From assembly GCA_963765765.1 (NCBI GenBank), contig CAVXYC010000028.1, positions 32,001-96,000 on the forward strand: 64,000 bases of DNA, given 5' to 3'. Source of the stretch: an uncultured Chloroflexia bacterium. Lineage in GTDB: Bacteria > Chloroflexota > UBA6077 > JACCZL01. The notes beneath the pieces were generated by a model. The model was given only the letters and a program-made list of their open reading frames with translations, searched no databases and was not told the DNA's origin. Positions 1-64,000 of the stretch are shown here, piece after piece. The translations under genes and the position numbers were made by a program. Every line of letters starts with the position of its first letter. The first letter of the stretch is position 1.

Positions 1-18
1 CGTGAAAGATGGGGATAA

Positions 19-1218
<1,200 letters not shown>

Positions 1219-1421
1219 CATTCCAAGACCGTTGCTACAGCACATTCCCAGTCCGCTAAGCTGGAAATTGAAGCCCTTAGGATCGGGCACCGGGATACCG
1301 ACCCGCCCGCACGATGACCGGAAAGCGGATACATCCGCCACCTTGCCGCGACGGCCCTCAATCGAGCAAGGCCCGTTATCCGTCTGGGCTTTTATCGTTT
1401 CGTAGACCCGAGAGAACCACC

Positions 1422-1661
1422 ATGCCAGCGAAGAACCTATCACCCCTGCAACTCTACTTGCCCCACTCCGCCCTGGCCATGCTGCGGGATGTGGCAGCTG
1501 CAGACGACCGAACCGTGGCGAATTGGGCTCGACGCGTGATCTTGCGCGAGCTTGCCGCTGTACAGAAGCCGAAGTGCAGGAAGGTTATCGATCACAAGAC
1601 GGGCGCCGCGGCCCATAATGAGCATTACGACCCGCGAGAAAAATACGAGAACGTGAATTGA
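1422..1661 (+). CDS. Small ribbon-helix-helix/CopG-like DNA-binding protein (putative)
   Basis: LQLYLP...LRDVAAADDRTVANWARRVI fits a strand-helix-helix pattern; GAGAG upstream of ATG. Confidence 0.5.
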   Translation: MPAKNLSPLQLYLPHSALAMLRDVAAADDRTVANWARRVILRELAAVQKPKCRKVIDHKTGAAAHNEHYDPREKYENVN

Positions 1662-2488
1662 TGACATAAACGAAAGACGTTGCTCCAGACACTCCACCCA
1701 GCATGCTCGGCAGCTGGGCCACCGCTGATCTGCTCGCGATTTCCCCACGGCCTCCAATTGTGGAGGGACTTGTCCCTGCCCGCAGCCTGACCGTCCTGAC
1801 GGGCGAAGATTCCGCCGAGCGGCCTCAACGCCGTCACAGATATCGCGTGCTGTGTAGCAAGTGGCACTCGCTATTTGCGGCACCAAGTACGTGTCGGTAC
1901 CACGGCGTCCTGCCACCTTGACGGCCGACAGACAATCAGCAAGCGGCTCATCGACTGGAGTGAAGCACATCCCAACGCTAGCCTGGCTTCCCCTGCACAT
2001 CCTCCTCGGCCCAATCTCCGTCCTCGACCGGGCGACGTTAGCAAACTACGGAAAAGTCTGGAACGTATGCCGCAGGCGCCAGAGCTTATGGTCATCGACA
2101 ACCTGCCCTTTGCGATACACCCCGGAGATGAGAGCCACACTCAGCACATGGTGGGCGCCATGATGGCCTTGGACGACCTTCGCAGCACCCTAGACTACAG
2201 TGTTCTTATGGTCCAACCACTGAGTAAAATCGGGGGAGATCCAGGGCTCCAGTGCGATCCTGGACGCCGCTAAGAGATGGTGTTGAGCGTCAACGGTGAG
2301 CATGTTTGCCGTTGGCTTGGGACCAGCCCGACCGACACATACGGCAGAACGCGAAAGCCACGTCGCAGCAGAGGTGGCAAGTGACTCGACCATTGCGCAA
2401 CGAGAGAATCGTCGCGTCCGATCGGGTTCTTCGTCGGTCAAGAGTTGCGGGCAACAGCGTACTTGGAGAACCCGGGACCGAACCTGAC
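1661..2488 (+). pseudogene. Degenerate/frameshifted AAA_25 (RepA-like RecA-fold helicase) homolog
   Basis: TADLL..PPIVEGLVPARSLTVLTG N-terminal motif and LMVIDNL Walker B; Walker A not recognisable; split over several frames. Confidence 0.5.
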
Positions 2489-2511
2489 GTGAACTGGCCT
2501 TCCATCCATAT

Positions 2512-2533
2512 CATTATGGTGCCATTATGGTGC
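2512..2533. repeat. Tandem 11-bp direct repeat CATTATGGTGC x2 upstream of integrase
   Basis: Exact copies at 2512-2522 and 2523-2533. Confidence 0.7.
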
Positions 2534-2729
2534 GATAACTAGCCACATCTACACCACAATTAGGCAGAGGAGTATGGATCGAGTGGCGACAAATTGAGGC
2601 TCCCAGCAGATTCGCACGCTCACTTAAGCGATTGGCCGAATGAGGAAGACGCTACGATTGAACAGTCATGATCGTCCGGCTTGGTACGTGAAGCCCTTGC
2701 GCAGCGGGGATCCATCGTACGAGAGGAGA

Positions 2730-3900
2730 GCTAGGGGATGTAAGCGCGGCAACGGTGAAGGGAGCATTTGGCGCCGGAAGGATGGACTCTGGCGCGGGCG
2801 GGTCATGGTGGGCACCCGGTCTGACGGTACACCGGACGTGCGAACGGTTCACGCCAAAACCCGGGCGAGGTGCAGCGGCGGCTCGACGACCTGAAACAGC
2901 GACTATAAACGGCACATTCGCGGGGGCCGCCCAGGAACGTGAGACGGTTGCGCGTACCTCAAAGGTGGCTCGGAGCAATCAAGACAAGCGTCCGGCCAAA
3001 GACCCTGGACTGGACCTGAGCAAGCCTGTTCCGCCTTCACCTAATGCCCAGGCCTCGGAAAACACCGCACATCGTGGAATTGAAGCCGGACCAGATTCAG
3101 CGCTTTATGCTGACAAGCAGGCATGCCGGCCTTGCACCCCGCACCGTCCATCACTGCACGCGGTCCTTCATCGAGCACTCGAAATGGCGATGAAGTGGGG
3201 TTATGTGCCCCGTAATGCCGCCGACGTTGTAGACGCCCCGACGCGTGCCACGCAAAGAGATCATCCCGCCCACGCCGTGGGACATTGTGCGGCTCCTTGA
3301 AACGGCCGAGGCCTCCGATGGACCGCTTGCGAGCGCTCTGGTTAACGTGGCCGCACTCGGGCTGCCGTTTCGGCGAACTGCTGGCCCTGCAATGGTCGGA
3401 CGTAAACTTGGAGCGCGGGACCTTGACTATTCGCCGAACGCTGGTCTCGTCCGCCGCCGGCGAGCCCACATATGGTGAGCCAGAAAGTATCGCGTCGCCG
3501 CCGCACCGTCAAGCTCGATACGGACGCGATTGGTGAGCTTCGTGCCCACCGCGATCGGCAGACTTGGGAGCGGCAGGCGCTGGGTGCGTAACGGCGAACG
3601 CAACCTCGTCTTCGCCACTGTTCGGGGTCTGGCCTACCGTCGAGCGCGGTTAGCCATCGGTTCAAACGGCTCTACGACGCGGGGGGCTGAGCAGTTCGAT
3701 TCGCTTCCACGATCTCCGCCACGCGAGCGCTACGGCGATGTTAACGCGGGCATCCATCCCAAAGCCGCATCCGCACGCCTGGGACACGAATATCGCCATC
3801 ACGATGGATCTGTACACCCATGCCCTCGGCGAACTCGACAGGAAGCCGCCGCGGATTGGAGGAGGTTTGCGGCGGGCTCGGGAGCCCCCGACGTGGGCTG
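2730..3900 (+). CDS. Tyrosine site-specific integrase (frameshifted; boundaries approximate)
   Basis: KRGNGEGSIWRRKDG arm-binding motif, GCRFGELLALQWSDV, RFHDLRH, ARLGH and ITMDLYTH catalytic motifs; converges on the tRNA 3' end. Confidence 0.9.
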
Positions 3901-3923
3901 GTTGGTCAGCCATTGGGACACGT

Positions 3924-3962
3924 AGAAAGAATAGGCCACGGCAATTGACATATGCCGCGGCT
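3924..3962 (-). terminator. Intrinsic terminator downstream of tRNA-Leu
   Basis: Minus-strand stem GCCGCGGCA/TGCCGTGGC followed by TATTCTTTCT. Confidence 0.55.
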
Positions 3963-3980
3963 AATCTGAACTTGATAACC

Positions 3981-4065
3981 GGTGCCGAAGGGGGGATTCG
4001 AACCCCCATGAGGTTGCCCTCAACGGTGTTTGAGACCGTCGCGTCTGCCGTTCCGCCACTTCGGC
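3981..4065 (-). tRNA. tRNA-Leu(CAA)
   Basis: GCCGAAG/CTTCGGC acceptor stem, anticodon arm ACGGT-CTCAAAC-ACCGT, long variable arm, GGTTCGAATCC T arm; ends ACCG, so CCA is not fully encoded. Confidence 0.97.
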
Positions 4066-4146
4066 TGGCTCCGAAGATTATAGCGAAGCGCGATGGCGGA
4101 ATGGCGAGCAGGCGTTGCGGTACCTCGCGAGGGCCGTCGCGTTGGG

Positions 4147-4329
4147 TCCTCGGTGGCGCGGGTCTCCGTACCCGCCAGTCATCCTCGCTTCCCGTAGCTT
4201 CGGGCATCTTGACCGCTCGCGGAGCGCCGAAGTCCATCCAAGGGTAACGCGCTACGCGTCCGGGCAGGATCCCCGGGGCTACGGATAACCCGAGTGAGTT
4301 GGCGGGTACGAGACCCGCGCCACCGAGGA
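4147..4329. repeat. Nested REP/REPIN-like inverted repeat cluster (GTGG-type outer pair, GTAG-type inner pair)
   Basis: Outer arms 4147-4177/4300-4329 are near perfect; inner arms 4192-4215/4261-4284 are imperfect. Confidence 0.8.
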
Positions 4330-4376
4330 GGAGCTTCACGACGCTGCGCTACGCGGTGCTCGAAGCGGGAGCCCGA

Positions 4377-4968
4377 CTAACAGCGCGAGAGGCCGCGGGC
4401 TATGATCCAGTCCTGGACGGATTGGGGGCCTGCTGGCATGGCGGCCAGGAGGTCGTTGAGATCTTGCTCCAGTGGCGATTCCGCGCCTTCACGACCGGTG
4501 GGGCTGGTGAGGTACGCCCAGGCATGGGCTTGCTCCTGGTGCGCGCGGATCTCGCTTTCCATGCACGCGGTGGGATCAAGGGCCCGACCTGCCTGGATGA
4601 GGTCCACAGCGTGGCGGGACTCGTGGGCCATGAGGGCGGCGAGCGCTTCGGCCGAGGCGTCCGCGTAGCCGCTGTCGATAAAAATCGTTCCGCCGTTGAT
4701 CACGGCGCCGCCGCGAGGCAGGAAGGCCGTGGGCTGGCCGCCGGGGGCACGACCGCGCGACCAGTTGACCTGCACGGCCGCTGCGTCCAGGGCCGCCACC
4801 AGGCCAGCGCCTTGCGCCTGGTCATAGTCAGCTAAAAAATGCAAATGCCGGCTCCAGGCCGGCGCCAACCGCAACTTCAGCCGATACGGAACGCGGCACC
4901 ATAGATGAGAACATGCTGGTTGCTAGAAAAAGCGATGACGCGATGGTCCAGATGTGGCGCTTGTGCAA
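4377..4968 (-). CDS. Secreted protein with HExxH zincin-like motif (frameshift in A-run ~4835)
   Basis: LMAHESRH motif with downstream ESEIRA; signal peptide-like N-terminus from TTG at 4968 once the homopolymer indel is corrected. Confidence 0.55.
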
Positions 4969-4978
4969 TTCTGATCTT

Positions 4979-5015
4979 CCTCACCTTATCCCCCTTCCCA
5001 GAGGGACAGGGGGAT
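4979..5015. repeat. CCTCACC...CCCCTTCCC/GGGACAGGGG palindromic intergenic repeat
   Basis: Resembles the widespread CCCTCACCCC-CCTCTCCC-GGGAGAGG short palindrome family. Confidence 0.45.
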
Positions 5016-6034
5016 TTTGTCACATTGCTCTAGCGGAGCCCAGTCTATGCCGCCGTACCCGCCTCGATCGGAGATCTTTCGACCTGCTCCACCGCTCGCA
5101 TCGAAGTGGTAGATACCACCGGGCGCGTACATCAAGAAATCTTGTCCATCGGGGGACCACGCCAGGGCAGGCTCATCTTCGCCGCTCGGCGCAAGCTTGC
5201 TCGTCTCCCCCGTCTCTGTATTAACGGCCCAGACGTCAAACGGGTCTCCATGCGCATAGGCGACAGGCACGTCGAACAATCTCACCAGGAAATGGCCGGG
5301 CGCTTCGGCTGATCCAACAGGGTTGGCGCCAGCGAAAGTGATCGACTTCCCATCGGGCGCAAATCGCGGCGATGAGATTGCGGTGAATCGGCCCGCCCTG
5401 GACGAGCTGCCGCGGCTCGCCGCCATCAGTGCTCATCATCCACAGCTCCTGGCCGAGGCGTGAGTCACGTAGGAACGAGACCTGACGGCCGTCTCGGGAC
5501 ACCCACGGCGCGTAACCCTCGGTGATTGAGGTCCGAGTATTCGTCTCGCGGTCAAGTTTCTCAACTCGGGAGACGAACCGCTGTCCCTCTTGCTTCAATG
5601 TGCTGAAGTAAAGTGTTTTCCCGTCTGGCGACCACGCGGGAAAATCCACCTGCGCGCCGGGAATGTCCCGTTCAACCAGAATCGCTCGGCTCCCCGCCTT
5701 CGGCGGGAATGACGAAGATCTCCGCACTGGTCGCCGGATCGCCCGGCTTACGGTAAAAGTAGCCGTAGGCGATCTCAGAACCGGACGGAGCCCAGGTAGC
5801 CGATGTGACGGAAGCGCCTCGGTCCGGATTGAGCAGACGGTTTTCCTTGAGCGATGGAAGCTCAAATGTGGAGAGGCCGGCATCCATGGGAATGACTACG
5901 CGACCGCTCAGCTCGCGCGTCGCTGTGGGCGTCTGCGGGGCGATCGTCATCGATCGACCAAACGCCGTTGCGCCGTAGGCTCCCAGCGCCAACAGACCCA
6001 CCACAAGGCAGGTTCCGATCAAGCGTCCTAGCAT
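4986..6034 (-). CDS. TolB-like PD40 beta-propeller exported protein (2 frameshifts)
   Basis: Signal peptide; repeated PAWSPDG, PRFAPDG, LAWSPDG motifs across 3 ORFs. Confidence 0.85.
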
Positions 6035-6053
6035 GCGTTTAGCAACGTCTGAG

Positions 6054-8264
6054 TCAGAGCCTCGGCTCGGCTGTAATGGCCCGAATCGCGTTCACGAGGT
6101 GCCAGCGATCGTCATCGGAGAGCTCGTTCGCAAAGCCGGGCATCTCAGTTCCGTTAATGCCATTGGAGATCCAGAAATACAGGTCTCCATCCGAGTGTCC
6201 CGCGGACAAGTGTACCCGAAGATCCGTCAGCCTCCCGCCACTTTCGGCGACGCGAGCTCCGTCACCCCGACCGTCACGACCATGGCATTCCGCGCAGGCC
6301 CGCTCGTAAGTCTCCCGCCCTCTAACAACCGATTGCTCAGTCGCGGAGATCGGATTCACAGAGCGGCGAACATTGAGCGTGGTTACTGCCTCGCTCGGAG
6401 TGGGCCGCACCGCCACGTAGCCGCCAAGGAGCACGATTGCCGCGGTGGCAGCGATGAGGCCCCGTGCCTCACCGGAGCGTGTTCCCAGCGATTTGACAAC
6501 GAACGCAAACATGCCCAGACCTAGCCCAATCAGTCCGAGTGCAACCATCACTGAGGCAGTCAGTGCTCCACCACGCAAGACGGGCGGCGGCAGCACGGGG
6601 GTACCGGGCCCTACCAGGCTTAGCGGCGCTCGAACCAACAGGTCCTCACCACTATCCAGCCGAACGACGCTCTCCAGCAACCAGCCACCCGCCATGCTCA
6701 GCATTGGCCCGCGCACCACGAGAGCGCCGCTCTCGTCCGGATCGAGCCGAGCTCCACTCGGCGGAAAGTCATCATCCTGGAACGTAGCCAGCACCCGTGC
6801 TGACACAATCCTCCCGCGCAACTCGTCCGGCGGCTGGAGAACGATCGTGTTCTCACCTGGCCGCCCGGGATCAATCCGCGTCAGCCAGTTGAGATCGCCA
6901 ACCACAGTCCGCGTCTCAATCGGCCGGGCGCGAAGCTGTTGCTGGTACGTCTGCCAGGCCGGCGGAAGATAGACCAGGACCGCCGTAACGCCGAGCGCTA
7001 GAGCGGCCAGACCAATCTCGAGTCTCGTCCTTCGAACGACGGCGGCAACCGAATCGATCGTCCGTGCACGGTGGGCATGAACGAGCCTCCTGGCTTGCCA
7101 GGCAATTGCGACGATCGCCGTTACCGTGATGAGCTTTGCCAGCAGAAGCTGGCCTGGCAGCGTCTCGATCAACGCACGGGGGTCCCCCACAAGCACCAGT
7201 GTCTGACCAAAGCCGCTCAAGACAATCGCGACGAATGACCCCAGAGCCATCCGTGCAACTGGCCCCGCCAGCACCAACGCTGCACCGGTCGAAGCGGCCA
7301 GAACGAGTCCCACCGCAGCGCCCAACCAGAGCCCGATCGCTACAAGATGTAGCCAGCTCAGCCCGACGCCAACCCATGAGCCGTCCATGGCCGACGACGC
7401 GTGGGAGAGCGATGCAAACGTGTACAGCGCCAGCCCCGCCAGAATCACGGCGCCGCCCCAGCGTTGCGCTCGCTCTGATTCGGCCAGCCGCTGCTGGTAG
7501 CGCAGCACGCCGAACACGGCCGCGCCCAGTGCCATCCGCCCGAGCCAGAAAGCGCCGTAACGCGTGCGCACCACCAGGTTCTCGGCCGACGCTAATATGG
7601 AGCTCAACGAGGCTTCGTCAGCCAGCTCCACGGCCTGTTGGATGAGCAGAGCCAGGCTGGAGCACGCGAATAACAACGAGCTCCAGAACACTAGCCGAGT
7701 TAACCGACTGTCCACGGCCACCCGCTGTTGCGACGTGAGAGACGGCCGGACGGGCCCGACGGCAAAGACTCGAAAAGCCGGGATGCCAACCAGGAATAAT
7801 GCGGCGATGTAGCCGACCAGGCGAAGAGCGGCTCCAATCCAAAGGGATGGCTGCCTGAGTACCTCCGTTACCCCTAGCCCGGTCGCTGACTCGCTCGTCC
7901 CGAACGCGAACGTGACCACTCCGCGGTCGATATGACCATCGATGGCAGACAGCGCACGATAAGAGATCGTGTAGACGCCCGGCTGCAGATTCTCCACGGG
8001 CGCGCTCAACACTCGACCCGTTTCGGTGTCAATTCGGCCTACGACGCGATCTACTCGACGACCGCGGGCGTCAAGCAACGAGAGATCGGTCATCCCGGCC
8101 GCGACTGGCTCGGAGAAGTAGAGCCGAAGCTCCGAGGGCGGCTCATCCAGGCTGGAGCTCATCGGCGGGTCGGAGCCCAGAAGCTCAGCGTGAGCCGAGA
8201 CATATTCAGGGCAGATGAGCCAGACGCCCAGCAGCACTAGAGACGCCAGAACGCGAGAGCGCAT
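6054..8264 (-). CDS. CopC-CopD-(YtkA-like)-cytochrome c fusion, copper uptake/resistance protein
   Basis: HAELLGSDP mature N-terminus and DGH motif (CopC), SHA and WLHL in TM region (CopD), C-terminal CAECH heme motif and GTEMP. Confidence 0.9.
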   Translation of the reverse strand: MRSRVLASLVLLGVWLICPEYVSAHAELLGSDPPMSSSLDEPPSELRLYFSEPVAAGMTDLSLLDARGRRVDRVVGRIDTETGRVLSAPVENLQPGVYTISYRALSAIDGHIDRGVVTFAFGTSESATGLGVTEVLRQPSLWIGAALRLVGYIAALFLVGIPAFRVFAVGPVRPSLTSQQRVAVDSRLTRLVFWSSLLFACSSLALLIQQAVELADEASLSSILASAENLVVRTRYGAFWLGRMALGAAVFGVLRYQQRLAESERAQRWGGAVILAGLALYTFASLSHASSAMDGSWVGVGLSWLHLVAIGLWLGAAVGLVLAASTGAALVLAGPVARMALGSFVAIVLSGFGQTLVLVGDPRALIETLPGQLLLAKLITVTAIVAIAWQARRLVHAHRARTIDSVAAVVRRTRLEIGLAALALGVTAVLVYLPPAWQTYQQQLRARPIETRTVVGDLNWLTRIDPGRPGENTIVLQPPDELRGRIVSARVLATFQDDDFPPSGARLDPDESGALVVRGPMLSMAGGWLLESVVRLDSGEDLLVRAPLSLVGPGTPVLPPPVLRGGALTASVMVALGLIGLGLGMFAFVVKSLGTRSGEARGLIAATAAIVLLGGYVAVRPTPSEAVTTLNVRRSVNPISATEQSVVRGRETYERACAECHGRDGRGDGARVAESGGRLTDLRVHLSAGHSDGDLYFWISNGINGTEMPGFANELSDDDRWHLVNAIRAITAEPRL

Positions 8265-8266
8265 GC

Positions 8267-8482
8267 TCAGGGCTGCTCGGGTTGCTTCTCGTTCACTCCG
8301 TCAGCGGTGCCGATGATTTCGTCATCCGCCTCGTCGTCCCGCGAAGAGCGGTTTGTCCATTTCACAACAACAACCGCCAGGATCACGCCAACCGCCAGAA
8401 TGATGAGCTCATCCCAGCCACCCGCCATCCCGTGCAACAGAAGCAAATTGCCGGGCAGCAGCGGAGCATCAAGCATGCACAA
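8267..8482 (-). CDS. Small membrane protein
   Basis: LLHG..WDE plus one TM helix and acidic tail; directly upstream of the copCD fusion. Confidence 0.55.
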   Translation of the reverse strand: MCMLDAPLLPGNLLLLHGMAGGWDELIILAVGVILAVVVVKWTNRSSRDDEADDEIIGTADGVNEKQPEQP

Positions 8483-8517
8483 CCATTCCGAGGAAACTAT
8501 ACTCGGGCGACATATCC

Positions 8518-8655
8518 ATGCGTCGAAACCTGCTGCTCACCGCGCTCGTAGTGCTGACCGCTGTCTACCTCTACTGGTCGCGTAACGTCATCACGCGCGT
8601 CCCCGGCTATACGACTCCGATCGGTCAGACGCCCACGGTGCTGCAGAAACCGTAG
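8518..8655 (+). CDS. 45-aa single-TM small protein (MRRNLLLTALVVLTAVYLYW...)
   Basis: Read from the sequence; below the ORF-track cutoff; basic N-terminus plus hydrophobic helix. Confidence 0.45.
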   Translation: MRRNLLLTALVVLTAVYLYWSRNVITRVPGYTTPIGQTPTVLQKP

Positions 8656-8664
8656 TGTCTTGCT

Positions 8665-8915
8665 CGGTGGCGTCGAGCATCTTGCCAGAGCCCACCAGTA
8701 TCTCCAGATACTGACGTTCAGCAGCCGTAGCGCCGGGCATCCTGCCCCCGCGCCAAGCCTGGGTATCTAGTTGAGAAATCTACGCTTTGCGTGCGGGCAG
8801 GATGCCCGGCGCTACGGGCCTATCGATCTGATGCCTGGGTCGGAAAGTGGAGCGGTCTGAGTAGCTGCCGCTATCGACCACTTCTTGACGAGCGGGTGCG
8901 GAGACCGCGCCACCG
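8665..8915. repeat. Second REP/REPIN cluster, same families as 4147-4329
   Basis: Perfect 23-bp inverted repeat 8725-8747/8795-8817 (CCGTAGCGCCGGGCATCCTGCCC), degenerate copy 8665-8686, GTGG-type copy 8892-8915. Confidence 0.85.
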
Positions 8916-8942
8916 GGGCCACGGGTCCGGGGCGCGATTCAC

Positions 8943-9968
8943 CTAGCCGCCGATATACGACATCTCGACTTTGGGGAGATCGGTGGTGGCCTCGGAGCGG
9001 AGCTCTGAGTAGCGGTCGGTCCGTGATTGCCAGGTGCCACGCACGAGGGAGGCAATCTGGTCATCCGTGTCGCCACGACGGAGCGCCTCGCGGAAGTCGA
9101 CACCGTTGACGCCGAACAGGCAAGTGAACAGCTTGCCTTCAGACGAAAGACGAGCGCGGGTGCAGCCCTGGCAGAACGGTTGCGTCACCGAGGCGATGAC
9201 TCCGACCTCGCCTGATCCGTCAACGTAGCGGAATCGATTTGCGACTTCCCCAGGATAGGTCGGTGGTACAGGCTCCAGTGGCAAGACCTCGCTGATACGT
9301 TGAACGATCTCCTTAGCGGATACCACATCGTCCATGCGCCAGCCGTTGGTGTGTCCCACATCCATGAACTCGATGAAACGTACGATATGCCCGGCGTCAC
9401 GGAAATATCGCGCCATGGGAACGATGTCCTGCTCGTTCAGCCCTCGCTTGACGACCATATTGACCTTGATTGGGCCGAGTCCAGCGGACGAGGCCGCCTC
9501 AATGCCTTCGAGGACGTTCTCAACTGGAAAGGCCACGTCGTTCATAGCCTGAAACGTCTCGTTGTTGAGCGAATCAAGGCTGACCGTCACGCGGCTCAAG
9601 CCTGCTTCCTTCAGAGCCACAGCTTTCCGAGCCAGCAAAGAGCCATTGGTCGTGAGCGCGATGTCCTCGAGGCCGGGCAACGCGCTGAGCATCGCCACCA
9701 GACGCTCAATATCGCGTCTGACAAGCGGCTCGCCGCCCGTTAGTCGGACTTTCCGCATTCCGTGATCGATAAATATGCGGGCAAGCCTGGTGATCTCTTC
9801 GAAACTCAACAGCGCCGCTGACGGAAGGAATGCGAAGTCTGGTCCGAATATCTCTTTGGGCATGCAGTAGACGCAGCGAAAATTGCACCGGTCTGTCACT
9901 GAGATGCGGAGATCGCGTAACGGACGGTTGAGTTGGTCAACGATCGTAAGAGGTTCTGTCATGGTCAC
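8943..9968 (-). CDS. moaA: GTP 3',8-cyclase (Moco biosynthesis radical SAM)
   Basis: [20 protein letters not shown]-terminal MSYIGG. Confidence 0.97.
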
Positions 9969-10073
9969 TCTAGAGACGAATAATCGTCACGGATATAGAC
10001 ACCCAAATAATCCGACTGTTTTCCTAGGTTATTGACAAGTATACCAGTCCAGCGGTCATCACCTCACTCGTAG

Positions 10074-10529
10074 TCACGCGTCTGCCTTATCACGCGCACT
10101 GATCGCTCGAGCGCACCAGCCTTGTACTTCCTCGTTGACGCCCAGCTTCTGGAGCTCGTCCAGCGCGTACCATCCCGCCTGCACTGAGCTTGCGTGGACC
10201 GGGTCGATCTGAGAGTACTCAAGAGGCACCGCGAAGTAAATCAGATCTATGTGCTGATGTCGCGGAGCTATGTCCTCCAACTGAATCCCCGCCGGTCGAA
10301 TGAGCTGGCGAGGATAGTCGATCGGAAGACCGCGATAGCCGCTGAGCATTATGTCGACTCCCGTTTCTTCGTACACTTCGCGAACAGCGGCCTCGTCCGG
10401 AAGCTCGCCTGGCTCGATGTGTCCACCAGGCGGTAGCCACATCCCGAGCTTCACATGACGGTGCAAGAGCACTCGACGGTCCGAGACGACGAAGACAGCA
10501 ACGGTAAAATGGCGATCGATCTCAGTCAT
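10074..10529 (-). CDS. NUDIX hydrolase
   Basis: GGHIEPGELPDEAAVREVYEETG Nudix box. Confidence 0.92.
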   Translation of the reverse strand: MTEIDRHFTVAVFVVSDRRVLLHRHVKLGMWLPPGGHIEPGELPDEAAVREVYEETGVDIMLSGYRGLPIDYPRQLIRPAGIQLEDIAPRHQHIDLIYFAVPLEYSQIDPVHASSVQAGWYALDELQKLGVNEEVQGWCARAISARDKADA

Positions 10530-10691
10530 TGGCAGCAGATGCTAGCACGCACACGAATCGAGCCTTGAAATAGAATCAATGCGCCTGGAATGTCGACTCG
10601 GCTCGTTTGGGACGTCTTACGCACACTACGATTCCCATCGTTGCCGACGACTCCCCACGGCCCTCGCAGAGGCCGAGCGCGCGAGACATCG

Positions 10692-11260
10692 ATGGTTCTG
10701 ATGCAATTGAGCACTGAAACCTTGACAGCGCTTGACCGCGCGCTTGCGCGACGGGTTAACCTTGCCACAAGGAAATCCCAACGACTGTCCTCCGCCGCCT
10801 CCACGCTGGCAACAACTGGCTCGTGGGCGGCGGCCACGCTTCTCACGCTGAGCTGGCTGCGCTTCTGGCTGACGCGAAGGTCGCAGGCACGCCACGGTAC
10901 TGAGCGAGCATTCTTGAGCGTCGGCCTGACCTATGTGGTGGTCGAGGCAATCGGCCGAGCATTGCCTCGGGTCCGCCCGTTTGCTGGGTTAGATGACATG
11001 CTCGAGCTCGTGGCGCATGCAGATCGTCGATCGTTTCCTCTCGGCATGTCGCGTCGGCATTCGCCATGTCGACTGCCATAGCCAGAACATCGAGAGAGCT
11101 CGGCTGGAGTTTTGCAATGATCGGTGCGCTCCTTGGAGGAGCGCGAATCGCCGCCGGAGTGCACTATCCCAGTGACATCATTGGTGGAGCGTTCCTGGGC
11201 GCAGCCATCGGCCGCGCGATGAGGGGCAAATCGAGGTGCGCTGGTCTACCGGGCCTTTAG
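10692..11260 (+). CDS. PAP2-family (undecaprenyl-diphosphatase-like) phosphatase, frameshifted
   Basis: PRVRP, SFP, ARIAAGVHYPSD motifs. Confidence 0.85.
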
Positions 11261-11826
11261 TCGCTCTGAGCTACGCGACCGTGCAGCTCGAGCCGATACT
11301 CTGCGGACTGACCAGAACTGAACGAGCTCATGTAGTCGCCTGACCCCGTGACGTCAGCACAACCGGTAGTGCCCCGAACGATCCACCAGTCGCCCTTGCC
11401 GACGTAGCGGTTGACATCACCACGGTACCGAAGGAGCAGCGTACCCGCATCCGATGCGATCTCCATGGTGCCTTCATGAGACCCAGCATAATGAGGCACA
11501 GACAGCACCGCTTCCTCAGATACTCGCAAGCTACCACGAAAACAACCGGATGCTTCGTCCGCACTCATTCGGACCTGATACTCGCGGCCGGTCACTCGAA
11601 ATCGCCCATCACCCACCGGCTGAAGAACGCCACCTGACGCGACACTCCCCGTACCCACACCACTTAGTGGCCCAACCAGGCTCGCGGCTGCGGCCGGCAT
11701 TGCTGAGACTGTCAGCGCAGCAGCCGCTAGAACTACTTGGATGGATCGGTGTACGCGGAGCATCCGGTGAGTTGTCCTTTGCACTTTCGTACTCACTGTA
11801 ACGCCCAAAAGACCAAAAGGGATCAC
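11257..11826 (-). CDS. Hypothetical secreted beta-rich protein (start probably ~11763)
   Basis: Signal peptide ending PAAA; IVRGTT..VTGSG resembles AOC/dirigent-like barrels. Confidence 0.6.
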   Translation of the reverse strand: MIPFGLLGVTVSTKVQRTTHRMLRVHRSIQVVLAAAALTVSAMPAAAASLVGPLSGVGTGSVASGGVLQPVGDGRFRVTGREYQVRMSADEASGCFRGSLRVSEEAVLSVPHYAGSHEGTMEIASDAGTLLLRYRGDVNRYVGKGDWWIVRGTTGCADVTGSGDYMSSFSSGQSAEYRLELHGRVAQSD

Positions 11827-11900
11827 TTCTCGGAGTCAATTCGAGAATTTCCAAAAAACTCGTCAAACCACCATCTGCACCATTCCAAATTCGGCGCTTG

Positions 11901-12075
11901 AGGACGCCCCTCAGAACGCGGGGCCGGCAACCGCCAAACACGGTGTCGTGCCTATGCGGCCGCCTGGTATGCCAAGCCCGCGTGGGGACACGGCGGATAT
12001 CCAGGTGGCGGCCGGAAGCGACGTAGCTCCGGCGAATGTCCGTCCTGCGCTGATTCGAGGGCGCACCGGGGTCCT
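11901..12075 (+). ncRNA. Candidate structured ncRNA: long imperfect rod hairpin (possibly 6S-like)
   Basis: Arms ~11905-11973 and ~11995-12063 pair over most of their length; G-U pairs favour the + strand. Confidence 0.4.
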
Positions 12076-12972
12076 CACCTTTGCGCCGAGAAGCCCACCA
12101 GAAGGACGCCGGCCACAATCACTCCCACGCCTATAAGCTGCGTGCGCCGAAGTCGCTCTCCAAGTAGCCCCGCGGAGAGCAAAGCGACGAATAACGGACT
12201 GCTGCTCAGGATGGGGGCGACGGTGCGCAACGTCGCCCGCTTTCAGGGCGCTGAACTGAAACCAGAACGCTCCAACGTCGGCGAGCAGTCCGGCACAGGC
12301 GGCGCCGAGAAGACCTTTCGGTTTTACTGTTCGCAAGGCGCCGCGCCCGCCCGAGGAGGCAAGGGCAATGACGCCGAGCGACACCCCGAACACGGCGCTG
12401 GCAAGCCCGGTCCGTACGAGATTCACCTGGACCTCGCTCAAGGTCATTACGGCCAGCTTCCAAAGGGGATTGTTAAGACCCCAGCATAGCGCCGTTCCAG
12501 CAGCAAGGGCGATACCAAGGATACTCACGGTCTTTGTGCCGCGGCCGCCAACACTCCCTTGCACAAGCCAGACTCCTACGAGAACGACGACCGCACCGGC
12601 CACGGTGGCCCCGCTGGGTCGCTCTCCGAGCCACACAGCCGCAATGGCAACGGTGACGAGGACGGACACTTGCGTGATTGAAAAGGCGACCGAGATGTCC
12701 AGCCGGCTCACCGCGCGAGTGTAGAGATTCCACGAGATAAGGGGCCCCAGAATCGCTCCGGCAAGCGCATAGCCCAATCCTTCATCCCATTGGAAGGTGG
12801 GCCAGAGATTGAGCCCCGTAGCGATGAGGAGCAGGAAGGTAAGCGAGGTGAGCCATCGAATAGGGAGATACAGCCACGGAGGAATGGCACCCATGGCACC
12901 TTTCGTGGCGATCTGCGCGAATGCTCCTACAATGGCCGACGCCAGGGCGAGAAGCTCAGCGTTTCCGCTCAC
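12075..12972 (-). CDS. DMT/EamA family transporter (frameshift ~12225)
   Basis: Two EamA repeats with WLGERP and LLGERL; corrected frame ends at TGA 12075. Confidence 0.88.
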
Positions 12973-13148
12973 ATGCGTGAGCGCTTACAGACCATACGTT
13001 TTTTGAGCTTCTGATCCAACTCGGAAAGAGCTCGACGTGAGAGTGCGCCGCGCAACCGACGTCGAGCTCCGCGCATCCGCTCAGGCCACGGTGGCCGCAT
13101 GTCCCAATTGAGGGCTTGACCGGCCTACCGTGGCAATGAAGCCTGGTA

Positions 13149-13829
13149 CTAGACCGCGGCGGCCGCTTGCTGTGGTCTACGAGCGCGTGCGGAGCGATAG
13201 TACACCCGCACCTGGTCGCCAACTTTGTCGGGCTGATCCGTCTCAGCCGCGCGAGCCGCATGAAGCACAACTCGGAGCGGAGGCAGAGCGCCTACTTCTT
13301 CCGTAAGTGCAGCGAAAAACGCAGTAATTGCGTCTTCGTCTATCGGTGCGCCCCGGTAGCCCTGGAGTACATCGACAAGCTCTTGGCGTTCTGTCTCGTC
13401 GCGTCGGCGTTGTTCAGCACGCTCACGCAATAGGTCGGTACGGCTTACTGGAGCGGCCGGCGCGGCTGCTGGGCCGGCGGGGGACATCTCCATCTCGGGC
13501 TCAGACCGACGCCATCGAGTATTCGCGCTCTTAGCCGGGCGCTTTCCACGCGCTCCCGCTCGATCCGGATCTTCGAATTCCTCGCCACCACCCTCAAATT
13601 GAGTACGGCGGCCGCGTGGCGATCTTTGATCAACTCTCCGAGCCCCATCGGGGCGCCGGGTCTTCGCCGAACGTGGGCGGGTGGCAAGCGCTGTCCCAGA
13701 GCCTGAGTTATACGCCTCAAACATCGGCTCGTCTGGCTCTTCCGCATCCGGCACCTCAGACGGCGCGAGGCCGCGCTCTTGAAGTGCTCCGAGTTGCTCC
13801 AGTAAAGCCTCTTTCAGTGACTTGGGCAC
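13149..13829 (-). CDS. Hypothetical protein (charged, largely disordered middle)
   Basis: Long ORF, AAGGA RBS before GTG. Confidence 0.7.
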   Translation of the reverse strand: MPKSLKEALLEQLGALQERGLAPSEVPDAEEPDEPMFEAYNSGSGTALATRPRSAKTRRPDGARRVDQRSPRGRRTQFEGGGEEFEDPDRAGARGKRPAKSANTRWRRSEPEMEMSPAGPAAAPAAPVSRTDLLRERAEQRRRDETERQELVDVLQGYRGAPIDEDAITAFFAALTEEVGALPPLRVVLHAARAAETDQPDKVGDQVRVYYRSARARRPQQAAAAV

Positions 13830-14072
13830 ACAGTTCCTTTCCGCGGATGTCATTCCAGCGCTTGCGGCTGGCAGGTCCCTATGAGATGATGCCGAATTGA
13901 GTTTGGACCTCTGGCGCTTGCCCGAGTCTCTAGCACTCAGGATGCGCCGCGACTGAATTTAGCCACAGCACCAAATGCGTTACTCAGGGCTTCTGCTTAG
14001 ATCGCACGCGCGGCCGGAGTCACGCGGCACCAACCGAGACCATGCACACAGTACCGCACCTTGGCACATTAT

Positions 14073-14089
14073 TGCAAGTCCGGTGCCAG
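14073..14089 (-). promoter_or_regulatory. Putative sigma-54 (-24/-12) promoter
   Basis: CTGGCACCGGACTTGCA, GG-N10-GC consensus match in an intergenic region. Confidence 0.45.
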
Positions 14090-14185
14090 TCCACGTGCGT
14101 TTGGCGAAAACTGCGTCTATCGCGAACTCAGTCCCGCCTCATATCTGAAACAATCAAGCCGGTCTCGTGGGACGCCCAAATGGCC

Positions 14186-16036
14186 TTACTGACCAATCGC
14201 TTCCGGCGCGGTGGACGGCAGCTCGGGAGTCGGAGAGGACGACGGCCTCGGGATTCGCTCATCTGGCGTTCTTGGTGCGGAGGGCGATCGAAGTCCAACC
14301 CGTATCTCGCCGCGAGCAGCCGCGAGTCCCATTAAGACGATGAGGCGATCCTGGCCTCGTAACACTGGCACGTAGTCGATTGCTCGGCCATTAACGCGAA
14401 CCGAGTCCACTTCAGATCCATCAGGCACGAGGGCGCTGAGACGCATCTCACCGCTTTTGTTGGACTCGTATGCAATGACCATTTCCTGCTCGGTTGCATT
14501 GTGGGCCATGGCAACCCAGCAGCCGGTGGAAGGCTGCACCACCTGAGCAGCACCGCTTCGACCACCCAACCGCGGGCCCAGCCAGAGGACGTCTGGCTCC
14601 ATGCGCACTCCAAATAGTCCGGCGATAACCGCCTCCGTCACGGTAGCCGCGGCGCCCGCGTAATCCCCTGAACCGGCATCCTTGCGCGTGAGAGCGTGCT
14701 GCCATTCCCAGACATCGCCGCCATGTGATTGCCAATCATCCGCGATCTGCTGCAGATGTTGGAAGCCCAGCCCGGAGAAACCTTGTTGGAACTCAGCGGT
14801 CACTTGCAATCCGCCCCACCAATCCCAGACACCGCCGTTCTGGTAACTCCACGCGCCCATATTGGGATGACCGAAAAGGCCGCTCAAATATGGCTGGGAA
14901 AGCGTCAGACCGGGCTTGGATACGCCGTTCGCTAAGCGTGCACGCTCAAGGTTCTCGACGATCCGCTGGTCGGATACTCCTTCCGTGATTCCGGAATAAA
15001 GCGCGTGCGCGTTCGCGATGCTGACAATGGCGTCCTCGTCAAACGAGTGCGTAAAGGGCGTCAGATGAATGTGCGTACGGAAAAAGCCTCGGGCGGGTTG
15101 CCACAGACTGACTTGCGTCGCAATACGCAGGGCATCAGCACGATCATCGAGAATAACCGCGGTGCCTGCATCGCCGTCCGCGCGATTCATCGCAGCCAGG
15201 TCACGCAATGCCTCGTACGCGATCGACTGATCATAAATCGACGCGGTCCAGACATTTGCATCGACAGGGATGGATCCTCGGGCCGGACCACCCTCCATTG
15301 GCACATCACCCCAATCCGTGGTGTGCCGACGTTTGATTAGTCCGGTCCCGGGATCCGTGCGATTGGCCCATACCCAGTCCATGGCCGCGTTGAGGCGCTG
15401 GAGCACGGTCTTGCCATGAGACGTCTGCTTGAGCCACTCGGCGCCGCCAACCGCTCTGTAATAAACAGAGGCAGCGCGCACCAGACTTGTCTCCTCATCC
15501 GACACGACGGGCATCTTGGACGGTGCATCCGCACGAAGAATCGCAGTGATGGCCCCACGTCCGGGAGTCAAGGCTCCCCAGAGTCGGTCTTCGGGATCGC
15601 CCGGCACCTGGTCGTATTGTGAGCCAATGAAGTCACCCAGGCCGGCCTCGAGAAATTGCGGTCCATAGAAGTACTGCACCGCGGGCAGCATGGTCGAGAC
15701 GTCCCGAATGTAGACCTCCGGGTAGTCCGCTCCGGGGCGAAAACTGGAAACGGGGCTCACAAACCCATCGAACTGAACTTCCATGCGTTGCCACGTTCGC
15801 ATGGCGGAATCTCGCATGGCCTCAATGGATGGAACGCCGTCCACTCGCCATGTCGTCTGGCGCTGCATGGCAGGATCCACCGGACAACGCTGCGGGCGGT
15901 AATTCAGTGAGCCGACGTCAGATGCACGGTAGGCCGCCCAAAGGGTGTCAGATCGGGCGTCCGCGTAAGTCGTTTCAGGAACCCACCCGTGCACGAAGGA
16001 CGTAAAGGTAACGATAAACGTCAGGAGCGAGCGCAC
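14186..16036 (-). CDS. Exported six-hairpin (alpha/alpha)6 glycosidase-like protein
   Basis: VYIRD, TTDWGD, YQNGGVWDW, VWEW motifs; hydrophobic N-terminus. Confidence 0.7.
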   Translation of the reverse strand: MRSLLTFIVTFTSFVHGWVPETTYADARSDTLWAAYRASDVGSLNYRPQRCPVDPAMQRQTTWRVDGVPSIEAMRDSAMRTWQRMEVQFDGFVSPVSSFRPGADYPEVYIRDVSTMLPAVQYFYGPQFLEAGLGDFIGSQYDQVPGDPEDRLWGALTPGRGAITAILRADAPSKMPVVSDEETSLVRAASVYYRAVGGAEWLKQTSHGKTVLQRLNAAMDWVWANRTDPGTGLIKRRHTTDWGDVPMEGGPARGSIPVDANVWTASIYDQSIAYEALRDLAAMNRADGDAGTAVILDDRADALRIATQVSLWQPARGFFRTHIHLTPFTHSFDEDAIVSIANAHALYSGITEGVSDQRIVENLERARLANGVSKPGLTLSQPYLSGLFGHPNMGAWSYQNGGVWDWWGGLQVTAEFQQGFSGLGFQHLQQIADDWQSHGGDVWEWQHALTRKDAGSGDYAGAAATVTEAVIAGLFGVRMEPDVLWLGPRLGGRSGAAQVVQPSTGCWVAMAHNATEQEMVIAYESNKSGEMRLSALVPDGSEVDSVRVNGRAIDYVPVLRGQDRLIVLMGLAAARGEIRVGLRSPSAPRTPDERIPRPSSSPTPELPSTAPEAIGQ

Positions 16037-16038
16037 TA

Positions 16039-17707
16039 TCACGATGCGCCCTGAGAATCGAGGAAGCACACTATCACCGAACGAGAGAATGCAGACTCTG
16101 GGTTGCGCAAAGTAGACACGATAGTCGCAGCGGCCTTCGCAACGTGCGACACATCCACTGGAATCACTGGATGGCGTACGCGAACGCGTCGAAGCCACTG
16201 TTGTACGAGGCGCATCTCCTCCGCGACCTCGTTAAGATTGGCGCGGGGAAGATCGGCCGATTGAAATGTCGCGTCAAGTATTGAAACGACCTCACTATGT
16301 TCAGCGGTGACGTTGATACGATGAGTCCCAGCAAGCCGATTCTCGCGAATACAGACAAGCTTCTTCAGCCCTGTCCGTTCCGTCGGAAGTATCAACACGA
16401 CGTTCACGGCACGGCAATCTTGCCGCCAGCGCTCATCGCCAACCAGCCGCTCCAATGCGAAGATTCGGTCGCGCAAGGCGGCCGCGGCCTCGAAGTTGAG
16501 GCCGTCCGCTTCATGGTCTCGCCGCCGACGAAGGTAGTCTAAGAGACTCTGGTCATCCCCGCGCAAGAGAGAAAGCGCTGAATCGACCGCATCACAATAT
16601 TGCGATGGCTCGCGATTCAGCCCGCAGGGCCCAAGACAGTGCCGCGGAATCGTTGGCTTGCACTTCACTGGATCTCCGTGAGCGCAGAGGCCGACCGCAT
16701 CTGACAGAGCCCGCAACCCGGATTCAAGCATGCCGCGTGAGCCGAATGGACCGTACACATTGGACGCCTTCACGTCGTAGGCGTCGACGACTCGCAATCC
16801 CGGTAGGGCGACGGTTCGGTCCACCGCCAGATAAGCTCCAAAACGCTCTAATCGGTCGGCGCTGTTTCCGATTGGTTGATACCGTTTGATCAAGCGTGCT
16901 TCGATAAAGAGCGCCTCTAGATCCGTCTCAGTCTCAATGACGTCCACATGACGCACACGACGGATCTCGCGGCGCAGGCGCGCCTGCGGATGCCAGCGGT
17001 GGCGTAAATGCTCCTGCACCCGCCTGCGTAGATTCATGGACTTTCCGACGTAGATCACCCGGCCCGGAAGCGTCCTTCAATAAATACACACCTGCGCCTG
17101 AAGGAAGCCCCTGCCAGAGCTCGGGATTTCGAGGCGCGCGATCGCTCCTGGCACCCATTTCCAGGCAGCTCATAAGTGTTGCGTCGTCGCTCAGGGCAAC
17201 CAGTCGGCGATAGAGCTCGGCCGTTTGTCGTGCGTGCGGAAAAGCGCGATGAGTCGCTTCACGTGACAAATTCAGCGAATCCACTAGCATGTCGAGCCGG
17301 TGACTCTCGAGCTGCGGCATCACGCGGCGGGCGAGACGCAACGTGCACATGCGGCTGGCACTGATCTCGAGCCGAGCTGTTGCCGCGGCCCTACGCAGAA
17401 ATCCGAAGTCGAACGGAAGGTTGTGTGCCAGTAGCACGGCTCCTTCCAGCATCTGCAGGACTCTGGGAATGACATCTTCGAGCCTGGGTGCTTGCTGCAC
17501 CATTGCGTCCGAGATACCGGTCATTCGCTGGATTCGCGGAGGTACCGGCATGCGCGGGTCGAGAAGCGATTGGAATGAATCGACAAGAGTTTCATTCTCG
17601 AATCGCAGCGCTGCAATCTCGATGGCTCTATCGTGGTCGGCGCTGTAACCCGTTGTCTCGAGGTCCAAAACGAGCACAGGTGAAGCGCGCAGCTCTCTCG
17701 GGGTCAT
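16039..17707 (-). CDS. DnaQ-like DEDD exonuclease fused to UvrC/Cho-like GIY-YIG nuclease (frameshift ~17060)
   Basis: LDLETTG, AHNLPFD, HRA; GVY..IYVGKS..LRRRV, Cys cluster, FEAAAALRD UVR motif. Confidence 0.88.
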
Positions 17708-17797
17708 GCCGAAGCCAACCTATCAGCACGCGGCATTGAGCGTCAACGCAAAGATCTGAAATGCGTGGCGCCTTGATGAGATTCTCGCTATGGTATT

Positions 17798-18792
17798 GTG
17801 ATCTCGAGCCCTAGTATGTCCGTTCAGGCTTCTCTCTCTCGACGGCGGTTTATCACCCGTACCGCTCTTGTTAGCGCCACGGCGGCGCTATACCTGACGT
17901 TCCAATCACCTCGTTCCAGAGCACAATCGGGTGGAACGTGGACCATCAGGGCCCCCATGCCATCAAGCCGTGGCGAGGTCGCGGCCGCGCTCGTTCAGGG
18001 ACGTATTCACGTCGTTGGCGCGTACGCGGATGGAAGCAATCTCAATGAAGCCTATGATCCGGCGTCGGACCAGTGGCAATCGCTTGCGCCTCTCCCGCGC
18101 GGTGTACATCACACGAGCGCCGCGTCAATTGGCGGGCGACTCTACGTCGTGGGAGGATACGATACGTCGACGAACGTGCCAGTGACTTCAGCGTTTGTCT
18201 ACGACCCAAGCGTCGATCAATGGGCCGCGATCGCTCCACTGGCCACCGCTCGAGGCGCTCTTGGGATGGTGGCAGTCGGTGACCGTCTGTACGCCATAAG
18301 TGGGGAGGCGGGCCGAAACATTCCGACGAATGAAGTTTATTTGCCGGACGAAGATCGCTGGTACGCTATCCGCCCCATCCCTACGCCGCGAGACCATCTT
18401 TCCGCCGCTGTATGGGATGGCCAGATCTACGTCATTGGTGGACGCGCCTCGAACATGTCAATGAGTCTCACCATGAACGAAGCCTACGATCCGGCGTCCG
18501 ACACGTGGCGGTCATTGGCCCCGATGCTCACGGGACGTAGTGGCATCGCCGGTGCTGCATTGAATGGGCGGGTTTACGTCTTCGGAGGCGAAGACCCCGT
18601 CAAGACGTTCAATGAGAACGAGTCCTACGACGTGGCCACGGACTCGTGGCAATCACATCCGCCGATGCCAACGGCACGGCATGGGCTGGCGGCAGCAACG
18701 TTTGGCGATTCTATATTTGTCCTGGCAGGTGGACACCTCCAGGAGCATCAGAGAGCGATCTCAACGAAGTCTTCCAACCCTCAACAGCCTGA
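17798..18792 (+). CDS. Tat-exported Kelch-repeat protein (frameshift near C-terminus)
   Basis: SRRRFI Tat motif, six Kelch repeats (YVVGG..YDP..W). Confidence 0.88.
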
Positions 18793-18810
18793 TCGACGGT
18801 CCTCGCACCA

Positions 18811-19558
18811 ATGAGCAGCGTCTCTGAGCTCAATGCCCTGTCTCTCGTCGTTGCGCTGGGCGCGGGACTTCTCTCATTCATCTCGCCCTGCGTACTTCCG
18901 CTGGTTCCGGTGTACATCGGATACATCACAGGTACGTCCGCGGCGGATGCGCGAACCACGGCACAAAGCTCTCGATTCGCCGCATTGGCTCCCACAATCG
19001 CCTTCATCTGTGGTCTTGCCGTCGTTTTCATGCTGTTGGGTGCCACCGCCACGGCCGACCGGGCGAGCACTCGCCCAATACCAACCGCTGATCACACGTG
19101 TCGGCGGGCTCGCGGTGATCGTTTTCGGGTTGAACATGGCAGGGGTCGTCAAGATTCCCTGGCTCTACCGCACTGTGCAGGCCGACGTGCGAGGCGTTCC
19201 AAGCCGCGGTTTACTCGGAGCGGCGCTCATGGGCGCGACGTTCGCCGCGGGCTGGGTACCCTGCGTCGGGCCATTTCTGGCCAGCATTCTGGCTCTAGCA
19301 AGTCAGGAGCGCACTGCCGAACAAGGAATGGTGCTGCTCTTCACCTACGCGATAGGCCTGGGATTGCCATTTCTGCTTGTGGGATTTGTCTGGGCCCCCG
19401 CCCTGCGCGGAATCAAGCGAATTCAACCCTGGCTGGGAGCCATAGAGATCCTCAGCGGCATCCTTTTAGTCATCCTGGGGTGCCTGCTGGTAACCGATCA
19501 ATACTCATTTCTTGCAGGACGTCTCACCGAGCTATTCGGCATTGGTCTGGCTCTGTAA
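18811..19558 (+). CDS. ccdA: Cytochrome c biogenesis CcdA/DsbD-type membrane protein (frameshift ~19050)
   Basis: SFISPCVLPL and GWVPCVGP motifs. Confidence 0.9.
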
Positions 19559-19599
19559 TAACGATCGCGAAGCCTAATTCTGTCGCGTGAGCGCGTTCG

Positions 19600-20427
19600 T
19601 CACATCTGGACCGCATGACGTAACGTATCGGCGATTCTTGCAAGGTCTTCGGGCCCCGACGATGCCAGATAACGGACGTTCCCCAGTCTCGTTATAGGTG
19701 CAGCCAGGAAATCGCCTTGGAGTATGCGTTGAGCTTGTCGAGCCACGGGCGCGCCTGTGTCCAGCACCGAGACTTCCGAACCCAACATCGCTTCAATCAC
19801 TGGTCGCAGAAACGCGTAATGCGTGCAGCCGAGCACCAGCACGTCAACCTTCCGCATCCGCACTTGAGCGATGATGGGGCGGAGCACAGAACGAGTCTCC
19901 TCGCCATCGATCGCGGCACGCTCGACCAGCTCGACCAGGCGATCCGGACAGGGAAAAAGCTCCAGCTCAACACCACTCGCGTGCTGTTCGCTGAGTCTGC
20001 GAAGTGAGCCAGACCGAACCGTAGCGTGCGTGGCCATCACCCCGATGCGACCCGTGCGCGTTTTCGCAGTGGCTGGTTTTATTCCAGGCTCGGTGCCAAC
20101 GAAGGGCACCGAAAATCGCTCGCGTAGCGATGTCAGAGCAACCGTAGTAGCGGAGTTACAGGCGACGACAATAAGCTTCACACCCGCATCGACAAGCGTC
20201 TGGCTTGCCCGCGTGGCCAGCTCCACAATCTGACTGTCCGGTCGGGAGCCCCACGGACAGTTCAGCGTGTCGGCAAAGTAAAGAAACGACTCACCGGGCA
20301 TCAGTCTCTGGAGCTCGAACAGCACCGCGAGGCCCCCGACGCCCGAATCGAAGACGCCGATTGGTTGAGAGACTCCCCGCAAGACGCCCCCATCGGCGGT
20401 CGAGTACACAGGTGAGCCGGTGGTCAA
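19600..20427 (-). CDS. murI: Glutamate racemase
   Basis: FDSGVGG, VACNSA, LGCTHY. Confidence 0.96.
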   Translation of the reverse strand: MTTGSPVYSTADGGVLRGVSQPIGVFDSGVGGLAVLFELQRLMPGESFLYFADTLNCPWGSRPDSQIVELATRASQTLVDAGVKLIVVACNSATTVALTSLRERFSVPFVGTEPGIKPATAKTRTGRIGVMATHATVRSGSLRRLSEQHASGVELELFPCPDRLVELVERAAIDGEETRSVLRPIIAQVRMRKVDVLVLGCTHYAFLRPVIEAMLGSEVSVLDTGAPVARQAQRILQGDFLAAPITRLGNVRYLASSGPEDLARIADTLRHAVQM

Positions 20428-20470
20428 TTTGCCTCACCTATAATCTCGACAATTCCCGAGCGAGCGCAGG

Positions 20471-20833
20471 ATGCCGACACAGCCAAGCAAATCACTCCAA
20501 GTTGTCCCCAACCCTCATCCCGACGTCCATTATGAAGTTGAGATGGTGTGTCCAGAGTTCACGTGCGTCTGCCCTATGACGGGCCAACCCGACTTTGCCA
20601 CATTTACCATCACCTATGTCCCCGGACCAAGGATCGTTGAGCTGAAATCACTCAAGCTTTACCTCTGGTCCTTTCGTGACGAAGGCCACTTTCATGAGGA
20701 TGTGACCAACATGGTTCTAAAAGACCTGGTAGCCGCGCTTGACCCGCGGGAGATGCGCATCGACGCCCAATTCAACGTGCGCGGGGGGATTACCACCACA
20801 GTGCGAACGCGGTATCCCGATCGCACGTCCTGA
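20471..20833 (+). CDS. queF: NADPH-dependent preQ0 reductase
   Basis: [32 protein letters not shown]. Confidence 0.96.
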
Positions 20834-20852
20834 CGGCGTCCACCAGCCGCCT

Positions 20853-22796
20853 TTACTCGCAGCTCTTGGAAAGGACGATTCGCGGGGCTGGAGTTGGCGG
20901 CGCAGGTGCTGGTGACGCTGAGATCACCGGCGGGCGATCCGGGAATACCCACGCCTCGCCCTCGGTCGTCATGTTTTCAACCCTGATCTGAAGCGAGACC
21001 AGCCTCCTTCCCTCCGGATCGGTAGCCCCGGAAACGTTCACTTCATTGAACTCCCAGACCGGGTAATTCCGGCCCTGCTCAGTGATGAGCTTCCGCGTGG
21101 CCGAGCCCAGCATGACGCTGCGCCCCGATGGTGTTCGGCCCCAGAGCTGAACGTCAGGATTCCATCGGCAGGGGACTGGATCATTCGTCCCCGGCAGCGA
21201 GAGAACCGCCGAAACATTGGCCCACTCCATTTCGTAAGGAGCTTTGTCGTCCACGGGAACGATCGATTCGATGCGAGCGAGAACCCGCTCAGGAAGCGGT
21301 TGGACTGGCTCGTCGATAATGATGGGCTCTCCGCCGATGAGATAAATCGACTGGTCACGCAAGTCCGAATTGTTGGTGGAGCCGCGAAGGGTCACGTAGT
21401 AACGGCCTGAGCGCGGATCCAGAGGCATGGTCTGACCGTACTTTGTGACCAGGGTCGCCCCTTTCGATGCAGCCTCAAAGGATGTCTCCACCTCGGACGG
21501 CGAATTGTTCCAGAGCACAGTCGTTCGTCGATCGCCGCGCTCCATCACGACTTGACTGACCTGTGCCGGCCAGATGAACTGTGTCCGCGTCTTCACGCTA
21601 TCGAGTATGCGATCGATGTCGTCAGGCTTCGCCCGCCGGGCAGCCCCGGCCAGGTGTAATAGGCGCTTTTCACCGCCGCGAAATAGCTAGCCACGACCTG
21701 GAAGGCAGTGTAGGCAGGTCGGGTTGTGCCGTTGTTCCGCACCAGGCCGTAGTACTGGCCTTGCTCGGCCTCCTCGTCCACCATCTTGTAAATCGCCTGA
21801 CGCTCCACACCGGCCGCTATGCCCATGGCGTAGCTCTGAACAACGTACGATGCCTGATCATCCAGCGTGGCCCGCGCCTGTCCCGGGGGAAGTGGCTGCA
21901 CAGGATCATTGAACGGCACGACGTTGCTCTCATTGATCCAGATCGGCTTTTTCATATCGCGAGCTTCCATCCATTGTTTGGCCAACATCGGAATGGTGTA
22001 GGAGTTCAGCGGGTTGCCGTATGTGTGGACCGCCAATATGTCGAAGTAATTGTCGTATTTCTCGCGCTCGCGGTCGTTCTTGAGCACTTCCATGAGGCCC
22101 AACAGGTAGGGCGTCCGACCATATTCTTTGTCCCACCAGTACGTCATTCCGCCGATGATCACCTTGGCGCGTGGGTTCACTTCTTTGACGTTGAGATAGG
22201 CGACTTTGAGCAGCTGTAGGTATTCCTCATATGACCCCGAGAAGGTGTAGCGAATAACCGGATCGTAGAGATCGGGCTCATTCCAGACGATCCAATGATC
22301 CACCACGCCCTGGTGCCGGGCGACGATCTTCCGAACGAATTGTCCCCAATAGTTGTCGGGGTGATCGTGCGGAAGATTCAGATTTCTCGGAATATCAACT
22401 GGTTTGCCCACGGCTGGGTTGGGCGCGGCCCAGTGTGGCGTATAGATGAGTACGCCGACCTGCTCGACGCCTCGCGCCGCTTGAGCCCGAATTTGCGCAT
22501 CCGTGAAATACAGCTCGTTCCACTCGTTGGCGGATTCCTTCTGAATCAGCGACCACGGGAAGATAATTCGCTCCCAGCTTGCACCGGCGATTTAATGCGA
22601 GCTGCGGCGAATGCGCCGCCTGAACGATGCCAAATCGGGAGTCGATGGGATCAACAGGTGGAAGCTTAGCGACGTTGACCGCGTCGGGCTGAGCGAAGTT
22701 GGTGACATTGGGCTGACCGACAGACGTACCAATATTGGTCAGGGGTAGGAACACCCCAACCAGGAGCACGATGAATCGAAGTCGTATGGCCGTCAA
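20853..22796 (-). CDS. Secreted clan GH-A glycoside hydrolase (GH39/GH5-like), frameshifted into 3 ORFs
   Basis: Signal peptide, WIVWNEPD acid/base, FDILAVHTY, KPIWINES nucleophile. Confidence 0.8.
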
Positions 22797-22968
22797 TGTG
22801 TGTGCTTCAAATTAGCGAGAGGCTACCGGCTTCAGGGCAGCTCGCCAATTCGAGATACGCCAGCGCCGTGTAATCAATTGGCGGCACGCAGGCGCGCCAC
22901 CGCGCTCAGAATACCATGCAACAGCGCGGACTCCCGCAACAAGTCCATCACGGCGTAAGACGCTGCGC

Positions 22969-25559
22969 CTACCGTAGGCACGGATCGATCTCGGCCTCAG
23001 CCTGACGCGTAAGTGCGTAACAGACACTCTGAAGCCGTGCGGCGAACTCCCTCGGGGATTCGCCCTCGTCCAGGCGCAGCGGTGGCCCGAACGCAATCGC
23101 GAGTGGTCCGCGAGTGATGGAAACGGGGACTCCACCTATGACAAGGCCTTCATAGTGCTCCAGATGCGCCGGGCATGAGCCGCTCCGTTCCGGCAATGCC
23201 GAATGGGATCACATCGGCATCGAGTGACTCTGCGAGGTGCGACACGCCAGGTCGGAACTGTACCAGCGGGTCGTTGGCAATTTCGAGTGGTGGATCAGAG
23301 TGCGTACCCTGCGGAAAGATGAGCACGGCGCTGCCCTGCTGCATGAGCTTCGCAAGGCCCCGCAAGCTCGCATCGCGCTCGCCCATCTGGTTGAGCGGGT
23401 ATGTGCCGAAGGCAAGTACCCCAATCCAGGCAGCCGGACCAATGTCGGCTAGATTGGCCGCGCTGGCGACAACGACAAGCTTTTTCGCGAGACCACGAGC
23501 CGGCGTTGCAGCCAGTCCGTGCTGCACCAGATGGATGTCCGCGAAGCTATGGTGAGTGCCCGCGATGATGACCCTCGGCCCGATAGTCTTTAAATTCTCC
23601 CCGCCGAGGACGTGAGTCTTGGTGACACCAAATCTATAGACCAGGTGAAAGGGCAGGCCCAGCGTGCGAAAGGCGCGTCCCCAGCCATATGGCCAGAGCG
23701 GCGTGGCTCCGTTCCGTATTACGCCCGAGGTAGCGGCCGATGAGCCAGCCTGCTGGAGCATCGTTCGAATATCGGCCAGCGTCATATCGAGCCGGAGATC
23801 ACCATCGGCTACAGGTCGGCCCGTCTTTTCTTCAAGCGCGAGGGCTAGATCCACCAGTCCGAGGCTATCCATCCCGAGCTCGGCAAGCTGCTGCCCCTCA
23901 GCCACGGTGGCCACGCGGGCAGTGCCACGCACCGCCTGCGCGACCGGGTCATCACTGGCCGCCAGGGTATCCACTTCGATGTGTTGGTCGGGCGAAGGCA
24001 TCGGCAGCAGATGACGACGGACTTTCAGCGTTGGGGTGCGCGGAAAGTCGGCTTCCGGCCACCACGATGCGGTGGCAACGCGCTGATGCTGAGCGAGCGT
24101 GCCGTTTGCGCGGGCCACCAGGACCGATGGGTCTGCGTCCACACCCCCGGGCGCGCGAAGAAGATAGGCATGCAGCGTGGCGCCGCCACTGGCCGTGGGT
24201 ACCGCGATGACGCTGGCATCCTTCACCCCGGCCTGTAGACGTAGCGCGTCTTCAACATCCTGCGGCCAGACTTTCAGGCCCGATGGCAACACGATGAGCT
24301 CTTTGGCTCGACCGCTCAGGGAGATATTCCCCTCGGAGTCGATCGTCGCTAGGTCACCTGTGTGATACCAGCCATCTGTCAGGACTTCCGCCGTTCGCTC
24401 TGGGTCCCTCCAGTATCCGCGCATTACGTTTGGTCCGCGGACGAGCAGCTCACCTTCTGGGCTCAGTTGCACTTCAACACCACGGACAGGCCGACCAACG
24501 CTGCCAAGGGGTGTGGTGCCATCTGGTAATCCGCAAGCGATGACTGGCGAGCATTCGCTCGTACCGTATCCCTGGACGATGCGCACGCCCATGCGCTCCC
24601 AGAGCTCCTGCGTTTCCTTCGGTAGAGCGGCGCCGCCCGCGGCCATTAAACGCAGATGTCCACCAAGCTGTTGGTGGACTGGCCAGTAGACGTTCCGACG
24701 GGCGCTCATCGGCAAGCGCTTTGCCAATCGAGCGGCGTTGGCCACAACAGCGGCCGGCAGTTTAGCCGAGAGCTGGTCCTCGAGCGCCCGCCCCATGATG
24801 CTGAGAATCTGCGGCACGGCAATCATGTGCGTGACCCGCTGCTCCTGAAACACCCGCACGATGTCAGGTGCACGACGGCTCGGTATGTAATGAACGGCGG
24901 CGCCGCTGGCCAAGGGGTAAAGCATTCCACCCGTAAGCTCAAAGAGATGGGAAAGGGGCAGAATGCTTGCCAGTCGACAATGCTCGTCAATGGGGATGTT
25001 GTTTCGAACCGCATCCACCTGAGAACACAGATTGGCGTGGCTGATCATACAGCCCTTGGGATTGCCCGGTGGTCCCCGACGTGAACGCAATGACAGCAAG
25101 CTCTTCCGCTGGCAATGCCGGGCCATCGTCATTACGGTCGAGCTCGGTCGACGGCTCCCACCACTCCGTGGCTTCCAATCCGTTTGCCCACGTCGGCTTC
25201 TCGCCGAAGCCGACGATGATCAACCGAGGCTCGACAAGCTCCACGATGCGCGCAGCGGCATCCGAGTTCATCTCCCGATCGAACGGAACGACGATCGCGC
25301 CGAGCTTCCAGACCGCGAAGTAGTAGACAGGCGACCACCAGCTGCTGGGAACCCAGAGAATCACGCGATCGCCTTCCTGGACACCGCGGTCATTCAACTG
25401 CGATGCGAGGGCGTTGACTCGGTTCAGGAGCTGTTGGCTGGTGATTGTCTGCCAGATCAGACCGTGCTGACTGCCGAAGGCGACGGCATCCGGCAAGCGC
25501 TTGGCGCGCTGGGTGACGATTTCATAGAGATGTCTGTACACAGCCTTAGTCACCACCAA
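22969..25559 (-). CDS. Long-chain acyl-CoA/AMP ligase-ACP-acyltransferase (PlsC-like) fusion, frameshifted
   Basis: FTSGTTG, QGYGTSE, YHTGD, GMDSL carrier Ser, HHSFAD and IFPQGT acyltransferase motifs. Confidence 0.88.
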
Positions 25560-26015
25560 TCTTCAGCCGAAATCTCTGTCCGATGAATTCGTCGAGGGCA
25601 GCAGTCCGATGTCGTCACGCCGAGGTAACTGACCCTCGGGTCAGCGTGATCCCCGATTCTCGTTGCTGACCGCCGCCGCGCTCAATCGACATCGTCAGCG
25701 CGCGAGCGTGCTGTCGATTTTATAGTCAGCCGGACTCATGGCGCGCTCTCCCGAGCGAAATCGAGTCATAAACACCGTAACGGCCAATCCGCCGACCGCG
25801 CTCGCCGCCATCGCCACACTGGCGGCCACAGCCAGCGGCGTGCCTGCAAAGTCCGTTGGGCGGAATCCCGCGGTACCGCACATCGTCAGTGCACGCGCTG
25901 GCCTTGAACCAGTCACGGCCAGCGCACCGAAGCCGCTCAGAAGGCGGCCGGCCGTGGGGCGTTGGCATCAGATTGCTGTGCTACACTCGGCCGGGTTACA
26001 GGACAGGAGGAAGCT

Positions 26016-26909
26016 GTGATTGTTGGCGTAATTGGTCTTGGGAAAATGGGTCGGCCGATGGCCATTAACCTTCTCAAGGCCGGCTTTCAACTGGTCATAC
26101 ACAATCGCAGTCGAGCCGTCGTAGACGAGCTTGCGCAACAAGGCGCGACTCCCGCGAGCAGTGCGGCCGAGGTGGGTGAGAGATCCGATGTGGTTCTCAC
26201 GGTGCTGCCGACCCTCGATACAGTGGAGACGATATACCTCGGTGAAGAGGGCCTTGTATCGCGGGCGCGCTCAGGTCAAATTCTGATCGACCACAGCACT
26301 GTGAGTCCGTCCCTCAGTCGTCGCATCGCCGAGTCAGCGGAGGGAAAAGGCGCTGGTTTCCTGGACATACCCGTGTCTGGTGGTCCTGCTGGCGCCCAGG
26401 GGGGAACACTCACGATGATGGCCGGCGGGAAGCGTGAGACGTTCGATGCGGCGCAGCCGGTGCTCGCGGCGCTTGGGAAGAACATCCACTACTGTGGCCC
26501 CAGCGGCTCAGGTACCATCGTGAAACTCGTCAATCAGCTTCTGGTGGGTGTGCACACTGCCGCCGCCGCGGAAGCCCTTGTATTCGGGACCAAAGCGGGC
26601 GCAGATCCGCAAGTGCTTTTAGACGTTATTGGGACCAGTTTTGGTGGAAGCACCATGCTGAACCGCAATACACCGCTGGTGCTTCAGCGCAAGTTTCATC
26701 CGGCCACATCGATTCGGCTGATCCTCAAGGATCTTGGAGTCATCCGCGATCTCGGGGGCGAGCTGGACACGCGACTCCTTATGACATCACTCGCCGAGCA
26801 GCTTTTTATAGAAGCGCGCGGTTTGGGCTTCCAGGACAACGACATGAGCGCCATGGTATTGCCGCTGGAAAACATTGCCGGGATCGAAGTTCGCAGTCCA
26901 GGGTCCTGA
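26016..26909 (+). CDS. Beta-hydroxyacid dehydrogenase (3-hydroxyisobutyrate dehydrogenase / tartronate semialdehyde reductase family)
   Basis: IGLGKMG, DIPVSGG, VKLVNQ; GGAGG RBS. Confidence 0.92.
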   Translation: MIVGVIGLGKMGRPMAINLLKAGFQLVIHNRSRAVVDELAQQGATPASSAAEVGERSDVVLTVLPTLDTVETIYLGEEGLVSRARSGQILIDHSTVSPSLSRRIAESAEGKGAGFLDIPVSGGPAGAQGGTLTMMAGGKRETFDAAQPVLAALGKNIHYCGPSGSGTIVKLVNQLLVGVHTAAAAEALVFGTKAGADPQVLLDVIGTSFGGSTMLNRNTPLVLQRKFHPATSIRLILKDLGVIRDLGGELDTRLLMTSLAEQLFIEARGLGFQDNDMSAMVLPLENIAGIEVRSPGS

Positions 26910-27156
26910 GTCAACTCGCTGACTCCAGCACCGAAACGATCGAATTCGAAAGGGCCGCCGAGCCAGACGGCCTGGGCTTTCTGTCTTAGCCTTAGCGCCA
27001 TGCCACGGGCTTTCGGTCTACGGCGGCAGTCAACACTCCCGCGCCGTCCTCAGGCTCAGCATGCAATCCCGTTCCGACTCCCATGCAGGTTCGTCGGATA
27101 GCAGGGATTCTCGCGACGAAATACCTTGCTTGTCCAACGCGTGGTCCCGGCCTACT

Positions 27157-27705
27157 TTAAACGGGCAGCACGATACAGAATTGAACGGCCGTAAAATACC
27201 GCCGAGCAACGACCAATCCTCTTAGCGAATGATTGGCTCCACGTGACGGGGCCCAGGCGTCATTGGCCTTTGCGATACAGCACGGTCGAAGTGAGGGCAG
27301 CTCATCCTGCGAGAAGTAACGCCACTCCAGCATCTCGTCGTCGTCAGGGCGTGCGATCCCATTGAGGACCTGGCATTCAAAGAATAGGACGACGTATTGA
27401 GTGTGGTCGTCGTTGGGATAGGTCACCGCGAATTCGGGTTCCGAATACACGCCAATAAGTCGTCGGATGTCTACATCAAGCCCCGCTTCTTCCAGGACTT
27501 CGCGACGGAGAGCTTCCGAGATGTTCTTGCCGGGCTCCATGGCTCCACCGGGGAATCCCTAGATCGCGTCGTCTACTACGTCAGACCGGCGCCCAAGCAG
27601 CACTCGGCCAGCGGCGGCGATTTTCGCCGCCGCCGCTCCAACGGCAATAAGCGTGTCATGACCGATGAGGTCGCGAAGACGAAGAATGTGAGGTGGAATA
27701 GGCAT
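27157..27705 (-). pseudogene. NUDIX hydrolase with in-frame TAG at 27559-27561
   Basis: MPIPPHILRLRDLIGH...I*GFPGGAMEPGKNISEALRREVLEEAG; TAG sits where Trp is expected. Confidence 0.75.
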
Positions 27706-27834
27706 ACCGATCCCGCCTGATGCGACGCACACCGGTCACCGCAACCTCAGTTTTCAACGATGGCCGCCTGGCTCGCTTCGGTGGCATGATGATCGAGCGC
27801 GCCCGAGCATCATAAGCGTCGACGCGGAAATTTT

Positions 27835-29988
27835 GTGGAACTAGCAATCAACGAAGGCACGACCTTCCTCATCGTCAACCGACCCGGAAACGTGCAACCC
27901 GGGACCGAGTATGGACTCTATAGTCGGGACATTCGGTTCCTTTCACACTATGAGCTAAGCCTGTCTGGACTTCAGCTCATCACGCTCACGGCGCGGCTCG
28001 TGGATCATCAGCGGTCAGTTCACGTCCTGACGAACCCACATTTTGGGGATTGGCCTCAGGGTAGTTTCGTCGTCACCCGAACGCGCACCGTGGATCACGG
28101 GCTCCATGAGGAGCTCGAGATTGCCAGCTTCCTGGATCAGTACATCAATCTCGAATTGAATATGGCGTTCGAGGCAGACTTCGCTCACATCTTTCAAGTA
28201 CGGGGGCACATTGGCGACGATCCGCCTCCCACGAACGGCTCGGATGCTCTGGTGGGCTCAGACATCCCGTCCGATCCAAGCCGGCTCCTTTTGTCGATTC
28301 CCGATCGACATCCCGGTTGGATGACGGAGATTCGATTCTCGATTCCTCCTGAGCCGCAAGACCCGCCCCACCGTCCCGTCTGGAGGCTCGGTTTGCCCGG
28401 CCGCGGTATTACCCGCCTGAGTCTTGACTTCATTCTTCATCAACCCAATGAGGCCCCCCGTTATCCACGACGACGGTCAGGTGATCTGAATCGCGCTCAG
28501 AATACGCTGGTTCAAGCCGAGGCGCAGTTTGTCAATGAAGCGCCCCAGCTCGAGACTGACTCCTTTCCGCTCAAGCAGTCCTACGATCGGGCGCTGCGGG
28601 ATCTTGCTGCCCTACGACTCAAAGGAGAAGATGTCGCGGAGCACGCGAATGCCGTGGCAGCCGGAATCCCGTGGTTCATGGCGCTCTTTGGACGCGACGC
28701 GCTCATCACCGGTTATCAAACGCTCCCGTATCTACCGGGCGTCTCTGAAGGGGCACTCAGAGCACTTGCTCAGCTGCAAGGCGAACGTGTTGATCCGACG
28801 ACGCAGGAAGAGCCGGGGAAGATCCTTCATGAATATCGATCCGATTCGTCCCCCGGACATGAGGCCCTGATTCCGCATTTCCCGTATTACGGGACCATCG
28901 ATGCAACTCCACTCTTTCTCATGCAGATTCGGGAGCACTTTCGGTGGACCGGGGACCTCGAGATGGTTCGTGAGCTCTGGCCGGCTGCCTTGCGTGCCCT
29001 GGAGTGGATGGACCGCTACGGGGATGATGATGGCGATGGTTACATCGAGTACATCCGTAGAGGAGCGCATGGCCTCCAGAATCAAGGGTGGAAGGACTCC
29101 TGGGACTCAATTCGATTCTCTGATGGTCGTCTTGCTGAGCCGCCGATCGCGCTCTGTGAGGTTCAGGGGTACGCTTATGCAGCGCGCTTGGGCATGGCCG
29201 AACTGGCCGAGCTTCTCGACGACAACGATCTCGCAAATTCAGAGCGTCTCAAAGCAAAAAAGCTTCGAGAAAGGTTCAATCTAGACTTCTGGATGAATGC
29301 TCGTTCAACCTACGCGCTGGCCCTAGACGGGCAGAAGCGCCAGGTAGACAGCATCGCTTCAAACGCCGGCCATGCGCTCTGGTCTGGCATCGCCGACAGC
29401 CACCGCGCAGAGGAAGTCGTCAAACAGCTCATGTCCCCAGCTATGTGCTCCGGTTGGGGTGTGCGGACAATGGGGTCAGATGAAGGTGGTTACAACCCGA
29501 TTGGATATCACACGGGAACCGTCTGGCCTCATGACACGGCGCTCATCGCCGACGGCTTTCGACGCTACGGGTACTTCCATGAGGCGAATATTTTGGTTGA
29601 GTCGGTGTTTGCAGCGGCTGAGCGATTTGAGCTCTATCGGCTGCCCGAGCTTTACGGTGGCTATCCGCGAGCTGACTTTGGGTTCCCGATCGAGTATCCC
29701 ACCGCTTGCAGCCCTCAAGCATGGGCGGCCGGCGCTATCCCACTACTACTCACAACAATGCTGGGCCTCCGGGCAGACGTACAACAGCGACGAATTGAGA
29801 TCCGGCCAATGCTTCCACCGCTCTCGGACACCATCAATTACCTTCGGCTGAGCGGCATTCGCGTGGGGTCCAGCGAGCTGGACGTAGAAGTGCGCAACGT
29901 AAATGGCGAGGTGCGCACCACTCTTCGGAAGGTGCCTCGGGGATTCAAGGTCGAGGGCAGTGTGTTCCACTGGAGTCTATTCTGGTGA
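27835..29988 (+). CDS. Amylo-alpha-1,6-glucosidase-like protein with glycogen-debranching N-terminal domain
   Basis: AGIPWFMALFGRD, NQGWKDS, YHTGTVWPHD, RLPELY, PQAWA. Confidence 0.92.
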   Translation: MELAINEGTTFLIVNRPGNVQPGTEYGLYSRDIRFLSHYELSLSGLQLITLTARLVDHQRSVHVLTNPHFGDWPQGSFVVTRTRTVDHGLHEELEIASFLDQYINLELNMAFEADFAHIFQVRGHIGDDPPPTNGSDALVGSDIPSDPSRLLLSIPDRHPGWMTEIRFSIPPEPQDPPHRPVWRLGLPGRGITRLSLDFILHQPNEAPRYPRRRSGDLNRAQNTLVQAEAQFVNEAPQLETDSFPLKQSYDRALRDLAALRLKGEDVAEHANAVAAGIPWFMALFGRDALITGYQTLPYLPGVSEGALRALAQLQGERVDPTTQEEPGKILHEYRSDSSPGHEALIPHFPYYGTIDATPLFLMQIREHFRWTGDLEMVRELWPAALRALEWMDRYGDDDGDGYIEYIRRGAHGLQNQGWKDSWDSIRFSDGRLAEPPIALCEVQGYAYAARLGMAELAELLDDNDLANSERLKAKKLRERFNLDFWMNARSTYALALDGQKRQVDSIASNAGHALWSGIADSHRAEEVVKQLMSPAMCSGWGVRTMGSDEGGYNPIGYHTGTVWPHDTALIADGFRRYGYFHEANILVESVFAAAERFELYRLPELYGGYPRADFGFPIEYPTACSPQAWAAGAIPLLLTTMLGLRADVQQRRIEIRPMLPPLSDTINYLRLSGIRVGSSELDVEVRNVNGEVRTTLRKVPRGFKVEGSVFHWSLFW

Positions 29989-29995
29989 AGGGACT

Positions 29996-30448
29996 TTGAA
30001 TCTCAGCGAGGCGCTTCTTGCCTGCTTCGGCGGGGTCGTTGGAGCCTATGTGCAAGCGATCGCGGGCTACTGGCTGGAGGGTTTTCGCGGCCTCCCCCGC
30101 TTCGACATTGCGGAGACAGGCAAGCGCTATCTGGGTGGCGAAAAGACTGGCTGGTGGGTTGTGGGCATCACCTTTCACCTTGCCAACGGGGCGTTGCTGG
30201 GACTTCTTTACTCAGCCACCTTGAAGCCAGTCGTGATGACGTGGCTGGGCGTCGGTATTCTTAGCGGCATTGCCGGCGGGCTCGTCTTTGGATCACTCGT
30301 CTGGTTAGTTTTGATGAACCTTGTCGTGTTTCCGCTTTCCGGAGCTGGAATCTTCGGCCTGAACGCCGGATCATCTCGCCTCAGTCTTGTGACGCTGATC
30401 CTTCATCTCGCCTTTGGTGCGGTGCTAGGAGCTATTGTGAGGTCCTGA
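29996..30448 (+). CDS. 4-TM membrane protein (DUF6789/DUF2938-like)
   Basis: FHLANG and LHLAFG His-containing helices. Confidence 0.65.
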   Translation: MNLSEALLACFGGVVGAYVQAIAGYWLEGFRGLPRFDIAETGKRYLGGEKTGWWVVGITFHLANGALLGLLYSATLKPVVMTWLGVGILSGIAGGLVFGSLVWLVLMNLVVFPLSGAGIFGLNAGSSRLSLVTLILHLAFGAVLGAIVRS

Positions 30449-30630
30449 GCACCCTCTGAGCAGTTCGAGCCCTCACTTCCAGGACACTCCGCCGCTGCGA
30501 GTCATCCTTCACCAGGATCTCGAGCGTGGGCTGCCCCTGGCCGGAGGCCGTCGAAATGAGTCCAGAACCCAGATGTTCCGAGCACCATCCCACGGCGAGA
30601 ATGGTACGTGGGATTCACGTTGGTCTCCAT
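30432..30630 (-). CDS. Possible small hypothetical protein (needs one indel correction)
   Basis: GAGAG-ATG, open reading ILAVGWCSEHL...LEILVKDD in the adjacent frame. Confidence 0.25.
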
Positions 30631-31005
30631 CTCTCACAGTTAGCAATCGCCACAAGTAAGAAGCTGGCTTCGAATGAATGCGTGGGCCTAATCAGCCGAC
30701 TCGGCGCACGGGACGGCACGGGCACGCTGCGAGGATTGACTCGTGCGCAAAAACGGGCTCTTTTTTACCTTTCATCGCCAACTGTGATGGCTCGGCGATA
30801 CGGACGCCATGCATACGCATAAGCGTGTTCGGACGGATCACCTATGCCTTAGCTTCGGCGAACGACGATTGACTCTCAGCCACCGGGGGGTGATAGTAGG
30901 AGAGGCATGTACCAATCTCCCGTAACGTAGTTCGGGACCGCTCGTTGTACCGGCAATAACTTCAGAATTACCCCACCACCCGGATTCGGGAGGGAGTTAT
31001 CAGGA

Positions 31006-32412
31006 ATGGCTCGTCCAGCAAACATCGGTGAGCTTCGCGAGAGTGGCTATCGTCCGCTCAGCGTCAAGCAGGAGATGCGCAAAAACCTCATTCAGCGACT
31101 TCAACACGGTCAGACCTTGTTTGAAGGAATCGTTGGTTATGAGGAAACGGTCCTACCGCAGGTCGAAAATGCCGTTCTAGCCGGGCAGGACGTGGTCTTC
31201 CTGGGTGAACGCGGCCAGGCGAAGACACGTATGGCTCGAGCGCTCGTCGAGCTCCTCGACGATGAAGTTCCTGTCATCGAGGGAAGCGAGGTCAACGATG
31301 AGCCCCTCGCCCCGATCTCCGAATTTGGAAGACGCACGGTAGAGGAGCTCGGCGACAAGACGCCCATTGCCTGGATCGGCCGAGACCGCCGATATGGCGA
31401 GAAACTGGCGACACCGGACATTACGATCGCTGACCTCATTGGTGAGGTTGACCCTATCAAAGTGGCCGAGGGTCGTTATCTGTCCGATGAGCTCACGATC
31501 CATTTCGGGCTGCTGCCTCGCACCAATCGCGGCATCTTCGTGCTCAATGAGCTTCCAGATCTGGCAGAACGGATCCAAGTTGGCTTGCTCAATATCATGG
31601 AAGAGCGCGACGTTCAGATTCGCGGCTATAAGGTGCGCCTGCCACTCGATCTCTTTGTCGTAGCCAGCGCGAACCCAGAGGACTACACCAATCGCGGACG
31701 CATCATCACTCCGCTGAAGGACCGTTTCGGAGCTCAGATCCGCACGCACTACCCGCATACTATCGAGCACGAGATCGCCATCATGGAACAGGAGCGAACG
31801 AGCTTCGAGGAAGACGGGTTCAACACGGTCGTCCCGGACTACATCAAAGAGATCCTGGCGGAGATCACCCACCTGGCTCGACGATCTTCGGACATTTCCC
31901 AACGATCCGGCGTGAGCGTACGTGTCTCCATTTGTAACTATGAGACTGTGCTGTCCGCCGCTCTGAAGCGATCCATCCGCCTGCGCGAGGCGCAGGTCAC
32001 TCCACGAGTCAGCGATTTGACCGCTCTAGTGACATCCACAGCCGGCAAAATCGAGCTCGACTCGGTCGGTGAGGGTACTGAAGAGAAGGTCATCGATAAG
32101 CTGATCCAACGCGCGGTGCTCAATGTCTTCAATCGGCACATGAACGTGACTGAGATGCAGGAGCTCATCCAGAGCTTCGATCGCGGTCTGCACATCGAGG
32201 TCGCCCCGGACATGCCGTCATTGGAGTACATGGCGCAGGCTTCCGAGGTTGCCGGGCTCTCGCCGGCAATGAGCCGACTGGGCGCCGCGGGGAACCCATC
32301 GTCCGTCGCATCAGCCATGGAGTTTGTGCTGGAAGGCCTGCATTTGAGCAGGAAGCTAAACAAGGACCGGACGCAAGGCAGCGCCGCTGGGCGCTTCCGC
32401 TACGGGAGCTAA
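31006..32412 (+). CDS. AAA+ ATPase, ChlI/MoxR-related (magnesium-chelatase-like family)
   Basis: GERGQAKT Walker A, VLNELPDL Walker B, ASANPEDYTNRG. Confidence 0.92.
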   Translation: MARPANIGELRESGYRPLSVKQEMRKNLIQRLQHGQTLFEGIVGYEETVLPQVENAVLAGQDVVFLGERGQAKTRMARALVELLDDEVPVIEGSEVNDEPLAPISEFGRRTVEELGDKTPIAWIGRDRRYGEKLATPDITIADLIGEVDPIKVAEGRYLSDELTIHFGLLPRTNRGIFVLNELPDLAERIQVGLLNIMEERDVQIRGYKVRLPLDLFVVASANPEDYTNRGRIITPLKDRFGAQIRTHYPHTIEHEIAIMEQERTSFEEDGFNTVVPDYIKEILAEITHLARRSSDISQRSGVSVRVSICNYETVLSAALKRSIRLREAQVTPRVSDLTALVTSTAGKIELDSVGEGTEEKVIDKLIQRAVLNVFNRHMNVTEMQELIQSFDRGLHIEVAPDMPSLEYMAQASEVAGLSPAMSRLGAAGNPSSVASAMEFVLEGLHLSRKLNKDRTQGSAAGRFRYGS

Positions 32413-32415
32413 CAC

Positions 32416-34426
32416 ATGCTTTTCCGCTACTCGCGGTGGGACGGAACGCAACAGCTCGCAGAGCTGGACGCTGACGACCTCATGGATGCCATGGCCGACG
32501 ATCTGCTCGCCGATGGCGACATGGAGCGCGCAGTCCAACGCCTCTTCCGTTGGGGTACGCAAGATCGCGAAGGGCACCGAGTCGATGGCCTACGCGATCT
32601 ACTCGAGCAGCTTCGCCAGCAGCGCAAGAATCAGCTCGAACGCCATGATATGGATTCGCTCATGCAGGACCTCCAGGAGCGGCTAGAGAAGGTCAAGCAA
32701 ACTGAGCGCGAGGGCATCGAGAAGCGCGTTCAATCCGGTCGTGAAAAGACGCAACAAGACTCGGACAATAGTGCGCTTCAACAGATGCTGGAGAAGCTGG
32801 CCGATCAGAAACGAGAGTTTCTCGATCGGCTGCCAGACAGTCCCGCCGGGTCAATCCGAGAGCTTCGCGACTATGACTTCATGGATCCCGACGCGCGTCA
32901 GCAATTCCAGGAGCTGATGGACATGCTGCAGCAGCAAATGATGCAGCAACAGATCCAGGGTATGCAGCAATCGCTCCAATCTATGACCCCGGAACAGATG
33001 CAGGGCCTGCGCTCCATGATGCGCGACCTCAACGAGATGCTTCGAGAGAAGCTTGATGGTGGCGAGCCCGATTTTCAGAAGTTCCAGGAAAAGTGGGGCG
33101 ACGCTTTCCCAAACGCAAATTCACTTGACGAGCTCATTGAAGAGATGCAGCGTCGCAACGCGCAGCTTCAGTCGCTCCTGCAATCCATGTCGGCTGAGCA
33201 ACGTCGCGAGCTCGAAGACATGATGCAGTCGCTCATGCAGGATCCTGGGCTCCAGCATGAGATGTCTGAGCTGGCTATGAACCTCGAGCTGCTATCTCCC
33301 AATCAGCGGTCAAGTCAGGGCTATCCATTCTCCGGCGATGAGCCGGTGACCCTTGAAGAAGCCATGCAGCTCATGCAGGAACTGCAGAAGATGGATGAGC
33401 TGGAACGTGAGCTACGGCGCGCCGAGGAGTCGGCGCAAGTCGATAAGGTCGACGCTGAGCGCGTTCAGGAGCTGCTGGGAGATGAAGCCGCGGAGACGCT
33501 CAGGCAGCTCCAGCAGATCACCAAGGTGCTTCAGGAAGCCGGCTGACCTCGAGCAAGAAGGGGATGAGCTTACGCTGACTCCGCGAGCTATTCGGCGCAT
33601 CGGTCAAAAGGCGCTAAAGGATATTTTCGCCACTCTGCGTCACAATCGATTCGGCAACCACGAAACTGATTTCCGAGGTGCTGGAACCGACCGCGTGGAC
33701 GAGACAAAGGTCTACGAGTTTGGCGATCCGTTCCTCGTCGATATTCGACAAACACTCATGAACGCGGTCCAGCACAACGGACCGATGGTCCCGCAGCGAC
33801 TCGATCCGCGCGACTTTGAGGTTTACCGGACGGAGCATCTGACGGAGTGCTCCACGGTCCTTATGGTGGACATGAGTCGATCAATGATTCTGCGCGGATG
33901 CTTCCTTGCAGCAAAGAAGGTGGCTCTTGCACTAAACAGCCTCATCAAGGGCCAGTATCCTCGCGACAACCTGTACATCATTGGTTTTTCTCTGTTTGCC
34001 AAGGAGCTCAAGGCTGAATCGCTACCCACGCTCACCTGGAACGAGTGGGTCTATGGCACAAACATGCAGCATGGGTTCATGCTGGCCCGCCAGCTTCTTT
34101 CGCGACACAAGGGTGGCAATCGTCAGGTGATCATGATTACCGACGGGGAGCCCACAGCTCACTTTGAGCCCGGTCAAACCTACCCCGAGTTCGCCTACCC
34201 GCCGACCTATCGCACGATTCAGGAGACCCTTCGGGAAGTTGCCCGCTGTACTCGAGACAAGGTCACCATTAATACGTTTATGCTCGAGCGTAGTCACATG
34301 TTGATGAGCTTCGTTGAGCAGATGACGCAGATCAATCAAGGACGAGCCTTCTATGCGGCCCCCGAACGGCTCGGCGAGTACATTCTGGTGGATTACGTCA
34401 AACAAAAGCGCAAAGTTGTGGCCTGA
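32416..34426 (+). CDS. VWA-domain protein with long helical N-terminus (frameshift ~33543)
   Basis: FRYSRWDG start, DMSRS MIDAS, ITDGEPT; partner of the AAA ATPase. Confidence 0.9.
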
Positions 34427-34519
34427 CCAACGCCGGCCTCGCTGTGCCGAATTCGTTATCCCCATGCTCTTGCGTCAGGTTCGGGGAACAGCTAAGCTTC
34501 GGCGGCGGGTGGAGATATA

Positions 34520-34747
34520 GTGACGGAGACGATGATGCCGCTCGGAAATCGTGGTGCAACGTGGCAGTCATCGCCGTCAACTTTGCAGCGCGAAGCCCAG
34601 ACCGCGGTGGCAATAGCGTCCGCGGTGGCTGTGGCGGCGCTGGCCATGGGCGTTAGTCACGTCGTCGCTCGATTGCGAGAGCGCAGACGAAGTCACAGCA
34701 TCTCTAATCAGCTACTCTCCCAGGTGTTTCCGAGCGGATTGAAGTAG
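34520..34747 (+). CDS. Small single-TM hypothetical protein
   Basis: Ala/Val hydrophobic helix followed by RERRR; GGAG upstream. Confidence 0.4.
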   Translation: MTETMMPLGNRGATWQSSPSTLQREAQTAVAIASAVAVAALAMGVSHVVARLRERRRSHSISNQLLSQVFPSGLK

Positions 34748-34816
34748 CGATCTGTTCCCCGGGCAGCCGACACATTGTGGTCTGGCACCAGATTCCCGGT
34801 TAAGATTCAACGCAGC

Positions 34817-35533
34817 ATGTACCGTCGCGCCCTCCCACCCGCGTTTCTTGTGGTCATTTCCTTGCTCTTTCTGGCGTGCCAGAATACGCCGCCGTCAGCT
34901 CCCACTGTGCAGGCTCCCCCCGCGGCGGCATCTCCGGTGCGTAGTCCTACGGCAGTGGCGCAGCCACCCGCGTCACCCACACAGCGGCCGATGGCATCAG
35001 GCGGCGGCACGGGACGCGATCTAGGATCTCCCGTAGCGGTCAGTGGGGGGGCCGCGGCCACAGTCGCCATTCCAAAGCCAGCCATTACGCTCGTCCCCCG
35101 CGAGCCCCCGCCGCCCTTTGTGGCGCCCGCCGATACGCCCTCTGCAGGGAATGCAAATCCAATTGGACCGTACCTCACGCCCCTTCCGAAGCCCGGTGGG
35201 CAGGGTGGCGCAGCTGGCGGAGCAGCCACTGGCGGCGCCGCAGGTGGCGCAGCGGGCGGCGCGGGTGCAACGGGCGGTGCCGGCGCAGCTGGTGGTGCCG
35301 GCGGTGCGGGCGCAGCTGGCGGAGCAGCAGCTGGTGGCGCGGGTGGAGCAGCAGGCGGTGGCGCAGGCGGAGCAGCAGCTGGCGCCGGAGCGGGTGGCGC
35401 GGGCGGAAACATCTCCGTGGCAACGGTTGGACCTGCCACACAGCTTCAACCGTTACCTGATGTCCCGTTCCCACCCACACCAACAGTGCTGCGCATAGAT
35501 CCCAACGCTGGAAACGCTGCTACAAAACGTTAG
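34817..35533 (+). CDS. Pro/Gly/Ala-rich low-complexity lipoprotein
   Basis: FLAC lipobox; ~70-aa GGAAG repeat flanked by Pro-rich segments. Confidence 0.7.
   Translation: MYRRALPPAFLVVISLLFLACQNTPPSAPTVQAPPAAASPVRSPTAVAQPPASPTQRPMASGGGTGRDLGSPVAVSGGAAATVAIPKPAITLVPREPPPPFVAPADTPSAGNANPIGPYLTPLPKPGGQGGAAGGAATGGAAGGAAGGAGATGGAGAAGGAGGAGAAGGAAAGGAGGAAGGGAGGAAAGAGAGGAGGNISVATVGPATQLQPLPDVPFPPTPTVLRIDPNAGNAATKR
35195..35408 (+). repeat. Coding low-complexity (GGA/GGAA)n repeat
   Basis: Degenerate GGCGGCGCAGCT-type units with third-position variation. Confidence 0.8.
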
Positions 35534-35569
35534 CGACTCGGCGGCACCACAATCACCGCGGCGCTCGAT

Positions 35570-35992
35570 TTAAAGGAAGGGGTTGTAGCCGTCCCGCACA
35601 GCTACTGAAACTGCCACCGTGGACGGGCACTCAGCCCCGTGCTCCGCGCAACCGGTGGAGACCGTGAGCTGGTGGAAAACTGAGCGCGTCATCGGCGTCC
35701 AACGCCGATACTCAACAACCGTAGCGTCAGAACTTGGTCGCGGCACAAACGAGTAGCGTGAGCGCGGTGGATAGATGATCCAGCTCGCAGTGTGCTTCTC
35801 GTCAAAGTAGATGCACTCGTTGTCGGTACGTCGAGCAACCTGAAGATCCTCCATAAGCGGCCGATACTGCGGATGATCGGCCACAGTGACGTCCGGCGCC
35901 TTGGGATCGCGCGACTTGCGCAGAACATCCGGTCCCAGGACCAGCGGTTGTTCGGTCTCCGACGCGGAGCTCGGTCGTTCCGACTTCATCAT
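35570..35992 (-). CDS. Hypothetical protein
   Basis: Translationally coupled (ATGA overlap) to the MBL gene; C-terminal CAEHGAEC. Confidence 0.7.
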   Translation of the reverse strand: MMKSERPSSASETEQPLVLGPDVLRKSRDPKAPDVTVADHPQYRPLMEDLQVARRTDNECIYFDEKHTASWIIYPPRSRYSFVPRPSSDATVVEYRRWTPMTRSVFHQLTVSTGCAEHGAECPSTVAVSVAVRDGYNPFL

Positions 35993-37005
35993 GCAGACCC
36001 GCCGTAAACTATTCTGCCTGCGAGTGCCTGCCGATTGATAACACCTCGGCCTCGGAGCACCTCCAGATGCGCGAGCGTTTCCCCCAGCGCTAATCGACGA
36101 TGGTGCGGGCTGAGTCTATCCAGAGTGATGTCGCGGCGTGTCCAACGAACGCGATTTGCGATCTCAAAGGCGGTTGCCGGCTCCCTGAGCTCCCGTGCGC
36201 CTATCGCCAACTGGATTTCGTGCAGACGATGCTCGTGGTGTTCGAGTAGCTCGTCGATCCGACTCGTCACGTTGGATGATGCCGAACCATGTCCTGGGAG
36301 CATCGTGGCGGCGGGGAGCTCCCGCACCAGCTTCAACGAATCAATAAAGTCAGCGAGAGGGCTGCCCATCCCATTCGATTGGAGCGAAACATTCGGACTG
36401 ATACTGGGCAGCAAGTGGTCGCCAGTGAACAGCAGACCATTCACCTCTTCAAAGAAGCATAAATGGCCGGGGGTGTGCCCAGGAGTCCACACCGCGCGCA
36501 GTCGGTGGCGTCCGTTCTCGAAAACCTCATCTCCGACAAGCTCGAAATCCGGTTTGGGCGCCTTAAACCTCTGCAGTACAGCCTGGACGCTCGGCGAACG
36601 GGGGAATTGCTCACTGGTGGGCCAGCCATTCATACGATCCCAGGCGAACATCTGCTGCTCCCACTCCTCAAACCTCAGGAAGCGCGGCTGCATGAATTGA
36701 GACTCGAGGAGATGGTAGGCGAGCTTCGCATGACCGCGCTCCTGAGTAAGCCCGATGAGGCCGAAGTGATCAGGATGCAGATGCGTGACCAGCACCAGAT
36801 CGATCACGGACCAATTTGCTCCGCGCGTTGCGAGATGATCCTCGAGCAACCGCAATGCTTCGTTAGCGTCCCACCCCGTGTCCACGAGAATCCAGCCATC
36901 CGGGCCATCAAGCACGTAGGCATTCACAGTCATGCGAGGCTCGTTTGGGAATGGTGAGGTGAGGGCGACGATCCCGGGTGCAACTTCAACTGTCATGGCA
37001 CTCAA
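35989..37005 (-). CDS. MBL-fold metallo-hydrolase with C-terminal winged helix
   Basis: THLHPDH, TPGHTPGH, FTGDH, PGHG. Confidence 0.92.
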   Translation of the reverse strand: MSAMTVEVAPGIVALTSPFPNEPRMTVNAYVLDGPDGWILVDTGWDANEALRLLEDHLATRGANWSVIDLVLVTHLHPDHFGLIGLTQERGHAKLAYHLLESQFMQPRFLRFEEWEQQMFAWDRMNGWPTSEQFPRSPSVQAVLQRFKAPKPDFELVGDEVFENGRHRLRAVWTPGHTPGHLCFFEEVNGLLFTGDHLLPSISPNVSLQSNGMGSPLADFIDSLKLVRELPAATMLPGHGSASSNVTSRIDELLEHHEHRLHEIQLAIGARELREPATAFEIANRVRWTRRDITLDRLSPHHRRLALGETLAHLEVLRGRGVINRQALAGRIVYGGSA

Positions 37006-37168
37006 TGGTAGCGGACCCGGAGAATCCCGAACGGTTCGACTCGCGACTACGAGACGATTGCTAGCTGCACACGCCCATTGCGGCAGACTTGCGATGCCTA
37101 ATTGCTAATTCGCCTCGGCACAGATCCTGCACCGCCACACGGGCTGGCGCTGAAAGGCGCCTGTGAGT

Positions 37169-37204
37169 TACAAAGCGCCAGGGATGGATACAAAGCGCCA
37201 GGGA
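37169..37204. repeat. 16-bp direct repeat TACAAAGCGCCAGGGA x2, 20-bp period
   Basis: Exact copies at 37169-37184 and 37189-37204 just upstream of the response regulator. Confidence 0.8.
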
Positions 37205-37214
37205 ACTTGTACAT

Positions 37215-37592
37215 ATGTCGACCGTGCTCATTGTCGAAGACGATCAGGAGATCCGCGAGCTCATTGGTGATGTGCTAATGCTCGAGGGATTTACCGTTCA
37301 TTCGATGGCGCGGTTGCCGCATGGCTTGGACCGCATCCGAAACATCGAGCCGGACGTTATTGTGCTCGATCTCGGCCTGCCAGGCATCGGTGGCATCGAG
37401 CTCATGAGGATCATCAAAGAGGATCCGAAACTGGGCTCGATCCCAATCGTTATCTGTAGCGGTGCCGTCGACACCATTCAAGCTCACCGCCAGGAGTTCG
37501 AGGATTTCGGAATACCGGTAGTCCGAAAACCGTTTCACCTCGAGCAGCTTTTGGAAGCGGTGAGAAACCCCGTTCGCACAGCAAGCGACTGA
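37215..37592 (+). CDS. Single-domain response regulator (receiver)
   Basis: IVEDD, VLDLGLP, RKPF. Confidence 0.92.
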   Translation: MSTVLIVEDDQEIRELIGDVLMLEGFTVHSMARLPHGLDRIRNIEPDVIVLDLGLPGIGGIELMRIIKEDPKLGSIPIVICSGAVDTIQAHRQEFEDFGIPVVRKPFHLEQLLEAVRNPVRTASD

Positions 37593-37647
37593 ATCGGTTC
37601 TGATAATGCCCAACTCCGGCACACCTCTGGTGGCGTGCGCGACAGGA

Positions 37648-38949
37648 ATGTCGCGTACCCTTTTCTGGCGCGCCTTTCTCTCCTTCATTACTGTAATCGC
37701 GGTCACGCTTATGAGCGGGCCCCCGGCGAGTGGACTGGCCGCGGAAGATTCATTTCCTTACTGGGTTAAAACGATTCGAGAAGCACGTCTGTGGGACGGT
37801 GCCGACGCAAAAGCCAAGTCTCGCGTCTCGATTCCCGCGGAATCTTACTTTGCGGTTACAGGCCCTGTTAGCAAGGGTAGACTGCCCGTTGTGGAGCTCA
37901 CAACTCAGCGAAACGGCTTCTTGAATGCGGACGACGTGGAGCGTGGAGCCCCACCGCCTGAACCAGCGAGCGTTGTCGCACCGACCACTGCGTCGCCAGA
38001 TCTGTCGTCGCCTCCGGCTCCCTCGGCGTCACCTGTCGCATCTCCAGTCCCCGCGACATCCGGATCGGCTCCCGCGTCTGCGTCATCTGCGCCACTCTGG
38101 GTATCAAACCATTCGCCCGCGCCACTATGGACCGGTAGCGGCGACAAGGCATTGCCGCTAGGCGTCGCCGAGCCCGGTCACTGGTTCAAGGTTGTGGAGC
38201 CTCAGCGCGGCCCGCGACTACGGGTCGTGGAGCGCTTGGCTGACAAAGAGATGTACGTTGATGCGTCAGCCGTCGGCCCGGTCGGGGAGCCCAGCGGGCC
38301 CTCGGTACTGGGCAAATGGTGGGGCAAAGTTGGACTTGACGGAATAAACGTCCGCTCCGCGCCAGATACACGGAGCACTGTAATCGGTCAGCTCACGGCC
38401 GGCACTCCGGTAGCTGTCGATGCCTGGGTTGAAGGAACAGACGTCTTTGGCGATCAGCCAGGTTGGGCTAAGCTCGGAAATGACGCCTACATTTATGGGC
38501 CACTGCTTCGTCGAATCGACCTGGGGGCGCCGCCTCCGCCGGCCAAGGCGCCCACACAGGGCAAATGGATCGACGTGAACATCACCCTTCAAGTTATGAC
38601 GGCGTATGAAGGTACGGTACCGGTGTACTGGACCGTGACGTCGGGGGGACGTCCTGGATGGGAGACCGCGGTCGGGAATCATCGAATCCTCTATCGAAGA
38701 GAAGTGGAAACTATGGAAAGCAATCGATTGCTTTCCGTTGATGCGGCGCGCGCGAGCTATCGGGTGGAAAATGTGAAATACACGCAGTACTTCACGAACG
38801 ACGGACAGGCAATTCACGAGAATTACTGGCGTGATCCGGAGCTTTTTGGGATACCCTCCAGTCACGGATGCCTGGGCCTCGCACTGGATGACGCGAAATG
38901 GTTTTGGGATTGGGGTCAGAACGGAATACCAGTAATCGTGCACGTCTGA
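37648..38949 (+). CDS. L,D-transpeptidase with SH3-like domains
   Basis: Signal peptide, INVRSAP SH3b motif, AIHENYW...SHGC YkuD motif. Confidence 0.92.
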   Translation: MSRTLFWRAFLSFITVIAVTLMSGPPASGLAAEDSFPYWVKTIREARLWDGADAKAKSRVSIPAESYFAVTGPVSKGRLPVVELTTQRNGFLNADDVERGAPPPEPASVVAPTTASPDLSSPPAPSASPVASPVPATSGSAPASASSAPLWVSNHSPAPLWTGSGDKALPLGVAEPGHWFKVVEPQRGPRLRVVERLADKEMYVDASAVGPVGEPSGPSVLGKWWGKVGLDGINVRSAPDTRSTVIGQLTAGTPVAVDAWVEGTDVFGDQPGWAKLGNDAYIYGPLLRRIDLGAPPPPAKAPTQGKWIDVNITLQVMTAYEGTVPVYWTVTSGGRPGWETAVGNHRILYRREVETMESNRLLSVDAARASYRVENVKYTQYFTNDGQAIHENYWRDPELFGIPSSHGCLGLALDDAKWFWDWGQNGIPVIVHV

Positions 38950-39032
38950 TCGATGTCGTGGCATAAAATCCTTTGCATAAAGTTGATCCGGCCTTAATAT
39001 TGTTCTCGTAGTATCTTCACGGGAGCGAGCGC

Positions 39033-39731
39033 ATGCCAAAGAGACGTGTGTTGGTCGTGGACGACGACGAGAACATCGTCAGACTCGTTACGATGTATCT
39101 CGAGAAGGATGGGTACCGGGTCGACGCCACATTCGACGGTCGGGATGCGCTAACTCAGTTCCGTCGCACCAAGCCCGACATCGTCGTTCTTGACCTCATG
39201 CTTCCGGAGATTGACGGACTCAGCGTATGTCGCACAATTCGCGAGCAGTCGGACGTGCCAATCATCATGCTCACCGCTCGCACCACGGAAGGCGATAAGC
39301 TCATAGGCTTGGATCAGGGCGCGGATGACTACGTCACGAAGCCGTTTAGTCCCCGTGAGCTACTGGCGAGGATTCGGGCTGTACTACGCAGAGTTCCCGG
39401 TGAAGAGTCGCCCGGCCCAGTAGAGCTTCGACACGGCGATCTTGTGCTCAACCTGCGGGAACACGTCGCATACGTTCGAGGCGACCAAATCCCGCTGACA
39501 CCAACCGAATTTAGTCTTCTTCAGTCCATGCTGCAATCGCCGGGTCAGGCATTCACTCGCGGTCAACTCATCGAAAGCGCCTTCGGGCACGACTTCGATG
39601 GATTCGAGCGCAACGTCGACGTCCACATCAACAGTCTTCGGAAGAAAATAGAGCCGCTCCCCGGGGAGCCAAGCTACATCAAAACCGTCTACGGTGTCGG
39701 TTACAAGCTTGATGCCCGGGTCCATGCATAA
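39033..39731 (+). CDS. OmpR/PhoB-family response regulator
   Basis: Receiver plus winged helix (LTPTEF, VDVHI, IKTVYGVGY). Confidence 0.96.
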   Translation: MPKRRVLVVDDDENIVRLVTMYLEKDGYRVDATFDGRDALTQFRRTKPDIVVLDLMLPEIDGLSVCRTIREQSDVPIIMLTARTTEGDKLIGLDQGADDYVTKPFSPRELLARIRAVLRRVPGEESPGPVELRHGDLVLNLREHVAYVRGDQIPLTPTEFSLLQSMLQSPGQAFTRGQLIESAFGHDFDGFERNVDVHINSLRKKIEPLPGEPSYIKTVYGVGYKLDARVHA

Positions 39732-42700
39732 GCAGCTCTGGTTCCGACTACTCCTTGGCTCGTCGTTCATTCTCAGTGTTGCCCTGGCCACCGCGGGGCT
39801 GGTGCTCCATCAATCGACGACATCAAGTTTTGAGGATTATGTCGAGGACGTATCGGCTGCGCGGTCGCAGCGAATTGAAGCACTGCTGAGTCGCTACTAC
39901 AGTCGTCGTCAAGATTGGAACGGAGTCGATCCTCTCGTTGCACAGATTGCGGACCTCGTGGGTCAGCCGGTGGTCCTCGCCGACTCGCGCGACGTCATCA
40001 TCGTCGACAGTCAAAGTCAGCTAAATGGCCAGCGCGTTCGCGAAAACTGGCGCCATCAGGTAGTCCCTATCCGCTCGGGGGACGTCGCGGTCGGCACTCT
40101 CTATATCGATCCTCTGCACGCACCCAGCAAGCTTGGTGCCCGCGGCGACGCGTTCGTCTCCGAGCTAAGCGCATCACTCCTCTCCGCCCTTGGAGTTGGC
40201 CTTCTCGCCGCACTGGCGGTCAGCCTTTTAGTTGCGCGCCATCTTGCTCTTCCACTGGAAACACTTACCGGCGCGGTTCGGCGCCTCGAAGCGGGCGAGC
40301 GCAGCTCACACATGGATGCGAGCATGGGAGGTGAAGTCGGAGCCCTCGCTGTCGCGTTCAATTCACTCGTCGATTCACTTGGGCGCGTTGAGCGATTACG
40401 CTCCAACATGGTTAACGATATCGCGCACGAGCTTCGAACGCCGCTCACCACGATCCGTGGCTACGTCGAGGCTTTCCAGGATGGAGTCGCGGAGCCCACA
40501 CCGGAGATCCTTGATCTCCTCTTCGGCGAGCTCATGCAGCTCACGCGTCTCATCGATGACCTACGTGATATTGCGCTTGCAGAAGCGGGTCAGCTCCATC
40601 TTTCACCAGAACTCACATCTGTCGAGGCGCTCATCAGACACGACGTTCGCGCTGTCGCAGTGGCTGCGGCAGAACAAGAGCTGAGGGTTAGCACAAGCAT
40701 TCCTTCAGATATTCCAAGCATCTGGGTAGACGCAGGGAGATTCAGCCAGGCGCTTCGCAATCTTCTCAATAACGCGGTTGCTCATACACCTCGCGGCGGA
40801 CATGTCTCAGTGATCGCGGAGCACGACGGCAATGACGTAGTGATTCATGTCCAAGATACGGGGCCCGGCATTCCGGCTGAGGATCTCCCACACGTGTTCG
40901 AGCGTTTCTATCGAGGCGATCGATCCCGCTCCAGGCGTGCTGGCGGGAACGGACTAGGACTGACTATCACGCGTGAGCTTGTCTCAGCCCACCATGGCAC
41001 GCTGAGTGTCGCGAGTGAGCCCGGAAAAGGGGCTCGCTTCACTATCCGCCTGCCCATTCGACCACCCGTGACGGTAGAGCCTGCATCCGTCGATGCGCCT
41101 GTCGGAGCGCGCGTCGCGACTGGTTGGCGGCGTGCTACGAACACCGCGCGCTTGGTGTTCTACGCACTCATGTGCGGGGGACTTGCGGGCATGGTGGGTG
41201 GCATGGCTGAATCCCTGCTCGTCGCGATCGCGACGCGTCGGCCCTTGGACACCCTGGGATTGGCGTCTTACGCAATAGTCATCGATGCGATAGTAATTGG
41301 CGGTGTCTGCGCAATGCTGGCGCTCATCTATGGGCTCGTCGCGAGCGGCTTGGGCCACGTGCCACGATTTCGCGATCTCGCACCCGTTATTGGCGCCACC
41401 GGGATTCTCGCCGTTGGTTCCGTCCTTGCGCTTAAGTGGACCCAGCTTACTGCTCGTGATGCGACAATTCCAAATGCGATCACCGGGCAACTTCTCATCG
41501 TGGTCGGAACACTTCTGGTAGCCGTTGTAACGTTCGCCGCACTCTCGACATCTGCACGTTGGCCTCATCGGCCAGTGCTAGTGACTCGACGAGCGGTCCC
41601 TGCTCTCGCAATGACGATCGGATTGATAGCCCTGTTCGGGATCATGCGTGATCTCGCCGATCGGGGTTTCGAGACCCCAATGGCTGTCATGCAAGTGCTT
41701 CGCGACGCCACAACTCGTGAAAGCACTACAGACACAGGCACGGGTGCCACTGCCGCGGTGGCGAGCAACCTGCAGGCGGGTGTGCGCCCCAACGTACTAC
41801 TTGTGAGCGTGGACGCCCTTCGCGCCGATCACCTCGGTGCATATGGCTATAGCGCCGGCAAAACACCAGCGATGGACAGCCTCGCTCGCGAAGGCTGGAT
41901 GAGCGAGCTTGCCATCACTCCGCGTGCCGGCAGCTCCGCCTCTCACGCATCAATCATGACCGGCACCAGCCCGGAAAGGCACGGCATCAGGTCAGACTTG
42001 CTCGACACGCTCGCTCATGACGTTCCGACGCTCGCCGAGATCATGCACGCAAACGGCTATACAACCACCGGGCTCTATAGCTGGTTCAACTTTGAGCCGT
42101 CATACTCCGGGCTTGACCGCGGCTTCCAAACCTATGAGGACTACACGATCAACCTACCTCGGTACCTCGCCGACTCTCGAACTCAAGCGCTGGCGGCCAC
42201 TTACCGGCGACTGAAATCATATCTTGCCCTGCCAGGTGCTGCCGATTTCGACCTCTCGCAACTGGACGGAAGCGAGGGCAATTTGGACGGCAAAGCTGAC
42301 ATTACAGCCTCGGCGGCAGCCCGATGGCTCGAGCGCAGGCGCACCGATCCGTTTTTCCTGTGGGTGCATTTCAGAGATCCGCAATCACCGTATTCGGCGC
42401 CTCTTTCATCAGCTGAAGGAACAGATTGCGCTGACTGCCATGAGCGTTCGCTGGAGGTCTTGCAGCGAATTCGTGAAGGCGCGATAGACCTTTCGGCGCC
42501 CGAGATTAATCGCGTCGTCGGCTCTTATGACGATGAAGTGAGCTTCGTTGACAGGCAGCTCAACGTGATTTTGCAACAGCTCACGCAGCTTGGTTTAGAC
42601 TCGAGTACGGTGGTCATCGTTGTGGGGTCCTACGGTCAAAGCTTTGGCGATCACGGCGCCTGGCTGGAAGGATCAACCGTCTACAATTCAGAGATTCATG

Positions 42701-43101
42701 TGCCGCTCTTGATCCGTTACCCCGCGGTTCTAGCGCCGAATCGAATAGTCCCTGAGCCGTCCAGTGTCATGGACGTAGCTCCAACGATTCTGCATCTAAC
42801 AGGGATTCCCGTTCCATCAACGATGGAAGGTCTGAGCCTGGTATCTGCGATTGACCGCTCAAAGTACGCCGACAGAATCGTTACTTCCGAGAGCCCGTAT
42901 ACAGGCTCGAGGGCGCTCATCACCGGAGGTTGGAAGCTGATTCGGGCCGCGGATGGTCAGGTCGAGCTGTACGAAGTATCAGCCGATCCAGACGAGCTAT
43001 TCGATCGTTCCGAATCGGAGCCCGAACTTGTTCGGCATCTCGTGGAGATGCTGGATCGAGGCATCGACCAACAAGCTCACGTGACGCCGTTCGGCGTCTA
43101 G
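39724..43101 (+). CDS. Sensor histidine kinase (HAMP-HisKA-HATPase) fused to 5-TM region and sulfatase-like domain
   Basis: AHELRTPL, NLLNNA, DTGPGI, GNGLGL; then PNVLLVSVDALRADHLG, SHASIMTG, FFLWVHF, ELYEVSADPDE in one uninterrupted frame. Confidence 0.88.
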   Translation: MHKQLWFRLLLGSSFILSVALATAGLVLHQSTTSSFEDYVEDVSAARSQRIEALLSRYYSRRQDWNGVDPLVAQIADLVGQPVVLADSRDVIIVDSQSQLNGQRVRENWRHQVVPIRSGDVAVGTLYIDPLHAPSKLGARGDAFVSELSASLLSALGVGLLAALAVSLLVARHLALPLETLTGAVRRLEAGERSSHMDASMGGEVGALAVAFNSLVDSLGRVERLRSNMVNDIAHELRTPLTTIRGYVEAFQDGVAEPTPEILDLLFGELMQLTRLIDDLRDIALAEAGQLHLSPELTSVEALIRHDVRAVAVAAAEQELRVSTSIPSDIPSIWVDAGRFSQALRNLLNNAVAHTPRGGHVSVIAEHDGNDVVIHVQDTGPGIPAEDLPHVFERFYRGDRSRSRRAGGNGLGLTITRELVSAHHGTLSVASEPGKGARFTIRLPIRPPVTVEPASVDAPVGARVATGWRRATNTARLVFYALMCGGLAGMVGGMAESLLVAIATRRPLDTLGLASYAIVIDAIVIGGVCAMLALIYGLVASGLGHVPRFRDLAPVIGATGILAVGSVLALKWTQLTARDATIPNAITGQLLIVVGTLLVAVVTFAALSTSARWPHRPVLVTRRAVPALAMTIGLIALFGIMRDLADRGFETPMAVMQVLRDATTRESTTDTGTGATAAVASNLQAGVRPNVLLVSVDALRADHLGAYGYSAGKTPAMDSLAREGWMSELAITPRAGSSASHASIMTGTSPERHGIRSDLLDTLAHDVPTLAEIMHANGYTTTGLYSWFNFEPSYSGLDRGFQTYEDYTINLPRYLADSRTQALAATYRRLKSYLALPGAADFDLSQLDGSEGNLDGKADITASAAARWLERRRTDPFFLWVHFRDPQSPYSAPLSSAEGTDCADCHERSLEVLQRIREGAIDLSAPEINRVVGSYDDEVSFVDRQLNVILQQLTQLGLDSSTVVIVVGSYGQSFGDHGAWLEGSTVYNSEIHVPLLIRYPAVLAPNRIVPEPSSVMDVAPTILHLTGIPVPSTMEGLSLVSAIDRSKYADRIVTSESPYTGSRALITGGWKLIRAADGQVELYEVSADPDELFDRSESEPELVRHLVEMLDRGIDQQAHVTPFGV

Positions 43102-43877
43102 TGATTCCGAAAACGGGGCAGCCTTTTCTCGTGGAACGCGGCAATTCCCTCGTTCCTGTCATCGCTGTACAGGCAAGCGACGTACGCCTCCTCCTCTAGC
43201 GCCCAGCCAGTCCAGAGGTCCACGCCATGGCCGCGGTCCACCGCCCGCTTGATCTGTCGAGCCGAGATTGGCGAAACGCTTAGTATCTCCTGAGCGATCT
43301 CCCTTGCAGTTTGGTTCACCAGCTCGCTCGAGACAACTCGGTTCACCAGACCGATTCTGAGTGCCTCAGATGCATCAATCCGACGCCCCGTGAACATAAG
43401 CTCCTTGGCCATGGCTGGTCCAATGCGACGGGGGAGAAGCTGCGTTCCGCCCCCGCCCGGAAGAATGCCCACTTTCGCCTCTGGAAGAGCAAATTGCGCA
43501 CGCTCGCCGGCAATGATGAAATCACAGGCGAGTGCAAGCTCACATCCACCCCCCAGGGCGTATCCATCCACGACGGCGATCATTGGTCGTTCAACGGCCA
43601 CGAGAGCGCGGAACGCGCGCAGCATAGTGGGGCGCTGCGCGCGCCATTGATCCACGGACATGTGCTGGCGTTCTTTGAGATCAGCACCCACGCAGAATGC
43701 GCGGTCACCCGCGGCATTCAGAATAACCACCCAGGTCTCACCGTCCTCAGCGATCTGTTGACATGCTTGCACGATCTCCTCCGCCATCCGGGTGTTGATC
43801 GCATTCATCGCGTCGGGGCGGTTGAGGGTCAGGATCGCTAGGTGGTCGCGGGTCTCCAGCTGAATAGTATCCGTCAC
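43098..43877 (-). CDS. Enoyl-CoA hydratase/isomerase
   Basis: AFCVGADL, GGGCELA, LPEAKVG. Confidence 0.95.
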   Translation of the reverse strand: MTDTIQLETRDHLAILTLNRPDAMNAINTRMAEEIVQACQQIAEDGETWVVILNAAGDRAFCVGADLKERQHMSVDQWRAQRPTMLRAFRALVAVERPMIAVVDGYALGGGCELALACDFIIAGERAQFALPEAKVGILPGGGGTQLLPRRIGPAMAKELMFTGRRIDASEALRIGLVNRVVSSELVNQTAREIAQEILSVSPISARQIKRAVDRGHGVDLWTGWALEEEAYVACLYSDDRNEGIAAFHEKRLPRFRNH

Positions 43878-44015
43878 GGTTGCACTCCAATTGGGTAACG
43901 TGACCCACTGGGCTGGTCGGACGCTGTTACCCGTCTCGACTATGGATCAAAGAGGGGTCGCGATTGCGGGGTATATCGACGAGAAAAAAGCCGGCTCACG
44001 AGCTGAGCGCAGAGG

Positions 44016-45452
44016 TCAAACCACGCTCTCTTCACTGGCGTCAACGGCAACCGGGTGATTTTCACCTGGTCCGCCGTTGGATTGGCTCACCATGATGGAT
44101 TCTCGGAGATTCAGCAGTCGTTCGCTGAAATGCACCGGATACGGTGATGTCGGGTTGAGCTGTCGATAACGTTCCGGCAACGTTCGGAGATTATGCTGAG
44201 CCAACTCCCAGATCTCTGACAGTGGCGGCAGACTACCGGGCACGACGTCGCCATCAAGCACGACTGGCTTGAGCAACCGTTCAGCATCGGCGGAGGGCTT
44301 GGGCTCTTCCGCGAGCTGGATGATATCGCTATCGAATTTCCCGATACGCCAGACCTCTTTGATTCCAGGCCAGGTACTCTTCTCGCCGGCGACCTTCATT
44401 TTGGGAAAACTGACGCCGCGCTCATCAACGTATTGCACGGCCTTATATACACCGCCCAGGGCGCCGCCCTCGACTCCGTGCTCGGTGGAGCCTGCCGCGA
44501 TCCCAACGCTTGTCCCCACTCCAAAAACGTCAATCGGTGCGCCGGCGTCCAGGAGCTTGACGATGAGAAACTCATCGAGATCTCCACTTGCCAGCACTCG
44601 TACGTCTGACAAGCCAGCCTCGTCCAAAACGGAGCGCACGTAACGGCTGTCTTCGAGCAGATCACCACTATCCAACCGTACGCCGACGAGAGAATGGCCC
44701 AGTCTGTCACGGTACTTGCGACCAACGTCCACGGCAATATGGATCGCTCGTCTAGGATCGTAGGTGTCTAAGAGCAGCGTGTAGCGATTAAATGTGGCCG
44801 CGACCGCTTCGAACGCCTCATGTTCCTCATCGAAAATCTGTGTCAGCGCATGCGGTACAGTCCCTGTGGCGAGCAAACGATACCTGTGCGCTGCACCTAG
44901 AAATGACGTGCTCGTGAATCCGCCAATGCGCGACGATCTCGTGACCGCGAAGGGCTCATGCGCCCGACGGAGTGCAAACTCAGCAACAGGCCGGCCGCGC
45001 GCCGCCCAGGTAATGCGCGCGGCCTTGGTGGCAACGAGCGTGGCGAAATTCATAGCCTGAAGCAAACCGGATTCCAGCAGGATCGCTTCGCGAAATGGCG
45101 CCGTAACGCGCAGCAGTGGTTCGTTAGGAAATGCTACGGAGCCTTCGGGCATCGCCAGGATCTCGCCGCTGAATCGTAGCTTTCGGAGCATTTCCAGGAA
45201 ACCGGGATCGTAGTCACGGATCTGCGAGAGAAACGCGAGGTCTTCGTCCGTGTAGTGGAACTCGCGTACGTATTCGAGCGCCATCTCCAAACCTGCCACA
45301 AGATGGAACGCTCCGCCAAATGGCGCTTGACGTGCATACAGGTCAAACGTCGTCATCCCGTTCTTACCCACTCTCCAGCTCACATAGGCTGAGTCAGGGT
45401 GGTACATGTCCGTCATGAGCGCCGGGTGATAGCCCAGATCGCTTCGGTTCAC
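44016..45452 (-). CDS. pncB: Nicotinate phosphoribosyltransferase
   Basis: LMTDMY, EFALRRA, GTVPHA, LLDTYD, GVRLDSGD. Confidence 0.93.
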   Translation of the reverse strand: MNRSDLGYHPALMTDMYHPDSAYVSWRVGKNGMTTFDLYARQAPFGGAFHLVAGLEMALEYVREFHYTDEDLAFLSQIRDYDPGFLEMLRKLRFSGEILAMPEGSVAFPNEPLLRVTAPFREAILLESGLLQAMNFATLVATKAARITWAARGRPVAEFALRRAHEPFAVTRSSRIGGFTSTSFLGAAHRYRLLATGTVPHALTQIFDEEHEAFEAVAATFNRYTLLLDTYDPRRAIHIAVDVGRKYRDRLGHSLVGVRLDSGDLLEDSRYVRSVLDEAGLSDVRVLASGDLDEFLIVKLLDAGAPIDVFGVGTSVGIAAGSTEHGVEGGALGGVYKAVQYVDERGVSFPKMKVAGEKSTWPGIKEVWRIGKFDSDIIQLAEEPKPSADAERLLKPVVLDGDVVPGSLPPLSEIWELAQHNLRTLPERYRQLNPTSPYPVHFSERLLNLRESIMVSQSNGGPGENHPVAVDASEESVV

Positions 45453-45604
45453 TCACATCTCCCGTTGGCTTCCAATTGGCCAGTATTGTAGCGAGTAGCC
45501 ACGGGGCTAGCTCTACGCACCAATCAGCTCAGCGTATCCACATCATCGGCGACTCCCGTCGCTGTTATAATCAGAGCAATTCACTCGGTATTATCGAGGT
45601 GCAT

Positions 45605-45961
45605 GTGATCACAGTGACAGATGATGCTCTCAAGCATCTCCAACAGCTTCGCGAACGAAAGAATGTCAACGAGCTCGGGCTGCGTGTATTTGTCCAGCCA
45701 GGCGGGTGCTCCGGCTTTTCATACGGCATGACGGTTGAAGACGATTCCGACGATGACGATCGCGTATACAGCTTCGATGGTGTGCGGGTCGTCGTAGATC
45801 CATTCAGCATGCAGCATATTGAAGGCGCAGAAATTGACTATGTTGACGCGCTGATGGGCGGCGGCTTTCAGGTACGGAATCCGAATGCCGCGAAGTCATG
45901 TGCGTGCGGTCAGTCGTTTGATTCCGTCCATGGTGGCGGAACCGCAAAGCCCTGCAGCTAG
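45605..45961 (+). CDS. HesB/IscA/ErpA A-type Fe-S carrier
   Basis: GGCSGFSY, NPNA..CACGQSF. Confidence 0.95.
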   Translation: MITVTDDALKHLQQLRERKNVNELGLRVFVQPGGCSGFSYGMTVEDDSDDDDRVYSFDGVRVVVDPFSMQHIEGAEIDYVDALMGGGFQVRNPNAAKSCACGQSFDSVHGGGTAKPCS

Positions 45962-45965
45962 CCAG

Positions 45966-46701
45966 CTAAATTCCAGCTCCAAGTAACCGGTCGGACGTGG
46001 GCCATTTGCTCCCGCCGGCCGGTTCTCGCGTTACTCCGATTGTCTCGAAGCTGCTCACGGGTCCTGGCGCCTGGATAATTGTGTAGCCGCTGCCGTCCGG
46101 ATTTGTTCGAAGCACTCCACCATCTACACGCTCGCCGTGCCCCACAAACCAGAGCTGGTAGCACTGCCCTTCGCCCAGCGGCGGAAGCTTATGCATGATC
46201 ATCCCTGAGCCGGTCTCCTCGATCTAGAAAGATGCGGCCCATCGAACCGGGTGCAGACTCACTTGCGGACATGTTCTGGATCGTCACTCTATTCGCCGCA
46301 AGCACGCCCACGATCGTGTCGTAGCGGCGGCTGAGACCTGTCAGGGTAGTTCGTTGCGTCTCGAGGTCGTTATTGAGTTTGATCGACCAAGCCAAAGAGA
46401 CCGCTGCGATACCCGCGGCGGCCGCCATCATCCACTGAGACCAGCGGGTAGACGCGCTGGAAGCTGGACGGCGGTCGACGCTCCGAGCCGCCTCTGCCAT
46501 GATGACCTGCCGCAGCGACCGAGGGGGATCTCGTTCTCCCATTCCCAGGGCCAGAACACTTAGCCCCTCGAGATAGTCTCCGGCGGTGCTGGCGCAATCC
46601 GGACAACCCCGCATGTGGGCCAGAATCTCAAGCCGCTCATCTTCGTCCGGACTGCCTATCGCGAACGCATCTAGGCGATCTTCAAACTCGCACTGACTCA
46701 A
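45966..46701 (-). CDS. RskA-like anti-sigma factor (frameshift ~46220)
   Basis: HxxxCxxC ZAS motif, TM helix, YQLW and VTREPAGGS..PT. Confidence 0.9.
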
Positions 46702-47282
46702 AGAGTCTCCTCCAATGCCAGCGGTTCGAGTATAGTTCGCAGCTTGCGCATGGCCAGACGCGTGCGCGTCTTGATGGTTCCAAGTGGCTCGCCCAGATAC
46801 TCTGCAATTTGCGTCTGAGTCATTCCTCGTATGTAGGCCAGCTCGAGTGCTACTCGTTGCGCATCGGGTAGGCTCGCCAGGGCACGGCTCACCTCATCTC
46901 TCCGGATTGAACCGTCCAGTAGTGTTCCCGGGTCTCCGCCAACACCAGAGTGCTCAACGGGATCCACGCCTTCCGCCTCGTGCCTTCGTTCAAGGGTTCG
47001 ACGCCGAAGCCAGTCGATTGCTCGGTGGTGAGCCATGCCCAATAACCAGGGCGTCACCCTGCCCTTCTCAGGGGCGTAAAGCTCTGGTTGTCGCCACAGC
47101 TTGAGGAAGCACTCCTGGACGATGTCCTCGGCGACGTGTGCATCCCCGACGAGACGCACGGCAAGTGCATAGATGGATCGGGAATACCGTGCATACAGGA
47201 CTTCGAGGGCATCGACATCTCTCGTGCGGAGCCTGCCAACGAGGAATTCGTCGCTCGCTCCTGAGTCCCGATACGATTGCAC
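46698..47282 (-). CDS. ECF RNA polymerase sigma factor (SigK-like)
   Basis: AEDIVQECF, AIDWLR, PLGTIKTR; coupled to the anti-sigma gene. Confidence 0.95.
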   Translation of the reverse strand: MQSYRDSGASDEFLVGRLRTRDVDALEVLYARYSRSIYALAVRLVGDAHVAEDIVQECFLKLWRQPELYAPEKGRVTPWLLGMAHHRAIDWLRRRTLERRHEAEGVDPVEHSGVGGDPGTLLDGSIRRDEVSRALASLPDAQRVALELAYIRGMTQTQIAEYLGEPLGTIKTRTRLAMRKLRTILEPLALEETL

Positions 47283-47557
47283 GGATATGCCCTGCGCACT
47301 CCTTGGATCCGGCCGCGTGCGGCAGCAATGAGGGCAGTATATAGAAGCCGGGAGAGCACGTCAGTGATTCGAGTTGGTCTCCATCGTGTGTAGTACGACC
47401 GAATAGCCCAAATGGATTGAATGTCGGGCAAGACCGCCCACATCGACAATGAGCTCGACGGTGGATGTTCTGGTATGCGCCTGTGCCCGACGCTGGGCGT
47501 CCGAAGGATGCCCAGCCTGGATCGCTGTGCTAGAATCCGACGATACGGAGGGCACGT

Positions 47558-47848
47558 ATGGTAACGGCGATTGTCCTGATTCGAGCGACAATGGGGCGGA
47601 CGCCGGATATCGCCGAGTCGCTTCTCCAGCTTCCTGAGGTATCCGAGGTGTACTCCGTCACCGGTGAGTACGATCTCGTTGCCATGGTGCGTGTACAGCA
47701 GTACGACCAGATGGCAAATGCCGTTCCCAGCAAACTCGCGCGCATCGATGGCATTGAGCGCACGCACTCGCTCATGGCCTTCCAGTGCTACTCACGACGT
47801 GATCTCGAGCGCATGTGGGGAATAGGCATGGAGAGCGAATCGGCGTGA
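47558..47848 (+). CDS. Stand-alone Lrp/AsnC ligand-binding domain protein
   Basis: VYSVTGEYDL motif, no HTH. Confidence 0.9.
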   Translation: MVTAIVLIRATMGRTPDIAESLLQLPEVSEVYSVTGEYDLVAMVRVQQYDQMANAVPSKLARIDGIERTHSLMAFQCYSRRDLERMWGIGMESESA

Positions 47849-47864
47849 TCTTTTCGCCGCATCT

Positions 47865-49028
47865 GTGATTCGCCTCACAGCGCTCATTTTTCTCCTCATC
47901 GTCATGGCGGGTTGTTCCTCCGCGGGAGTGCCGTGGCGTCCCGATGAGCTGCAATGGTGGTGGTCCAATCAGGATCCGCCGGAGGTCACCCTCTCGGGTC
48001 CTGCCCGAGCCGTTAGAGCGAGCACAAGCATCCAGGTGACTCTTCGCCCTGCCGACCGAGCAAGCCTCGTTAGTGCATCGTTGGATGGCTCCGAGATTCC
48101 AGCCCAGACGCCCTTGCAGCTTGATACATCCATCATGAGTGACGGTCTCCATACGATCAGCGTCATGGCGGAAGATCGCTCTCGTCGACGAAATCGCTCT
48201 GAAGCGTCGATCACGATCCAATCCGACAACACTCCACCAAGCCTCACCTGGGACATCCAGCCGAATACGCTGACGCAAGGATCGGCGGCCATCATCCGGT
48301 TGCGTTCCAATGAGCCGACCGCGGTAGAGGCGTCAAGCGACGACCGACCACTTCCACTGGACCTCGGCAACGACTACGCCTGGGCAATCGTGAGCTTCAG
48401 TCCGGACGCCCCGATAGGCCAGAAGTCGCTCACGTTTGTGGGGCGCGACGAGGCCGGAAACGAGTCACGATTGAGCACCACTCTTAGCATCGGCAGCGGT
48501 GATTTCCCATCTGAGGATGTTGAGATCCCTCCCGCTTTGGCGACACTACTCCAACCTGAGTTCCGCGCCGATGAAGAAACCATGCTCGCGGGTATTTTTG
48601 CAAAATCCAATGAGCCACCGCATTGGACAGGCCGCTTTAGAGTGCCCACGGAGGGCACAATCCTTACCGAGTTTGCCACGGAGCGCGCTTTCAATGGCGG
48701 CCCCACGGTTGGTCGCCACGCGGGGGTAGACATCGCCGCGCCACAAGGTTCAGCGGTCCTGGCCTCCCAGGCGGGACGCGTCGCGCTCATAGATCCGCTC
48801 ACAGTGCGGGGCAACACTCTTGTCATTGATCACGGTCACGGCATCTACACGTTGTACGCGCATCTTTCGGAAATCCTTGTCTCGCCGGATGCACAGGTAG
48901 AGGCTGGACAACAGGTGGCGCGTGTCGGTACCACTGGACTTTCCACCGGACCGCATCTTCATTGGGAAGTCTGGGTCGGCGGCGCTAACGTCGACCCCTT
49001 CAATTGGACGAAGCTCGACCTGCCCTGA
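47865..49028 (+). CDS. M23 family metallopeptidase (lipoprotein)
   Basis: MAGC lipobox, HAGVD, YAHL, STGPHLHWE. Confidence 0.93.
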   Translation: MIRLTALIFLLIVMAGCSSAGVPWRPDELQWWWSNQDPPEVTLSGPARAVRASTSIQVTLRPADRASLVSASLDGSEIPAQTPLQLDTSIMSDGLHTISVMAEDRSRRRNRSEASITIQSDNTPPSLTWDIQPNTLTQGSAAIIRLRSNEPTAVEASSDDRPLPLDLGNDYAWAIVSFSPDAPIGQKSLTFVGRDEAGNESRLSTTLSIGSGDFPSEDVEIPPALATLLQPEFRADEETMLAGIFAKSNEPPHWTGRFRVPTEGTILTEFATERAFNGGPTVGRHAGVDIAAPQGSAVLASQAGRVALIDPLTVRGNTLVIDHGHGIYTLYAHLSEILVSPDAQVEAGQQVARVGTTGLSTGPHLHWEVWVGGANVDPFNWTKLDLP

Positions 49029-49138
49029 TCGCGAAGAACCGCGCCGTATCGAAACTGTGTCGTCTCACCATCTGGCTGTAGCGGCGGCGTGACAAGCTCG
49101 TATCTACACTGGCACCACGCGCAACTGCGCGATGCAAG

Positions 49139-50365
49139 GTGTTGCCTGTGGGCTCCAAGCTGCATTCCCGACTGCTCTTTTGGGGGCCTCTCTTCGGCCT
49201 CCTCCTCTTGTTACCGCTGGTTCAGCCGCCGGTGGAATCGGTCCAAGCCGTTGATGGACCAACTCGCCACATTGTGAAATCCGGCGATACGTTGAGCTCA
49301 ATTGCGTTGAACTATGGCGTAGCGATCGATGAGCTCGTCTCGCTCAACTCGATTTCCAATCCAAATCGCATCCCCGAGGGCAGCGCGCTCAGGCTGCCCT
49401 CGGGGGCAGGTGCGTCGGGCAAACGTGAATACATCGTGCGCCCAGGTGACACACTTTCATCAATCTCCGCGACAAATAACATCAGGATCGCCGCGATTTT
49501 GGAGCTCAATGAACTGGAAAATCCCCATCGATTGCGTGTGGGTCAGCAGATTGTGCTCCCACCGGCCTCAGCGGCCCCTGCAAGTCCATCTGCGTCAGCG
49601 CTCGCGGCGCCGCCCAAGGCATCAGCCGTTCCAACGGCCGTCGGATCCGCCCAGACTGCAATTCTGAAGCTCATCCAGACCAAGGTCCCGGAAGGAGCGC
49701 GCGTTGGTATCCTTGCTGTGAACCTGAGTACAGGTGAACGAGTGGAGCATCGCGCCTGGGAATCGTTCCCGGCCGCTAGCGTTGCGAAGCTCGCCGTGCT
49801 CGTCGAGGTTCAGCGCCAGGTTGAAGCAGGCACACTCAAACTCGACGATACGATTCGTAACGACATGCGCAATATGATCGTACTGAGTGACAATCAGGCC
49901 GCCAACCGGCTCATCAACCTGGTGAGTTCAAGCAAGATCAACGCGACAATGGCGCAGCTGGGATTCAAATCCACGATTCTCCGAAATCTGTTTGAGGGCG
50001 CAGCACTTCCGGGTTTCAATGGGCAGCTCAATCAAACCAGCCCAGGTGACATGGTGGCGCTACTCACGCGAATGACTACTGAGCAGCTAGTGTCGCCTTC
50101 CAGTAGCCGCGCCATGCGAGACCTACTGCTCGCCACTCGCGACACCACACGACTGCCACAGCTCTTGCCTTCCGAGGCACGCATCGCTCACAAGAGCGGC
50201 TGGTATCAGGGCGTGTCAAATGATGTCGGCATTATCTACGCTCCAACCGGGCGGTTTGTGGTGGCAGTATTCACGACGGGCTCTAATGACTCCGCCGGCG
50301 AGAGTCGGTTCATCGCTGAGGTCGGTCAGACGCTATACAAAATCTGGACGCAAAAGCCGTCCTGA
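49139..50365 (+). CDS. 2xLysM + class A beta-lactamase-like serine hydrolase
   Basis: Two VxxGDTLSSI LysM repeats; SVAK, SDN, HKSG motifs. Confidence 0.9.
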   Translation: MLPVGSKLHSRLLFWGPLFGLLLLLPLVQPPVESVQAVDGPTRHIVKSGDTLSSIALNYGVAIDELVSLNSISNPNRIPEGSALRLPSGAGASGKREYIVRPGDTLSSISATNNIRIAAILELNELENPHRLRVGQQIVLPPASAAPASPSASALAAPPKASAVPTAVGSAQTAILKLIQTKVPEGARVGILAVNLSTGERVEHRAWESFPAASVAKLAVLVEVQRQVEAGTLKLDDTIRNDMRNMIVLSDNQAANRLINLVSSSKINATMAQLGFKSTILRNLFEGAALPGFNGQLNQTSPGDMVALLTRMTTEQLVSPSSSRAMRDLLLATRDTTRLPQLLPSEARIAHKSGWYQGVSNDVGIIYAPTGRFVVAVFTTGSNDSAGESRFIAEVGQTLYKIWTQKPS

Positions 50366-50400
50366 CACGCACACCGCTGAGGTACGAAGGGCCTCAGCAA

Positions 50401-50841
50401 CTAGTGATGATGCGTGGCGGTTGCCGAGGCCGCGACACATTTTGCGCACCGGCCAATCAGCGCGAAATGCGCGAGATCAAGCTCAAATCCGTACTGCTGG
50501 TCCAGTGACTGGCCTAGCGGGCGAAGAATGTCCACGTCGAGCTCCTGCTCGGTCCCGCAGCCTCGACAAATGAGGTGTTGATGGAGCTCGGATTCGGCGC
50601 GATGGTACTGCGCCACACCGTCATCGAAGTGCGTATGACGAACCAGCTCCATCTCCTCCAATAGGTCGAGTGTACGGTAGACCGTGGAGATATTGATTTG
50701 AGGAAACTGCTCCGTCACGCGAGTGTGGACGGCGTCCGCGGAGATATGCCCCTCGAGCGACTCAATGGCTTCGAGAATCAACTGACGCTGCGGAGTCATA
50801 CGCAGCCCACGCTCGCGAAGCACTTCGACAAGCTGGCTCAT
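50401..50841 (-). CDS. Fur-family transcriptional regulator
   Basis: RMTPQR, STVYRTL, HQHLICRGC, CAKC. Confidence 0.95.
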   Translation of the reverse strand: MSQLVEVLRERGLRMTPQRQLILEAIESLEGHISADAVHTRVTEQFPQINISTVYRTLDLLEEMELVRHTHFDDGVAQYHRAESELHQHLICRGCGTEQELDVDILRPLGQSLDQQYGFELDLAHFALIGRCAKCVAASATATHHH

Positions 50842-51027
50842 GGCATCTCCTATCGCAATCTCGGAGCGTACCAGGAGTATAGCCAGAACGCTTCGCCGAA
50901 AAGCCCCGAAGATCATCGCTGATCGGTGGAACGAGCTGTGCCTGGAGTCCGAAATAGATGAGCTTCATGTTCCTACACTCCGCGCTTATCCGATCCCCAA
51001 ACATCAGCAGCGGAAGGCACATCCTCC

Positions 51028-52480
51028 ATGGCAGAAACAGCGACTCCAGGCACAACTCGAGATCGATTAAGCACAACGCCGCCATCGCCAATCGAGGCGT
51101 TCTTCTCACTGCGCCAGCGTGGAACGACCGTCGGGACGGAGGTACTGGCTGGCGTTACGACATTCCTGGTGATGGCGTACATCATCTTTGTCAATCCAGC
51201 AATACTGACCTTTGCCAGCGCGCCGCCCTCCAGGGATCGGGTCCACCGTTTGCAGCGACACTCGCCGCAACATGTCTGGTGGCCTCGGTGTCGACCATCG
51301 CCATGGGGCTCTTTAGTAACTACCCTTTCGCGCTTGCTCCTGGGCTAGGGTCTCAACGCGGTGGTATCGTTCACCCTCATCGCCGGGTTGAACCTACCCT
51401 GGCAGGCCGCCATGGGCGTCATCTTTATGGAGGGGCGCTCATTACGATTCTGGTCCTCACCGGCTTCCGTGAAGCAGTGATGCACGCGATCCCAAACTCG
51501 CTGAATAAGGGAATCAGCGTTGGGATCGGCCTGTTCATTCTCTTCATCGGGTTAGAGATTGGCGAGCTCATTGTCTGGGGCTCCAGAGATATCTGGTACT
51601 CCCGTCGCGATTGCGCCGATGGACTCACCGCGGCAATTGGTCACAGTCGTAGGCTTCGCCTTGACGCTCGGCTCTTCGCGCGTGGCACGCTCGGCGCGCT
51701 GCTCTAGGGAATTCCCAACACAACACTCTTTGCTGTCATTGTGAATGCCATAACTGGAACTACGGCGATTACGATTCCCGGGTATGGCGACCGTGCCAAG
51801 CGCCATCGTGGTGCGCCTGAGTTCTCTACCATCGGGCAGGGACTCAACTTCAGCGTTTTCAGTTACATCGGTGTGTCGGCGGCGGTGCTCACGATCTTTT
51901 CGCTGATGCTCTCGGACTTCTTCGACACCATGGGTACGGTAATCGGCGTTGGCGAAGAGGCCAATTTGCTGGATACAAAGTGGCCGACTTCCAGGCCTCA
52001 ACCGGGTCCTTCTGGTTGATTCACTTGCAGCCGCTCTGGGCGGAATCTGCAGTGCGAGCTCAGCCACGACGTATATCCAGAGCGCCGCGGGCGTCAGCCA
52101 GGACGGTCGCACCGGTCTGACATCCGTTGTCGTTGGGGTCCTATTTCTGGCCGCGCTTTTCTTTTCTCCGATCGCCGTCGCCGTTCCTCCGCATGCCACG
52201 GCTCCAGCACTCATTATCGTCGGGTTCCTGATGGCCGGGCTCGTCCTTGAGATTCCGTTCGACGACGTGGAGGAAGGTTTTCCTGCGCTGGTCACCATCG
52301 CACTTATGCCGTTTACATTTCAGCATTTCCAACGGCATTGGCGGGGGCTTCATCACCTACGTGTTCATCCAACTCGTTCGAGGAAAAGCTAGCGATGTCC
52401 ACCCCTTGCTTTATGGAGTGGCGGTTGCATTTGCGATTTACTTTGCACTCGTGCCGATCCGCTCCGCATTGGGGGTGTGA
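51028..52480 (+). CDS. NCS2/AzgA-family purine permease (several frameshifts)
   Basis: EVLAGVTTFLVMAYIIFVNP, ALAPGLG, DFFDTMGT, GRTGLT, ATAPAL. Confidence 0.9.
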
Positions 52481-52620
52481 TGCGTGGGCTACGTTCGCCT
52501 GAGCGATGAGTATTGAACGTTTCAGCACCGCTAAATCTGGTTGTCCAGTATGGTGGCGACTTCCGGAAGTGCAACGGGCCTTATGCTACAATCCAGGCAC
52601 CTAGACTCAGGGGGCGAGGC

Positions 52621-53196
52621 TTGATTGGACGCATAATCAAGCGTACGATCGTGCGATCCGCTAGTGGTATTGCACAACACTGGGGCGCTCTCCTGATGCT
52701 GTTGGTGCTCGCTTTAGGTGGTGGCACGGTAGCCTACTGGCAAGGGATGCTCCGTATGCCGGGACAAGGTCTGGGTAACACCGGGCAGAATCTCGAAATG
52801 TCAGTGGAGCGCATCGAGCAAACTCGGCAAACCGGCTCATACAACGTCGTGCTACGTGAAAAGCGTGGGACACGGCGACTGGCCGTAACCGTTGGCCCCG
52901 CTGAAGCTTTTGCCATCCAGTCGGATCTCAGCAACATGCGTTCTGAGCGCCCGATGACCTATGACCTCATGAAGAGTCTCGTGTCGGGCCTTGGCGGCGA
53001 CCTCAATCGTGTCGTCGTGAATAATGTGACTGACACAACGTTCTACGCCAAGGTAATCATGAACTCGAACGGGAAGGAGGTCGAGATCGACTCACGCCCC
53101 AGTGATGCCATTGCCCTCGCCCTCCGCGCGAAAGTACCGATCTTCGCGGATGTGGCGGTCCTCGACAAAGCAAGCACTGGCCCCGCCAACAATTAG
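52621..53196 (+). CDS. DUF151 bifunctional nuclease family protein with N-terminal TM helix
   Basis: GPAEAFAI, RPMTYDL, IDSRPSDAIALALR. Confidence 0.9.
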   Translation: MIGRIIKRTIVRSASGIAQHWGALLMLLVLALGGGTVAYWQGMLRMPGQGLGNTGQNLEMSVERIEQTRQTGSYNVVLREKRGTRRLAVTVGPAEAFAIQSDLSNMRSERPMTYDLMKSLVSGLGGDLNRVVVNNVTDTTFYAKVIMNSNGKEVEIDSRPSDAIALALRAKVPIFADVAVLDKASTGPANN

Positions 53197-53245
53197 CCCG
53201 CTCTCTATCCTCGCTTCGCCCGAATCCAGGCACCGCGCCCTGCTG

Positions 53246-53683
53246 TTGGTCTGGAAGTATTTCCCAATTCCCAGTGTCGTGCGAAGGGCGTACATAGAGC
53301 ATACGCATCCTCGGTTCCTCGTGGGCGTTGTGGCCTACATCCACAATGCGAGTGATGAGGTACTGCTTTTCCACCATACGTACAGGCGGCGGAACTCATG
53401 GAGCCTCCCTGGCGGCTATCTCGAGTCACATGAGACTCCTCAAGAAGGCATTGAACGAGAGATCCTCGAGGAGTCTGGCCTCGAGGTCACAGCCGGCCGA
53501 ACACTGGCGGCCTCATTTCACAAGGCCGAGCAGCTTGATTTACTCATCGAGTGCGCCATCGTCAACGGTACGCCTGCCCCTACACCCGAGGTGGACGGCT
53601 GGCGATATGTCCCCCGTGCGGAGCTTTCAGCAATCCTGCCAAACCACCGAACGCTTTTACGTCACGCTGGCCTGATCGAGTAG
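53246..53683 (+). CDS. NUDIX hydrolase (start uncertain)
   Basis: WSLPGGYLESHETPQEGIEREILEESG. Confidence 0.85.
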   Translation: MVWKYFPIPSVVRRAYIEHTHPRFLVGVVAYIHNASDEVLLFHHTYRRRNSWSLPGGYLESHETPQEGIEREILEESGLEVTAGRTLAASFHKAEQLDLLIECAIVNGTPAPTPEVDGWRYVPRAELSAILPNHRTLLRHAGLIE

Positions 53684-53755
53684 CCCACGCCCAGTGTAAA
53701 AGCGGCTGGGCCGGACGTCTGGACCGCGTTCGGCCGGTATCTTAGGGGGTGGATG

Positions 53756-55189
53756 TTAGGAGCTAGCCCCAGTCGCTTCCTGGTACAGATCCCGATCGTC
53801 GATCACGCGTCGGGCCTTGAATTCCGTCCTGGGGAGAGTGCCTGGCTGCTCTATTCGAATCGTTGTTCGAAGTCCAAGCGTCGCGCGCAGCTCTCTAACG
53901 AGGTGCGACTCGAACGCCTCTCGTCGCACATCATCGGCATACGTCTCAGCATCGACTTCGGTTTGAACCACCAGCTCATCCATCGACTGCTGGCGGCTCA
54001 CGATGATGCGATACTCGCCGCCATATCCCGGCGTCGCCAGCAGCACCGCCTCGATCGCGCTCGGGAGCACATTCTCACCGCGAACGGTGAACTGGTCGTC
54101 GATTCGACCGTAAATGCCCCGGGGTAATCGTGGGTATGTACGGCCACACGGACACGCATCGTCTGTCCAGGTTGTGAGATCGCCGCTTACCAGACGGATC
54201 ATCGGCTGCGACGTTCGCTCGAGATGGGTGTAGATTGGCGTCCCTTCTTGTCCGAATGGAACGGGCTGATACGTCTCCGGGTCGCAAACCTGTCCGTAGA
54301 CCATGTCCTGCCAGAGATGCATGCCGGTGCGCTCACTACACTCACCGAGATGTGCCCACGGCGTCATCTCGGCCATACTGCCCGAATCATGGCAAGTAGC
54401 GCCGAATGTCTTCTCGATGCGAGTGCGAGTCGCAGGGATGCCAGCACCTGGCTCACCTGAGAAGAAGAGAATGCGCAGGCCGAATTCGCGCGGATCAACT
54501 CCTTCACTCCGAGCAACCTCAGCGAGGTACAGGGCATACGAAGGCGTACCGTAAAACGCAGTCGGCCGAACTTCTCGCATCCAGCGAACCGCCAGCAACG
54601 TCTGGCCGGGAGCACCGGCCCCGAATGGAAACGCGGTGGCGCCCAGGCGTTCACAGCCGACCAACGTTGCCCAGCTCCCCATGTAGAGCGAGAAGAACGA
54701 CCCGATAAATACCGTGTCCTCAGGACGAATTCCCATCGCCCACAGGACCCGAGCGTGGGAGTTTGCGATTCGTCGCCAGTCATCCTTACCGACGCAAAAC
54801 GCAGTCGGTTTACCGGTCGTTCCACTCGTTCCGTGAATTCGCGCGACGTCGTTTCGATCGATGCAGAGATAAGATCCAAACGGTGGGTGCTGCTCCTGGT
54901 CGAACCGAAGCTCAGCCTTCAAGACGACTGGAAATTTGTTCAGATCGTCAAGCGACCGTAGTGAGCCTGGGATAACTCCCGCCGCATCCCACTTACGTCG
55001 GTAAAACGGCGAATGATCGTAAGCCCAGGCGACCTGTCCTTGCAGCTTTTGCAGGATCCGCTCCTCGCGCTGTGCCGGCGATTCAGTTTCTAGCTCCCGA
55101 TTCCAGTAAGGATCGTCGCTTGATGGCCGGAATTCTGGAGAATACTCGGGAGGCCATGCACCTTCGGCGCTGGTGAGAAATTGACTCAC
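53756..55189 (-). CDS. hcl: 2-hydroxyisobutyrate-CoA ligase-like (PaaK family)
   Basis: [41 protein letters not shown]; within the mutase operon. Confidence 0.8.
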
Positions 55190-55614
55190 GGAAGAGCACC
55201 AGCGCTTTGACGCTCGGCATGCTTATCGACAATCCACCGGACGGTCGTCTCAGTCGGAGTGTCCTGTAAGAAGATCTCGTCCACGCCTTGGGCTCGAAGC
55301 GAAGCAGCATCCTCATCAGGCATCACGCCGCCACCGAAGAGCACGATATCTTCAGCCTGCTGCTCACGCATGAGCTCGAGAATGCGCGGAAAGATGGTCA
55401 TGTGAGCGCCCGAGAGAATGCTGATCCCGAGAAAATCGGCGTCTTCCTGGACGGCCGCAGACACCACCTCTTCGGGCGTACGATGCAGACCCGTGTAGAT
55501 CACTTCCATGCCAGCATCTCTCAGCGCCCGTGCCACAACCTTGACGCCGCGGTCATGACCGTCGAGACCCACCTTGGCAAGCACTACGCGGATGGGTCTC
55601 CCGAAAACCGTCAT
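55186..55614 (-). CDS. hcmB: Acyl-CoA mutase cobalamin-binding small subunit
   Basis: DGHDRG, SILSGAH, FGGGV. Confidence 0.85.
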
Positions 55615-55630
55615 GGCTGGATCCTTTGCC

Positions 55631-57380
55631 TCACTCGACTAAGAACACCGGCGCTTCGACGTGAGTACCGTACACCACCTTGAGGGCATTGATGATCTCA
55701 CCTGCCGTTGCCAGTGAACGAACTGCCTCAATAGTCGGAGGCATCAGATTGTGGTCATCCGCGTCGTCGTGTCTGGCCGCGTCCTGCAATGCCGCAAGTG
55801 CTCGATCTACGCGCCCATTGTCGCGCCGAGCTTTCAGCGCCCGTACGCGTTTGATCTGACGCGACTCAACGTCCGCGTCGACTTTGTGCAGCTCAGATGG
55901 CGCGGCCTTTCCTTCGCCACCTTCGGATTGATAGCGATTCACACTCACCAGGACGATCTCATTGCGATCCTTCTGGCGCTGATATTGGTACGCGGCGTCG
56001 GCAATCTCCCGCTGCGGGAAGTTCTGCTCCACCGCCGCGACCGTGCCTCCCAGTGCGTCGATCTGATCGATGTAATCACGCGCACCTTGCTCGATCCTAT
56101 CGGTGAGAGTCTCGACGAAATACGAACCGGCCAATGGGTCAATGGTATTGGCGGCGCCCGTTTCCTCGAGAATGATCTGCTGCGTCCGCAGCGCGATTCG
56201 CATAGCGTGCTCAGACGGTATTGCTAACGCCTCATCCCAGCCGTTTGTGTGCAGCGACTGAGCTCCACCGAGTACCGCCGCCAGAGCCTGGACCGAGGTA
56301 CGCGCGACGTTGTTGAGCGGTTCTTTGGCCGTCAGCGAAGATCCCGCGGTCTGGCAATGAAAGCGCAACCGCATGCTCTCCGGCTTCTCTGGCTCGAAAC
56401 CGCTCCTTCATGATTCTGGCCCAGAGACGGCGTGCCGCGCGGAACTTTGCGATCTCTTCGAAAAAGTCTCGTTCAGCGATGAAGAAGAACGCCAGTCGCG
56501 GCGCAAAATCGTCAACGTCCAGGCCGGCTGCCACGACATCCTCAACATAGGCAATGCCATCGGCGAGCGTGAACGCCACTTCCTGGATGGCCGTGGAACC
56601 GGCCTCGCGGATGTGATAGCCGGACACGTTGATCGGGTTGTAGCGCGGAAGGTTCTGAACCGAATAGACGATCAGATCTCGCACGATGCGCATACTTGCC
56701 CGCACCGGAAAGACCCACTCTTTTTGAGCAATGAACTCCTTGAGTATGTCCGCCTGGACGGTGCCGGAAAGCGATTCACGCGAAATGCCGCGTTCTTCGG
56801 CCACTACTAAGTACATGCTCAAAAGAATCCACGCACTCGGGTTGATCGTCATCGAAACCGAGATTTTTCCGAGATCGATTCCGTCGAATAGCTCGTGCAT
56901 GTCCTCGACCGAATCGATCGCTACACCCTCGCGACCTACCTCGCCAAGCGAGCGCGGGTCATCCGAGTCAATGCCCATGAGCGTGGGCATATCGAAATCG
57001 GTGCTGATCCCCGTCTGCCCCTGAGCGATGAGGAACTTGAAGCGACTATTCGTGTCACTGGCCGTTCCGAACCCGGCAATCTGACGCATGGTCCAGGGAC
57101 GAGCCCGGTACATTGTGGGGTAGGGACCGCGCGTGTAGGGGAAGTCCCCTGGAAATCCGACGTCTCGCAAGAAATCGTGCTCCGAGACGTCGTTGGGCGT
57201 GTAGACCGGTGCGACAGGCTCGCCGGACAACGTGGTGAACTCTTCTTTTCGCTGCGGGACCGCTCGAAGCGAAGCGGCATACGCTCCGTTCTCCCACTCC
57301 ACCTGTCGTTCTCTGACAGGATCGGAGCTTGAGGTGGAGTCTGCGCCCGTAGGGTCCTTTCCTCGATCGGTCTGAGACAC
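55631..57380 (-). CDS. hcmA: 2-hydroxyisobutyryl-CoA mutase large subunit (frameshift ~56390)
   Basis: WTMRQIAGF (Ile at the specificity position), [25 protein letters not shown]. Confidence 0.85.
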
Positions 57381-57384
57381 GATG

Positions 57385-58377
57385 CTACCTCGTAGGAGTC
57401 TGCTCCCCGAACCATCGATCCACGATGATTCGGGCGGCACGATGGGCGTCCGACTGTCCTGAGCGGACAGTGGCAATCGTATCGCGAAGCGCGGCCTGTT
57501 CACGAACCGCCTGATCGAATCTTTGACGCATCTGCGTCAGCACGAGGTCGAGGACATGTGCTTCCGCATGCATTGCACGCCGCTCGAGCAGTGCTCCGGA
57601 ATCCTCCGACACATGATGATGCCGAACGATGGTCTGCCAGAGCGTCTCTAGCCCCGTCCCATCGGTCGCGATGGTCTCAATGATTGGAACGCCCCAGCTC
57701 TTATCGGCGCGCTCACCAAGTGTCAGCATCGCCCGAAGCTCGGCCATCGTCTGGCTTGCACCGGGCCGATCGGCCATATTGACAACCAGCACATCCGCGA
57801 TCTCCAGAACGCCCGCCTTGAGGGTCTGCACCGAATCACCTAACCCCGGCGCAACGAGAACAACGACCGTGTCAGCGGTTCGAACGATGTCTATCTCACT
57901 CTGCCCAACGCCCACGGTCTCGACGAGTATCAGGTCGTATTCACAGGCATCCAAGATGTTGATGGCATCGCGCGTCGCGGCAGCGAGACCACCCATGGCA
58001 TGTCTTGCCGCCATGCTGCGAATGAACACGCCGGAATCTCCGGCGTGCCGGTTCATCCGAACCCTGTCGCCCAGGATCGCTCCGCCGCTATATGGACTGG
58101 ACGGGTCTACGGCAATAACCGCGACCCGTAGCGAATCGGCACGTGCCTGGTCGATGAGCTTATCAACGAGTGTGCTTTTGCCAGCGCCAGCGGGGCCGGT
58201 GATGCCCACCACATGCGCATGGCCTGATGGAGGAACAACGAGGCTATTCAAGGCTGTGTCGGCGTTCTCCGCAGCCGAGAGTCCACGACCGATCTCACGC
58301 GGTGTAGAGCGACGGCTCCAGACGCCGGAATGACCACGGGGTTGGGCTTCGGGCGGATGCGAAATCTGACCGGTCAC
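57385..58377 (-). CDS. meaB: MeaB/MeaH (ArgK) mutase-associated GTPase
   Basis: [35 protein letters not shown]. Confidence 0.93.
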
Positions 58378-58447
58378 GAGAGGCAAGTATACTCTCCCGC
58401 ACCAGTCGCCCCTGATCACCGACTCAATTTCTACGTTCGGAGAAGCA

Positions 58448-58993
58448 ATGACCAAGCTACCGTATCTCGATCATTGGCCCAATTTGCCTGATACCGTGTT
58501 CGTCGCTCCTGGTGCCATGATCATCGGTCGCGTCACTATGGGCGATCACTGTAGCGTGTGGTTCGGGTCCATCGTTCGAGCCGACAGTAACGACATCGTT
58601 TTTGGCGTGGGCGTCAACATTCAGGACAATTCGACACTTCATACGGATGCGGACGCGCCAACGATTCTCGGCAACGATGTCACTGTGGCTCATCGGGCAG
58701 TAGTGCACGGCTCAAAGGTCGGCGATCATTCGATGATCGCCATCGGCGCGGTGGTACTGAGTCGTTCCACGATCGGTGAAGGCTCGATCATCGGCGCTGG
58801 CGCGCTGGTCCCCGAGGGCTCAACCATACCGCCACGATCGCTTGTTCTTGGCGTGCCAGGCAAAGTGGTCCGAGAGGTTAAAGATTCGGAATACGAGCGT
58901 ATTTTGCGCACGGCGAATAACTATCGTCGCTATTGCGCCGAGTATCTCAAGCGTCTCGGCAGCTCCATCGAATCGCTTCCTCACCTGGGTTAG
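58448..58993 (+). CDS. Gamma carbonic anhydrase family protein (PaaY/CaiE/YrdA-like)
   Basis: Hexapeptide repeats, NIQDNSTLH, HRAVVHG, GVPGK. Confidence 0.93.
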   Translation: MTKLPYLDHWPNLPDTVFVAPGAMIIGRVTMGDHCSVWFGSIVRADSNDIVFGVGVNIQDNSTLHTDADAPTILGNDVTVAHRAVVHGSKVGDHSMIAIGAVVLSRSTIGEGSIIGAGALVPEGSTIPPRSLVLGVPGKVVREVKDSEYERILRTANNYRRYCAEYLKRLGSSIESLPHLG

Positions 58994-59067
58994 AGAGCTT
59001 CCACGCGCGTCTAACTGTCCTTAGCGGTTCGGTTGAAAGCGCTACGGCACCTTGTGCGCGACTCGAC

Positions 59068-59787
59068 TCAACTGGCGGCGTCGGTCTCCGCGCCGGCCTC
59101 CGACGACGTCGTTACAACCGTCGAGTAGGGCTCCAGCGCCGCAACAAGCCGACGGACCAGGTCTCGGTGGCGCGCCGATTCTTCAGCCGTCATCTCAGGT
59201 AGATCCACGGCGAGCAAAAGGTGTGGGAATTGTCGACGTACGGCGAGTCGCCAAAGTCGGCCGCGCTGTTCTCCCAGCGTGTTGAGCAGCACTTCACACA
59301 GCGCCTCGGCCTTGCCGCCTCCGTGAGCCACGCGGTGATCGCTACTGGATAGCTCATTGACGCCCCATTGCTCAGTCTGAATCTCTTTCTGTGCCAGTCC
59401 CGAGAGCAGCGTTCGCGGACGATACACTTCCAAACCCCAGATAGGCTGGTGTCGTAGCTCAAAGCGCAGCAAGAGCAGGTCGTTTCGCCGAAGAAGCCGA
59501 TTGACGATCAGCAAGGCAATCAAATCCCGTGGTTTGAGCAGCACAGTCACCACCATGCGCTGAAAAGGCGCGTCCTGGTCTGAAGCGGTGATGTGAAACG
59601 CCGAGCTCGCCGTCCATCGTACCTGCGACGTACCACCTAGCGGCTGAATCAGCTCAGTCACCCAGGCGGCGGCCGCCCGGAGTCGGCGCCGGCCGCCGAA
59701 GAGCGCAACCGCATACGAGCCGAAAAAGGCAATGCAGAACGCCGTGGCGAGAATGCCACCGATGTCTTCAAAGATTGTTGGATCCAC
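59068..59787 (-). CDS. Hypothetical membrane-anchored protein
   Basis: N-terminal TM helix, directly follows mpg. Confidence 0.65.
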   Translation of the reverse strand: MDPTIFEDIGGILATAFCIAFFGSYAVALFGGRRRLRAAAAWVTELIQPLGGTSQVRWTASSAFHITASDQDAPFQRMVVTVLLKPRDLIALLIVNRLLRRNDLLLLRFELRHQPIWGLEVYRPRTLLSGLAQKEIQTEQWGVNELSSSDHRVAHGGGKAEALCEVLLNTLGEQRGRLWRLAVRRQFPHLLLAVDLPEMTAEESARHRDLVRRLVAALEPYSTVVTTSSEAGAETDAAS

Positions 59788-60396
59788 TTACACCGCTCCG
59801 GGGCTTGCATCACCTAGACCAATGCTTCGTCTGGGTGGCCGAGACACCCAGGGATTGTCGCGTATCCAGAAGCGCCAGGGCCGCGTGGCCCATTCGCCCG
59901 CGTAAGCCACACCCACACGAGGTCCGGACTCGACGTCTAGCGGATCAAGATTGCGCTCAGCCTGGAGGTACAACGGAGGCATAGTGATATCGTGGCCGGT
60001 AAACTGACGGTCAATTCCTAGCGCCTGACATCAGCCGGCCCGGGCCGTCTGTGCGTTTTTCGACGTTCTGCAGAGGCTCTCCGCCACGAATCAATACGGC
60101 AGCCGGTATATTGATTTCCTCCGTGACGATGTTGAGGCAATTATGGAATCCATAGATCAGGAAAACGTAGGCGTGTCCCGCTGGGCCGAACATCACCTCC
60201 GTCCGACGAGTGCGGCCCCGCGATGCGTGACTCGCGCGATCCTCGGCCCCACGTACGCCTCCGTTTCCACGATTCGCACGCGTGAAATGACACCTGTGGG
60301 ACGTTCGAAAACAAGCACAGTCCCCAGAAGCTCTCGCGCCACGGTCACGGTGTCTCGTTCGAAGTAGGCCCGATCGAGGACCGTTCCGCTCTCCAT
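59788..60396 (-). CDS. mpg: DNA-3-methyladenine glycosylase (AAG/MPG family), frameshifted
   Basis: [44 protein letters not shown]. Confidence 0.92.
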
Positions 60397-60474
60397 GCGC
60401 TCATTCTAATCGCCGAGCGTTTGTTCTGTGGGGCGGCTTGCTATGATGGGTTCAGCCTGGGCGAAGGAGTTGCG

Positions 60475-61455
60475 GTGGCGGAGCGCACGCTGGTTGAGGC
60501 CATTCGAGACGGGCTGCGAGAAGAGATGAAGCGCGACTCCAGCGTCATTGTGTTGGGCGAGGACGTTGGTAAGCACGGGGGCGTCTTTGGCGTGACCGAG
60601 GGTCTTCAGTCGACGTTTGGCGCCGATCGCGCGATCGACACTCCGCTTGCCGAGCTAGGGATCGTTGGCATCGCCATTGGAGCGGCACTCAATGGACTAC
60701 GGCCGGTCGCCGAGATCCAGTTCGCGGATTATATTCATCCCGCATTCGACCAGATCGTAAACGAGGCCGCGAAGATCCGATATCGCTCGAACGGACAGAA
60801 CATCTGCCCACTGGTAGTCCGGGCCCCATTCGGCGCAGGCGTCGGCGGCGGTCTCTATCATTCGCAGAGCGTTGAGGCGCTGTTCTATCACGTTCCGGGG
60901 CTGAAGGTAGTCATTCCTTCGGATCCCTATGACGCCAAAGGACTTCTGAAGGCCGCAATCCGTGATGACGATCCCGTCCTGTTCTTTGAGCACAAGCATT
61001 CATACCGACGGTCGAAATTGGATGTCCCCGACGCCGAGTACGTCATACCGCTCGGCACTTCGGCCGTGAAGAGATCGGGAACGGACATCTCCGTCATCAC
61101 CTACGGCGTTGGTGTGCATCACGCTCTCGAGGCTGCCGACCAAGCGGAGCGGGAGGGCATTTCGGTGGAAGTGCTTGACCTTCGCTGTCTGGCGCCGCTT
61201 GATCGCGACGGGATTGCTGCCACAGTTACGAAGACGAACAAAGTGCTCATCTTGCATGAGGACGGCAAAACTGGCGGGGTGGGCGCTGAAGTATCGGCCT
61301 ACATCGGCGAAGCACTCTTCGAGGAGCTGGATGGACCGTTAATGCGCATCGCCGGCGCGGATTCTCATATTCCGTATGCACCGTCGCTGGAATCCGCGGT
61401 CATTCCCAATGTAGCTGACGTTGTCAACGGAATTCGTAAACTCGCGGCCTATTAG
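60475..61455 (+). CDS. 2-oxoacid dehydrogenase E1 beta subunit (branched-chain type likely)
   Basis: GEDVG..GGVF, DTPLAE, EIQFADY, LYHSQS, FEHK. Confidence 0.95.
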   Translation: MAERTLVEAIRDGLREEMKRDSSVIVLGEDVGKHGGVFGVTEGLQSTFGADRAIDTPLAELGIVGIAIGAALNGLRPVAEIQFADYIHPAFDQIVNEAAKIRYRSNGQNICPLVVRAPFGAGVGGGLYHSQSVEALFYHVPGLKVVIPSDPYDAKGLLKAAIRDDDPVLFFEHKHSYRRSKLDVPDAEYVIPLGTSAVKRSGTDISVITYGVGVHHALEAADQAEREGISVEVLDLRCLAPLDRDGIAATVTKTNKVLILHEDGKTGGVGAEVSAYIGEALFEELDGPLMRIAGADSHIPYAPSLESAVIPNVADVVNGIRKLAAY

Positions 61456-61474
61456 CCCTCAGGTGGAGACGTAG

Positions 61475-62755
61475 ATGCCGGTCAATATCACCATGCCGCA
61501 GCTCGGCGAGTCCGTTGCGGAAGGAACGATTGGGAAGTGGCTCAAGCAGGCCGGCGAGTCTATAGGCAGAGACGAGCCGTTGGTCGAAATCATCACTGAT
61601 AAGGTAACTGCCGAGATGCCCTCGCCAGTGGCCGGAATCGTTGAATCCATCGCGGTCAACGACGGCGAGACCGTTCCCGTAGGCACCACGATAGCGGTAA
61701 TCGGAGACAAACCCGGCGCATCTGCTGAGGGCTCACCCGCGCCGGAACAGGTCGCCGAGCCCGTTCACGAGACGGGGAGCACGGCCCCTACGTCCCCGTC
61801 TCGGCTCCAGGACTCTGGAGGTGAGCACCGTGCTTCGCCGCTGGTTCGCAGATTGGCTCAAGAGCACTCCGTGAACATTTCCGTAATTGAAGGCACTGGT
61901 TCTGGGGGCCGCGTCACAAAGCAGGACATTCTCGCCTACATCGAGAATCGCCCGTCCGCCGATAAGCCTGCAGCCGTTGTAGCGACTACAGCCTCTCCTG
62001 ATGCGCAGCCCGCGATTGAGCACAAGCCAACGACAGCGCCCCAGCCCATTCTGGGAGAGCACGATGAGCTGGTGCCGCTCAGCACGATTCGTCGCGCGAT
62101 CGCCGAGCATATGGTTCGAAGCGTTACCACAGCTCCACACGCCTGGTGCCTGGTAGAAGTCGACGTCAGTGAGCTCGTACGCACCCGCGAGCGGCTACTG
62201 AAAGACTGGCAGGATCGAGAAGGATTCGAGCTTACTTTTGTGCCGTTCTTTATCAAGGCAGTGACCGAGTCGCTTCGGGATCATCCAATCATAAATTCCA
62301 GCTGGTCAGATGCCGGAATCATCATGAAGGGACATATCAACATCGGCCTCGCTGTTGCGGTCGAAGATGGTCTCATCGTCCCCGTAATCCATCATGCAGA
62401 CCGCCAGAGCATCGCGGGGCTTGCCCACGGAGCACGAGAGCTTGTGGTTCGAGCCCGTCAACACCAGCTTCAGCCTGCCGACGTCCAGGGTGGAACGTTC
62501 ACGGTGAATAACACGGGCGCCCTGGGCTCCATCATGTCCGCACCGATCATCCCGCAGCCCCAGGCAGGCATCGTCACGATGGAAGCAATCGTCAAACGCC
62601 CCGTGGTAAGGGATGATGCTATTGCCATCCGATCGATGATGAATGTCTGCCTGTCCTTTGACCATCGGGTCACCGATGGTGCGCAAGGGTTGCGATTCTT
62701 GCAGAGTGTGCGTCGGCGACTGGAGTCATTCGATCGCGGAACATCACTCTACTGA
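61475..62755 (+). CDS. Dihydrolipoamide acyltransferase E2
   Basis: TDKV lipoyl domain, ASPLVRRLA E3-binding domain, DHRVTDG. Confidence 0.95.
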   Translation: MPVNITMPQLGESVAEGTIGKWLKQAGESIGRDEPLVEIITDKVTAEMPSPVAGIVESIAVNDGETVPVGTTIAVIGDKPGASAEGSPAPEQVAEPVHETGSTAPTSPSRLQDSGGEHRASPLVRRLAQEHSVNISVIEGTGSGGRVTKQDILAYIENRPSADKPAAVVATTASPDAQPAIEHKPTTAPQPILGEHDELVPLSTIRRAIAEHMVRSVTTAPHAWCLVEVDVSELVRTRERLLKDWQDREGFELTFVPFFIKAVTESLRDHPIINSSWSDAGIIMKGHINIGLAVAVEDGLIVPVIHHADRQSIAGLAHGARELVVRARQHQLQPADVQGGTFTVNNTGALGSIMSAPIIPQPQAGIVTMEAIVKRPVVRDDAIAIRSMMNVCLSFDHRVTDGAQGLRFLQSVRRRLESFDRGTSLY

Positions 62756-62795
62756 TCGCGCGCCCCTGGAAGCATCTGGTATCCTGAGCCCCGCA

Positions 62796-63746
62796 ATGCT
62801 CGAATTGCCCGTGTTTGACCACGTCCCGCGCACGCAACCGATAAGCCCGGACGCCCCGTCGGTGCGCGGCTCCCGGCCTGACTGGCTTCGCGTTCGACTG
62901 CGCATGGGCGATCACTACCGTGAGCTCAAGTCGCTGATGCGAGAGCGAGGCTTGCACACGATTTGTGAAGAAGCGATGTGCCCGAACATTGGTGAGTGCT
63001 GGGAAAATCGTACTGCGACGTTTCTGATTCTCGGAGATGTGTGTACTCGAAACTGCGGATTCTGTTCCGTCACTACGGGCCGGCCACCTGCCCTAGATGA
63101 GAACGAGCCTGAGAGACTTGCGGAAGCTGTTTCGAGCCTCGGGCTGCGCCACGTTGTGATCACTTCTGTCACCCGAGATGACCTTCCTGATGGCGGCGCC
63201 CAGATATTTGCCCGAACGATCAAGCGACTTCGCGAACAGGACCCTGAGATAGGGATCGAGGTGCTGATCCCTGATTTTCAAGGCAATTGGTCAGCTCTTG
63301 AGACGGTCATGGATGCGCGGCCAGATATTCTCAATCACAATCTGGAATCGGTGCCGCGGCTCTACCAACGAGTGCGACCGAAAGCCATCTACCACCAATC
63401 GCTGGAGCTACTTCAACGGGCGAAGACCCGCGTACCATCGGCCGTGACGAAGTCCGGTCTCATGGTGGGTCTCGGAGAATCGCGCGATGAGCTGATCTCG
63501 ACATTTCACGATCTCCGGAGGCACAACGTGAATGTACTGACCGTTGGTCAATATCTCCGACCCACCCCCAGGCATTTACCAATCGAGCGTTACTACACCC
63601 CTGACGAGTTCGCTGAGCTTAAGCAGGTCGCCGTCGAGCTGGGTTTTGAGCACGTCGAGTCCGGACCGTTAGTTCGTTCGTCATACCACGCACATGAGCA
63701 GGTGCCATCGAGCGCCCAGCGATCCTCCAGCGGAAGGTCTTCTTGA
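62796..63746 (+). CDS. lipA: Lipoyl synthase
   Basis: CEEAMCPNIGEC, CTRNCGFC, VRSSYHA. Confidence 0.97.
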   Translation: MLELPVFDHVPRTQPISPDAPSVRGSRPDWLRVRLRMGDHYRELKSLMRERGLHTICEEAMCPNIGECWENRTATFLILGDVCTRNCGFCSVTTGRPPALDENEPERLAEAVSSLGLRHVVITSVTRDDLPDGGAQIFARTIKRLREQDPEIGIEVLIPDFQGNWSALETVMDARPDILNHNLESVPRLYQRVRPKAIYHQSLELLQRAKTRVPSAVTKSGLMVGLGESRDELISTFHDLRRHNVNVLTVGQYLRPTPRHLPIERYYTPDEFAELKQVAVELGFEHVESGPLVRSSYHAHEQVPSSAQRSSSGRSS

Positions 63747-64000
63747 GTCAGCAGCCCACACCCGGCCGGCCCACCGGGCCCCCACCACAGGCGACGCCCC
63801 TCGTTCCCCGGAGGGGCCGGCGCAGCCTCCAGAGAATGGCACTCCAGCCGAAGCAGAGACATCCGCACCCGCGGACGAATCAACAGCCCCCTCGACGCCA
63901 GTCGGCGATGATCCGTCCATGACTCCCACCACCGTGAATTCAGAAGAGACGCTCGAGGCTCAGCGTGTAAGTCCAGATAGCGAGTCGTCTACCACGCACG

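What the first reader, a model, noticed from the sequence alone, without database searches (positions are those of the whole stretch)
39724..43101. Histidine kinase fused C-terminally to a 5-TM + catalytically degenerate sulfatase domain: candidate dual-sensor or pseudo-enzyme signalling system
Seen: one uninterrupted ~1125-aa frame. It holds a complete BaeS-like kinase (2 TM, HAMP, H/N/G boxes intact, to ~41060), about five hydrophobic helices (~41150-41650), then an alkaline-phosphatase-superfamily sulfatase fold (~41785-43101). Known: these enzymes usually carry a (T/S)DHG metal-ligand motif, an HxxDPHxPY motif and a C/S/T-x-P-x-R/H nucleophile motif. Here they read VGSYGQ (42622-42639), HFRDPQSPY (42367-42393) and SSASH. 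These are substitutions, not indels, so they are unlikely to be read errors. Inference: an odd helix count after a cytoplasmic HATPase puts the domain outside, as in LtaS/EptA. A dead hydrolase could act as a second ligand sensor or envelope-polymer binder that tethers the kinase at both ends. I do not know a characterised kinase with this architecture.
Basis: partly seen in the sequence, partly recalled or inferred. Interest (0 to 1): 0.85.

Follow-up and report, generated by a model that had tools for sequence, protein, structure and literature searches.

The report
Kinase fused to dead enzyme domain
A Chloroflexota bacterium's membrane sensor kinase has absorbed the neighbouring cell-envelope enzyme gene, and that enzyme's active site has since decayed, so a former enzyme probably now serves the kinase as a second sensing or regulatory module.

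Summary
Window 39724-43101 (+) is one 1125-aa frame: TM1, sensor loop, TM2, HAMP, HisKA, HATPase_c, a disordered linker, five TM helices, then a PF00884 (sulfatase / alkaline-phosphatase-superfamily) ectodomain.

The fusion is not an artefact. I found 22 full-length fused homologues at 37-76% identity. Fused open frames occur in 8 of 10 genomes of the window's own family.

In a sister family the same parts are separate adjacent genes: RR, HK, 5TM-enzyme, flippase-like protein, GT4 glycosyltransferase.

The right comparison is a Thr-nucleophile enzyme family, not Cys-type sulfatases. All 44 unfused relatives keep six core active-site residues. Only 2 of 28 verified fused proteins do, and the query keeps 2 of 6. 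Different clades lost different residues.

The dead domain is still under purifying selection. The flippase-like partner was not found in 0 of 10 family genomes.

Best reading (0.55): an operon enzyme was captured by its kinase and converted into a non-catalytic regulatory or sensory module, analogous to YejM/PbgA. No publication of this architecture was found in three searches. I rate it a new variant of a known kind. The function is inferred, not shown.

The parts
39033..39731 (+). OmpR/PhoB-type response regulator (232 aa), the cognate partner. Its stop overlaps the kinase ATG by 8 nt.
   Evidence: Pfam Response_reg 8.7e-32 and Trans_reg_C 2.4e-25. The overlap is read. This gene is conserved next to the kinase in G001, G005 and G007 at 62-87% identity.
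39724..43101 (+). The whole fused gene, 1125 aa plus stop.
   Evidence: 22 full-length fused homologues.
39733..39810 (+). TM1 (aa 4-29).
   Evidence: Hydropathy segment 4-29.
39811..40149 (+). N-terminal extracytoplasmic sensor loop (aa 30-142). It is a small helix plus four-strand domain with no family match.
   Evidence: AF2 pLDDT is 80-87 over aa 50-130, with H69-79 and strands 83-87, 91-95, 112-118 and 121-128. 13 columns are invariant in the 23 fused proteins, for example F36, Y39, R50, W65, D77, G124 and Y127. There is no significant Pfam hit; best E is 0.06, far below the curated cut-off.
40150..40227 (+). TM2 (aa 143-168).
   Evidence: Hydropathy segment 143-179.
40228..40380 (+). HAMP domain (aa 169-219).
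   Evidence: Pfam PF00672, E 6.7e-9.
40399..40590 (+). HisKA/DHp (aa 226-289) with the phospho-acceptor H235 (nt 40426-40428).
   Evidence: Pfam PF00512, E 3.7e-15. D232, A234, H235, E236, L237, R238, T239 and P240 are invariant in 23 of 23.
40729..41061 (+). HATPase_c catalytic domain (aa 336-446) with N, G1, F and G2 boxes intact.
   Evidence: Pfam PF02518, E 6.6e-33. N346, N350, D378, G380, G382, F392, G408, G410 and G412 are invariant.
41062..41121 (+). Disordered, poorly conserved linker (aa 447-466) between the kinase and the second membrane module.
   Evidence: pLDDT is below 50 at 450-465. aa 448-477 are only 27% identical to the same-genus orthologue, pN 0.58. The DNA has no long homopolymer and no nearby stop.
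41122..41661 (+). Five-helix transmembrane module (aa 467-646) with conserved membrane-embedded G489, G493, E496 and D521.
   Evidence: Helices, hydropathy. G489 and E496 are invariant in fused proteins (30/30 and 29/29) and unfused proteins (23/23). D521 is 30/30 fused and 15/21 unfused. No PDB hit, and only a chance-level Pfam match at E 7.8.
41662..41787 (+). Juxtamembrane linker (aa 647-688).
   Evidence: Low pLDDT at 648-673. 43% identity to the same-genus orthologue.
41788..43098 (+). Extracytoplasmic alkaline-phosphatase-superfamily (PF00884 + SGSH_C) domain (aa 689-1125) with a degenerate active site. D697 (41812-41814) is kept. S737..H741 (41932-41946) is Thr->Ser. D885-P-Q887 (42376-42384) is His->Gln. 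S969-Y970 (42628-42633) replaces Asp-His. E982 (42667-42669) replaces His.
   Evidence: Pfam. AF2 pLDDT is mostly above 90. Foldseek best hit is 7oz8, E 1.1e-21, TM 0.70.
37215..38949 (+). Context only, membership uncertain: a receiver-only protein (37215-37592) and a YkuD L,D-transpeptidase with an SH3 domain (37606-38949). Both are on the same strand, 13 nt from each other and 83 nt from the regulator gene.
   Evidence: Pfam. No counterpart of either was found upstream in G005 or G007; in G001 the contig ends about 200 nt upstream of the regulator.

Best explanation
Shown:
- The gene encodes a seven-TM two-component sensor kinase. Its orthodox kinase core (H235 and the N/G1/F/G2 boxes) is translationally coupled to an OmpR-type regulator.
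- The kinase is followed in the same polypeptide by a five-helix membrane module and an extracytoplasmic alkaline-phosphatase-superfamily domain.
- The fusion is conserved across one Chloroflexota family.
- It arose from an operon that still exists unfused in a sister family: RR, HK, 5TM-enzyme, flippase-like protein, GT4 glycosyltransferase.
- In fused proteins the enzyme's metal and nucleophile residues have decayed, in different ways in different clades, while the domain as a whole stays under purifying selection.
- The flippase-like partner was not found in the family's genomes.

Inferred:
- The ancestral enzyme was an envelope lipid or glycolipid-modifying transferase or hydrolase controlled by this two-component system.
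- After fusion its chemistry became dispensable.
- The module was kept as a hard-wired accessory, or second input, of the kinase.
- It most likely binds a membrane or envelope lipid or polymer through the conserved TM pocket (E496, D521) and the old active-site cleft.
- It would influence the kinase/phosphatase balance laterally, by TM-TM or ectodomain-sensor-loop contacts. A rigid helix is unlikely, because the connecting linker is disordered and unconserved.
For: Architecture.

The fusion is real and conserved:
- 21 full-length fused proteins, plus P0122. All carry the kinase part.
- Fused open frames of 1134-1283 aa occur in 7 of 9 other genomes of family f1, plus G000.
- In a 401-genome phylum sample, fused frames were seen only in f1: 5 of 5 plus G000. 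The one other long frame (G391) is not a kinase.

Origin from an operon:
- G029: RR-HK-AP-flippase-like-GT4.
- G018: the same, with one extra ORF.
- G031, G033, G026: RR-HK-(REC)-AP, up to the contig end.

Catalytic decay:
- D697, T/S737, H887, D969, H970 and H982 are kept 6/6 in all 44 unfused relatives.
- They are kept in only P0024 and P0015 among 35 fused-clade rows (28 with a verified kinase part).
- The query keeps 2 of 6.
- Clade A lost D969, H970 and H982. Clade C lost D697 and H982, and mostly carries Arg at the nucleophile position.

Purifying selection against the same-genus orthologue:
- AP domain: pN 0.173 against pS 0.759, 73% identity.
- Kinase core: 78% identity.
- Linker: 27% identity.

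TM polar residues are conserved in both fused and unfused forms.

Partner pathway: the flippase-like protein was found in 0 of 10 f1 genomes at E<=1e-15, against 5 of 8 in f4, 1 of 1 in f5 and 1 of 1 in f7. G000's best hit is 29% identical.

Precedent: YejM/PbgA has 5 TM helices plus an arylsulfatase-family periplasmic domain without properly placed catalytic residues, and acts as an LPS sensor (PMC7773988, passages read).
Against: - No binding, ligand or signalling data exist.
- The linker to the kinase is disordered and fast-evolving, so no obvious rigid coupling path exists.
- Two fused proteins (P0024, P0015) keep all six residues. Fusion alone is therefore compatible with an active output enzyme.
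- Clade A keeps D697, a Ser at the nucleophile position, H741 and H977 in 7 of 7 rows. Some residual or altered chemistry cannot be excluded from sequence alone.
- I could not inspect model coordinates, so active-site geometry is untested.
- If the associated pathway is gone, it is unclear what is left to sense.
- A subclade of apparently unfused, fully intact proteins (P0031, P0034-P0038) nests among fused ones. The history therefore includes either a fission or more than one fusion.
- All genomes are metagenome-assembled. G000 is 91.8% complete and 6.9% contaminated.
Confidence: 0.55

Rival explanations
1. Structural relic or scaffold. The C-terminal module carries no signal. It is kept only because the kinase now depends on it for membrane insertion, stability, oligomerisation or localisation, for example to sites of envelope synthesis.
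For: The linker to the kinase is disordered and unconserved. The partner pathway was not found in the family. Only three positions are both conserved in fused proteins and different in unfused ones (T808, D817, L1092), so there is little sign of a newly evolved binding surface.
Against: The ectodomain is constrained nearly as tightly as the kinase core, at 73% against 78% identity, with pN 0.17 against saturated pS. Many ectodomain columns are invariant across fused proteins only 41-45% identical overall, including a C902/C905 pair fixed in 35 of 35 fused-clade rows against 13 of 37 unfused rows. That is more conservation than a passive anchor would need.
Confidence: 0.2
2. Still an enzyme. 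The protein would be a bifunctional kinase-enzyme in which the ectodomain remains the output, an envelope-modifying hydrolase or transferase, using Ser737 and substitute ligands. Fusion would serve co-expression and co-localisation, as with eptA in pmrCAB.
For: The ancestral context is an enzyme gene in the kinase's operon. Fused P0024 and P0015 keep 6 of 6 residues. Clade A conserves D697, S737, H741, D976 and H977. Ser is a competent nucleophile in alkaline phosphatase itself (recalled, not from a call).
Against: Two of the four positions that align with the metal ligands and nucleophile of solved sulfatases (D969, H970) are Ala/Ser and Tyr/Phe in 7 of 7 clade-A rows, and H982 is Glu. All 44 unfused relatives keep every one of these. 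In the sister clade the nucleophile itself is Arg, Ile, Ala and so on, which shows that chemistry is not under selection in fused proteins generally.
Confidence: 0.15
3. Assembly or sequencing artefact. Two genes were joined by a lost stop or a frameshift in this metagenome-assembled genome.
For: The genome is a 33-contig MAG with 6.9% contamination. The linker is low-complexity.
Against: The same fusion occurs in 22 independent full-length proteins from NCBI, JGI, ENA and Logan sources and in 7 other genomes. The junction DNA has no homopolymer longer than 4. One short contig from another sample covers 41050-41200 with 2 substitutions and no gaps.
Confidence: 0.01

Closest known systems
YejM / PbgA / LapC of Enterobacteria
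   Same: Both have five TM helices followed by an extracytoplasmic arylsulfatase / alkaline-phosphatase-fold domain that lacks properly placed catalytic residues and acts as a sensor or regulator of envelope lipid status (PMC7773988, passages read). The C-terminal 670 aa here have the same layout.
   Different: There is no detectable sequence kinship. The query has no NCBIfam LapC_YejM_PbgA hit, and unfused relatives give only 32-37 bits against a cut-off of 825. The TM module has no PDB sequence hit. YejM is a stand-alone protein that acts on LapB/FtsH. Here the module is covalently fused behind a histidine kinase, in an organism with a different envelope.
pmrCAB (eptA-pmrA-pmrB) type operons
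   Same: In both, a 5TM + PF00884 envelope-modifying enzyme is encoded in one operon with an OmpR-type regulator and its kinase. This matches the unfused RR-HK-AP loci of the sister family. pmrCAB is known to me from search listings and abstract starts only.
   Different: The gene order differs. The enzyme here resembles sulfatases more than EptA. In the window's family it is fused to the kinase and catalytically degenerate, so it can no longer be a simple output.
Lipoteichoic-acid triad YpfP-LtaA-LtaS
   Same: The logic is the same: a cytoplasmic glycosyltransferase, a glycolipid translocator, and a 5TM + PF00884 extracellular enzyme (PMC4065355, passages read). The unfused loci carry GT4, a TIGR00374 flippase-like protein and the 5TM-AP enzyme.
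   Different: This is a resemblance of parts only. No LtaS model matched, and the GT and flippase belong to other families than YpfP and LtaA. Nothing is known about the polymer or lipid involved.
Type I (S1) formylglycine sulfatases
   Same: They give the best sequence and fold matches: PF00884 E 6.8e-40, 6hhm E 3.3e-26, 7oz8 Foldseek E 1.1e-21 and TM 0.70.
   Different: There is no C/S-x-P/A-x-R motif. The wider family uses T-x-P-S-H. The query lacks four of six core residues. It also has a 5TM anchor and a kinase in front.
Kinases governed by accessory membrane proteins (for example BceS-BceAB, LiaS-LiaF, MtrB-LpqB; recalled, not from a call)
   Same: A second membrane or extracytoplasmic protein encoded in the same operon modulates the kinase.
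   Different: Here the accessory is covalently attached to the C-terminus of the ATPase domain and is a former enzyme. I know of no described case, and three literature searches found none.

Membership tests
Class I two-component sensor histidine kinase (HisKA + HATPase_c) | DHp domain with the phospho-acceptor His in an H-box | tested here: met
   PF00512 E 3.7e-15. D-I-A-H235-E-L-R-T-P is invariant in 23 of 23 fused proteins.
Class I two-component sensor histidine kinase (HisKA + HATPase_c) | ATP-binding domain with N, G1, F and G2 boxes | tested here: met
   PF02518 E 6.6e-33. N346, N350, D378, G380, G382, F392, G408, G410 and G412 are invariant.
Class I two-component sensor histidine kinase (HisKA + HATPase_c) | Adjacent cognate response regulator | tested here: met
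   An OmpR-type regulator sits at 39033-39731 with an 8-nt overlap. It is conserved in G001, G005 and G007.
BaeS (NCBIfam NF012163 equivalog) | Score at or above the curated cut-off of 500 bits | tested here: not met
   240.5 bits. The sensor loop matches no family.
Type I (S1) formylglycine sulfatase | PF00884 fold | tested here: met
Type I (S1) formylglycine sulfatase | C/S-x-P/A-x-R maturation and nucleophile motif | tested here: not met
   It reads S-S-A-S-H. The family consensus is T-x-P-S-H.
Type I (S1) formylglycine sulfatase | Metal-ligand Asp pair and the D-H/N pair | tested here: not met
   DD->DA and SDHG->GSYG in the alignment to 6hhm.
Thr-nucleophile 5TM + PF00884 enzymes (the unfused Chloroflexota relatives) | Five N-terminal TM helices with G-x3-G-x2-E, then an extracytoplasmic PF00884 domain | tested here: met
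   Homology extends over the TM region to G029, G018 and G013.
Thr-nucleophile 5TM + PF00884 enzymes (the unfused Chloroflexota relatives) | Six core residues (D, T/S, H of DPH, D-H of DHG, H of xHG), kept in 44 of 44 unfused members | tested here: not met
   The query keeps 2 of 6, D697 and S737.
LtaS / EptA-type transferases | A match to the curated family models | tested here: not met
   The query's C-terminal module has no hit at E<=1e-5. The unfused relative P0034 gives only local hits of 37-54 bits against cut-offs of 500-561.
YejM / PbgA / LapC | A match to NF038282 (cut-off 825 bits) | tested here: not met
   The query has no hit. Relatives score 32-37 bits.
YejM / PbgA / LapC | Binds LPS or cardiolipin and controls LapB/FtsH | not testable with these tools
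   This needs biochemistry. I did not search for LapB or LpxC homologues.

The most novel reading that the evidence does not exclude
This family would be an enzyme-to-receptor conversion caught in its intermediate stages. An operon-encoded envelope enzyme (5TM + alkaline-phosphatase fold) was fused behind the ATPase domain of its own regulator kinase. It then lost its chemistry independently in several clades, and its pathway partners disappeared. It now acts as a ligand-binding pseudoenzyme receptor that reports envelope lipid or polymer status to the kinase. That would define a new class of seven-TM, two-ectodomain histidine kinases with C-terminal input.
Probability: 0.35. Interest if true: 0.75.

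Novelty: new variant of a known kind. Interest (0 to 1): 0.62.

Why it matters
In textbook sensor kinases, input domains lie N-terminal to the catalytic core. C-terminal additions are receiver or HPt domains. A second membrane module and a large ectodomain placed after the ATPase domain breaks that pattern, and raises the question of how information could reach the kinase from its C-terminus.

The family also offers a natural series for studying how an enzyme becomes a pseudoenzyme regulator:
- unfused, active-looking enzymes in the operon;
- fused proteins with an intact site (P0024, P0015);
- fused proteins with the site destroyed in at least two different ways.

It would also add a second, independent example of the YejM principle, in which a dead alkaline-phosphatase-fold domain on five TM helices monitors the envelope. 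This one comes from a phylum whose envelope biology is poorly known.

Tried and rejected
- Complex prediction: the kinase N-terminal part (aa 1-225) against the C-terminal module (aa 460-1125), using alignment A2. The result was 'no answer', score 0.23 below the mark of 0.32, and the controls were not run. This is no evidence either way.
- Public reads. No run held more than 0.23 of the sampled words, and only 151-254-nt Logan contigs were laid. One (X3) covers 41050-41200 without gaps. 41210-41311 was not covered in any of the four runs. I make no habitat claim.
- Metagenome loci for the intact fused protein P0024. Only truncated contigs came back, so I could not see whether intact fused forms still have the flippase-like and GT4 genes downstream.
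- ESM Atlas. It returned only plain kinase clusters and no large cluster with the fused architecture. A blank there shows neither novelty nor absence.
- Sequence searches of the TM module and the sensor loop against PDB and Pfam found nothing significant. PDB had no hit at E<=10, and Pfam best E-values were 7.8 and 0.06, far below the cut-offs.
- dN/dS could not be computed because synonymous sites are saturated. Only pN and pS are reported.
- Conserved neighbours beyond the regulator were sought in G001, G005 and G007. None is shared across the family. The YkuD gene upstream in the window is therefore not claimed as part of the system.
- Earlier findings of this scan: nothing relevant.
- Literature: no paper on a kinase-sulfatase fusion. 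These searches cover only the held open-access library.
- The artefact hypothesis is rejected (see rival explanations).

Full report
**Observation.** The frame 39724-43101 (+) is open for 1125 codons. Pfam finds HAMP (169-219), HisKA (226-289), HATPase_c (336-446), Sulfatase PF00884 (689-1028, E 6.8e-40) and SGSH_C (975-1095). Hydropathy gives two N-terminal TM segments (4-29, 143-179) and five more between 476 and 646. AlphaFold2 models those five as long helices, both in a C-terminal model (aa 455-1125, 70-row alignment, pLDDT 84.0, pTM 0.76) and in a full-length model (23 rows, pLDDT 68.6, pTM 0.43). The alignment to a solved arylsulfatase shows substitutions in register: DD->DA, C..SR->S..SH, KPH->DPQ, SDHG->GSYG, K->E. 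The kinase is BaeS-like only, scoring 240.5 bits against a cut-off of 500. Its ATG overlaps the stop of an OmpR-type regulator gene by 8 nt.

**The fusion is real.** I searched with the C-terminal 671 aa. Among the best 120 of 567 hits, 21 were full-length proteins of 1115-1162 aa carrying HAMP, HisKA, HATPase_c and Sulfatase, at 37-70% identity. An exhaustive phmmer run added one more, P0122. BLAST confirmed the kinase part in all 22 and in four fragments. Sources name several of them Chloroflexota. P0003 is identical over the compared module to the same-genus genome G001. In whole genomes, fused open frames of 1134-1283 aa occur in 7 of 9 other genomes of the window's family f1. In a 401-genome phylum sample, frames that long with the TM module were seen only in f1: 5 of 5 plus G000. 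The one other long frame, G391, is TM + sulfatase + an unknown tail, not a kinase. That tally includes two genomes flagged unpublished (G251, G075), both as unfused matches. The junction DNA has no long homopolymer. One short contig from another sample spans 41050-41200 without gaps.

**What the C-terminal module is.** Its best fold matches are S1 sulfatases (7oz8, E 1.1e-21, target TM 0.70) and a phosphonate monoester hydrolase. No NCBIfam model reaches its cut-off; arylsulfatase PRK13759 scores 147.6 against 481. The alignment of 121 relatives shows a Thr-type family with consensus TIDTLRAD, xTxPSHASIxTG, VHxFDPHxPY and (T/S)xDHGExLGEHGE..xHG, not a Cys-x-Pro-x-Arg sulfatase family. The TM module matches nothing in PDB or Pfam. 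It does carry G489, G493 and E496, with G489 and E496 invariant in fused (30/30, 29/29) and unfused (23/23) proteins alike. D521 is kept in 30 of 30 fused and 15 of 21 unfused proteins.

**Active-site decay.** Six positions align with the metal-ligand, nucleophile and general-acid positions of sulfatases. They are kept 6/6 in all 44 unfused relatives analysed: D697, T/S737, H887, D969, H970 and H982. The column labels S968/Y969 are shifted by one, and one search gives the corrected count. Of 35 rows in the fused clades, only P0024 and P0015 keep all six. Twenty-eight of those rows have a verified kinase part, and seven are fragments placed by the tree. The query keeps two, D697 and S737.
- Clade A (the query's clade, 7 rows) has Ser at the nucleophile position. 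D969 is Ala or Ser, H970 is Tyr or Phe, and H982 is Glu. DPH is kept in 5 of 7 rows, so the query's DPQ is private.
- Clade C (20 rows) has D697 replaced by Ser, Thr or Gly in 20 of 20. The nucleophile is Arg in 14. H887 is kept in 5, H982 is lost in 20 of 20, and D969 is kept in 20 of 20.

So the site was destroyed in at least two different ways.

**Origin.** In sister family f4 the parts are separate, adjacent, co-directional genes:
- G029: RR, HK (525 aa), 5TM-AP (678 aa), LPG_synthase_TM / TIGR00374 flippase-like protein, GT4 glycosyltransferase.
- G018: the same, with one extra 218-aa ORF.
- G031 and G033: RR, HK, receiver-only gene, AP, then the contig end.
- G026: RR, HK, AP, then the contig end.
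- G035: two AP copies with no kinase in the stretch held.

In G015 (f7) and G013 (f5) the AP gene sits with the GT4 and flippase-like genes but without the two-component system. The four fused loci examined (window, G001, G005, G007) have neither a flippase-like nor a GT4 gene nearby. The flippase-like protein was not found at E<=1e-15 in 0 of 10 f1 genomes (completeness 64-97%), against 5 of 8 in f4, 1 of 1 in f5 and 1 of 1 in f7. G000's best matches are 29% identical.

**Tree.** A quick IQ-TREE of 84 C-terminal modules puts every fused protein in one 46-row clade (SH-aLRT 93) with three fully supported subclades. I left out six multi-domain rows and three low-coverage rows. With fragments labelled 'unfused or fragment', the label needs 9 changes on the tree. 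Most of these are fragments. The real exception is a subclade of complete-looking unfused proteins with intact sites (P0031, P0034-P0038). That implies either a fission or more than one fusion.

**Selection.** Against the same-genus orthologue, the AP domain is 73% identical (pN 0.173, pS 0.759). The kinase core is 78% identical (pN 0.143) and the 5TM module 67%. The two linkers are 27% and 43% identical. Synonymous sites are saturated, so no ratio is given. The dead domain is nonetheless clearly constrained. C902 and C905 are fixed in 35 of 35 fused-clade rows against 13 of 37 unfused rows.

**Mechanism.**
- Shown: an orthodox kinase-regulator pair; a second membrane module whose odd helix count places the AP-fold domain outside the cell; loss of the catalytic set; retention of the domain under selection; origin from the operon neighbour.
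- Inferred: the ancestral two-component system controlled an envelope lipid or glycolipid-modifying module made of a cytoplasmic GT4, a flippase-like protein and an extracytoplasmic 5TM-AP enzyme. That arrangement recalls YpfP-LtaA-LtaS (PMC4065355, passages) and enzyme-plus-TCS operons such as pmrCAB (listing only). After fusion the chemistry became dispensable and the module was kept as a built-in accessory of the kinase.

The linker after the ATPase domain is disordered and unconserved. Any signal therefore most likely passes laterally, either between the 5TM bundle and TM1/TM2 or between the two ectodomains. Alternatively the tether simply restricts the ATPase domain. The nearest functional precedent is YejM/PbgA, which has five TM helices plus an arylsulfatase-family periplasmic domain without properly placed catalytic residues and senses LPS (PMC7773988, passages). 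This is an analogy, not membership: the YejM model is not matched.

**Novelty and limits.** Three full-text searches found no description of a kinase-sulfatase fusion. They cover only the held open-access library, and I could not query InterPro architectures. Only the best 150 of 98,045 phmmer hits were visible, so other kinase-PF00884 fusions elsewhere cannot be excluded. I could not read model coordinates, so metal-site geometry is untested. Function rests on inference from sequence, context and analogy.

I rate the finding a new variant of a known kind, with interest 0.62.

Noticed in passing
L018:9718-10452 (-) and L019:9419-10207 (-): In G005 and G007, a conserved protein of about 250 aa with no Pfam family lies immediately upstream of the regulator gene on the same strand. 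The two copies are 54% identical (E 6e-78). It has no counterpart at the window's locus.
   Followed up: partly
L017:3279-3698 (+); L045 about 1802-2110 (-): In the unfused operons of G031 and G033, a receiver-only gene sits between the kinase gene and the 5TM-AP gene. The window also has a receiver-only gene at 37215-37592, but upstream of the system.
   Followed up: partly
L022:949-3006 (-): In G013, the flippase-like (LPG_synthase_TM) region and the GT4 glycosyltransferase appear fused in one 686-aa frame next to the unfused 5TM-AP gene.
   Followed up: partly
L021:2586-5810 (+): G391 encodes a 1075-aa protein with an N-terminal region of about 280 aa, PF00884, and about 400 aa of unassigned C-terminal sequence. 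It lies next to a PAP2 lipid phosphatase.
   Followed up: no
window 37606-38949 (+): A YkuD L,D-transpeptidase with an SH3_3 domain and a Pro/Ser/Ala-rich linker lies 83 nt upstream of the regulator gene. It is possibly co-transcribed in this genome only.
   Followed up: partly
window 34775-35533 (+): A 252-aa Gly/Ala/Pro-rich low-complexity ORF with long overlapping ORFs on both strands. It has no Pfam family.
   Followed up: no
window 46189-47282 (-): A pair of overlapping ORFs (170 and 194 aa) that read like an anti-sigma / ECF-sigma pair, judged from the translation only. The pair is conserved in G001. Not tested against Pfam.
   Followed up: no
P0126, P0133, P0154, P0162, P0155: Several relatives of 900-1024 aa carry two PF00884 domains in tandem.
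   Followed up: no
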